A stretch of 31,565 nucleotides of DNA from a virus. A model generated the notes under the pieces. The model had not been told where the DNA came from, did no database searches, and saw nothing but the letters and a program-made list of their open reading frames with translations. Below are positions 1 to 31,565 of this stretch, in pieces. The translations under genes and the position numbers were made by a program. Position 1 is the stretch's first letter. Every line of letters begins with the position of its first letter. Where the stretch lies: IMG/VR virus record IMGVR_UViG_3300045988_062277; one strand, 5' to 3'.

Positions 1-55
1 CTCGCAGACGGTCGGCGCGCCGACGGACGGCGAAGGCATCACCGACCCGCTGCTC
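1..55. repeat. 55-bp terminal direct repeat, identical to 31511..31565. It is a circular-assembly overlap, not a biological repeat.
   Basis: ctcgcagacggtcggcgcgccgacggacggcgaaggcatcaccgacccgctgctc is present at both ends of the window, and an ORF reads seamlessly across the junction. Confidence 0.95.
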
Positions 56-415
56 AACCCGCTGACGGAAGGTGAGGTCGGCAATCCGGGACGTGTCGCC
101 ATCACAGGAAGCGGTTTCGCTCCGACTCATCTTGTCGTGAAAATCAGAGGCGGATTGTCCGAAGGCGTGCGCATCCACTGCGTCGAGACCGGTGAAGCGG
201 TTGAATTCCACCGTCAAATCAACCCTGACGAGACGATGGTGTTCGACTTCGACAATGAGCGCGTACTGTTCCAGAACCAGTCGGATTTGAGCATGTTCCT
301 CACCGAAGAGAACTGGTTCCGCCCTATGGGTGGTGCGACGATACAGTTCACGCCGTTGGGCGTGCAGTCCGGCACGCCGTCGATGACGGTCGAATGGAAG
401 GAGGCTTGGAGATGA
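2..415 (+). CDS. Distal tail protein (Dit), C-terminal part. The 5' part is 31092..31565, so the gene spans the circular junction.
   Basis: The frame is continuous with the ORF that is open at the window end. It sits directly after the tape measure gene. The TGA stop at 413-415 overlaps the next ATG (ATGA). Confidence 0.7.
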   Translation, partial: SQTVGAPTDGEGITDPLLNPLTEGEVGNPGRVAITGSGFAPTHLVVKIRGGLSEGVRIHCVETGEAVEFHRQINPDETMVFDFDNERVLFQNQSDLSMFLTEENWFRPMGGATIQFTPLGVQSGTPSMTVEWKEAWR

Positions 416-1593
416 AAATCTATCTCGCAGACCTGTTGACCGGACGCCGCATCATCCCGCTGCCGCATACTTCCGCCGAATGGGAGATGAAGCTGAACGA
501 CACGGATTCACTTACGGTGAAGGTGCCTATTTACGCAAGCTCGGATGATACGAGGCTGCAATACATCGCCAACGATGCGCGACTGTTGGACTTGAGGAAC
601 ACCGCCGCCATCGGCAAGACGGTCATGGTCGCCGAAGACGATGGTCTGACGGTCGGCGGCGTGCTCATGCGTCGTGACTATGACGCCGACTCTGGCATTC
701 TCACCTTGGTGGCGTCCGGCATGTGGACGTACTTCGACCATAGGACTATTCTTCCGGCGAAGGCGATGGGCAAAAGCCTCGTCAAGTCGGACGGTTCGCC
801 TGACCCGCAATACGACACGTCGTACAGGAACGTCACATGGAACACGGTCGCACGCAATCTCGTCGAACAGGCCATGAGCTGGCCGCACAGCAATGTGCCC
901 GTCGTGTTGGAAACTGCGGAGACAGGCAAGTCCGAAGCGAACTATCAGGCCGTGGACCTCAACTATGTGGGCGAGGTGCTGACGAACATCACGAACTATC
1001 AGAACGGTTGCGACATCGGATTCTTCCCCACGCGCACGGCTGACGGATTGGGGTACGAGTGGCATATGAAGACCGGGCATCCATTGCTCGGCGGCGAAAC
1101 ACACTATTTCAGCGCGTCCGCCATGCAGCCGGGCATCGCATCATTGTCCGCGACGGATGATGGAGACAAGCTCGCCTCCCTGCAATGGTTCACGTCAGGC
1201 AAATCCGATGACAAGACCCTCGTCGTGTCCGCCTATACGGACATTCTGGAGAAGGCGGGCGCTCCGATATGGGAGAGCGTGGACTCCAGCCATTCGACGG
1301 TCAAATTGCAGAACACGTTGCAGGCGTACGCGAACGAGGCCGCAGCCGTCTACTGGCAGCCGGTATCGTCCACTGAGGCGAAAGTGCATCGCGGATACCT
1401 GCATTCCGTGAACCAGACGCTCGCCAATTATACGGTGGGCGATTACATCAGGTTCACGACGAAGGGCGACTGGTATTATGTGGATGGCGCGCATACGCGG
1501 CGCATCACCGGCATCAAGGCCGATGAAAGTTCGAATTGGATTACGTTCACGTTGGGAGACGTGTTCGACGGTGTGAAAGTGACGGTGGAATAA
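412..1593 (+). CDS. Tail-associated baseplate protein (Tal-like minor tail protein)
   Basis: It follows Dit, as in siphovirus tail-tip modules. There is a GGAGG RBS and an ATGA overlap at 412. The functional assignment is mainly positional. Confidence 0.55.
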   Translation: MKIYLADLLTGRRIIPLPHTSAEWEMKLNDTDSLTVKVPIYASSDDTRLQYIANDARLLDLRNTAAIGKTVMVAEDDGLTVGGVLMRRDYDADSGILTLVASGMWTYFDHRTILPAKAMGKSLVKSDGSPDPQYDTSYRNVTWNTVARNLVEQAMSWPHSNVPVVLETAETGKSEANYQAVDLNYVGEVLTNITNYQNGCDIGFFPTRTADGLGYEWHMKTGHPLLGGETHYFSASAMQPGIASLSATDDGDKLASLQWFTSGKSDDKTLVVSAYTDILEKAGAPIWESVDSSHSTVKLQNTLQAYANEAAAVYWQPVSSTEAKVHRGYLHSVNQTLANYTVGDYIRFTTKGDWYYVDGAHTRRITGIKADESSNWITFTLGDVFDGVKVTVE

Positions 1594-2345
1594 TGGAAAT
1601 CGTAGTGCATCAGGGCGAGTCGACGGACGGCGCCGCACCCGTCTCCGACGATGGTGACGTGCTCAACGTGAAGAACCCGGCTCAGGAGACCAACAAGCTC
1701 GTGTCCACGCTGAACGAGTACGGCCGACGCCTACGCGAACTGGAGAAGCCTTCCGGCTCGCAGTTGACTCAGGCGATTCAGAAGGTGTTGGACATCAGCG
1801 CGAACATCGACCAAACGGTAGCCGCGTCCATCAACAGGAACTCGTATGACCGTGCAACCATCGACGCGAAATGCAATGCGTGGAATTGGGGTGTATTGTC
1901 TCCGGGCCGTGGCGGCACGAATACGACAAACGCCTATAACAACGTGTTTTCAGCGGGCTCGTGGCGTGCGGCGTGGGTATTGTCGGACGGCACGATGGGT
2001 ACGGCTCAGTCCAGCCGCAAGGTGAAGCAGGACTTCATAATGCCGGATATCACGTTGGAGCAGATGCGTGCCGTGGATTGGACGCTCTACAGGTTCATCG
2101 ACGATGTGAACCGGAACGGCGATGATGCGGCCATCCACATCGGCATGATTGCCGAAGAGCTGGACGACAACGGCTTGGGGCAGTTCGTCGAGTATAATGA
2201 TGATTACGAGCCTGTCGGCATCAACTATCCGATGCTGGGCGTGTGGGCGATACATGAGGCCCATCTCGCCCATGACCGCATCGACCGGCTTGAGGAACGT
2301 TTGAAAGCGTTGGAAGGAAAGATTGATAATGACGTTGAGGAATAG
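1593..2345 (+). CDS. Tail fibre/spike protein with a C-terminal intramolecular chaperone (Peptidase S74-like) domain
   Basis: The ATG at 1593 overlaps the preceding TAA. The C-terminus SSRKVKQDFIMPDITLEQMRAVDWTLYRF...HIGMIAEEL...INYPML...LEERLKALEGK matches the Ser-Lys autoproteolytic chaperone domain pattern followed by a coiled coil. Confidence 0.6.
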   Translation: MEIVVHQGESTDGAAPVSDDGDVLNVKNPAQETNKLVSTLNEYGRRLRELEKPSGSQLTQAIQKVLDISANIDQTVAASINRNSYDRATIDAKCNAWNWGVLSPGRGGTNTTNAYNNVFSAGSWRAAWVLSDGTMGTAQSSRKVKQDFIMPDITLEQMRAVDWTLYRFIDDVNRNGDDAAIHIGMIAEELDDNGLGQFVEYNDDYEPVGINYPMLGVWAIHEAHLAHDRIDRLEERLKALEGKIDNDVEE

Positions 2346-3288
2346 TCTGTTCGCGGTGTCCGGCAAGGCGTCGTTTTTGGATGCTCGCCGTGACATGAGC
2401 GGCCTGTTCGTCTGCGATAAGACCACGATGATGCCGATTGCAGGCATCCTCGACCGTTCGCAGGACAACCTCGTGACTGGCCGCAGCGATTCCATGAGCG
2501 TGACGGTGCATCCGTTCAACGCGGTGCTGAACCGTTACGGCGCGCTGCTTATCCAGAACGATGGAGACGTGAAGGTGCCGTTAAGCGCGGCTCCGTCCGC
2601 GAATTCGCGTATCGACGTGGTGTATGTGAAGCAGAACGAGACGCGCTCGCCGATTTCGGACGGTTCGGATGTTCCGGAGTTCGGCGTGGTTAATGGTGTC
2701 GCTGCGGCGACGCCTGTCGCACCCAGTGTTCCAGATGGCGCTTTGGCCTTGGCCCAAGTGCTGCTTCCGGCTGGCGTGTCGAATACGGCTGCCGCTGGTG
2801 TGGTCATCACGCAGACGTATATCGGCGCGGCGATGAAGGGTGACACGCTCCGGGTGCAGACTTCCGCCCAGCGCGACGCTCTGACCGGCGTGCCTGAAGG
2901 CACGTTGTTGCATAATGTGGCCGATGGTTGCGATTATGTCAGACATGACAACGCTTGGATGCCTTACAGCGGGCAAATGATTAAAATTGCTCTACCGTTT
3001 TTCGATGGAAATTTCCTCACGTTGGTGATGTCGAACGGTGTCGTATATGCGACTGGTTCCGGTGGCCCGAAGAAGGGTGTGAACGAGTCGAATATGTACG
3101 ACAAGAAAGGTAATGAAACCGTTCCTATCGGCTGGCGTCCGAAAAATCCAGCAATCATCGACGGATTGAATCACACTGATTTGCAGCCGTACGCATGTGT
3201 TGTCAGACCGGATGGGGCTATGTACGTGTTTGGCTCATGTCGCTATGGAGTACACATGAATGTTTCAGGCTCTTGGCCAACAATCTGA
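2329..3288 (+). CDS. Minor tail protein, candidate receptor-binding protein
   Basis: It is the last structural ORF before the lysis cassette. The ATG at 2329 is preceded by GGAAGGA (the track start at 2323 is a TTG). The C-terminal part is visibly less GC-rich. Confidence 0.45.
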   Translation: MTLRNSLFAVSGKASFLDARRDMSGLFVCDKTTMMPIAGILDRSQDNLVTGRSDSMSVTVHPFNAVLNRYGALLIQNDGDVKVPLSAAPSANSRIDVVYVKQNETRSPISDGSDVPEFGVVNGVAAATPVAPSVPDGALALAQVLLPAGVSNTAAAGVVITQTYIGAAMKGDTLRVQTSAQRDALTGVPEGTLLHNVADGCDYVRHDNAWMPYSGQMIKIALPFFDGNFLTLVMSNGVVYATGSGGPKKGVNESNMYDKKGNETVPIGWRPKNPAIIDGLNHTDLQPYACVVRPDGAMYVFGSCRYGVHMNVSGSWPTI

Positions 3289-3298
3289 CATAACATAA

Positions 3299-3326
3299 AG
3301 CTCCTCAAAACGAGGGGCTTCGCTTT
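3299..3326 (+). terminator. Hairpin terminator after the tail genes
   Basis: agctcctc-aaaac-gaggggct forms 8 bp including one G-U pair, followed by tcgcttt. Confidence 0.45.
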
Positions 3327-3388
3327 AATTGTAGCCAAACGTGATATAGCCGAAGGATAGCGACTTGTCCCAAGTGTCATCTTCACGT

Positions 3389-3417
3389 CTGACATAATCT
3401 CAATCATCGGCTAGAAT
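3389..3417 (+). promoter_or_regulatory. Candidate promoter of the lysis cassette, giving a leaderless or near-leaderless mRNA
   Basis: CTGACA, a 17-nt spacer, then TAGAAT. The -10 ends 8 nt before the ATG at 3426, and there is no RBS in between. Confidence 0.45.
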
Positions 3418-3425
3418 AGTGCCAT

Positions 3426-3797
3426 ATGAGCACTGACATCATCGTCGCCCTAGTGACCGGACTATGCGCCATTGTGGTCGCGGCCGTCACTTGGGCGCAG
3501 AACAGACGCGGCGATTTGAGCGAAGCCTATCGGCGGCTCTCGGAAGCCCAATTGAACATGCAGCAGGAAATCGACCGGCAGGACGAAAAGCTTGCCGCGC
3601 TCATCCGCGAGCGCGGCGAACTCCGCTATCAGGACGATTTGAAGACCTCGTACATTCGGGCGATAGGGCATTGGCTGGGAGAACTCTGCAATATTCTCGA
3701 CCCTGAGTTTCTGAAACGGCATCCTAAGCCGAGTCTCCCCGACGCGTTGAGGAGTACAATAGAACCGTTGACAGACACCAACAGTAAGGAGCAGTGA
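3426..3797 (+). CDS. Membrane-anchored coiled-coil protein at the start of the lysis cassette
   Basis: N-terminal hydrophobic segment IIVALVTGLCAIVVAAVTW followed by a heptad-like charged helix. It lies directly upstream of the holin. Confidence 0.55.
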   Translation: MSTDIIVALVTGLCAIVVAAVTWAQNRRGDLSEAYRRLSEAQLNMQQEIDRQDEKLAALIRERGELRYQDDLKTSYIRAIGHWLGELCNILDPEFLKRHPKPSLPDALRSTIEPLTDTNSKEQ

Positions 3798-3800
3798 ATA

Positions 3801-4082
3801 TTGTTCACTAAGGATTTTTGGGTTGACACGCTGGAGCGTGCAATCCGCACCGCATGTCAGGCCGCATTGTCGGCTGGCGTGGTCGGCGGCGTCGGCCTGT
3901 TCGAAGTGGATTGGCTGAACGTCTGCGGCATCGCCTTGGTCGCGGCCATCGCCAGCGTGCTGACGAGCGTCGCTTCGAGCGGCAAGACCGATTCAATCAG
4001 TCCGGCTTCCTTCGCAATGTCCGACAGGGCGAAGGTGACCGGCAAGCATATTGCAGGCAATGAAATGGAGGTTTCAGAATAA
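3801..4082 (+). CDS. Holin (r1t-type)
   Basis: The TTG start MFTKDFWVDTLERAIRTACQAA... plus two hydrophobic segments resembles the phage r1t holin family. It overlaps the endolysin start (TAATG). Confidence 0.6.
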   Translation: MFTKDFWVDTLERAIRTACQAALSAGVVGGVGLFEVDWLNVCGIALVAAIASVLTSVASSGKTDSISPASFAMSDRAKVTGKHIAGNEMEVSE

Positions 4083-5008
4083 TGAGGATTGTGGATATCA
4101 GCAATTGGAAGGCCGATTGCGACGTTTCCAAGATTGACGCCGATGGCGTCGTTGTCCAGTGCACTTGGGGCGCAGGCGAATGTTCGAACGATTATGGTCT
4201 GGTGAATTCCGTGTGGATTGGCGCGGATGCGAAGATTCAGGCAGCAGCAGCCCGTGGCATGGCGGTCGGATACATGCACTATATCCGTGGCGTGGGCGCT
4301 TCAGCGGAAGCGTATTTCTTCGCCGAACACACTAAGGGCTATCTGAAGAAGTTCGTTCCGGCCATTGACTGGGAGGCGGACGATAACGCCGCTTGGGGCA
4401 ACCGCGCCTATCTCGACGAATTCCTCTACCAGTACATTCGACTGACCGGAGTGAAGCCGCTCGTGTATGCTTCGCGTTCCGAAATCCCGTTCATCAAGGA
4501 TATCTGCGCCAAGCATGATTGCGGCATTTGGGAGGCGTGCTACGCGTCCATGGATGCGGTCGGCTGGCAGGACGCCAACTCGATTTGGTCGTATGTGGCG
4601 TATCCGATGCGACAGTACACTCCGAACGGTCATATCGGCGGCTACGCCGGTTCGCTTGATTTGAACTATTTCGCTGGTGATAAGACAGCTTGGGACAAGT
4701 ATGCCGGTGTGGGGGCGAACACTCCTGTGAACCCGGCTCCGGCCCCGGTGGTTTCTCCTTCTCCGACTGTGGTCCCCACCACGTATGAGGTGGTTGTCGA
4801 TGCGTTGAACGTGCGTACCGAACCGTCGTTGAATGGGCAGGTCGTGGCCTGTTACGGTCGCGGCGGTAAGGTCGTGTTGGATGGTTGGGGCGTTTATGCT
4901 GACGGCTTCCTGTGGGGTCGTTATGTCGGCGCTTCTTCGGGCCAGCTAAGGTATATCGCAATCGGCACTGAGTCCGGCAGCGACTGGTATTTGACAATGT
5001 GCCGTTAG
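4082..5008 (+). CDS. Endolysin: GH25 muramidase, Pro-rich linker and a C-terminal SH3b-like wall-binding domain
   Basis: N-terminus MRIVDISNWK...DGVVVQCTWG...YMHY...DWE...LDLNYF fits the GH25 pattern. The linker is NPAPAPVVSPSPTVVP. The C-terminus is VVVDALNVRTEPSLNGQVV...LWGRY. Confidence 0.85.
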   Translation: MRIVDISNWKADCDVSKIDADGVVVQCTWGAGECSNDYGLVNSVWIGADAKIQAAAARGMAVGYMHYIRGVGASAEAYFFAEHTKGYLKKFVPAIDWEADDNAAWGNRAYLDEFLYQYIRLTGVKPLVYASRSEIPFIKDICAKHDCGIWEACYASMDAVGWQDANSIWSYVAYPMRQYTPNGHIGGYAGSLDLNYFAGDKTAWDKYAGVGANTPVNPAPAPVVSPSPTVVPTTYEVVVDALNVRTEPSLNGQVVACYGRGGKVVLDGWGVYADGFLWGRYVGASSGQLRYIAIGTESGSDWYLTMCR

Positions 5009-5067
5009 TCTGATACGATAAGGACTGTTGGAAGTTATTCCAACGGCCCTCCTTTGGTTTCTCCCAA

Positions 5068-5104
5068 GCCCCCGCACGGTGACTCATGCGGGGGCTTTCT
5101 CTTT
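5068..5104. terminator. Bidirectional terminator at the convergence of the late (+) and early (-) arms
   Basis: gcccccgca-N10-tgcgggggc is a perfect 9-bp GC-rich stem followed by tttctcttt. The flanking genes converge here. Confidence 0.7.
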
Positions 5105-5258
5105 AATCATCCGACAGTACGCATATCACATCCGCCACGATGGCCATAGCCACGTATACGATGAAAACGCGCGTGTTCCACGCGCCGCTTACCAGCATGA
5201 TGGTTGCGACGAACCCAAGCAGGATGATGGTGCAGACGACGAACTTCAGGGTTTCCAT
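5103..5258 (-). CDS. 51-aa two-segment membrane microprotein (below the track cutoff)
   Basis: Manual translation gives METLKFVVCTIILLGFVATIMLVSGAWNTRVFIVYVAMAIVADVICVLSDD. It is the last gene of the leftward operon. Confidence 0.5.
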   Translation of the reverse strand: METLKFVVCTIILLGFVATIMLVSGAWNTRVFIVYVAMAIVADVICVLSDD

Positions 5259-5285
5259 CAGAACTTGTCACCTTGCCTTTCCTTC

Positions 5286-5420
5286 TCATTCGTCACCGCG
5301 CAGCCTCCAACATTTCGTGCAATATCCGTTGTATAGCCACATCTCTTTCGTGGTGAGTTTTTTCAGGCAATGCTTGCATCGCTTCGGGTCGAGGTGGGCC
5401 AGTGCTCTAATAACACTCAT
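5286..5420 (-). CDS. 44-aa zinc-ribbon microprotein
   Basis: Manual translation gives MSVIRALAHLDPKRCKHCLKKLTTKEMWLYNGYCTKCWRLRGDE, with a CxxC...CxxC pattern. A GGAGG RBS lies 6 nt upstream. Confidence 0.5.
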   Translation of the reverse strand: MSVIRALAHLDPKRCKHCLKKLTTKEMWLYNGYCTKCWRLRGDE

Positions 5421-5571
5421 CTGTATCCTCCATTCTTTCCTGTCCGTTCTTGTCCGTCGACACCGGGTCGATTTCCTGCTTGCAGGCTTCGCACGGCATT
5501 TCCGGATACCATTTCTCCAACGTCATATATCGCCCGCAGTTCAGGCATTGACGAAGCAGTCTGATACTCAT
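5407..5571 (-). CDS. 54-aa zinc-ribbon microprotein
   Basis: Manual translation gives MSIRLLRQCLNCGRYMTLEKWYPEMPCEACKQEIDPVSTDKNGQERMEDTDECY, with a CxxC...CxxC pattern. It starts 2 nt after the dcd stop. Confidence 0.5.
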   Translation of the reverse strand: MSIRLLRQCLNCGRYMTLEKWYPEMPCEACKQEIDPVSTDKNGQERMEDTDECY

Positions 5572-5572
5572 A

Positions 5573-6112
5573 TCATACCTCTACAGCCGGTTGTGGGGCG
5601 TTCTGATGCTGATAGTGGCCGACCATGCCGTAAGGTTTCATCGAGGCGGCGTTCAGGTATCCGAACGACACTTGGCCGATTCTCATGCCGGGCTTCAGCA
5701 TGATGGGGAAACTGTTCTCGTTCTTCAACTCGACGGTGATGGTTCCGATGAATCCGGCGTCGATGAAGCCTGCGGTCACGTGTGTGCAGAGTCCGAGTCG
5801 GCCAAGGCTGCTTTTCCCGTCGAATCGTGCCATCATGTTGTCTGGGAGGCTGATTTTCTCCACGGTTGCGCCTAGGACGAACTGTCCGGGCTGAAGCATG
5901 TAGTGTCCGTCGATTTTGACGGGCTCGGTGTGAACACCGTGCAGTGCGTGGTCTCCGCCGTCAGCGTAACCGTCTTCCGCATCCATGGTGAAGATAAGGA
6001 TGGTGTCCTGCAAGGTCACGTCATACGAGTTGGGGTTCAACTGTTTTGACGTGTACGGCAGGATGAGGTCTCGATATTCCACGAACCGTTCGATGGTGAT
6101 GTCGTTCAGCAT
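5573..6112 (-). CDS. dcd: dCTP deaminase family protein
   Basis: GKSSLGRLGLCTHVTAGFIDAGFIGTITVELKN and the overall length match the dCTP deaminase/dUTPase-fold family. The RBS is AAGGAG. Confidence 0.85.
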   Translation of the reverse strand: MLNDITIERFVEYRDLILPYTSKQLNPNSYDVTLQDTILIFTMDAEDGYADGGDHALHGVHTEPVKIDGHYMLQPGQFVLGATVEKISLPDNMMARFDGKSSLGRLGLCTHVTAGFIDAGFIGTITVELKNENSFPIMLKPGMRIGQVSFGYLNAASMKPYGMVGHYQHQNAPQPAVEV

Positions 6113-6121
6113 TTTTTCTCC

Positions 6122-6502
6122 TTACTCGTTGCAAAGGCGCTGCAACAGTTCCTTGTCGCTCATCGGTTTGATTTCATACAGGTACATTGCGCATGCGGAT
6201 GGGTTTTCCATATTCGCTTCAGCCGGGAACCGTTCTTTGAGTTCCTGCACGGTCATGCCGGTCAGCTTAGCGAACATGCTCCACGTCCAAGGGCTGGCCT
6301 CATAGTCGCCGAACGGGGTCGTTTCGAGGATGACGGCGTTGCCGAGATGCGTTCCCGTGAAAGCGTCCGTGAATACGAAGGCCACAGTCTCATATGGCGA
6401 CATGGATTCGCGCACCATGAAGTTTGTTTCCCCGGATTTTATCTTCCGCCATTCCTCACGGCCCACTTTCAGCCGCGTCACAGTGCGGTTATCGCTGGTC
6501 AT
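6122..6502 (-). CDS. Hypothetical protein, possibly ASCH-like
   Basis: Coding is well supported by a GGAAGGAAGG RBS and an overlap with the upstream gene. RLKVGREEWRKIKSGETNFMVRE weakly resembles an ASCH beta-barrel N-terminus. Confidence 0.5.
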   Translation of the reverse strand: MTSDNRTVTRLKVGREEWRKIKSGETNFMVRESMSPYETVAFVFTDAFTGTHLGNAVILETTPFGDYEASPWTWSMFAKLTGMTVQELKERFPAEANMENPSACAMYLYEIKPMSDKELLQRLCNE

Positions 6503-6917
6503 TTTGCCTTCCTTCCTGCATGAACGCCAATGCTATCACAAGATAGGCGATGGCATCCAGATACGAGTCTTCCTTGGTGCGGTCGTGTTTGATGCGTTCG
6601 ATTTTCAGCTCGGCCATCATGATTAGTTCGGCCATCATGATTGCGACTTCCGCGGCAGCGCAGTCGAACCATCGTTTGGAAATGTTCTGGAACATGGTTC
6701 GTGGATTGCTGTATTCTTCGGCTTTCTCACCGGTGAGCATGTTGTTCACATGGATGAGGTTGTCGGCGATGCGCGCGTAGATGTTTGCGTTTTTCACAAC
6801 CGGCGGGTCGATGGGGGTGTCACTGGGTGTTTTCGACCCGTGATTGGCGGCTGGAATCGCCTTGTTGACGCGTTCCATCACGTCATCCCAACTGTTGTTC
6901 TGTCTTGATGATGTCAT
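6489..6917 (-). CDS. Hypothetical protein, possibly a MazG-like / DUF1599-like nucleotide pyrophosphohydrolase
   Basis: Helical protein with ...ELKIERIKHDRTKEDSYLDAIAYLVIALAF, resembling the C-terminal helix pair of all-alpha NTP-PPases. It contains an in-frame 18-bp tandem duplication. Confidence 0.45.
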   Translation of the reverse strand: MTSSRQNNSWDDVMERVNKAIPAANHGSKTPSDTPIDPPVVKNANIYARIADNLIHVNNMLTGEKAEEYSNPRTMFQNISKRWFDCAAAEVAIMMAELIMMAELKIERIKHDRTKEDSYLDAIAYLVIALAFMQEGRQNDQR

Positions 6918-8139
6918 CGAGTGTTTTCCTTCCTTCTATCACGTCCATGACCTTGCGGTTCCATGGCGTGTCCGGTACGAGTATGCGATGCTGCCCCTGA
7001 TAGGGGCTGCCGCGTCGAACCAGTCTTCTGTTGGCCTGCTCCCAATCGGCGTATGTCCATGGAAGGTCGAGCCATATCTGATCTTTGATGAGATGCTGCA
7101 AGCCGTCCACGCCGGTGCCCATTGACTGCGGGTTGGCGACTATGAGCCGGTATCCTTCCCGTTCTTGGTCGGTCATGGCGAGGAATGTCTTCGCGTCCGT
7201 GCATGGCGTCCAAGTCCGGTAGATTTCGTCTCTTACCGCTTTGAACCGCGTCCATACGAGCAGTGGTGTCGGGTCTTCGCGTCTCTTGGCTTCATCGTAG
7301 ACTGCCTTGAGTTTGGATACGCCGAACCAGTAGGATTCTCCACGGTCTTCGGTCTTGTAGGCGAAGCCGTCGTCGAGTTGGGCGAGTTTGACGGCTGCGG
7401 CGCTCGCGCTTGCCGCGTACACGTCTTCGGCGAGCTGGTGGGTGTTCATCCACTGTTCGAGCGCCGCATCCTCCTGTTCGGTTTTCGGCGAGGGGAGCCA
7501 TTCGGTTTGCGGAAGCTGGTTACCGCCACGTCGGATGTCCAACACGAGCTTTTGCAGCTGTCTGCACGCTTCCTCGACCATGGGCTGGGAATACGTGTAT
7601 TTGACCACTGTGCGCCCTTGCACGCTCATCGTGTAGGGTTTACCGTATCGCATCCTGAAAGCCCCTAGAGTACGCCAAGAATCGCCTAATAGGGCCGTCC
7701 TGTCCTTGGCGTGTGGATACATGACAACGGTCTGCCCGTACAGGTCTTCCAAATCCTTCGGAGCGGGCGTGCCGGTCAGCATCAGCACGTCCTTGGCAAG
7801 GTCACTGATGCCTTTCACGACTTTGGAACGTCCGCTCCTAGGATTCTTCACCATGTGGCTTTCATCCACGATGAGACTGAAACCGTCCGGCACTCCGCCA
7901 AGCTTGGCGGCCATGTTGTAGGACACCACGAGGAAACGGTGGTCTTCCGGCCAGCCATGCTTGCGGTAGTCTTCGATGGTCAGAGCCTTGCCGTGAGACC
8001 ATTGGCTGATTTGCGGCAGCCAAGCGGTCTTCACGACGCTTGCCGGACAGATGACGAGGATATGCTCCGCATCATCCAGCAGGTCCATGCTGCGCTTCGT
8101 CTTGCCTGTTCCTGCCTCGTCGAAGATGAAGGCCCTCAC
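6883..8139 (-). CDS. SNF2/DEAD-like superfamily 2 helicase
   Basis: Motif I is FDEAGTGKT, motif II is IVDESH, and there is a C-terminal helicase lobe. A GTG at 8139 with a GAAGGA RBS and a GTGA overlap is preferred over the track ATG at 8169. Confidence 0.8.
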   Translation of the reverse strand: MRAFIFDEAGTGKTKRSMDLLDDAEHILVICPASVVKTAWLPQISQWSHGKALTIEDYRKHGWPEDHRFLVVSYNMAAKLGGVPDGFSLIVDESHMVKNPRSGRSKVVKGISDLAKDVLMLTGTPAPKDLEDLYGQTVVMYPHAKDRTALLGDSWRTLGAFRMRYGKPYTMSVQGRTVVKYTYSQPMVEEACRQLQKLVLDIRRGGNQLPQTEWLPSPKTEQEDAALEQWMNTHQLAEDVYAASASAAAVKLAQLDDGFAYKTEDRGESYWFGVSKLKAVYDEAKRREDPTPLLVWTRFKAVRDEIYRTWTPCTDAKTFLAMTDQEREGYRLIVANPQSMGTGVDGLQHLIKDQIWLDLPWTYADWEQANRRLVRRGSPYQGQHRILVPDTPWNRKVMDVIEGRKTLDDIIKTEQQLG

Positions 8140-8516
8140 TGCGTGTCCTTCCCGTGCTCGGCCTCCCATGCGGCTATGCGCTCGCGTCCTTCAGGCGTCT
8201 GCTTCCATCTGCGCCATGTCGTATAGCTGACGCCATGCTCTTTCATGAACTTCGCCTGCCATTTGCGGCATGCGGCCCCGCATGCCTCACGATGCTGCTG
8301 CCGGTACAGCACCCAATAGGCGAGCATTCTCTCGTGGTTCTCGTTCATCCACTTCTTTTTAAGCTTCCGCTTATGCTCCACTTTCTTAGGTGTCATGTCG
8401 GCATAGCGGGTGACGGTCTTCTTTTTTTTGGCGGGGGGCATTGGCTTCTGTTGGCGCATCTTTTCGATTTCGGCCCGGGCGCCTTCGTCAAGCCAGTCGA
8501 AGATGCTGTCATTCAT
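8136..8516 (-). CDS. Basic hypothetical protein (126 aa)
   Basis: The start MNDSIF has a GAAGGAAA RBS. The track's N-terminal extension is rejected. The protein is Lys/Arg- and Trp-rich, so possibly nucleic-acid binding. Confidence 0.6.
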   Translation of the reverse strand: MNDSIFDWLDEGARAEIEKMRQQKPMPPAKKKKTVTRYADMTPKKVEHKRKLKKKWMNENHERMLAYWVLYRQQHREACGAACRKWQAKFMKEHGVSYTTWRRWKQTPEGRERIAAWEAEHGKDTQ

Positions 8517-8652
8517 GGTTTCCTTCGTGATGGTTGATGGTGTCGATGATGCCTTTGACCACGCCTGTGAGGATGAGGATGGCCGCCGTGGTGCCAAGCA
8601 CGGACAGGACGGCTGCGAATATGTACAGGCAGTTCATCATGAACTCATGCAT
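8509..8652 (-). CDS. 47-aa membrane microprotein (below the track cutoff)
   Basis: Manual translation gives MHEFMMNCLYIFAAVLSVLGTTAAILILTGVVKGIIDTINHHEGNHE. It has a GGAG RBS and start/stop overlaps with both neighbours. Confidence 0.45.
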   Translation of the reverse strand: MHEFMMNCLYIFAAVLSVLGTTAAILILTGVVKGIIDTINHHEGNHE

Positions 8653-9556
8653 TTTTCCTCTCCTTCACCACGCTAAGTCGCGTGGTCGATGATGTTTTCT
8701 GGAATGGGGTCAGGTCTGCTGGATGCTGGCTGAAATACGCCTTGTAGTCGGTGGTTGTGCGCGTGGTTTCCGCCAGTCGTGCGACGTGCCCATCGCATGC
8801 CACTCGTTCGCCGGGGTGTTCGTTCAGCCATGTGGCGAGCTTTTCCTTCAGCGCCTCGTACCTGTCTTTCGCTTCCAACAGGTCGGCCAACAGTTGTCGT
8901 CCGCCATTGTCCGCGTCCGTTGGATGCGCCGCGCGCTCGTATTCCGCCGCATGCTTCTCCAGTGCATCCGTGTCCATCACGTTGGAAACGGTTACGATGT
9001 CGAGCGTTTCCTTGATTCGCTTGGTGATGGAGTCGGGGCTCAGTGTCTCCCATGACGGGGGGCGTTGCGCGTAGATGATTTCCGCATAATCCGTGTCCAT
9101 CATGCGGGCTTCTATCTGAGCTTGTGCCGAGTATTGGCTGTGCTGTTCGGATGTGAGGAACGCATAGGAGGTTTTGCTTCCGGTTTTCACTTCGACGGTG
9201 TGCAGGAAGCCTCCATGGTCTCGGTATGCGGCGTCCAGTGAGACGTGCAGGCGTCCGTCGGTGTAGAAGCTGTTGTCGTACCATGCGAGCTGTCCGTTTT
9301 TCAGCTGGCTAACCGGAGTGTTCTTGCTGGCGACGTCCAGCTTTAGGTGCTCCGCATACAGTTTGACGAGCATTGGCTCCCAGATGCTGCCGAACCGTAA
9401 TGCCGACTGCACGGCGGGGACGTCGGGGGGGGGTGATGGCAGCTGTCCTGTGGCGATGAAATGCGCGAGACTGGACGCGCCTATCGTTTCCTCGCGGGCT
9501 TTGAGCCATGTCTCACGGTCTTGGAAGACCTTGTATGTCAGATTTTCTTTGTCCAT
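8645..9556 (-). CDS. YqaJ-like (lambda Exo / RecE-type) PD-(D/E)XK recombination exonuclease
   Basis: IGASSLAHF, GSIWEPML, HVSLDAAY and VEVKTG fit the YqaJ viral recombinase domain pattern. It is adjacent to ERF and SSB. Confidence 0.75.
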   Translation of the reverse strand: MDKENLTYKVFQDRETWLKAREETIGASSLAHFIATGQLPSPPPDVPAVQSALRFGSIWEPMLVKLYAEHLKLDVASKNTPVSQLKNGQLAWYDNSFYTDGRLHVSLDAAYRDHGGFLHTVEVKTGSKTSYAFLTSEQHSQYSAQAQIEARMMDTDYAEIIYAQRPPSWETLSPDSITKRIKETLDIVTVSNVMDTDALEKHAAEYERAAHPTDADNGGRQLLADLLEAKDRYEALKEKLATWLNEHPGERVACDGHVARLAETTRTTTDYKAYFSQHPADLTPFQKTSSTTRLSVVKERKNA

Positions 9557-9921
9557 TTCATTTTTCCTTCCGAATCGACGATGAGAATTTCGTGGTACGT
9601 GTTCGTCAGGTCAACCAGGTTCCTGTAGAGCAGGATGGTGTCGACGGCCTTCATGCCGTATAGGAGCATGACGTTCGCGTTGTGTTCGGCGAGCGTTTTG
9701 AGTTCGCGGCATTGGTCCGGGCTTGGCTTTCCCACCGTGCGCTTCAGTTCGATGAACCATACATTGCCGAGCGGGTCGACGGCGGTCACGTCGGGGAACC
9801 CGTTGCGTGAGCGTCCTTCCGTTTTCTGCACGTACCATCCTTGCTGTTCCAAGGTTCTGATAAGACGGTTTTGGATGGTTGATTCCAATGGTTCCGGCTT
9901 GTGGTCATTCAGTTTCGGCAT
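9538..9921 (-). CDS. VRR-NUC domain nuclease
   Basis: ESTIQNRLIRTLEQQGWYVQK...GFPDVTAV...WFIELKR...SPDQ is the canonical VRR-NUC PD-(D/E)XK pattern. Confidence 0.8.
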   Translation of the reverse strand: MPKLNDHKPEPLESTIQNRLIRTLEQQGWYVQKTEGRSRNGFPDVTAVDPLGNVWFIELKRTVGKPSPDQCRELKTLAEHNANVMLLYGMKAVDTILLYRNLVDLTNTYHEILIVDSEGKMKWTKKI

Positions 9922-10183
9922 TGGCGTTCTCCTTGATTCTTACCGCGCTGACCCATACCGTGTATGTGCCGTCCGGCTTTCGGCGTGCGACTGCGGCGTA
10001 GTCGACGTTTGGATCGGTCCATGAGGTGATGTGTTTGCGGATATGGTAGGCGGTGGCGTTCGCGGTGGTGCGTTTCTTGTATGAACGGTATTCAGCCCAT
10101 CGGCCTAGATTGCATTTAAGCATCGCATTGAATGCGGTGTCTACCCGGCTGTTGGCGGGGGGGGTGTCTAGGAATTCCCTCAT
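9905..10183 (-). CDS. Hypothetical protein
   Basis: An operon-embedded ORF with an ATGA overlap to the upstream gene. It contains a G8 run encoding Pro-Pro. Confidence 0.55.
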   Translation of the reverse strand: MREFLDTPPANSRVDTAFNAMLKCNLGRWAEYRSYKKRTTANATAYHIRKHITSWTDPNVDYAAVARRKPDGTYTVWVSAVRIKENANAETE

Positions 10184-10377
10184 TCGTTTTCCTTCGGTTT
10201 GAAATATGCGGGCATGATTGACTTCGGTATGATTTTGCCTTCGCGTTCCAACCGTTTCGCGCGGGGGAACAGCCAGCCGCGCGACACGTTGAGCGCACGC
10301 GCGGCTTGGTCGATGCTCAGGCAGGTGGTGAGTTCGTCAATCAGCGTGTCATCACTGTAGTTGATTGGCGCGTTCAT
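10180..10377 (-). CDS. Small helix-turn-helix DNA-binding protein
   Basis: LSIDQAARALNVSRGWLFPRAKRL is a typical HTH (excisionase/MerR-like small DNA binders). Confidence 0.6.
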   Translation of the reverse strand: MNAPINYSDDTLIDELTTCLSIDQAARALNVSRGWLFPRAKRLEREGKIIPKSIMPAYFKPKENE

Positions 10378-10383
10378 GGGTGG

Positions 10384-10923
10384 CTAGAATTCCAGGTCCG
10401 ATTCTTCGACGTCCTCGTCGTCGACGGTCAGCTGCTGATATACGCCGAACTTGTGGGGGGAGGGGGTGTTGTTCTTTTCGACTCGCAGCAGTTGCACGCC
10501 GGTCAGGAAGTATGTGAGCTTGCCTTCCTTCGTGTTGCCGATTTTGAACGCCACGTTGGCAAGCGTGCCGTCGCCCGGCTCTTCGGCCAGTTCCATGTCA
10601 TTGGCGTTTTGGTCTACGATGCTTGGCTTCCACTTGGACGAGAGGTTGACAAGCCACTTGCCGTGCTGGGGCTGCGTGCCGTCCTTTAGGGTGACTAAGT
10701 CACCGTCCTTGTAACGGAGGTTGTCGCCGTTGGCGCGGACGCCCAGCTGTTTCGCCGCCGCTACGAGTTCCTTATGCACGTCGCCGTTCTTGGGGAAAGC
10801 GAGCTGCAATTGGTAGTTTGCTTCGATGCCGCGCTGCTTCGCCGAGTCGGACTGATACTTGTCTTTGATGTGTACGAATTGGATTTTGCCTACCGCTTCG
10901 ATTTCGAGCATGTCGTTTGCCAT
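10384..10923 (-). CDS. Single-stranded DNA-binding protein, T7 gp2.5-like (DUF2815-type)
   Basis: The acidic C-terminal tail ends in an aromatic residue (DDEDVEESDLEF). It has an OB-fold-like beta-rich body and sits between ERF and the exonuclease. Confidence 0.65.
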   Translation of the reverse strand: MANDMLEIEAVGKIQFVHIKDKYQSDSAKQRGIEANYQLQLAFPKNGDVHKELVAAAKQLGVRANGDNLRYKDGDLVTLKDGTQPQHGKWLVNLSSKWKPSIVDQNANDMELAEEPGDGTLANVAFKIGNTKEGKLTYFLTGVQLLRVEKNNTPSPHKFGVYQQLTVDDEDVEESDLEF

Positions 10924-10947
10924 TGTTTTTCCTTTCGTTGGTTTTGG

Positions 10948-11412
10948 TTAGTTGAATTCTTCAGTGAGGGAGGGGCGTGGGAGTGTTTTGCCGTCGTCGT
11001 CCATGACGGTTGTGAGTCCAAGCAGGTGGGTTAGGGCATAGCGTCGATAGTAGGTTTCGAAGCTGCCGACCTGTTGGGCTGCGGTAGCGGGATAAGTGTA
11101 GCTGCTGCTCGCCGCCTCGCCGTGCTTCACCATGTCCAAGAGGTTTTCGCACTCGTGCGCGGACTCGTAGACGGCCACGGTCAGAGTGTTGTATACGGTT
11201 GGCATGTCCGTTTGCGCTCCGACTATCTCGCTCGCGCATACGGCGGTCCAGCCTAGGCCATGTTCTTCCATGCTGTCCTTGACGAGCTGCCATACGTCGT
11301 CCAGTGTGGCGTACTTGTATCCGTATCCTTCTGTTGTGCGTTTGACGGCTTCCACCGACTGCTGCACTTCCGCGATTCTGGTGAACACGTCGTGTCGTTT
11401 ATCGTTCTCCAT
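10948..11412 (-). CDS. erf: ERF-family single-strand annealing protein
   Basis: YKYATLDDVWQLVKDSMEEHGL and GSFETYYRRYALTHLLGL match the conserved ERF motifs. Confidence 0.65.
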   Translation of the reverse strand: MENDKRHDVFTRIAEVQQSVEAVKRTTEGYGYKYATLDDVWQLVKDSMEEHGLGWTAVCASEIVGAQTDMPTVYNTLTVAVYESAHECENLLDMVKHGEAASSSYTYPATAAQQVGSFETYYRRYALTHLLGLTTVMDDDGKTLPRPSLTEEFN

Positions 11413-11785
11413 TGTCGTTGCTCCTTCTTTTGAGTTCGTTTTCGATTAGCGTCTCGTTTATGGCGAACCGGTATGAGTATTCCACGAGGTCGTCGAAGTC
11501 GCTTTGGGTGTGGGGCGTGTGTTCGTTGATTGCGTGTCTGGCTATGTCGGCAAGGTTTTCGTCCGTCGGGTTCGACTTGTACTCGTCGATGCGGTCCTGC
11601 CACACGTCGTGGCGTCCTTGCAGCCATGCGGCGAGTGCGTTTTGGTAGTCTTTGGCCATGTATGGTGCCGCCATGTCGTATACGATTATGGTTGTCACCG
11701 CGTCGATTCCTGCGTTGAGCGTCCTGTCTGGCAGGTAGGTGAGGAACGTTTCTACTCTATTGTGGAAGTATTCTGAAGTTTCCAT
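11399..11785 (-). CDS. Hypothetical protein, first gene of the main leftward operon
   Basis: Start METSEYF with a GAGG RBS. The 136-aa upstream extension in the track has non-protein-like composition and spans a promoter and a tRNA-like element. Confidence 0.65.
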   Translation of the reverse strand: METSEYFHNRVETFLTYLPDRTLNAGIDAVTTIIVYDMAAPYMAKDYQNALAAWLQGRHDVWQDRIDEYKSNPTDENLADIARHAINEHTPHTQSDFDDLVEYSYRFAINETLIENELKRRSNDNGER

Positions 11786-11804
11786 TTTTTTTGCCTCATT
11801 ATTT

Positions 11805-11813
11805 ATTATATCA
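11805..11813 (-). promoter_or_regulatory. Extended -10 promoter (TGATATAAT) for the leftward early operon
   Basis: The minus strand reads ...caccaTGATATAATaaataatGAGGcaaaaaaaATG. The local sequence is AT-rich. Confidence 0.45.
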
Positions 11814-11911
11814 TGGTGTGCCGTGCGACACGACCGAAGACTTGTCGACCGTTTTGCGGTTCGGTCGGCCATCGCGGCCGCCGTCCCTTGGTGGAATGGC
11901 CGACATGTCTC

Positions 11912-11936
11912 GTGCCCCTGCGGGACTCGAACCCGC
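11912..11936 (-). other. tRNA 3'-half-like element (T-arm plus acceptor 3' strand), not a complete tRNA
   Basis: The minus strand reads GCGGG-TTCGAGT-CCCGC-AGGGGCA-C. No matching 5' acceptor strand, D-arm or 7-nt anticodon loop lies upstream. Confidence 0.5.
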
Positions 11937-12208
11937 ATGTGTGCCGCTGGGGCCGGATGGTCAGGCGGTCGATCATCCTGAACGTCTCCGCGTCCGTCGC
12001 GGACCATCGCGGTAACGGTCGGCGTGTCGATGTGCACGATGTGGTCGGCGAGCGGCACGAACCGTACCCCTTTGTTGCGGTGATGCTGCCGTTGCGGATG
12101 AGCCTCAGTTCGTACCCGCCATGTTGTCGATGAAAGTCTGCTTGTCCATTTCAGGTTGGTGCTTTCAGCATACCACTTTATATACTGTCGCAATGTCGGC
12201 GCGTCGCG

Positions 12209-12751
12209 TCACAGTTCACTGAGAACGTACACTTTGCGCCATGCCGTCCCAACGCCGTCAATCGGGTTGCCGTCCCTGACGGCCTTGCGTAGCCACGACA
12301 GCGTGACGCCGTGGAACGTGTCGTCGGTCTGGGCGAGGAACTCCTTGACGTGCCTCAACGTGGTGGCGCTCAGGCATCCCATGCCGATTTCCACGGCGTA
12401 TGTCGTGATGTCTTCGTCGGAGTATGTCGGCGTGACCTTGGCGACGACCGTGCCATACGACTTGAGAACAAGCTGCGTGCCGTGTTCGGTGTCCCAGCGT
12501 TCGACGAACGCCTTGCCGTGGAAGGACTGGCGCGAGTCGTACAGCGGCTGCAATTCGAAGGTTCCAAGATAATCACTCATTTCAATCACTCCTTGTGGTT
12601 CGGTTGGTTGGTTTGGTTCAGGCGATGGGCTGGGGCATGCCGCCTCAGGCGTGAGCACGCCCTCGTGATGGTGGTAGAGGTCTCCGGTCGAGGTGAGGAA
12701 GTGGCCCTCCCCGCCTCGGATGTGGCCTTTGCCGCTGAGTCTCTTGTTCAT
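12209..12751 (-). CDS. Immediate-early protein A: a 35-aa paralogous N-module, a Pro-rich linker and a 123-aa C-domain. A strong internal start lies at 12580.
   Basis: MNKRLSGKGHIRGGEGHFLTSTGDLYHHHEGVLTP..., then an in-frame AAGGAG-N8-ATG (MSDYLGTFELQ...). It is driven by promoter P1. Confidence 0.6.
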   Translation of the reverse strand: MNKRLSGKGHIRGGEGHFLTSTGDLYHHHEGVLTPEAACPSPSPEPNQPTEPQGVIEMSDYLGTFELQPLYDSRQSFHGKAFVERWDTEHGTQLVLKSYGTVVAKVTPTYSDEDITTYAVEIGMGCLSATTLRHVKEFLAQTDDTFHGVTLSWLRKAVRDGNPIDGVGTAWRKVYVLSEL

Positions 12752-12778
12752 TTGGTCACTCCTTTGGTTGATGGTTCT

Positions 12779-12820
12779 AATATACCGCACTTGGCGTTGG
12801 CCGTCAAGTGCGGCGTGTCG
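12779..12820 (-). promoter_or_regulatory. Promoter P1 with an overlapping palindromic operator
   Basis: On the minus strand: CGACACGCCG-cac-TTGACG-17nt-TATATT. The palindrome arms are 12785-12793 and 12805-12813 (ccgcacttg/caagtgcgg). Confidence 0.6.
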
Positions 12821-12823
12821 CGT

Positions 12824-12994
12824 TCAGATGGAGGCGGCCCGGACGCCCTCAAGTTCCGCATACGCCTTCGGATGGTTCGTGGTGGTCAGTGGCGTGAGCT
12901 CGCCCTCGTGGTAGGCGTAGACCTCCCCGGCCGTGGTGACGAACACCCCCTCGCCGTTCCTGATGTAGCCCTTGCCGTTCAGTGCCTTGTGCAT
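12824..12994 (-). CDS. Immediate-early protein B (56 aa), a paralog of the N-module of protein A
   Basis: MHKALNGKGYIRNGEGVFVTTAGEVYAYHEGELTP... shares 21 of 35 residues with protein A. It has a GGAGG RBS and is driven by P2. Confidence 0.55.
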   Translation of the reverse strand: MHKALNGKGYIRNGEGVFVTTAGEVYAYHEGELTPLTTTNHPKAYAELEGVRAASI

Positions 12995-13021
12995 TTCCCT
13001 CCTTGTTTGGTTGATGGTTCT

Positions 13022-13062
13022 AGTATACCGAACTTGACACCATGCGTCAAGTCGGCGTGTCG
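13022..13062 (-). promoter_or_regulatory. Promoter P2 with an overlapping palindromic operator
   Basis: On the minus strand: CGACACGCCG-ac-TTGACG-17nt-TATACT. The palindrome arms are 13029-13038 and 13046-13054 (cgaacttgac/gtcaagtcg). The leader is nearly identical to that of P1. Confidence 0.6.
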
Positions 13063-13094
13063 TGAGAACGGTTCTCAATAACAGGAGCGAGCGC

Positions 13095-13192
13095 GAACCC
13101 AGCCAACGCATGAACCCGGTCAATAGACGAACGCCGTTGACATGCGAACACGGTCAATGCGTGAACGCCGTCAACACATGAACGCCGTCAAC
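13095..13192. repeat. Array of six 13-bp iterons at exact 17-bp phasing
   Basis: GAACCCAGCCAAC (13095), GAACCCGGTCAAT (13112), GAACGCCGTTGAC (13129), GAACACGGTCAAT (13146), GAACGCCGTCAAC (13163), GAACGCCGTCAAC (13180). Confidence 0.85.
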
Positions 13193-13899
13193 ACACCAAC
13201 AAAACAAGAACGATCCCCAACAAAAGACAGGGAGAGCCACCACCACACAAGGGGGGGGAGCCCAAAAACGACACGAGCCGAGCCCCACCGCACGCCTTGC
13301 CGATTGCGTCGACGAGTGCGAACGGGTCAGAACACCCTCTAGAAGCCATTCTTTGGGGTCTTAGACGGGCTTTCATGCCGAACCCTAGTACTTTTACCTC
13401 CCAGCACCGAAAGGCCCTCAGAGACGCCTTTTTCGATTCCGACGTGACCTTTGCCGCAGCCATGGCGCGGACGCGTCGCCAGCTGGCCGCCGTCGGCTGG
13501 GTTCGGCCATGGCTTGGCTCGGCCATGGAAGGTCTTCGCGCGACGCTGCGGAGGCCGTTCGGCATCGAAAACCGGTGGATGGCGACCATGTGCGGATGGC
13601 GGCTCGTTTTTGCCTCCGGGACCATATGCGAGGGCCGTTCCTACAGCGTCATTCCAACGTTTTCGAGGTGTCGCGCCACCACTGCGGCCATGTCGGCGGC
13701 GGGTTGGCTTGACGGAAACGGCCAAATGGTGTGTTTGTGTCTTGGTTTTGGCTTGTTTCCAGCGCTGAGCCTGTGGATAACTCAAGTCAGTGGCAACAAA
13801 TTCTGTGATGGAATTGTGAACAAAACTTCAGATTCAGCGAAGACCACACAAAGTTCGGCACCCTCGACACGCCGTGTTTTGTCATACCCCATGGTGTAT

Positions 13900-14047
13900 C
13901 ACGCGCGCGCACGAGAATGACCCTCCCAAACCCCAATAGATGTAGTGTGTAGGTGTAGGTATATATGGTATGTTGTTGTTGTTGTTGTTGGTCTATATAG
14001 ATATAAGCGCGTGACGTGCGCGCGCGCGCGCGCGTATACACCCCCCC
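13900..14047. repeat. Low-complexity block: alternating purine-pyrimidine GC tracts flanking an AT-rich segment with a (TGT)6 microsatellite and a C7 run
   Basis: cacgcgcgcgcacg at 13900-13913; (TGT)6 at 13971-13990; a 28-nt alternating Pu-Py tract at 14014-14041 with a (GC)8 core; C7 at 14041-14047; A9 at 14074-14082. Confidence 0.85.
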
Positions 14048-14166
14048 GAGCATGGTTGTCAAGTCGTGTTCACATAAAAAGGCAAAAAAAAACCCTAGAA
14101 CACCCGGCTACGTTTTCCTACATCCTACGTTCCGTGCGGAAACCAACGATTTCCGACGCGCCGTAG

Positions 14167-14195
14167 TTGAAAACTCATAGCGGGTGTGCTAGGGT
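14167..14195 (+). promoter_or_regulatory. Candidate promoter of the replicase gene
   Basis: TTGAAA, a 17-nt spacer, then TAGGGT. A GGAG RBS lies at 14225-14228 before the ATG at 14235. Confidence 0.35.
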
Positions 14196-14234
14196 TGAAC
14201 TTGTCGAAAAACAACCTTACCACAGGAGAAACCC

Positions 14235-16490
14235 ATGAGTCACACATTCCGCAAGCCGCAGGACCCGCCAGCGCTCGACATCAGGCCATACCGGAACATT
14301 CCCAACGGCCTAGCCCGGGAAGTAAACGGCCTTACCACGGCCGCCCAGAACAGCGAACACACGTTCATCGACGCACGGCTCCAGACCGTCGCCATGCCCG
14401 TCATGGACGGCACAGGCAAGCCACGCTGGAACGACGCATACTACGACGCGTTCTGGTCTCTCCGAAACGGTGACCTGCGCCTCAGCGAAGACGGCGGCAC
14501 CATGTACGCCCGCGACACGAACTGGCTCGGCGGAGACATTCCCAACACGTGGCACCCCATCAGCAGCCTGTCCGAGGAATTCGGCTTCCCCACCGGAAGC
14601 CACGCCGTACGCAACCTCGAACCAATGTTCCGCGCCGAAACCCTCAAACTCCCCCGCCTCACGCGCGGAATGATGTTCGGCGACACCGCCTTCCACCCAC
14701 AAGGCAAACACAGCGTCGTGGCCGAAGACGCCGACAAAAACGGCGCATACCTGTACGTGGACAACAGCACATGGCTGTACGACAGCAAGAAAACCGCCAA
14801 AATCGTCGAAAAAGCCAACAAGTTCATCGCCCAGCTCACCGCCGACGACGCGAGCCGCGAAAACCTCCTCCGCATGTTCGCCACCCCATTCCTCGAACCG
14901 TACAAGCATCTCTTCTACGTGTTCTACGGGCACGGCGGCGACGGCAAAAGCTTCCTGCTCGGACGGCTGGGCGACACCTACCCGGACAAGGCCGGAGGCA
15001 TCGGCATCAAAGCCCTCAACTCGCCCAGCGTGTTCGAAAGCGGCAACGAGGCGTTGAAGCTCGACGGCCGCTATTGGGTGTACGACGAGGAAGGCGACAT
15101 GCTCACCGACAAGGACATGGGCATCATCAAACGCATCGCCACCGGCGACACCATCCACGCTCGCGGCGTCGGCCGCAACAGCGTCAACGTGCGCTCGCAG
15201 GCCACGCTCGTCATCGCAAGCAACCATCCGCTGGCAACCAGCAACGGCGACGCCAACATGCGCCGCCTCGTGCCCGTCATGTTCTCCGGCCGCAAAACCC
15301 CGCAGCAGATGCAGCCGTTGGCCGACTTCATCGACGAATACGGCATGACCCCGTTCATGCTCGCGAGCGCCATGCTCTGGGCCGACAAGCCGTTGGACGA
15401 CGACATCCATCGCGACATCAGCTTCAACGACAGCGAACGTGACCTGGACGAACGCGCCATGTGGATCGTCAACGAAATCTGCGAGAACGGCTTCGCCGAC
15501 ACACGCGCCTGCCCGTACATCGGCCACACGAGCGGCAACACGTACAAGATGCTCGGCGTCGGCCTACGCAACAAGCGCATCGACGGCAAAGTCTGCTCCG
15601 TTCGCATCGTCATCGACGAAGACCGATTCGCACCATACCGCGAACGCTACGAGAAGGAGCTGAACGAAACCCGCCTCCCCCTGCTCGAAGACCTGCCCGT
15701 GCCCGAAGCGCAGACCGACATGGAACGGCGTATCACCGAATGCGGCGAAATCGTCGACATCAAAGCGCCAGAAGGCTTCAAGCTCCACAAGGAGCCAACC
15801 GACCCGAACAATCCGAAAGCCGTCCGCAACTGGAAGAACGGCACGCAGGAAGACACGGTTGAAATCGGCCAAGGAGACGTGTACGCCGTCATCCCCCAGC
15901 CCGGCCACATCATCATCGACATGGACGCGCCCAAGGACGACCACAGCCGCCACGGATACAACATCCTCCGCCCCATGCTCGAACCCACCCGCATGGTGCA
16001 TACGCCCACCCACGGCGGCGTCCACGCCTACTACCGGCTCCCCGAAGGCTGGACCGGCAAGCTCAAGAACACCAACCACGCCGACGGCATCCCCGTGGAC
16101 GTGAAAGTCGATGGACGCGGATACGTGCTCGGCGCCGGTTCCAACATCGACGGCATCGGCTTCTACCAGCTGGTAGGCGACGAGACCGACGTGCAGGAAG
16201 CGCCAATCGAACTGCTCAACTGGCTCGTCGAACACGGATACGGTGTCAAACCCATGCCGAAACCAGCCAAAGTCATGCCCGGCGCGCCGCGCAACGGACG
16301 CCCGGACCTCACGCCAGTGCCCGAAGGACGCAGAAACGACACGCTCTACAGGTGGGCTTGGGGACGACTCCACAACCATGAAGACAACGAAACCAACATC
16401 CACGACGAACTCGTACTCCGTGGCCACATCAGCGGCCTTGGAGACGCCGAAATCGAACGCATCTGGCAGAGCGTGAAGGAAACCGCGTGA
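14235..16490 (+). CDS. Replicase: a D5_N-like region and P4/D5-type SF3 helicase, followed by a PrimPol (AEP) domain and a PriCT-1 domain (permuted order)
   Basis: Walker A is YGHGGDGKS, Walker B is WVYDEEGD and motif C is LVIASNHP. The AEP motifs are IIIDMDAP, THGGVHAYY and VDVKVDGRGYVLGAGS. PriCT is PEGRRNDTLYRWAWGRL. Confidence 0.85.
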   Translation: MSHTFRKPQDPPALDIRPYRNIPNGLAREVNGLTTAAQNSEHTFIDARLQTVAMPVMDGTGKPRWNDAYYDAFWSLRNGDLRLSEDGGTMYARDTNWLGGDIPNTWHPISSLSEEFGFPTGSHAVRNLEPMFRAETLKLPRLTRGMMFGDTAFHPQGKHSVVAEDADKNGAYLYVDNSTWLYDSKKTAKIVEKANKFIAQLTADDASRENLLRMFATPFLEPYKHLFYVFYGHGGDGKSFLLGRLGDTYPDKAGGIGIKALNSPSVFESGNEALKLDGRYWVYDEEGDMLTDKDMGIIKRIATGDTIHARGVGRNSVNVRSQATLVIASNHPLATSNGDANMRRLVPVMFSGRKTPQQMQPLADFIDEYGMTPFMLASAMLWADKPLDDDIHRDISFNDSERDLDERAMWIVNEICENGFADTRACPYIGHTSGNTYKMLGVGLRNKRIDGKVCSVRIVIDEDRFAPYRERYEKELNETRLPLLEDLPVPEAQTDMERRITECGEIVDIKAPEGFKLHKEPTDPNNPKAVRNWKNGTQEDTVEIGQGDVYAVIPQPGHIIIDMDAPKDDHSRHGYNILRPMLEPTRMVHTPTHGGVHAYYRLPEGWTGKLKNTNHADGIPVDVKVDGRGYVLGAGSNIDGIGFYQLVGDETDVQEAPIELLNWLVEHGYGVKPMPKPAKVMPGAPRNGRPDLTPVPEGRRNDTLYRWAWGRLHNHEDNETNIHDELVLRGHISGLGDAEIERIWQSVKETA

Positions 16491-16641
16491 CCAACCCAAT
16501 CGGCCGCTTGTGCGACACCGGCGCATGCCACGTGACAGACGACAACCGCATCATGTTCAACATGCGGACTAGAATGATAACCACGCGCAATGTCAGACCG
16601 GCATGCGCAATCATCGGACGAAACCCAGGAAAGGAGCACGA

Positions 16642-16851
16642 ATGCGCGACAAGCTCACCGAAATCGCATACGGAGCAATCGTCATCATAGCGACCGCCAT
16701 GCTCGCAATCGCATGGTATTGCGAATACGCGAACACGCCGGTGCATTACACGACGGTACAAACATTCGACGAAGGCGGCTTCGAACACGACTGCCTCGTC
16801 GTAACCTACAAGAAGGACATGGCACTTGACTGCACCAATCCAAACGATTGA
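16642..16851 (+). CDS. 69-aa membrane protein
   Basis: AAGGAG RBS. MRDKLTEIAYGAIVIIATAMLAIAWYCEY... has one TM segment. The track start at 16603 is rejected. Confidence 0.6.
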   Translation: MRDKLTEIAYGAIVIIATAMLAIAWYCEYANTPVHYTTVQTFDEGGFEHDCLVVTYKKDMALDCTNPND

Positions 16852-17023
16852 GAAACAAGCCCGCGCAATCCAAGAAGAACTCGGACGGCACCTCGCCTCA
16901 CTGCCCAAAGACTTCGACGATGCGAAAACATTGAAAGCACAAATAGACCTACGCAGGGCGTATAATGCTGCTACGGACATCGTGGAACTCACGATGAGGC
17001 TTAGACTGGAAAGGCTGATATGA
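16826..17023 (+). CDS. Small helical hypothetical protein (TTG start)
   Basis: GAAGGA lies 8 nt upstream of the TTG. The stop overlaps the next ATG (ATGA). Confidence 0.45.
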   Translation: MTAPIQTIEKQARAIQEELGRHLASLPKDFDDAKTLKAQIDLRRAYNAATDIVELTMRLRLERLI

Positions 17024-17493
17024 ATTTTCGTTCACGATACAACCACATCCGACTAGTGGAAGGAACAGACCCGAATGCGAACGGTACCGGAATGGGAGGC
17101 TCTGAAGGCTCGAATGGAAGCGGAGCACAGGAGCCGACAATCACCCAAGCCCAGCTCGACGCCATCATCAGCCGAAAGCTCGCCAAGGAACGCGAAAAGC
17201 TCGAAGCAGCCCAGAAAGCAGCCGAAGACGCCCGAAAGCTAGCCGAGGAAACCGAGAAACGCGTCAACGAGGCCCGCGAGAAAGGCATCAGCCTTGGCCT
17301 GTTGCAGGCGAAGCGCAACGCCATCGCCGAACAGTACGGGCTGAGCGCCGAACTGCTGCCGGAAGACGAGACGCGTCTCGACGAATTCGAGAAGCAGCTC
17401 GCGGCAAGCATCAACAGCCGCACGCGCGTCACCCCCGTGACCGTCGAACCGACAGCCAAAACCCCCGACTGGATGGGAACCGCCCATGCGTGA
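17020..17493 (+). CDS. Capsid scaffolding protein (DUF4355-like)
   Basis: TQAQLDAIISRKLAKEREKLEAAQKAAEDARKLAEE is the typical scaffold motif followed by a charged coiled coil. Confidence 0.65.
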   Translation: MNFRSRYNHIRLVEGTDPNANGTGMGGSEGSNGSGAQEPTITQAQLDAIISRKLAKEREKLEAAQKAAEDARKLAEETEKRVNEAREKGISLGLLQAKRNAIAEQYGLSAELLPEDETRLDEFEKQLAASINSRTRVTPVTVEPTAKTPDWMGTAHA

Positions 17494-17683
17494 CATCCGA
17501 ATCCTAAGCATAGTGATGCGCGACGAAAGCGTTCCGGCGACACTCTCAGTCTTCGACGACGACATAGTGGTGACAACACCCATGGAGTTGGATGAAAACG
17601 AGAAGGACAAGCTGGTAAAACGTTTTGCCGAACGCATCATACAGCTGGGACTCTCGATGCACGACTGGAAGGAAAAGAATTGA
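17486..17683 (+). CDS. Hypothetical protein (65 aa)
   Basis: An operon-embedded ORF that overlaps both neighbours. Confidence 0.5.
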   Translation: MRDIRILSIVMRDESVPATLSVFDDDIVVTTPMELDENEKDKLVKRFAERIIQLGLSMHDWKEKN

Positions 17684-18099
17684 CCGACGAACTGAAGCCG
17701 CTCGCCACCGTCGAAGACACCGAAGCATACCTGCGCCACAAAGTGCCAATCGACCTCGTGGACTATGAGGAACGCAAACGCGGAGCCGCTTCCAACGTGC
17801 TCCGCATGATGTACCGCAACCAAGGCGACGATTTGGACAAGCAGGTCACGGAAGACCCGCTCACCCGCCAAATGGTCGCAGACATCATCGGCGTCAGCGT
17901 CGCGCAGGACGTGAGCCGCAAGGAAAGCGCGTCCGAAAGCGACACCGACCTGAGCGCGTTCAAAACGTTCACCCAAACGGCGGGCGGCTACAGTTTCACC
18001 GGCGAATGGCGAGGCAACACGGACGACGTGTTCTTCACCAGCAACCAGCTCAGACAACTGGGCGTCGGACGCGCCACCATAGCAAGATTCCAACTCTGA
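17680..18099 (+). CDS. Head-tail adaptor (gp6-like connector), tentative
   Basis: TTGA overlap start. The N-terminus LATVEDTEAYLRHKV resembles connector proteins. The gene sits within the connector block. Confidence 0.45.
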   Translation: MTDELKPLATVEDTEAYLRHKVPIDLVDYEERKRGAASNVLRMMYRNQGDDLDKQVTEDPLTRQMVADIIGVSVAQDVSRKESASESDTDLSAFKTFTQTAGGYSFTGEWRGNTDDVFFTSNQLRQLGVGRATIARFQL

Positions 18100-18407
18100 T
18101 GCACTACGGACTCAAAACACACGAAATCACCATCACCACCGGCGACGGACAACACACCGTCAAGGGCATCGTGACCGCGAACACCACAAGCGAAGACACG
18201 AGCACGTTCGACAACATGACCGAAGTGAACTCGCTCACCATCCACGTCACCACGCCAGACACGCCACCGGAAATCGACGGCGGAGAACTCGAATACCATG
18301 GGAACACCTACCACGTCACCTCCATTAAACCGCCGATAGACCCCGAGAACAGGGTGATGTTCAACCCGTTCAAATGGAGCTTCAACGCGAAGCAGGCACA
18401 ATACTGA
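18099..18407 (+). CDS. Head closure / head-tail joining protein, tentative
   Basis: ATG at 18099 overlaps the preceding TGA. It is about 100 aa and beta-rich, with G..Y.V..I near the C-terminus as in head-tail joining proteins. Confidence 0.45.
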   Translation: MHYGLKTHEITITTGDGQHTVKGIVTANTTSEDTSTFDNMTEVNSLTIHVTTPDTPPEIDGGELEYHGNTYHVTSIKPPIDPENRVMFNPFKWSFNAKQAQY

Positions 18408-18679
18408 TGGCACGGCTCAAAGGCGCCAAAATCATGGTCGCCGCACCGAACTCGGCAACCAACCTCGTAATGCAGTCGGCGGGATTCCAACAGGAGTCAC
18501 GCCGCGTCGCATCACGAATCATGCCGCAGCTGCGGATGGACTCATACAGGGGCAAGCCGCCGTCCATGACCACATACCGCACGCTCAGCACATTCAAGGG
18601 AACACGCCGAGCCGGAACGGAAATCAAATACCACAAGACACCCCATTCCGGTGACACGCTGAAAGGACTCGGACTGTGA
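18407..18679 (+). CDS. Neck/tail-completion protein, tentative
   Basis: ATG at 18407 overlaps the preceding TGA. The assignment is positional only. Confidence 0.4.
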   Translation: MARLKGAKIMVAAPNSATNLVMQSAGFQQESRRVASRIMPQLRMDSYRGKPPSMTTYRTLSTFKGTRRAGTEIKYHKTPHSGDTLKGLGL

Positions 18680-19053
18680 GCAAAGACAACGAAATCGTCA
18701 ACGACATCATCGACGGACTGGCGCAGCGGCTCAACATGCGCGTATATGACAAGTATCCGACAGTGAAAAACACCGGCCAGTATCCGCTCATCATCATCAC
18801 ACGCCAGAACGCGTCCGACATCACCCCCTACATCCGACACTTGGACATCGCTGTCACCGTGGTGACACGCGAACTCTCGGGCGAAGCCGACAACACGCTC
18901 AGCGCCGAAATCGGCGACGCCCTGACCGACTGGTACAACCAAAGCCAGTGGGACATCATGGGCGCCCCACTGCTCAACACCGCCGACATCCAACCCACCA
19001 AAGACGGGCGCACGTCCACCGTCTACGACTACCAGCTGGAGTATCTGAGTTGA
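18676..19053 (+). CDS. Tail terminator / tail completion protein (DUF3168-like), tentative
   Basis: GTGA overlap start. Size and pattern (VYDKYP...YPLIIITR) are reminiscent of gp17-like tail completion proteins. Confidence 0.45.
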   Translation: MSKDNEIVNDIIDGLAQRLNMRVYDKYPTVKNTGQYPLIIITRQNASDITPYIRHLDIAVTVVTRELSGEADNTLSAEIGDALTDWYNQSQWDIMGAPLLNTADIQPTKDGRTSTVYDYQLEYLS

Positions 19054-19553
19054 AGAGCACACAGGAGTCGGTCGAAGACCTCATGGAAATACTTTCACCG
19101 GCCGCAAAAGACATCATCACCGACGAACAAGTCAGGCAAGCCCAAGCGGCCGCAGCCAGCGGCGACAAGCATCTGGCCGGAAAGGTCTTGGGAGACATCT
19201 GGAAACAGGTCGCCGAAAAATCCGCAGGATTGGAATTAGAACGGCTCGACTCCGACGCCTTCGGCAAGAAGATAGGCTGGCTTACAAGCCAACAGCATTC
19301 CGAAAAAACAGTCAGGGACTTCCTCGCGAAATACAAGCGGGAACTCGCCATCCAACCCATGCAGGAGGCTACCAACAACCTGTTCGCCATCGACTCGACG
19401 ACCGAAGTCGTGCGCGAGGCGGTGGGCGAGACGTGCCCATGGTGCCTCGAACGGTGCGGAATATGGCATCCATACGACGCGAACCATTACGGCGTCTGGG
19501 CCAGACACGCCGGATGCGACTGCAAAATCTACGTAAGGAACAACCTCGCATGA
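19050..19553 (+). CDS. MuF-like (SPP1 gp7 family) minor capsid / head morphogenesis protein
   Basis: C-terminal ETCPWCLERCGIWHPYD...HAGCDCKIYV matches the MuF-like Cys/His motif. A TTGA overlap start at 19050 is preferred. The alternative ATG is at 19084. Confidence 0.6.
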   Translation: MKSTQESVEDLMEILSPAAKDIITDEQVRQAQAAAASGDKHLAGKVLGDIWKQVAEKSAGLELERLDSDAFGKKIGWLTSQQHSEKTVRDFLAKYKRELAIQPMQEATNNLFAIDSTTEVVREAVGETCPWCLERCGIWHPYDANHYGVWARHAGCDCKIYVRNNLA

Positions 19554-19619
19554 CCCCAACCATCAGCAACACCAACCGCCATGAAAACCCGACGCGCCGC
19601 ACCACGGTGAAAACCGAAA

Positions 19620-19628
19620 TGGTATGAT
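19620..19628 (+). promoter_or_regulatory. Extended -10 promoter (TGGTATGAT) before the packaging genes
   Basis: It lies in a 124-bp gap and is followed by a strong AAGGAGG RBS at 19667-19673. Confidence 0.4.
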
Positions 19629-19677
19629 GGTATCTGCAAACAACGGCACCAAATGGCCGAACACTTAAGGAGGAACC

Positions 19678-19989
19678 ATGGCAGGGAAAACTGAAGAAGC
19701 CCTCTCAAGCCGCATGGAACAGGTCAACAGACTTATCGACAAAGCATACTCGGACATGGAAGAGTACGCCAAAAAGGCCGAAACGTCGGACGATGACCGC
19801 GAATACAACATGAGCATGGCCGCCAACGCGCAACGAAACTACGTCAGCTTCATGCAACTGCTCATGACCATGACAAAAAACTTCGACGAAGCGGTGAAAG
19901 TCGATTCGCACAAAAGCAGGACCACCGCCACCAAAGCACCGAAAACCACTCTTCAGAAACTCGTAGCGAAGGAAGCGAAACGCTCATGA
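19678..19989 (+). CDS. Helical 103-aa protein, a candidate small terminase by position only
   Basis: Strong RBS, ATGA overlap with the next gene, and a basic C-terminus. Confidence 0.5.
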   Translation: MAGKTEEALSSRMEQVNRLIDKAYSDMEEYAKKAETSDDDREYNMSMAANAQRNYVSFMQLLMTMTKNFDEAVKVDSHKSRTTATKAPKTTLQKLVAKEAKRS

Positions 19990-20852
19990 CACTCACCATC
20001 GTGGACGAACAGGCAATCTCATTCCCATGGATTGAACTCGTCAAGAACGCATACTCCATGCGCGTGCGGGTCACCAATTTCAGCGCGGTCGGCAAACGCA
20101 GCTTCACCCGCATCCTTTCCAAAGCGGTCGGCGGAGCCAACTCCTACTTCCTCATGCAGGACGGAGACCCACTCAGCACCGACTACCTCCCCTCCGAAGA
20201 CCTGCAACTGGAAAAGGTCTCCGCAGTGGGCTTGGACGGACGTTGCTACGACGAGAACGCCAACGAAATAAACGAAAACCTCCGATGCCTTACCCTCAGC
20301 CACGCGCCGGTCACCGACCAAGCCGTACTGTTGGCGCAGCGCGCCATGGTCATCGAAGGACTCATCTCCCAGAACCTCGAACACCTCATGCTGCCCGAAC
20401 CGGTCGTGGTCGGCACGTCGCCCGATGTGGTAATCAAAACCGACCCGAGCAAGAGCGCGTCCGATTGGACGAAATTCGACGCCAACGACGACCACGACAC
20501 CATCGTCCGGCCCGAAGTCAAACGACTTAGCCAGTGGGATAACGGACAGCTCAAAACCCTCCTGCAAAACACGGCGCTGAGCTTCCAAATGGAAACCGGG
20601 CTCCCCCCGCAGGACGCGCAGGTTCTCGACACGCTCGGCGCGACAACCCAATCGTTGGTGTCGAACCGTGAAAGCTTCGTCAGCCGCATCTACACCATCA
20701 AACAGGATTTGAACGCCGTGTTCGAATCATTGGACATCACATTGGATTACGAACTCACATTCCCGCAAACCGCGCAAGACATCGCATCCATCGGCGACGC
20801 CTATGGCAAGGGCGCCAACGCCGACATCCTCAAGAAGTATCAGGTGGTGTGA
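19986..20852 (+). CDS. Putative portal protein (unusually short, 288 aa)
   Basis: It is the only unassigned ORF of suitable size near TerL and MuF. The assignment is weak. Confidence 0.35.
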   Translation: MTLTIVDEQAISFPWIELVKNAYSMRVRVTNFSAVGKRSFTRILSKAVGGANSYFLMQDGDPLSTDYLPSEDLQLEKVSAVGLDGRCYDENANEINENLRCLTLSHAPVTDQAVLLAQRAMVIEGLISQNLEHLMLPEPVVVGTSPDVVIKTDPSKSASDWTKFDANDDHDTIVRPEVKRLSQWDNGQLKTLLQNTALSFQMETGLPPQDAQVLDTLGATTQSLVSNRESFVSRIYTIKQDLNAVFESLDITLDYELTFPQTAQDIASIGDAYGKGANADILKKYQVV

Positions 20853-20853
20853 C

Positions 20854-22302
20854 ATGCTGGTAAAGAATCCGAATTGGAGGGCGAACGTCCGCCCAACGTC
20901 CGACGTGGCAATCATGGCTGCGGAATACGTGAACTGGGGTCGTGGTAACACAATCCTCCCATTTCAGGTCGAGTTCCTGAACAACGCCTTCCAACGCAAG
21001 AAGGACGGCACTTGGAAATACAAGCGCGTCGCATTGAACATGCCGCGTCAGAACGGCAAGACCAAAATCCTCACCGCCCCAATCCTCTACTACCTGTTCG
21101 TGCTCGGCCTGAACGTGCTCGTCACCGCGCACGAGCAGATTGCCGCCAACAAAATCATGGAAGACCTGAAGGACGCCATCGATTCCCACCCAGAACTGAA
21201 ATTCGAAGTCACGCACTTCAGCACCACCATGGGACGCGAGCGCCTACAGTTGAGGAACGGCGCGTTCGTCCGGTTCCGCTCACGTAAGAGCGCTTCCGCA
21301 GGTATGGGCGGCACGTTCGATTTGGTTATCTTCGACGAGGCTCAGGAACTCCGTTCAGAATATGAGGCGATGATTACCAAGACGCTGAAGACGCGCCGCA
21401 TGGCGATGATAATCTACACGGGCACGCCGTTCCTCCCATCGTCCATCGGTGACACGTTCAACGTGTTCCTTGACAACGCGGAAAACGACGACATGGCGTA
21501 TGCGGTGCGCTACGGCATCGACGACGAGACGGCGGATATCGAGGACGAGCAGTTGTGGGCGCTCACCAACCCGCTCTACCCGGACGTGATCCCACGCGAA
21601 GCGTTCCTCACCGACGTGGCGATAGCCAAACAGGGCGGCGCTGACGGACTCATCGATTTTCGCATCCAAGACTTGGGCCTATGGTGGGCGGACAGCATCC
21701 CTCCTGCAATCCCGATGGACTTGTGGGACAGCGCCTACTCCGACCTGCAACATGACCGTGACACGCTCGTCTACGCGCTCACCTTCGACCCGGCCACGAG
21801 CACACTCGCCTTGTCCGTCGCAGCCAGCACCGAAGAGGTGACGGTCGGCTCGCAGCATTACGACAAGTGGGCGTACATCATCGGTGAAATCGTGGACGAG
21901 CGTCCCACCGCCGAATCATGGCAGTGGGTTTCGGACGAGCTGAAGACACGACCACGCAAGACCACGCTCATCTTGGATGCTGGCGGGTTGAACAATCCGA
22001 TAAGGGACATGCTGCCACGCGGATTGAACGTCATCCAATTGAGCGGCACGGAATTCCTCGCCTCCCAGCAGGGATTCCTTGACCTGCTGGAAGAGGGCCG
22101 TTTCAAGCATACGAACAACCCTCAGTTGACCGCCGAAGTGCAGAACGCGCAGAAGCTCAAATCCGGTTCGAACGACCAATGGAAGTTCGCGCCGATACGC
22201 AAGACCGAAACCACGGCCGGGTTGAAGGGCGTCAGCATCGCCGCATGGTATCGTGGCGTCAACCGTCCGAAGGAACGTCAGGTCAGGGAGGTGATTGCCT
22301 GA
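20854..22302 (+). CDS. terL: Terminase large subunit
   Basis: Walker A is MPRQNGKTK and Walker B is DLVIFDEAQ, with a C-terminal nuclease-like half. The ATG at 20854 follows the upstream TGA. Confidence 0.85.
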   Translation: MLVKNPNWRANVRPTSDVAIMAAEYVNWGRGNTILPFQVEFLNNAFQRKKDGTWKYKRVALNMPRQNGKTKILTAPILYYLFVLGLNVLVTAHEQIAANKIMEDLKDAIDSHPELKFEVTHFSTTMGRERLQLRNGAFVRFRSRKSASAGMGGTFDLVIFDEAQELRSEYEAMITKTLKTRRMAMIIYTGTPFLPSSIGDTFNVFLDNAENDDMAYAVRYGIDDETADIEDEQLWALTNPLYPDVIPREAFLTDVAIAKQGGADGLIDFRIQDLGLWWADSIPPAIPMDLWDSAYSDLQHDRDTLVYALTFDPATSTLALSVAASTEEVTVGSQHYDKWAYIIGEIVDERPTAESWQWVSDELKTRPRKTTLILDAGGLNNPIRDMLPRGLNVIQLSGTEFLASQQGFLDLLEEGRFKHTNNPQLTAEVQNAQKLKSGSNDQWKFAPIRKTETTAGLKGVSIAAWYRGVNRPKERQVREVIA

Positions 22303-22586
22303 TGGGCAAGGATACGGGACTCTACCATCGCAACCGCACCATCCTCCGCGAGCGCACCAAACGCACTGGAGCGCCATGCTATTATTGCGGTGCGCCGTTC
22401 TATTGGGGCCGCAACACGGCACATCCGCTATCGTTTACGGCTGACCATGTGATACCGCGTGCGGCTGGCGGAAGCGACAGGATGGACAATCTCGTCCCGG
22501 CCCATATGCAGTGCAATCGAGCCAAATCAGACCACATAGCAAATCCGGCGACACGCCGGACGCGAACCGCGACGAGAAGGTGGTAG
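22302..22586 (+). CDS. HNH endonuclease
   Basis: CYYCG...ADHVIPRAAGG...DNLVPAHMQCNRAK is the canonical HNH pattern. It has an ATGA-type overlap with terL. Confidence 0.85.
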   Translation: MGKDTGLYHRNRTILRERTKRTGAPCYYCGAPFYWGRNTAHPLSFTADHVIPRAAGGSDRMDNLVPAHMQCNRAKSDHIANPATRRTRTATRRW

Positions 22587-22644
22587 AATAAATACCGTTA
22601 CGCAACAATGCGTGACTCCTCTCTTGTGATTCTGGTTAGCACAG

Positions 22645-22681
22645 CACCCCGTTTGACGAAAGTCAAGCGGGGTGTTATGCT
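22645..22681 (+). promoter_or_regulatory. A 13-bp GAAA-loop hairpin merged with a promoter (TTGACG-17nt-TATGCT) upstream of the capsid gene
   Basis: caccccgtttgac-gaaa-gtcaagcggggtg. The -35 at 22653-22658 lies inside the left arm and the -10 is at 22676-22681. Confidence 0.5.
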
Positions 22682-22910
22682 ATGTCTAGGAGATGGTCGG
22701 CAGACAATCGGAGCTTCGTCCGCCACGCCCATCGACCAACTCCCCAAAACGTACCGACTTGAACAGTCCAGCACAGTCGTTAAACAATGCAGGACACTAC
22801 CAACGGGCAACCGTGGGGTCGAGGCGCACACAGCCGGAAACAATCGTGGTAGAGGTCGAGTCGGGGCCGCAATGCAGAATGCCGACATCATTCACCACGA
22901 AAGGCAGCCC

Positions 22911-23951
22911 ATGTCCCTAGCGACAATCGAACTAAAGCCCGGCTTCGTTGACCGCAAGCTGATTTCCGAACAGCCAGCAGCCGGAGCCATCGCCAAGATT
23001 TCCAACAGCACCCCAATCGACCTCATCGGCACCCAGATGCAGACCATCGACTTCTCCGGCGAAATGGGCATCTTCGGCGAAGGCGCCACCGGCGAAACCG
23101 CAGCTGAAAAGAAGAAGTCTTCCAACGACGCCACCAACGGTGTCGTGACCATCAACCCCATCACCTTCTACATCTCCTATCGATTCCCGAAGAAGTTCCT
23201 CAAGCTGTTCGGCGTTGACGGCTCCTACAATCCGACCGACGCCACCTTCCGCGCCGGTTCCCCGCAGACCATGCTTCAGAGCATCCTCGCGCAGCCGTAT
23301 CAGGCCGGAATTCTTGACCAGTACCGAACTTATGTGAACCGCGCAATCAGCCGCGCACTCGACTTCGCCCCCATCTTCGGCGTCAACCCGGCCACCAAGG
23401 CCGCGTCCACCGTCGCACGCACCAACGGATACGTGCTCGACAAGGCCGGAGACATCAGCTACACGCCGGGCACCGGAGCCGAAGCGGCCACCGCGTTCAA
23501 GCAGGCCGTGCGACAGGTCGCCGCACAGGGCGACGCATCCGCACAGGGCGTCACCACCTCCGCCTACCTTTCCGCAATCGGCGACGGCCTCACAGCTGGC
23601 GGCTCTCCGACCCAGTACGCCTCGGATGTTCCGCTCATTGGCAACATGGTCAACCTTGGCGGCGTCACCCTCGCAGCCTCCAACACCGTGTCCGACACCG
23701 CCGCAGCCACCGGCTCCGGCCAGCTGACCGACAAGGTGCTCGATGCGGTCATCGGCGACTTCGCCAACCGTTTCGTGTGGGGCGCAATCCCGCTGTCCGG
23801 CATCGAAGTGTTCGACTCCGGAAACCCGGACAACTCCGCCGAAGGCGACTTGGGCGCCGTCAACAAGGTGATGCTCCGCACCGAAGTCGCAATCGGCTGG
23901 GGCTTCATCGGCGGAACCGACAAGTTCTACGCCATCACCCACACCGCCTAG
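22911..23951 (+). CDS. Major capsid protein (HK97 fold)
   Basis: 346 aa and Ala/Gly/Thr-rich, with no delta domain. A separate scaffold gene exists. The ATG at 22911 with GAAAGG is preferred over the track's long extension. Confidence 0.8.
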   Translation: MSLATIELKPGFVDRKLISEQPAAGAIAKISNSTPIDLIGTQMQTIDFSGEMGIFGEGATGETAAEKKKSSNDATNGVVTINPITFYISYRFPKKFLKLFGVDGSYNPTDATFRAGSPQTMLQSILAQPYQAGILDQYRTYVNRAISRALDFAPIFGVNPATKAASTVARTNGYVLDKAGDISYTPGTGAEAATAFKQAVRQVAAQGDASAQGVTTSAYLSAIGDGLTAGGSPTQYASDVPLIGNMVNLGGVTLAASNTVSDTAAATGSGQLTDKVLDAVIGDFANRFVWGAIPLSGIEVFDSGNPDNSAEGDLGAVNKVMLRTEVAIGWGFIGGTDKFYAITHTA

Positions 23952-23968
23952 TGACATCACCAACACAC

Positions 23969-23994
23969 ATGGGGCGGCGTTGACGCCGCCCCAT
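23969..23994 (+). terminator. Perfect 11-bp hairpin after the capsid gene (attenuator or mRNA stabiliser, no U-tract)
   Basis: atggggcggcg-ttga-cgccgccccat. Confidence 0.45.
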
Positions 23995-24031
23995 CCACCG
24001 ATTGAACGTTAAACTACGAAAGGAAAATGAG

Positions 24032-24628
24032 ATGGGCGCAAAGCAGTCTTCCGCAAACGTGACATTCTCGAAGCCGGGCACGAGTACCAACAAGTCCGGC
24101 TACATCTGGGTCGCCCCACTGGGCACCGCAATCCCCGCCGACGCCACCACCGAACTGGACGCCGCATTCGTCGGCCTCGGCTACCTGTCCGAAGACGGTC
24201 TGACCGAACCCGCATCGTTCGAACCGGGCGATGACATCGTGGCCGCTGGCGGCGATACCGTCGCACAGGCCGACCCGACGTTCTCCAAGACGTGGACCGG
24301 CACCTGCATCGAGGCGCTGAACGAAGACCTGCTCAAGGTCGCCTACGGCTCCGCCAACGTGACCGTCACCGACGCCACCTCGAGCAAGGACGGCACCATC
24401 ACCGTCAAGGAGCAGGCCGGAGACCTCGAACATCACGTCATCGTCATCGACGAAATGCTGAAGGGCGGCCGCAAGCGCCGCAACGTGATGGCGGACGCCA
24501 CGTTCCTCATCACCGGCGACATCAGCCACGTGCATACGGCTCTCGTAAACTTCGAGTTCACCATCACCGCCTATCCGACCGCCACCCAGCCCGCACAGAC
24601 CCAGTACATCACCATCCCAAAAAAGTAG
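24032..24628 (+). CDS. Major tail (tube) protein
   Basis: SGYIWVAPLGTAIPADATTELDAAFVGLGYLSEDGL fits the siphovirus major tail subunit pattern. It lies upstream of the chaperones and the tape measure. Confidence 0.8.
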   Translation: MGAKQSSANVTFSKPGTSTNKSGYIWVAPLGTAIPADATTELDAAFVGLGYLSEDGLTEPASFEPGDDIVAAGGDTVAQADPTFSKTWTGTCIEALNEDLLKVAYGSANVTVTDATSSKDGTITVKEQAGDLEHHVIVIDEMLKGGRKRRNVMADATFLITGDISHVHTALVNFEFTITAYPTATQPAQTQYITIPKK

Positions 24629-24697
24629 CGGGGCAGACAGGTATCGAAATCACCGACATTTACGGTCACGAAGCCCCCGCAACCATTAATGTCGGTG
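24619..24697 (+). promoter_or_regulatory. -1 programmed frameshift signal: the A_AAA_AAG heptamer plus pseudoknot-compatible complementarity
   Basis: The heptamer at 24619-24625 is in the zero frame, immediately before the TAG. S1 pairs 24628-33 with 24675-80 (gcgggg/ccccgc). S2 pairs 24651-60 with 24688-97 (caccgacatt/aatgtcggtg). Confidence 0.55.
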
Positions 24698-24935
24698 AAA
24701 GCGTGCAACTGAAAGCTAAGGCGGTGTACTGATGGTTCAATGGTCAGCAAGCAACGATAATGCTACCGTAGACTAGAATGGCATGGTGACGGGCCGCAAA
24801 GCCGGTTCCGTCACCATCACCGCCAAGGATAACTGGTTCACGGCGACTCATACGATGACCGTCGTGGACCCGACTGTTGGCGGCGATACCACGAACATTG
24901 TAGGCAAGGCCATTGTCGGAAAGGCGGTATTATAA
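24629..24935 (+). pseudogene. Big_2 (bacterial Ig-like) extension of the major tail protein, interrupted by a further frame change and an in-frame TAG
   Basis: The -1 frame reads VAGQTGIEITDIYGHEAPATINVGESVQLKAKAVY*. The next -1 frame reads VQWSASNDNATVD*NGMVTGRKAGSVTITAKDNWFTATHTMTVV. The terminal TAA overlaps the ATG at 24935. Confidence 0.55.
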
Positions 24936-24991
24936 TGGTCTACAGTAAGCAGAATTGGGCGGATGGTCAGACGATTACCGCTGCAAGCTGA

Positions 24992-26380
24992 ATGCGATGG
25001 ACGATGCCATCTTTGGCAAGCATTCCAACCGTTAAGTTAGACGGCAATATTCTCAGAGGCGTGTCAAACAAGCCTCTCAACGTGACCATGGGCGGCGAGG
25101 GAGCGTTCCCTAAGAAACTATTCACCTCCGGTCGGAACATCGTGAAGATGCCGACATCCGGCTCTGGAACAGTTGACGGCCTCCGCTACGAGTTTACCCC
25201 GGACGGCCTGAACGTTCACGGAACCGCGTCCAAGCCGCTTGGTGCAATCATTGAACTTGCCCCGCTCCTCACGGACAACCGAATCTGCCTCCCGGACGGG
25301 TTCTACCTCAACTGCAAAATAAACCTCCCCGCCAATTGCCGTATCTCCATTTGGGATGACGAGTATGTGGTGTCTCTCAAAAACCAGTCTTACGGCACTC
25401 CGATTCCCGCTACTGGCGGTTTGACGCATGTCTCGCTATGGATTGCCGGTGCCGTGGATTTTGACAGTCTTAAAATTTTCATCGTTTACGGAAAGAGCGA
25501 GTCATACGACCACCCAAATGGCACCGGCGAGGTTTACGATACCGGCGTCGAGCAAGCATTCACTGGTGCCGACTCCACCATCGTGACCGTTCCGGCGTTC
25601 GAAAACGACGATGACACCATCGTTCTTCTCACCGACAGCGAGACGCAGCCCACGTTCTCCACTGAAATCGTCGGCGGCTTCTCTTCGGTCATCGCAATGC
25701 TTGAAGCCAGCAACCCACTCTGGGGCAAGCATTACCATGCTTGCGGCGACAGCTACACGGCCGGTGCCGGTGTGACCGAGTTCGACAAGGCCACAGGCGA
25801 ACCGTTGACGGCAAACTTCCTTGTCGCCAAGTACAACAACATGAAGTATACTAAGGACGCCGTTAGCGGAAGCGACATGACAAACGTGTCCGGCGCGTCG
25901 GCTCCGTTCAGTGTTGACCGCTATCTCAACATTCCAGAGGATACCGACTATTTGACTCTTCAGTTCGGCCTGAACGAGACTGTAATCGCCGGTGAAGCGT
26001 CAACGCTTGGCACAAGTGCGGACTCCACCAATACGACCATGTGGGGCGCGTACAACACCGTGTTCGAGTGGATTCTCAGGAATCGACCGAACGCCAAGGT
26101 TGGCGTCATCATCTCAGATGGTTGGATGACCGGAGCCTATGCTGACGCGCTCATTGAAATCTGCAAGTTCTGGGGCATCCCGTGGCTCGACCTCGGAGGC
26201 GACACGCAGGTGAGCCTGAACATTAACGGGCGACGGGACGGTTCGGGAATCACTCTGGGCGATACCGCGAAGTCGTTGCGCAACAATCAGTTCAGGATTT
26301 CCGACACCAATGCGCATCCGAACGCAGCGGCCAACCGTTGGCGTTACACCGCCTTGCAGGAATTCCTTCGCCGACTCTAA
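24992..26380 (+). CDS. Tail fibre-like protein with a C-terminal SGNH/GDSL hydrolase (esterase) domain
   Basis: Block I is HACGDSYTAG and block V is DTNAHPN. The conserved fibre N-terminus (MVYSKQNWADGQTITAA / KLNAMDDAIFGK) lies upstream, out of frame. Confidence 0.75.
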   Translation: MRWTMPSLASIPTVKLDGNILRGVSNKPLNVTMGGEGAFPKKLFTSGRNIVKMPTSGSGTVDGLRYEFTPDGLNVHGTASKPLGAIIELAPLLTDNRICLPDGFYLNCKINLPANCRISIWDDEYVVSLKNQSYGTPIPATGGLTHVSLWIAGAVDFDSLKIFIVYGKSESYDHPNGTGEVYDTGVEQAFTGADSTIVTVPAFENDDDTIVLLTDSETQPTFSTEIVGGFSSVIAMLEASNPLWGKHYHACGDSYTAGAGVTEFDKATGEPLTANFLVAKYNNMKYTKDAVSGSDMTNVSGASAPFSVDRYLNIPEDTDYLTLQFGLNETVIAGEASTLGTSADSTNTTMWGAYNTVFEWILRNRPNAKVGVIISDGWMTGAYADALIEICKFWGIPWLDLGGDTQVSLNINGRRDGSGITLGDTAKSLRNNQFRISDTNAHPNAAANRWRYTALQEFLRRL

Positions 26381-26420
26381 CCAGCCCGGCATCTCGAAGG
26401 GATAACATCTCAAACCCGCA

Positions 26421-26465
26421 CCCCACATGCCATATCACATTGACCGGCATGTGGGGTATTCTTAT
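26421..26465 (+). terminator. Rho-independent terminator after the SGNH gene
   Basis: ccccacatgcc-N14-ggcatgtgggg is a perfect 11-bp stem followed by tattcttat. Confidence 0.7.
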
Positions 26466-26491
26466 AGAGACAGACAACGAAAGGAAACCTA

Positions 26492-26776
26492 ATGGCAAAA
26501 CGCAAACCCACCATCACCATCGAAGACTTCAACGACGATTGGGCCGACGCCTATGCGAAACTCCTCCGCAACCGCAAATTCCAGCAGGCAATCCACTCCG
26601 AAGGCGTGGAAGACAGCTTGGAAACCGTATGGCTTATCGACAAGCTCATGCAGACCGTGCTGACCGAATCCAAGTACGAGCAGCTCATGACTGCTGTTGA
26701 CGACGACATCATCGACGCATGGGAATACCTGTCGGGAAAATTGCCGACAATTACGGAACCACCGTCGAAAGACTAA
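26492..26776 (+). CDS. Tail assembly chaperone (gpG-like)
   Basis: It lies directly upstream of the tape measure. It is acidic, 94 aa, and contains the slippery site near its 3' end. Confidence 0.75.
   Translation: MAKRKPTITIEDFNDDWADAYAKLLRNRKFQQAIHSEGVEDSLETVWLIDKLMQTVLTESKYEQLMTAVDDDIIDAWEYLSGKLPTITEPPSKD
26734..26740 (+). promoter_or_regulatory. -1 frameshift heptamer G_GGA_AAA for the G/GT chaperone fusion
   Basis: The zero-frame codons are tcG GGA AAA. The -1 frame continues as KIADNYGTTVERL... to 27078. Confidence 0.7.
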
Positions 26777-27078
26777 CCTATGCGATAAACCCCGACAAGT
26801 GGGATAGCCAAATCTTGGCCGACTTCGCAAGCCAGTATGGTAGCCCACGACAATACACCATATTGGAACGGGCGAAACTCATAGGCACGTTCGGAGCGAC
26901 AGCACGACTGCTCGACGTCATCCAACAGTCAACGCTCGCCCCCTACTCCAGCAAGGGACGGAAACCGAAAAGCGTATTGCCGGAAAACCGGAAGAACACC
27001 AAGAAGGAGGATTACGAACTCGACTCGATGAATACCGAAGACATCAACGAGGCGTTGGGTCTTCACCGAAAGGAATAG
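26740..27078 (+). CDS. Tail assembly chaperone T-part, expressed as a GT fusion by -1 frameshifting (26492..26740 joined to 26740..27078)
   Basis: An open -1 frame overlaps the end of G. This is the canonical lambda-like G/GT arrangement. Confidence 0.7.
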   Translation: MADNYGTTVERLTYAINPDKWDSQILADFASQYGSPRQYTILERAKLIGTFGATARLLDVIQQSTLAPYSSKGRKPKSVLPENRKNTKKEDYELDSMNTEDINEALGLHRKE

Positions 27079-27081
27079 CAG

Positions 27082-30000
27082 ATGGCAAAGGGCAGCATCG
27101 CAACCGCATGGATACAGGTACTTCCATCGTTGGAAGGCTTGCAGTCCGCACTTGTCAAGGCAAGCAAGGGCGCGGTGCTCACCCCCGCCGTCCAGCCCAA
27201 ACTGGCGTCAGGCACGAGCCGACTCTTCGCTTCGCACGGTTTGGGCATGTCCAGACTGTTCTCCGGCTCGTTCAACAAGAGCCTTGACCTGCAAGGCGGT
27301 GTGAAGGGCGCGCTCAGCAGCGTGTTCTCCTCCTTCGGTTCCAGTGGTCGCCGTTCGGCCGACGCTTTCGGCAATGGCTTCGCAACCCTCGACATCAACA
27401 AGTATCTGAACGCCGCAGCCGCCATCGCAGCCGTGGCATCGGTTGGCAATGCCGTCAAAAACGTCACGTCCAACATCATCGAAATGGGCAACCAGTGGGG
27501 TCAGACCACCGCCATGCTGAAAAACGCGGTGGGCGACGCCGGGGATTATAAAGGCTCGCTCGAAACGTCGTTGGAATACGCGAACAAGGTCGGTGTCGCA
27601 ACGGACGATTTCATTCAGTCGGCGGCACGCCTGCGCACGCTCGCGCCGGAAGTCGTATCCAATTACGGCGACGCTGCGAAATTCACCAAACTGCTCGACA
27701 TGAACATGATTAGCACGGGCGCATCCACGCAGGAAGCGTCCAGTGCCATGCGGCAGATTACCCAAGCATTGGGCAAGGGCATCGTCAACGGCGACGAGTT
27801 GAATTCCATCATGGAGAACTCGCCGCAAATCGCACGAATGCTCGCAAAGCATCTCAACGCGTCCGTGGGTGAACTGAAACAGTTGGGCAAGGAAGGCAAA
27901 ATCAGTGGCCAAGCCCTCTACGATACTGTGTTGGAGAATGCGGACGCCATCGAACAGCAGTTCGCATCCATGCCCGTCACGGCAGACCGTGCGTGGAACA
28001 GCATCAAGAACACGGTCGGCGCAAGGTCGGCGGAAGCCGCCACCGCATTGTCAGCTAATCTCGGCAAGGCATTGACCGCCATCTCCAATTCGGGCATGGT
28101 GGACACGTTCGGCGAAATGCTCGCAGGATTCGTACCATTGTCGAACGCTGCCTCGGCGTTGGCTTCCACGTTCTCCAACCAGCTTGCGCCAGCCGTCAAC
28201 AAGGCGTTCGACGCGCAGCAGGTCGAACAGTTCGTCAGCCCGTTGACGAATCTCATCAACCTGAACTCGCAGAACGACAACCTCCTATCCTCCATGGCCG
28301 ACACGCTGAACACGGTGGGCGTCGCCGGCACTGCCGCGTTCTCCCTTTTGGCCGCCACAAACGACCGGTTCGCATCCCGCATCCCGTTCATCGGCAACGC
28401 GCTGGTGGGCGTGAAGAACACGCTCATCAAGCTTGGTTCAGGCTTCACCGGCGTGTTTGGAGCGGCGGTGTCTGCTTCGTCCGCAGTCACCGACAAGCTC
28501 GCGTCCATGGCCGACGCGATGTCGAAAACGTTGTCCGAGTCGACGAAGGCGCAGAACGCGCTAGGCAAGTTCAACGTCGCGTTCGAAGACTTGGCGACTT
28601 ACGCGTTCAGTTTCGGCGAGAAGGGCGCGGCGGGCTTCAATACCGTCCAGCAGGCCGCGTCGAACCTGCGCAACGGCGTTGGACAGGCGTCCGACAATGT
28701 GAAGCTTCTGCAAAACGGTCTGAACGCGATGGGCTCCGATGCCGAAGCGCTTCCCGAAGCGTTCCTCAAAGCGTTCGAAACCCTCAACACCGAAGTGGAT
28801 GCCGCCGCACGGAAGAAGGCTCCATCCCTCGTTCAGGCGTTCCGCGACATCCGTGCCGCCGCAGGCACCATCGTCGTGGATTCGAACATCTACCGTTCGC
28901 TGGACGCCGCAGGACAGGACGCCGACATCTACCGCGACAAGCTCGTGCAGGTGGGACGCGAATTCAAGGAGCTTACCGGCTTCAAGATTCCGAACGTGTT
29001 CCTCCCCTTGGTCGGCTCGGCCGTGTCCGCGTCCGACAGCATCATGCAGACGTTCGGCAACCTGAAGACCGGATTGTCCAACTATGCGTCGAACACGGCG
29101 CAGCAGTGGGCTCCGGTCAAGGAGATTCTCGTCGAAGTCTTCTCGAACGCCGCCGCATCCGTCAAAACGAAGATGGAAGTCATGCGCGCCGACATAGAGT
29201 CCGGCGTGCTCTCCATGGTCGAGAATGTGCGAGGCAAGGCGTCCGAATTCAAGGTGGCGTTCAATGAAATGCTGGACGAGACCGGAATCCGCGACACCGT
29301 GTCGAAGTTTGGGGCTGTGGTCGGCAATGGGCTTTCCACTGTCAAGGGCGTGCTCAAGTCGTTCGGTTCCGAAGCGGCATCCGTATTGTCCGAACCGTTC
29401 GACGGTCTTGCCGAAAAGGTTTTCGGCTCGTTCAAGGGGCAGAATCCGTTCGCTCCGTTGACTTCCGCCGCGAAGACTCTTGGCACCGGATTGTCCGCTA
29501 CGGTTGGCGGCGCCGTGTCGCGTCTTACAGGACGGTTCGGTCCGTTGGCGTCCGCTGGAAAGACCGCGTTCGCCACCATCGGCTCCGCAGCGCTGAAAGT
29601 GTCTTCCGGCGCGTTGAAGGGCTTCGGCGTGGCTTTGAGAGGCGTTGGCACGGCAATCAGCGGGATTGGCGACATCGCATCCCGGCTTGGTGTGACCGGC
29701 GCGCTGTTCACCGGTCTGACGGCCGGATTCCAGACCCTCTTCAACCTTGACCCGTCCCAGATGACCGGCAAGTTCGATGAGTGGCAGAAGAGCCTCGACA
29801 ACACGCTTACCGGCATCCAGACGAAACTGCCCGACATGGCGAGCGCGTTCGCAACCGCCCTTCCGCAGATGGTGGCGAGCGTCACGGCCGCGCTGCCGGG
29901 CATCGCCGACGCGCTCATGAGCGCCGGACAGACGCTCGCGCCAGCGTTGATGACGATATTGCCGGAAATCACGCAAGCGTTCTCCGACATGTTCGCCCAA

Positions 30001-31095
30001 CTACCCAGCCTCATCTCCACGTATGGACAGCCACTGCTGGAAACATTCGGAACGTTGTTCGCGACATTGGCGGACCAGATTCCGTCGCTCCTGACATCGC
30101 TCGGCCAGTCATTGCTGGCTGGCATTCAGACCGCGTTCAGCGCAATCAGTGACAATAGCGGCGCCATCGCCGGGTTCATCAGCGGATTCGGCGCGTCCTT
30201 GGCTTCCGGCCTTCAAACGTTGGGCGCCACCATCGTGGCCGTGCTCCCCTCCATCGGTCAAAGCATTGCCTCCGCGTTGCCGACGCTGATTCCAGCGCTG
30301 ATATCCGCCCTTACGGGCGTGATAACGTCGCTTGCATCCGCATTGCCGGGCATCGCCATCGCCATCATCAACCAGCTGCCCGCAATCATCGGCGGGTTGG
30401 CTACCGGTATCGCCAACGGTCTGCCCACGCTGTTGAACGCCTTCGTCAGCGTGGTGTCCAACATCGCCTCGAACTTCCCGGGCATTTTCATGGCCCTTGT
30501 GGGTGCTATTCCCGGGATTATCAGGAACATCGCCCAACCGTTCTCCGGGTTGGCCGGTCAGATTCTCGGCTTTATCAAAGGCATTCCGGCCAAAATCAAG
30601 GGCCTGTTCGCAGATGCTGGCTCGTGGCTGCTCAACTCCGGCGCGGCGTTGATGAACGGTTTAAAGCAGGGCATCCTTAACGCTGTCGAAGGCGTGAAAA
30701 GCGCGGTCAGTGGCGCGTTGCAGAAGATTCGAGACTTCTTCCCGTTCTCTCCTGCCAAGGTCGGCCCGTTCTCCGGCTCCGGCTACACCAGCGTGTCCGG
30801 CGAGCATCTTATGCGCGACTTCGGCAAGGCCATCGGCGCCCAAGGCGCGTTCGTGCGCGGTCAGGTCGATGGCGTGCTCGATTCATTGGATTTCGACCGG
30901 ATTGATTCGGCCAATCTTGGCATGGTGTCGTCTCCGCGTCTTAAAGACTATACTGGAATGGTGTCGGCGGCACAGCCCACCGGCGGCGTCCACATCGACA
31001 ATGTGGTGGCAAGCCCGTTGAGCGACGTGGAGCTGGTGGCCCGCCGATTCGGATACGCTTTGAACAATGAGATGATTGGAAGTGTCAGACCTTGA
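27082..31095 (+). CDS. Tape measure protein
   Basis: 1337 aa and Ala/Gly/Ser-rich helical. The conserved tape-measure core is GDELNSIMENSPQIARMLAKHLNASVGELKQLGKEGKISG. Confidence 0.9.
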   Translation: MAKGSIATAWIQVLPSLEGLQSALVKASKGAVLTPAVQPKLASGTSRLFASHGLGMSRLFSGSFNKSLDLQGGVKGALSSVFSSFGSSGRRSADAFGNGFATLDINKYLNAAAAIAAVASVGNAVKNVTSNIIEMGNQWGQTTAMLKNAVGDAGDYKGSLETSLEYANKVGVATDDFIQSAARLRTLAPEVVSNYGDAAKFTKLLDMNMISTGASTQEASSAMRQITQALGKGIVNGDELNSIMENSPQIARMLAKHLNASVGELKQLGKEGKISGQALYDTVLENADAIEQQFASMPVTADRAWNSIKNTVGARSAEAATALSANLGKALTAISNSGMVDTFGEMLAGFVPLSNAASALASTFSNQLAPAVNKAFDAQQVEQFVSPLTNLINLNSQNDNLLSSMADTLNTVGVAGTAAFSLLAATNDRFASRIPFIGNALVGVKNTLIKLGSGFTGVFGAAVSASSAVTDKLASMADAMSKTLSESTKAQNALGKFNVAFEDLATYAFSFGEKGAAGFNTVQQAASNLRNGVGQASDNVKLLQNGLNAMGSDAEALPEAFLKAFETLNTEVDAAARKKAPSLVQAFRDIRAAAGTIVVDSNIYRSLDAAGQDADIYRDKLVQVGREFKELTGFKIPNVFLPLVGSAVSASDSIMQTFGNLKTGLSNYASNTAQQWAPVKEILVEVFSNAAASVKTKMEVMRADIESGVLSMVENVRGKASEFKVAFNEMLDETGIRDTVSKFGAVVGNGLSTVKGVLKSFGSEAASVLSEPFDGLAEKVFGSFKGQNPFAPLTSAAKTLGTGLSATVGGAVSRLTGRFGPLASAGKTAFATIGSAALKVSSGALKGFGVALRGVGTAISGIGDIASRLGVTGALFTGLTAGFQTLFNLDPSQMTGKFDEWQKSLDNTLTGIQTKLPDMASAFATALPQMVASVTAALPGIADALMSAGQTLAPALMTILPEITQAFSDMFAQLPSLISTYGQPLLETFGTLFATLADQIPSLLTSLGQSLLAGIQTAFSAISDNSGAIAGFISGFGASLASGLQTLGATIVAVLPSIGQSIASALPTLIPALISALTGVITSLASALPGIAIAIINQLPAIIGGLATGIANGLPTLLNAFVSVVSNIASNFPGIFMALVGAIPGIIRNIAQPFSGLAGQILGFIKGIPAKIKGLFADAGSWLLNSGAALMNGLKQGILNAVEGVKSAVSGALQKIRDFFPFSPAKVGPFSGSGYTSVSGEHLMRDFGKAIGAQGAFVRGQVDGVLDSLDFDRIDSANLGMVSSPRLKDYTGMVSAAQPTGGVHIDNVVASPLSDVELVARRFGYALNNEMIGSVRP

Positions 31096-31565
31096 GCACG
31101 ATAACCGTCACCGTTGGTGACATCACGCTTTACGGCGACGCCGGACACGAGTTCACGCTGGTGTCAATGAGCGGTTTCGACGATTTGCCGTCAGCCAAGA
31201 CCGAGCAGGACGCTTGGGCTGGGGCCGACGGCAACGCCGTTCCCGGCGCGACATATTATGAAGGGCGCACCATCACCGTCAACGGATACTATTCGACCGG
31301 CACGGTCGAGGATACGGATGAGATGATGCGCCGTCTCCGAGGCATGGCCGGACGTCTGGTGCCTGTCACCGTGCAGAAAGGTGCTGGCGTCGCATTGTCG
31401 TGCGATGCGGAACTCAGGTCGATGACCGTGGACGAATACCGGTATCGCGGCAAGGCCGCGTTCCAGATTGGCCTACTCGCGCCATCCCCCTACCTGTATG
31501 GGCCGCTGCGCTCGCAGACGGTCGGCGCGCCGACGGACGGCGAAGGCATCACCGACCCGCTGCTC
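31092..31565 (+). CDS. Distal tail protein (Dit), N-terminal part, continuing at 2..415 across the junction
   Basis: The TTG at 31092 overlaps the TMP stop (TTGA), with GGAAG 9 nt upstream. The frame is open to the window end and continues at position 2. Confidence 0.7.
   Translation, partial: MSTITVTVGDITLYGDAGHEFTLVSMSGFDDLPSAKTEQDAWAGADGNAVPGATYYEGRTITVNGYYSTGTVEDTDEMMRRLRGMAGRLVPVTVQKGAGVALSCDAELRSMTVDEYRYRGKAAFQIGLLAPSPYLYGPLRSQTVGAPTDGEGITDPLL
31511..31565. repeat. Second copy of the 55-bp terminal overlap
   Basis: Identical to 1..55. Confidence 0.95.

Follow-up and report, generated by a model that had tools for sequence, protein, structure and literature searches.

Two cassettes opening the leftward early arm

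The window analysed here is a whole stretch of viral DNA of 31,565 nt (IMG/VR record IMGVR_UViG_3300045988_062277). Where the leftward early arm begins, it carries two adjacent cassettes on the minus strand, the B unit (13062–12824) followed by the A unit (12820–12209; Table 1). Common to both units were the box CGACACGCCG, the −35 hexamer TTGACG, a 17-nt spacer with an inverted repeat (dyad), a −10 hexamer of the form TATAYT, an identical 16-nt leader and a Shine–Dalgarno sequence (SD). All of these sequence features had been listed in a first-pass annotation of the DNA and were found where it had placed them. Its call of strong σA-type early promoters at the beginning of the arm also held. 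In a promoter consensus scan, P_B and P_A were the sole promoter-like sites in 3.6 kb (10/12 matches each), and the same scan on shuffled sequences returned 1.0 ± 1.2 such sites.

The two cassettes form a direct repeat of 162 nt with 73% identity. Identical positions amounted to 54/70 in promoter plus leader, 16/16 in the leader and 77/105 in the coding part, which bears out the earlier observation that the leaders are better conserved than the coding parts; the A and B modules share 21 of 35 residues, as had been counted. Copy B is indeed a stand-alone protein of 56 aa, and copy A continues through a linker into a 123-aa domain with an internal AAGGAG–ATG at 12580. Searches of the window with Rfam and ARAGORN gave zero matches.

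Table 1. Features of the early cassettes and of further boxes, with positions in the window
Feature	Position	Strand	Remarks
WhiA-type box CGACACGCCG of the first early promoter, P_B	13053–13062	−	Identical to the published WhiA consensus
P_B core promoter: TTGACG 13050–13045, 17-nt spacer, TATACT 13027–13022	13022–13050	−	10/12 consensus matches
P_B dyad CCGACTTGAC / GTCAAGTTCGG, overlapping −35 and spacer	13028–13056	−	−17.5 kcal/mol, z −3.67
CA-rich leader of gene B, AGAACCATCAACCAAA (13021–13006), and SD AAGGAGG	12995–13021	−	
Gene B, stand-alone B-type module protein, 56 aa; ATG 12994, stop 12824	12824–12994	−	
WhiA-type box of the second promoter, P_A	12811–12820	−	3 nt past the stop codon of gene B
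P_A core promoter: TTGACG 12807–12802, 17-nt spacer, TATATT 12784–12779	12779–12807	−	
P_A dyad CCGCACTTGaCG / CGcCAAGTGCGG	12785–12813	−	12-nt arms, 92% complementary; −20 kcal/mol, z −3.61
Leader of gene A, AGAACCATCAACCAAA (12778–12763), and SD GGAG	12752–12778	−	16 nt identical to B
Gene A, 180 aa; ATG 12751, stop 12209	12209–12751	−	
A-type module, protein A residues 1–37	12641–12751	−	
Linker, protein A residues 38–57, with internal SD AAGGAG 12594–12589	12581–12640	−	pLDDT <50
DUF8033 (PF26096) domain, 123 aa; own ATG 12580, stop 12209	12209–12580	−	
Third cassette, decayed: box variant CGACGCGCCG, TTGCGA, 15-nt spacer, TATGCT, SD deleted	12147–12206	−	Aligned with L003 and L007
Pseudogene of the 73-aa 'gene 3' family	11945–12149	−	Deletions of 7, 10, 8 and 8 nt; intact in relatives
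Box variant CGACGCGCCG, TAG, TTGAAA, 17 nt, TAGGGT	14154–14195	+	Upstream of the primase gene (ATG 14235)
Box variant upstream of TGGTATGAT	19590–19628	+	Before the gene at 19678
Perfect box, 25 nt, TGGTAGAAT (extended −10, without −35)	22549–22589	+	

The decayed third cassette and the further boxes on the plus strand had been missed in the first-pass annotation. The boxed promoter at 22549 was kept in three isolated relatives. At sites of the 19590 type, the distance from the box to the −10 hexamer was 23 nt in the window versus 18 nt in the relatives. Three boxes of the window read GACGC instead of GACAC. With one mismatch allowed, the box 10-mer occurred 20 times versus 7.2 expected, and the box 8-mer 10 times versus 2.4 expected. 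Additional intragenic copies of GACACGCC were without promoter context.

The promoter–leader unit in related phages

The two cassettes had been described as a tandem duplication of one promoter–operator–gene cassette. A recent event of this kind was not supported, A and B being old paralogues and the promoter–leader unit of about 70 bp being generic. In related Bifidobacterium phages, 116 distinct copies of the unit were found, which precede at least five unrelated gene families (B modules, A modules, DUF8033 genes, gene 3 and a divergent gene). The unit starts 1–3 nt past the upstream stop codon with the box CGACACGCCG, followed after 2–3 nt by TTGACR, 17 nt, TATAYT, the unstructured CA-rich leader ATCAACCAA and finally a strong SD and ATG. 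The leader AGAACCATCAACCAAA was kept in most cassettes across the clade. The frequency of the box was determined on 80 cassettes that had been retrieved without requiring it, and a perfect box was present in 74 of them. The suspected variation in copy number between related phages was found: they carry B only, A only, both, or two modules and a separately promoted DUF8033 gene, and phage BP742P1 is without DUF8033.

The two cassettes are thus probably adjacent members of a family of self-contained early transcription–translation units of about 70 bp, which belongs to a large clade of Bifidobacterium siphophages and has a box read by the host protein WhiA. In this clade, the first few genes of the leftward early arm would each be preceded by one unit. 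Near-identical units could serve as substrates for homologous recombination, by which the small flanked genes would be shuffled, duplicated, deleted and fused, as in T4-type phages. The patterns among the relatives point to recombination as the source of the variation. The P_A spacer was orthologous to that of the relatives' DUF8033-gene promoter, and its leader was chimeric, the leader and SD being of the DUF8033 type and the following ORF of the A type; this chimera would locate a breakpoint in the leader/SD region.

The closest analogues of the unit appear to be the promoter-early stem-loop (PeSL) cassettes of T4-type myoviruses (Arbiol 2010, PMC2839356; Comeau 2014, PMC4122927). As in PeSLs, the unit begins at the upstream stop, contains a strong host-type early promoter with a stem-loop between or overlapping the hexamers, and ends in SD and ATG; it is conserved over about 70–100 bp and flanks small ORFans, and the gene content between units differs among close relatives. 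In contrast to PeSLs, it occurs in a siphovirus of an actinobacterial host, has a GC-rich WhiA-type box in place of an AT-rich upstream region, and carries the stem-loop facultatively. Termination, recombination and mini-circles are features of PeSLs. A short conserved RBS-region sequence repeated immediately upstream of many actinophage genes is also a property of the start-associated sequences (SAS) of Cluster K mycobacteriophages, which are reportedly translation-start elements with no promoter or box attached; the present unit differs in being a complete promoter plus leader.

The palindrome, which the first-pass annotation had noted in both cassettes, proved to be facultative. Significant dyads were present at 41–53% of module promoters and 6% of gene-3 promoters, and dyads also occurred at DUF8033 promoters and at those of the divergent gene. 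With significance in 6–53% of units per class, the dyad as a universal cassette element was ruled out, and since it is missing from many units, it is not essential for the unit. In each dyad the end of the box and the −35 pair with the end of the spacer. Folded as hairpins, both window dyads had a z-score of about −3.6 (Table 1).

Transcribed from the upstream unit, the dyad may form a hairpin that works as an attenuator or insulator; an operator role is the alternative. The first possibility can be put more strictly, namely that the dyad is an RNA/DNA hairpin which ends or attenuates transcription from the upstream unit and is not a protein operator, the small genes being insulated mini-operons as in PeSLs. 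We regard this as a real possibility, albeit one that falls somewhat short of convincing us. The P_A hairpin lies directly past the upstream stop, is GC-rich and stable, and is followed by UAUAUU. Linkers of the form CAC pair perfectly with GTGCGG, and AC linkers leave a one-base bulge. The PeSL stem-loops, which lie in the same position, do terminate transcription (PMC2839356, PMC4122927). However, P_B is the first promoter and has a dyad with no gene upstream of it, the U-tracts are poor and a terminator scan did not call these sites, and many units do without the hairpin.

Module proteins and the DUF8033 domain

The module is conserved in related phages (112 homologous clusters), as the first-pass annotation had anticipated. 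Amino acid identity was about 75–77% within the A type and 84% within the B type, versus about 58–60% between A and B. Recent duplication of the two genes was ruled out, since their identity is 60% and each resembles its own type in other phages more than it resembles the other gene; judged by these identities, they are old paralogues. The annotation had not recognised the module. Structure prediction confidently yielded a four-stranded β-meander with a C-terminal helix (gene B, pLDDT 83.5). The module profile matched RCC1/Kelch-type repeats weakly (E 1e-4 to 1e-6 over several stretches), and a Foldseek search of the PDB gave blades of BamB and Ph1500 at a non-significant E >0.3 (lowest 0.33). 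Sequence searches with the module and protein A in Pfam (a copy without the PF26096 model), NCBIfam and the PDB gave nothing, and exhaustive HMM searching with its profile revealed no remote relative of the module that was informative. The module is predicted to be an orphan four-stranded β-meander resembling one blade of a propeller. Protein B would be a 56-aa mini-protein consisting of a single such meander standing alone, and A its old paralogue, situated downstream of the promoter which in relatives serves the DUF8033 gene. Both proteins presumably function in early host takeover.

The C-terminal domain of protein A was assigned to DUF8033, the PF26096 label being precomputed on all homologues. 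It matched phrog_4264, a family with unknown function (E 1.6e-17), and a DUF8033 protein in BFVD (E 8.6e-17, TM 0.94). The GNAT-like Foldseek matches of the domain in the PDB were weak (E ≥0.11, TM about 0.2–0.26) and do not indicate membership. A literature search for DUF8033 or PF26096 found nothing.

The fusion of A module, linker and DUF8033 recurred in 108 clusters of 166–189 aa, spanning 59–98% identity. The linker, predicted to be disordered, varied between 9 and 31 residues across homologues, with 17 different in-frame lengths and one 3-nt indel that keeps the frame; its end, GVIEM, was nearly invariant. The internal SD–ATG was kept in 108 of 109 fusions. What had been described as a Pro-rich linker is the translated remnant of a CA-rich leader. 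Through this remnant A is joined in frame to DUF8033, and the retained internal SD–ATG would also yield free DUF8033. Given the fusion in more than 100 clusters and the retained internal start, the two isoforms of A proposed by the first-pass annotation are plausible, and we infer that both are made.

The fusion is not an assembly or frameshift artefact, which its occurrence in more than 100 clusters ruled out. At the DNA level, 7 of 15 A-type loci were fused in frame and about half were unfused, so the fusion protein may be dispensable. L003/L008 deviates by 1 nt and terminates at a TGA within the SD, and L016, L019 and L030 carry true stop codons. Such loci would fit a functionless fusion, arisen by accidental read-through after loss of a stop codon, with function confined to the free module and the DUF8033 protein made from the internal start. 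Translation in either of the other two frames ends in the SD region and thus couples the genes in every frame, which would also fit. We nevertheless consider an accidental fusion unlikely, since more than 100 fused clusters exist over a wide range of identities and the many linker lengths are all in frame, including that produced by the frame-preserving indel.

The first-pass annotation had suggested an autoregulated immediate-early switch or a host-takeover function. In such a switch, the module proteins (A, B or both) would bind the palindromes at their own −35 and spacer and would thereby control their promoters instead of a CI/Cro pair. In P_B and P_A, strong dyads do extend over the −35 and spacer, module promoters carry dyads most often, and no CI/Cro-like or HTH protein was found with Pfam among the early ORFs scanned. 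However, the dyads are facultative and shared with the DUF8033 and divergent-gene promoters, their left arm is merely the end of the box plus the −35, and the same promoter unit drives unrelated genes in these phages. The module itself is neutral to acidic (pI 6.2 and 7.0) and predicted to be an all-β, blade-like meander, remotely related to propeller-type repeats alone, and neither charge, predicted fold nor relatives suggested DNA binding. Of the attributes of a CI/Cro-type system dyads were present, but the adjacent proteins had no HTH, DNA-binding homology or positive charge. Autoregulation by the module proteins is unlikely because they are neutral or acidic, modelled as a β-blade and without DNA-binding relatives, and the switch as a whole is highly improbable.

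The box as a putative WhiA/WhiB2 site

A role of the box CGACACGCCG as a cassette-specific operator was not supported, since its sequence equals the published WhiA consensus and is found at host tRNA and rRNA promoters. It matched the Mycobacterium tuberculosis WhiA motif CGACACGCCGn at 10/10 positions; the core of that motif, GACACGCC, was derived from WhiA and WhiB2 ChIP-seq and in-vitro IDAP-seq, and the Streptomyces WhiA motif is GACAC. In the solved complex, WhiB contacts the segment just upstream of the −35, and the C-terminal domain of WhiA lies upstream of that segment. In the phage units, GACAC is followed by GCCG, 2–3 nt and TTGACR, which places it 6–7 bp from the −35. With a single exception, every surveyed actinobacterium has WhiA, and both WhiB2 and WblE occur in Bifidobacteriales.

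The exact box, with a 2–3 nt linker and TTGAC(A/T), precedes tRNA-Met in B. longum, B. catenulatum and the B. pseudocatenulatum/adolescentis group, and the spacers of these three promoters have completely diverged. It also precedes an rRNA operon of Microbacterium (L147). In a genome-collection scan for the box plus TTGAC, the matches listed included scattered chance matches, and L147 among them was an rRNA promoter. The host evidence consists of one tRNA locus in three species and one rRNA operon. The box was also present in two unrelated phage contigs (L179 and L222).

Given its occurrence at tRNA-Met and rRNA promoters and its identity to the WhiA motif, the box is most likely a host WhiA/WhiB2 site, and because of the same identity it is unlikely to be a phage operator. 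Binding by WhiA is suggested by the sequence, and the same specificity is assumed for Bifidobacterium because of the motif identity and the conservation of WhiA across actinobacteria. Host WhiA would read the box. Since its partner WhiB2 sits on region 4 of σA, host RNA polymerase would be recruited with the aid of the host's own growth and division activators, and the host would use the same recruitment at its own tRNA-Met promoter. Two observations stand against a role of WhiA: promoters with consensus −35 and −10 hexamers should need no activator, and the distance from box to −10 at the 19590-type site is variable, as is the motif in the three window boxes with GACGC.

Far less probable is a phage-encoded factor that binds the box and sets an early-to-late programme as p4 does in phi29, with repression of early promoters that have a good −35 and activation of late ones without it. 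Such a factor would account for the box at consensus early promoters and at −35-less promoters of the plus strand alike, but it is at odds with the match to the WhiA motif and with the boxes at host promoters and in unrelated phage contigs; moreover, no DNA-binding protein was recognised among the phage ORFs scanned, which lie outside the structural and lysis genes.

A WhiA/WhiB2 site is consistent with known σA promoters that depend on WhiA and WhiB(2) (S. venezuelae sepX and the M. tuberculosis regulon). The motif is the same (GACAC, GACACGCC, CGACACGCCGn) and lies directly upstream of the −35, both factors are present in the host clade according to the literature, and some boxed phage promoters are without a −35, which fits activator dependence. 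In contrast to those promoters, the phage units are tandemly repeated on a phage genome and mostly have consensus −35 and −10 hexamers, and the known targets are cell-division, replication and ribosomal-protein genes rather than phage genes. Phage promoters with WhiA boxes did not turn up in a literature search. Asymmetric motifs of 10–13 bp that are repeated in short intergenic regions and co-oriented with transcription also occur as stoperators in Cluster A mycobacteriophages (L5 gp71 sites), where they bind the repressor of a temperate phage. The present box, however, matches the motif of a host factor, occurs at host promoters and has a fixed distance from the −35. Mycobacteriophage TM4 provides a case of an actinophage interacting with the WhiB2/WhiA pathway, its WhiB being a Wbl protein that inhibits host WhiB2, as cited within PMC6282962. 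The link proposed here is different, with cis-acting sites apparently recruiting the pathway, and a Wbl gene was not found in the window.

It is a finely balanced possibility, on which we lean slightly to the sceptical side, that this lytic clade and at least one other phage group (L179 and L222) wired essentially all of their promoters to host WhiA/WhiB2, comprising the early cassettes, the primase gene and the −35-less promoters of structural genes.

Bifidobacterial phages are barely characterised, and in each isolated relative 46 of 46 genes are annotated as hypothetical. The units of 70 bp extend to actinobacterial siphoviruses the PeSL concept of T4-type myoviruses, in which promoter cassettes serve as recombination linkers, and they are compact, strong and modular expression parts for Bifidobacterium engineering. 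The recurrent fusion and fission of a one-blade mini-protein and DUF8033, with the internal start kept, points to a functional link between two orphan families. WhiA and WhiB2 form an Fe–S-cluster-dependent activator pair for actinobacterial cell division and replication; M. tuberculosis cannot live without this pair, and in Streptomyces it governs development. Should the box prove to be a WhiA site, the virus would borrow this conserved pair, and the units would be the first phage promoters built on WhiA boxes. The boxed host promoters, if truly WhiA-dependent, would suggest an unrecognised role of WhiA/WhiB2 in stable-RNA transcription. Both ideas are directly testable by simple binding and reporter assays. 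If essentially all promoters of these phages are wired to WhiA/WhiB2, the units would offer a ready-made set of portable promoter–leader parts for bifidobacteria, and phage development would be gated by the growth and redox state of the host.

Duplicated cassettes at the head of the early arm

The window is a near-complete siphovirus genome (31,565 bp; G+C 57.7%). Its kin are sewage isolates of lytic Bifidobacterium phages (BA746P1, BP742P1 and BP677P1-8; ~83% identity, patchy), in whose records all genes are annotated as 'hypothetical'. Two divergent arms are split by a 1.2-kb non-coding region (12995-14234). The rightward arm opens with a primase/helicase gene (14235), followed by the structural genes. 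The leftward (minus-strand) early arm begins with two promoter-leader-gene units, cassettes B and A, ahead of Erf, an SSB-like protein, VRR-NUC, a RecE-like exonuclease, an SNF2 helicase and dCTP deaminase.

Both cassettes contained every element described in the first-pass annotation: a 10-mer upstream of the -35 (the box), TTGACG, a 17-nt spacer, TATA(T/C)T, a leader, a Shine-Dalgarno sequence (SD) and an ORF. Their promoters, P_B and P_A, were the sole sites in a promoter scan of 3.6 kb (shuffles: 1.0 ± 1.2). The cassettes form a direct repeat of 162 nt with 73% identity. The leaders (16/16) were better conserved than the coding parts (73%), as had been claimed, with 77% identity over promoter plus leader. 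The ~35-aa N-terminal peptides of proteins A and B (the modules) indeed have 21 of 35 residues in common, copy B stands alone, and copy A has an in-frame internal start.

Coordinates and elements of the cassettes and box-promoter units
Feature	Position	Strand	Elements
Cassette B	box 13062-13053; ATG 12994; stop 12824	minus	TTGACG, 17 nt, TATACT, leader AGAACCATCAACCAAA, AAGGAGG; 56 aa
Cassette A	box 12820-12811; ATG 12751; stop 12209	minus	TTGACG, 17 nt, TATATT, 16-nt leader identical to that of B, GGAG; 180 aa
Internal start of gene A	12580	minus	AAGGAG-ATG
Third unit, decayed	12206-12147	minus	GACGC box, TTGCGA, shortened spacer, TATGCT, SD deleted
Units on viral contig L222	6479-6530 and 7160-7211		
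Unit on viral contig L179	position 305 of reverse complement	minus	

Just upstream of the first cassette (13093-13211) lies an iteron-like array of at least six copies with a 17-nt period (GTTGACGGCGTTCAnnn), which resolves into GTTNAC-type hexamers, one per 8-9 nt. Relatives carry arrays of like design and other sequence (GTTAACYGTGTTCA in BA746P1), and the array is a frequent break point of metagenomic contigs. Possible roles are an origin and an array of protein-binding sites. A perfect palindrome, TGAGAAC-G-GTTCTCA (13063-13077), directly adjoins the box of the first promoter and occurs once in the window. It is kept in BA746P1 and BP742P1, where additional copies accompany the iteron array, and its half-site is similar to the iterons' GTTCA. 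Of the two, this palindrome rather than the box is the stronger candidate for an operator. An iteron-like ATTGACGGCGTTG at 12250-12260, within the 3' end of gene A and ~50 nt upstream of the third box, may be due to chance.

A generic promoter-leader unit

The unit was not tied to one gene. In BA746P1 it stands before three consecutive genes, encoding a 54-aa module, a separate 124-aa homologue of the C-terminal part of protein A, and a 73-aa protein (gene 3). Across 46 IMG/VR loci and three isolates, 116 distinct instances preceded five unrelated families: B-type modules, A-type modules, DUF8033 (the C-terminal domain of protein A), gene 3 and a divergently transcribed gene. A search that took -35, -10 and leader as its sole criteria, and so did not ask for the box, gave 80 units; 74 of these had a perfect CGACACGCCG and 5 a copy with one mismatch. 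The promoter-leader unit is thus generic. Gene 3 (73 aa in relatives) appears dispensable: in the window, the third unit and its gene 3 (together 11945-12206, minus strand) are decaying, with a mutated -35 and -10, no SD and four out-of-frame deletions, and at locus L004 the gene is interrupted by a stop at its fourth codon. All relatives conserve, behind gene 3, a tRNA-like T-arm hairpin, GCGGGTTCGAGTCCCGC, and after it AGGGGCACGA (window 11920-11936, minus strand); ARAGORN found no tRNA there. Candidate identities of the hairpin are an attP-like 3' fragment of a tRNA, a processing site and a terminator.

Boxes were enriched in the window, with 20 matches to the 10-mer at one mismatch (7.2 ± 2.7 expected) and 10 to the 8-mer (2.4 ± 1.6 expected). 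Intergenic plus-strand boxes, co-oriented with the genes and conserved in the isolates, precede the primase gene (14154) and two structural-arm genes (19590, 22549). The 22549-type site consists of a box, 25 nt and TGGTAGAAT without a -35; its box-to-(-10) distance equals that of the early units. Downstream of this promoter is a ~600-nt stretch without a convincing gene (22303-22910), whose sequence is conserved in BA746P1 (7577-8194) and other isolates and has no Rfam match; it may serve as a long leader or encode a non-coding RNA. In the non-coding region, a perfect box with degenerate promoter remnants was seen on the plus strand (13865-13900). At the equivalent position, BP677P8 and several contigs carry an intact rightward cassette driving a ~104-aa gene (MQIEIKSKDVA...), which the window lacks.

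An inverted repeat (the dyad) joins the box end and -35 (CCG(C)ACTTGAC) to a right arm, GTCAAGT(N)CGG, that abuts the -10. It was strong in both window units (-20 and -17.5 kcal/mol, z ~ -3.6). At a cut-off of z < -2 it was significant in 53% of A-module, 41% of B-module, 33% of DUF8033 and 6% of gene-3 promoters, and is therefore facultative. By analogy with the PeSLs of T4-type phages, it could form a hairpin attenuating transcription from the upstream unit; the hairpin is placed immediately behind the stop codon and ahead of UAUAUU. Alternatively, the dyad could be an operator.

Modules and their fusion to DUF8033

AlphaFold modelled protein A as a four-stranded beta-module (pLDDT ~60-73), a disordered linker (<50) and a confident alpha/beta domain (>90), and protein B as a beta-meander with a C-terminal helix (pLDDT 83.5). 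The domain is DUF8033 (PF26096), for which no literature was found and whose model had no significant match in the PDB. The modules form a tiny family, with 27 representatives (50% identity) in 1.84 billion proteins. Beyond the phages the family matched, weakly, only RCC1/Kelch-type hairpin repeats, and Foldseek gave weak matches to single propeller blades. All parts were neutral to acidic and nothing pointed to DNA binding, so the autoregulated switch proposed earlier is unlikely to act via the module.

B-type modules (MHK...) were always stand-alone (54-62 aa, conserved tail), and A-type modules (MNK...) formed a lineage apart. Mean identities (75% within A, 84% within B, 58% between; 60% between the window's two copies) indicate old paralogues. 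The proposed survey of relatives revealed copy-number variation: B only, A only, both, or two stand-alone modules with a separately promoted DUF8033 gene (L006/L014); BP742P1 lacked DUF8033. In the window, P_A has a spacer and SD of the DUF8033-promoter type before an A-type ORF, which places a breakpoint within the leader/SD. The 'Pro-rich linker' is present, and reads as a leader remnant (CCAAACCAACCAACC...AAGGAGTGATTGAAATG).

The fusion was common (166-189 aa in 108 of the best 120 homologue clusters). Linkers had 17 lengths (9-31 residues), the internal Met was retained in 108/109, and (Q/K)GVIEM, encoded by the SD-ATG, was nearly invariant. Internal initiation is probably universal. Of 15 A-type loci compared as DNA, 7 were fused; L003 differs by 1 nt, with a stop inside the SD, and other unfused loci have true stop codons. 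This mixture indicates that fusion and fission recur, and the long isoform may be dispensable.

The box as a candidate host WhiA site

A scan of viral contigs recovered the box-promoter unit outside the clade, twice on the 43-kb L222 and also on L179. On these unrelated contigs (40-43 kb), duplicated units consisting of box, (C/T)AC, TTGACT, 17 nt and TATAGT stand before small genes, with a dyad of their own (CACTTGACTATAGTCAAGGGTG); the design thus extends beyond one phage clade. A dozen contigs (including L198, L236 and L193) also had the unit ahead of a tRNA-Met gene, at a distance of ~45 nt. These contigs are pieces of Bifidobacterium chromosome bearing metA, tRNA-Met and prophage, and belong to B. 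longum, B. catenulatum and the B. pseudocatenulatum/adolescentis group. All three species retain the box and TTGAC(A/T), with a linker of 2-3 nt between them, and their spacers differ completely. Among the matches listed in a bacterial genome scan, which were otherwise uninformative, one was a promoter with the exact box ~290 nt upstream of 16S in a Microbacterium rRNA operon (L147), the box again being separated from the -35 by 2-3 nt.

Full-text searching traced the 10-mer to a 2026 M. tuberculosis WhiA/WhiB2 study, in which WhiA ChIP-seq, in-vitro IDAP-seq and WhiB2 ChIP-seq alike gave GACACGCC; it also reports 'CGACACGCCGn' from earlier M. tuberculosis WhiA ChIP-seq and GACAC as the Streptomyces motif (PMC13473873). 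In the solved complex, WhiB contacts a segment bordering the -35 on its upstream side, WhiA-CTD reads GACAC upstream of that segment, and an alpha-CTD is bound further upstream; the 6-7 bp between GACAC and the -35 in the phage units are consistent with this layout. According to the literature, bifidobacteria have WhiA and a WhiB2 orthologue. From the motif identity and host usage observed, we infer that the box is bound by host WhiA. Against this reading, promoters with consensus hexamers should not require an activator, spacing varies at the 19590-type site (23 nt vs 18 nt), and three window boxes have GACGC. The exact boxes at host tRNA-Met and Microbacterium rRNA promoters suggest a role of WhiA/WhiB2 at the stable-RNA promoters of actinobacteria. 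No paper describing WhiA boxes at phage promoters was found; the known phage link to the pathway is the TM4 WhiB protein (cited in PMC6282962).

The unit matches the definition of the PeSL: an upstream stop codon, a strong early promoter, a stem-loop that lies between the hexamers or overlaps them, an SD-ATG, ORFans on the flanks and apparent modular shuffling (PMC2839356, PMC4122927). It differs in host and phage type, in its facultative stem-loop and in having a GC-rich WhiA-type box in the upstream region, which is AT-rich in PeSLs. By motif and position it fits the WhiA/WhiB2 promoter class, in which its function is putative. The first-pass observation was therefore confirmed and its interpretation partly supported: these are PeSL-like cassettes on promoters with a putative WhiA box, with two orphan protein families repeatedly fused. 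They are of interest chiefly because phage transcription, host stable-RNA promoters and WhiA/WhiB2 may be linked in a way that can be tested.

Follow-up and report, generated by a model that had tools for sequence, protein, structure and literature searches.

The only large intergenic region of the phage genome analysed here contains a short array of direct repeats with a period of exactly 17 bp, and the question that this locus raises is whether the array serves transcription, replication, partition or packaging, or has no binding function at all. The analysed stretch of DNA, which we refer to as the window (31,565 nucleotides), is, judged by its sequence, a Bifidobacterium siphovirus in the form of a circular contig of about 31.5 kb: the comparison of its ends has shown that the first and last 55 bases are identical, which corresponds to a circular genome of 31,510 bp. 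In DNA and protein searches, the nearest isolates are BP742P1, BP677P1-P8, BA746P1 and BA720P3, with 77-89% nucleotide identity over the array region; the clade also includes many contigs from human-gut metagenomes. It is only in recent years that lytic Bifidobacterium phages have been isolated, and the literature that could be searched offers no information on how they regulate their genes or replicate; nothing relevant on these phages or on the array has been found in it.

The array is situated between two operons, in the intergenic region of 1.24 kb at positions 12995-14234. The leftward operon, which runs from position 12994 down to about 4500, encodes small proteins, an Erf annealase, a gp2.5-like SSB, a VRR-NUC nuclease, a RecE-like exonuclease, a helicase and a dCTP deaminase, while the rightward operon begins with the replicase gene (14235-16490), followed by the head, terminase (TerL and HNH), tail and lysis genes. 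Among the genes of the window, we have found neither an integrase nor a repressor, and neither ParA nor ParB; without an integrase or a repressor, the phage looks lytic, with no sign of a stable prophage.

Structure of the array and its repeat unit

The array consists of six 17-bp direct repeats, arranged head to tail on the plus strand at positions 13093-13194, with the 17-mers starting at 13093, 13110, 13127, 13144, 13161 and 13178. The 13-mer cores of the units start at 13095, 13112, 13129, 13146, 13163 and 13180, at a spacing of exactly 17 bp, and read, in order, GAACCCAGCCAAC, GAACCCGGTCAAT, GAACGCCGTTGAC, GAACACGGTCAAT, GAACGCCGTCAAC and GAACGCCGTCAAC. The original prediction had described six units in exact 17-bp phasing, the last two copies being identical, and both statements are confirmed, for all six starts and for units 5 and 6, respectively. 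A decayed seventh unit, ACCAACAAAACAAGAAC, is located to the right of the array, within positions 13195-13218 of the plus strand.

The periodicity stands out from the rest of the genome: the self-match of the array at lag 17 (58 of 85 positions) is the genome-wide maximum for any lag from 5 to 39 across the 31.5 kb, and exceeds a first-order Markov null (41.4 +/- 1.3; 45 in the highest of 200 simulations) by about 13 standard deviations. On the plus strand, the motif GAACNNNGTYRAY has exactly five matches in the genome, all of them within the array, and on the minus strand it has one, at 9610. The array is genuine and non-random.

The logo of 179 units from 19 genomes reads R-T-G-A-A-C-n-n-n-G-T-T-A-A-Y-R-n: 11-12 positions are constrained per unit and four are free, with positions 2, 4-6, 10-11 and 13-14 being near-invariant and any base being accepted at positions 7-9 and 17. 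Each unit is made of two direct pentamer half-sites, TGAAC and TTAAY, which are spaced alternately 9 and 8 bp apart, and the six units amount to 12 direct half-sites, one every 8-9 bp. The hexamer GTTAAC, which is the unit core in most relatives, occurs nowhere in the genome of the window, whose own units carry GTCAAC, GTTGAC or GTCAAT.

Promoters and palindromes around the array

The leftward early promoter, TTGACG-17-TATACT (13022-13050, minus strand), drives a gene for a 56-aa protein (12994-12824) and the recombination/replication operon. Counted from the -35 hexamer of this promoter, the array extends from 45 to 145 bp upstream, as the original prediction had placed it (45 bp upstream of the promoter that it called P2), and does not overlap the core promoter; repression by simple occlusion is not possible, because the array starts 45 bp beyond the -35 hexamer. 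A second leftward promoter, TTGACG-17-TATATT (12779-12807, minus strand), is a duplicate of the first with the same 5' leader, without palindrome and array. An operator-like inverted repeat, ACTTGAC-N7-GTCAAGT, can be read from the sequence at 13032-13052, where it overlaps the -35 hexamer.

Between the leftward promoter and the array we have found a perfect 13-bp palindrome, GAGAACGGTTCTC (13064-13076; 13 bp upstream of the -35 hexamer), which did not figure in the original prediction; this is its sole exact copy in the genome, and it is conserved in most relatives. The palindrome is a probable operator for a dimeric regulator, and it marks the left boundary of the repeat cassette. The palindrome and the promoter together form a module that consists of GAGAACGGTTCTC, 12 nt, the -35 hexamer, 17 nt and the -10 hexamer (TTGACG-17-TATAnT), and the array abuts this module. 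To the right of the array, a decayed remnant of the palindrome, AAGAACGATCCCC (13206-13218, plus strand), can be recognised by comparison by eye with L004, L005 and L015, and several relatives have an intact second copy of GAGAACGGTTCTC at that side. In L016, the array is followed by a mirror-image rightward module, with the second palindrome copy and TTGACG-18-TATAAT (11/12 match), that drives an extra gene of 108 aa ending in a strong terminator; the arrangement is similar in L008, L011, L020, L022, L023 and L152. In relatives of the L016 type, the array therefore lies between back-to-back promoters, so that tandem direct repeats in a control region of divergent promoters are present in L016 and in at least five other relatives. 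Besides being palindromic, these copies repeat one another directly, and therefore offer a simple recombination route to the expansion, contraction and deletion of the array.

The promoters and the units had been linked in the original prediction by a common core, in that each unit was said to contain the TTGACG of the -35 hexamer and operator half-site. This applies to the consensus and to units 5 and 6 (CGTCAA), and it does not apply to units 1-4: the core of unit 3 is inverted (GTTGAC, plus strand), and units 1, 2 and 4 have GCCAAC or GTCAAT. The sharing is thus confined to two of the six units, and in the relatives the units carry GTTAAC while their -35 hexamer stays TTGACG; TTGACG/CGTCAA occurs 44 times genome-wide. 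We regard the link as a coincidence of the unit variant of the window's strain.

Several other identities have been considered for the array and have been set aside. A promoter inside the array is not supported, since the TTGACA of unit 3 is without a -10 hexamer at the right distance, and no suitably spaced -10-like hexamer occurs in the array. A cluster of restriction sites does not fit either, the core GTYRAC (HincII/HpaI-like) not being avoided elsewhere (44 found against about 29 expected). LexA (Cheo) boxes, DnaA boxes and response-regulator repeats of the PHO-box type, compared by eye, are a misfit in both spacing and sequence. Coding potential is rejected because conservation is lacking in the open reading frames 13142-13342 and 13297-13920, with the central part of the region replaced in relatives, and because the length of the array shifts in steps of 17 bp, which are not multiples of 3. 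As for an RNA element, there is no Rfam match in 12900-14300.

Conservation and copy number of the array in relatives

About 40 resolved loci, drawn from GenBank isolates, IMG/VR and ENA/Logan metagenomes and in part redundant between these collections, keep the array at the same place, in the same orientation and in the same 17-bp phase. The phasing is held in both of the GenBank isolates that were read, in 16 of the 18 IMG/VR contigs with enough flanking sequence and in further ENA/Logan contigs; in the relatives, the array is found just past the first leftward promoter, at a distance of 1.1-1.5 kb upstream from the replicase gene. Close relatives in which the array is absent or randomly degraded, by which the original prediction could have been refuted, are thus not the rule: all but one of the resolved loci retain it. 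The alignment of relatives that had been proposed as a check has found the phasing to be conserved and the repeat number to vary: in nearly all relatives, it ranges from 3 (L020) to about 18, the commonest numbers being 6-9, with 14-18 units in L013, L015, L006 and L018, and in one relative there are none.

The variation reaches down to near-identical strains: those that match the window almost exactly in the flanks and in the first three units have 8 or 9 units, compared to the 6 of the window, so that 6, 8 or 9 units occur between identical flanks. Higher-order repeats of 34, 51 and 153 bp are also present; in BP742P1, a higher-order unit of 153 bp, which comprises the palindrome and six units, is repeated in tandem at least two to three times, and in the record of this isolate (OP172705; L001 3236-3710) a run of N lies inside the tandemly duplicated 153-bp block. 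The relative in which the array is absent is L014 (30.8 kb), where the palindrome directly abuts the next conserved block although none of the neighbouring genes is missing; for this one contig, an assembly collapse is possible. We have found no gene that is lost together with the array in L014, and no second contig without the array among the relatives. In L152 (2480-2640), L170 and L171, most units are replaced by 14-bp units, CCCCCTAATGGATA, that keep the canonical TAATGRAT part; the left palindrome of these three differs too.

Outside the phages, a scan of 596 Gb of cellular genomes for GAACNNNGTYRAY repeated at 17 bp has returned 79 loci, mostly with single matches, which is roughly the chance expectation by our own estimate. 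The same array has not been found in these genomes, the scan having yielded only a few unrelated 17-bp arrays, one of which is an Acidimicrobiales array between kdpD and kdpE. Arrays of 8-15 copies at 17 bp that fit GAACNNNGTYRAY occur in L065 (1-260), L090 (5570-5690) and L049 (460-580), which are unrelated bacterial contigs from Deferribacteraceae, Xanthobacteraceae and a betaproteobacterium, respectively; given how many 17-bp arrays occur in 596 Gb, they probably fit by chance.

An array that changes so readily could be a neutral minisatellite, made and homogenised by slippage and unequal recombination and without any binding function. The shifts in copy number between near-identical strains and the higher-order repeats are in line with this explanation, as are the one relative without an array, the unrelated 17-bp arrays that arise by chance in bacterial genomes and fit the loose motif, and the three perfect heptamer arrays, each of a different sequence, that the sister lineage L117 has in this region (see below). 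The pattern of substitution within the units is not: in 160 units from 16 arrays, 47% of the deviations from each array's majority base fall at positions 7-9 and 17, where 24% would be expected (chi-square p = 7e-56); in 16 of 16 arrays, which include many divergent units, it is these four positions that are free and the same eleven to twelve that are fixed, for which concerted evolution alone is insufficient. Neutral minisatellite drift predicts no such pattern, and the position-specific constraint therefore fits an array of protein-binding "iterons". Furthermore, the DNA that surrounds the array is just 70-84% identical across the clade, and the array is kept in all but one of the resolved loci. 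We consider the neutral explanation very improbable.

The right flank of the array and the breaks in assemblies

The array is followed by a T-poor stretch (13193-13296, plus strand) of 104 nt with a single T, the genome-wide minimum (the mean being 20.5 per 100 nt), which is T-poor in relatives too and which contains a run of eight G at 13251-13258. A non-coding block at 13255-13445 is 77-87% conserved in the close relatives that cover it and holds long invariant stretches, including CACCGCACGCCTTGCC and AGCCATTCTTTGGGG, as well as a terminator-like hairpin at 13409-13435. RNAalifold has found no compensatory pairs in this block in 16 genomes; without an Rfam match or covariation, its conservation is therefore at the level of primary sequence.

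Most of the clade assemblies of 30-33 kb (L121-L154, L174-L181) break within 12995-14234, at the array, at the G-run or at a poly-A/(GC)n tract, and more than 25 independent contigs of this size end at about 13247-13334, inside the array, or in the second non-coding block. Such ends might mark a cosB- or pac-like site that the terminase recognises, cutting just to the right of the array. In its favour, several GenBank records in addition to the more than 25 contigs have an end no more than about 80 bp rightward of the array, or at another place in the region, and the TerL and HNH endonuclease pair is typical of cos packaging. The ends scatter, however, around the G8/C-run and the edge of the hypervariable zone, as assembly breaks do; the window and many IMG/VR contigs continue across this place without a break; and the terminase genes are located 7.6 kb away (TerL at 20803-22302). 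A terminase site is, in our view, extremely improbable. The contig ends are probably not physical genome termini, being ragged and without a single common nucleotide; since they coincide with the G8/C-run and the edge of the hypervariable zone, we read them as assembly breaks. The array region explains the frequent breaks and gaps in the assemblies of these phages.

Replication and the origin-like element next to the replicase gene

The original prediction had offered, as its first possibility, that the array is an iteron array of a replication origin. The duplex stability of the array and its flanks, at -75 to -76 kcal per 50 bp, is average for the genome, which has a mean of -75.7 and a standard deviation of 4.4, and no easily melted DNA has been found within about 750 bp of it. 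Some 760 bp rightward of the array, at 13956-14005, are the least stable 50 bp of the genome (-56.4 kcal), inside an origin-like element (13900-14200) that lies directly upstream of the replicase gene. The element is built of nested inverted repeats: CGCGCGCGCACG at 13902 is 100% complementary to CGTGCGCGCGCG at 14015, (TGTAGG)3 at 13942-13953 faces (CCTACA)2 at 14117-14128, and AACCCTAGAACACCCG at 14091 faces its complement at 14181; runs of (TGT)6 and (GC)8 are also present. In L117, whose replicase is 44% identical and from which the 17-bp array is absent, the same architecture is formed by other repeat words, TTCTATAAC and GTTATAGAA, around (TTG)6 and a GC run. The motif of the array does not recur in the origin-like element of the relatives. 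On account of its least stable DNA, its opposed repeats and the architecture that is kept in L117, 13900-14200 appears to be a better origin candidate than the array. GC skew mostly follows gene orientation and composition, and is uninformative as an origin marker.

The replicase (751 aa; 14235-16490, plus strand) contains an SF3/D5-like helicase domain (DUF5906, residues 230-344) and a C-terminal Prim-Pol domain (525-657), an order that is the reverse of the usual primase-then-helicase; residues 1-190 and 360-520 are uncharacterised and could hold an origin-binding domain. The statement of the original prediction that neither an initiator nor a ParB is recognisable holds for ParB, and is too strong for the initiator, for which this SF3-helicase/Prim-Pol protein is a plausible candidate.

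The array could still act in replication as a loading or enhancer site for the replicase, looping to the distant unwinding element, or by titration or handcuffing. It lies in the sole large intergenic region, 1.04 kb upstream of the replicase gene (with two other conserved non-coding blocks in between), and tandem direct repeats with a constrained motif, such as it has, are a classical origin signature. The replicase (88-93% identical) and the unit consensus are both conserved across the clade, and distant relatives of the replicase (35-44% identity) bear other, lineage-specific repeats at this place, as would be expected if these co-evolved with the initiator. Set against these points, an AT-rich unwinding element next to the array is lacking; it is the separate element, and not the 17-bp array, whose architecture is kept in the 44%-identity relative, and the array motif is not repeated there in relatives; L014 has all the neighbouring genes without the array, and other relatives have just 3-4 units; and plasmid Rep iterons are spaced by roughly 22 bp and lie on the same face of the helix, unlike a 17-bp pitch. 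We regard replication iterons as unlikely, though as the main rival of the explanation that we prefer; the array itself is probably not the replication origin, and would be at most an auxiliary replication element. With no unwinding element beside it, one relative without it and a more origin-like element beside the replicase gene, the origin that had been proposed for the array lacks specific support.

The equivalent slot in the sister lineage and partition

L117 (2275-4958; NCBI MAG contig DAIMZP010000002.1) has nine parS-like sites, TGTTTCACGTGAAACA with at most 2 mismatches, within 14 kb, and four of them occupy the intergenic slot of the window's palindrome and array. No parS-like site has been found in 865 kb of the other phage loci examined, and no ParB-like gene has been found near those of L117, which may represent the recruitment of a host ParB by the phage. 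At 4831-4940, between the parS-like palindromes, L117 has (CACTAGC)6, (CGTCGCG)4 and (CGCACCC)4 consecutively, all of them perfect heptamer arrays.

By analogy, the array of the window could be a centromere-like or host-factor loading site that recruits a partition or chromosome-organising protein, encoded by the host or by the phage, for example in a carrier or episomal state. Its 12 direct half-sites, one every 8-9 bp, form an array of short repeats that resembles actinophage centromeres (PMC7157519), and the equivalent position in L117 is held by near-consensus chromosomal parS palindromes. The cognate proteins are lacking, though: those ORFs that were searched against Pfam and PHROGs have given no match to ParA, ParB, ParR or ParM, and there is no deviant Walker A ATPase, the only match to G..G.GK[ST]/KGG.GK[ST] being in the replicase. 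The unit motif is not parS, no parS-like site occurs in the window or in close relatives, and a phage with neither integrase nor repressor gives no indication of a stable prophage. We give the centromere-like option of the original prediction, for which no ParA/ParB/ParR gene has been detected, very little credence. With the parS-like sites in the equivalent slot of L117, it is conceivable that the slot generally recruits host DNA-organising proteins to phage DNA.

Candidate binding proteins

A 65-aa protein encoded in the leftward operon (10180-10377, minus strand), which the original prediction had named as an HTH protein, is indeed modelled as a three-helix, HTH-like domain (pLDDT 72), and the top PDB matches of the model are all HTH domains, of LysR, Lrp, MarR and NarL regulators, at weak Foldseek E-values (0.3-1). 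This protein is a candidate binder of the palindrome, the array or both; the replicase is another candidate for the array. No match to the RHH or Xis families has been found.

The 56-aa product of the promoter-proximal gene is rejected as the binder, its model showing no DNA-binding fold and the protein belonging to a family that is confined to the clade (112 clusters, with the N-terminal 35 residues almost invariant). Its AF2 model is a four-stranded beta-meander with a helix (pLDDT 76), with no PDB match at E < 0.1 and no DNA-binding relatives. The protein (12824-12994, minus strand) and the N-terminus of the product of the next ORF (12209-12751, minus strand) are paralogues, which share GKGxIRxGEGxFxTxxGxxYxxHEGxLTP; each follows a copy of the duplicated promoter and leader, and the predicted fold resembles one propeller blade.

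A proposed protein platform upstream of the early promoter

The explanation that we tentatively prefer, at somewhat less than even confidence, is that the array is a nucleoprotein platform upstream of the early promoter or promoters. The array would consist of tandem sites for one sequence-specific DNA-binding protein, with two direct half-sites per unit; the protein would polymerise head to tail and wind around about 100 bp in the window, and up to about 300 bp in relatives. The resulting filament would modulate early transcription, by shutting off or activating the divergent promoters, or as a place where a regulator is loaded or titrated, in a region that would not be the one where the replication origin melts. 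Recombination between the bounding palindromes would expand, contract or delete the array, leading to fast change of copy number among strains. Of the options that the original prediction had offered, a regulator-loading or titration site fits best. The spacing of 17 (8.5) bp, a non-integral number of helical turns, resembles the winding arrays that are bound by omega, MetJ and regulators of the Xis/Cox type. The array itself, its conservation, the constraint on its positions, its variable copy number and its place by the promoter are read directly from the genomes; from them we infer the binding of a protein, the candidates for that role and the consequence for transcription.

Several points weigh against a platform, among them the weak E-values of the HTH matches, the beta-meander model of the promoter-proximal protein and the lack of overlap between the array and the core promoter. 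In addition, the motif is not found at other promoters, though a general regulator would be expected to have further sites; the steps of 17 bp alter both the distance and the helical phase from one flanking module to the other, which speaks against any precise role as an architectural element; and the array shares its 1.24-kb region with what is very probably the origin, where sequence cannot separate a role in replication from one in transcription.

A further reading, which we hold to be quite improbable, goes beyond the platform: the array could be a recombination-tunable cassette, in which unequal exchange between the operator copies sets the number of sites (from 0 to more than 18) and, with it, a strain-heritable loading or titration of a regulator or a hijacked chromosome-organising protein of the host and the timing of the early genes. 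If this were true, strains in one population would differ heritably in early-gene timing.

The analysis maps the control region of a widespread gut clade, with two duplicated early promoters, a palindromic operator, an array of variable copy number and a separate origin-like element. To a specialist, this would be unsurprising unless the binder proves to be a host protein.

Comparison with known systems

Direct repeats in a control region of divergent early promoters are known from the Cox boxes of P2 and the Apl sites of 186, where six to seven of them lie between the divergent early promoters and are bound by a small (winged-)helix protein that polymerises. The array of the window shares this setting; unlike it, the Cox and Apl sites, which are found in temperate phages, have a pitch of about one helical turn and overlap the promoters, and their binders are also excisionases, whereas here the spacing is 17 (8.5) bp, the array is upstream of the core promoter and the phage looks lytic. 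The heptads of pSM19035 that are bound by omega and the parC of R1 are likewise many short direct repeats of variable copy number, with a non-integral or one-turn pitch, which are bound cooperatively in a filament that winds at a promoter. Their RHH-dimer binders, in contrast, are encoded adjacently, and their sites double as centromeres with an ATPase, neither of which has been found in the window.

The layout also recalls the ori and crr of P4 and the SaPIs, in which a primase/SF3-helicase replicase is encoded beside a non-coding region with reiterated motifs. In P4, the alpha primase-helicase binds the iterons of ori and crr, and the second cluster (crr) acts at a distance; the same octamer, however, occurs in both, while the motif of the window's array is not that of the repeats around the unwinding element. 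It is 13900-14200, and not the array, that matches the SaPI-like layout of two opposed repeat sets flanking AT-rich DNA.

Among actinobacteriophages, the mycobacteriophage RedRock has parS-L and parS-R, with eight direct copies of an 8-bp motif, a pitch near the 8-9 bp spacing of the window's half-sites; unlike the phage of the window, which has neither gene, RedRock encodes adjacent ParA and ParB and is an extrachromosomal prophage (PMC7157519). The phages of Brevibacterium aurantiacum have tandem-repeat regions (De Melo et al. 2020, as cited in PMC8002715), to which, by that citation alone, the array can be likened as non-coding tandem repeats of actinobacteriophages whose copy number varies between isolates. 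The array is an element of a familiar type, in a phage group that is itself unstudied.
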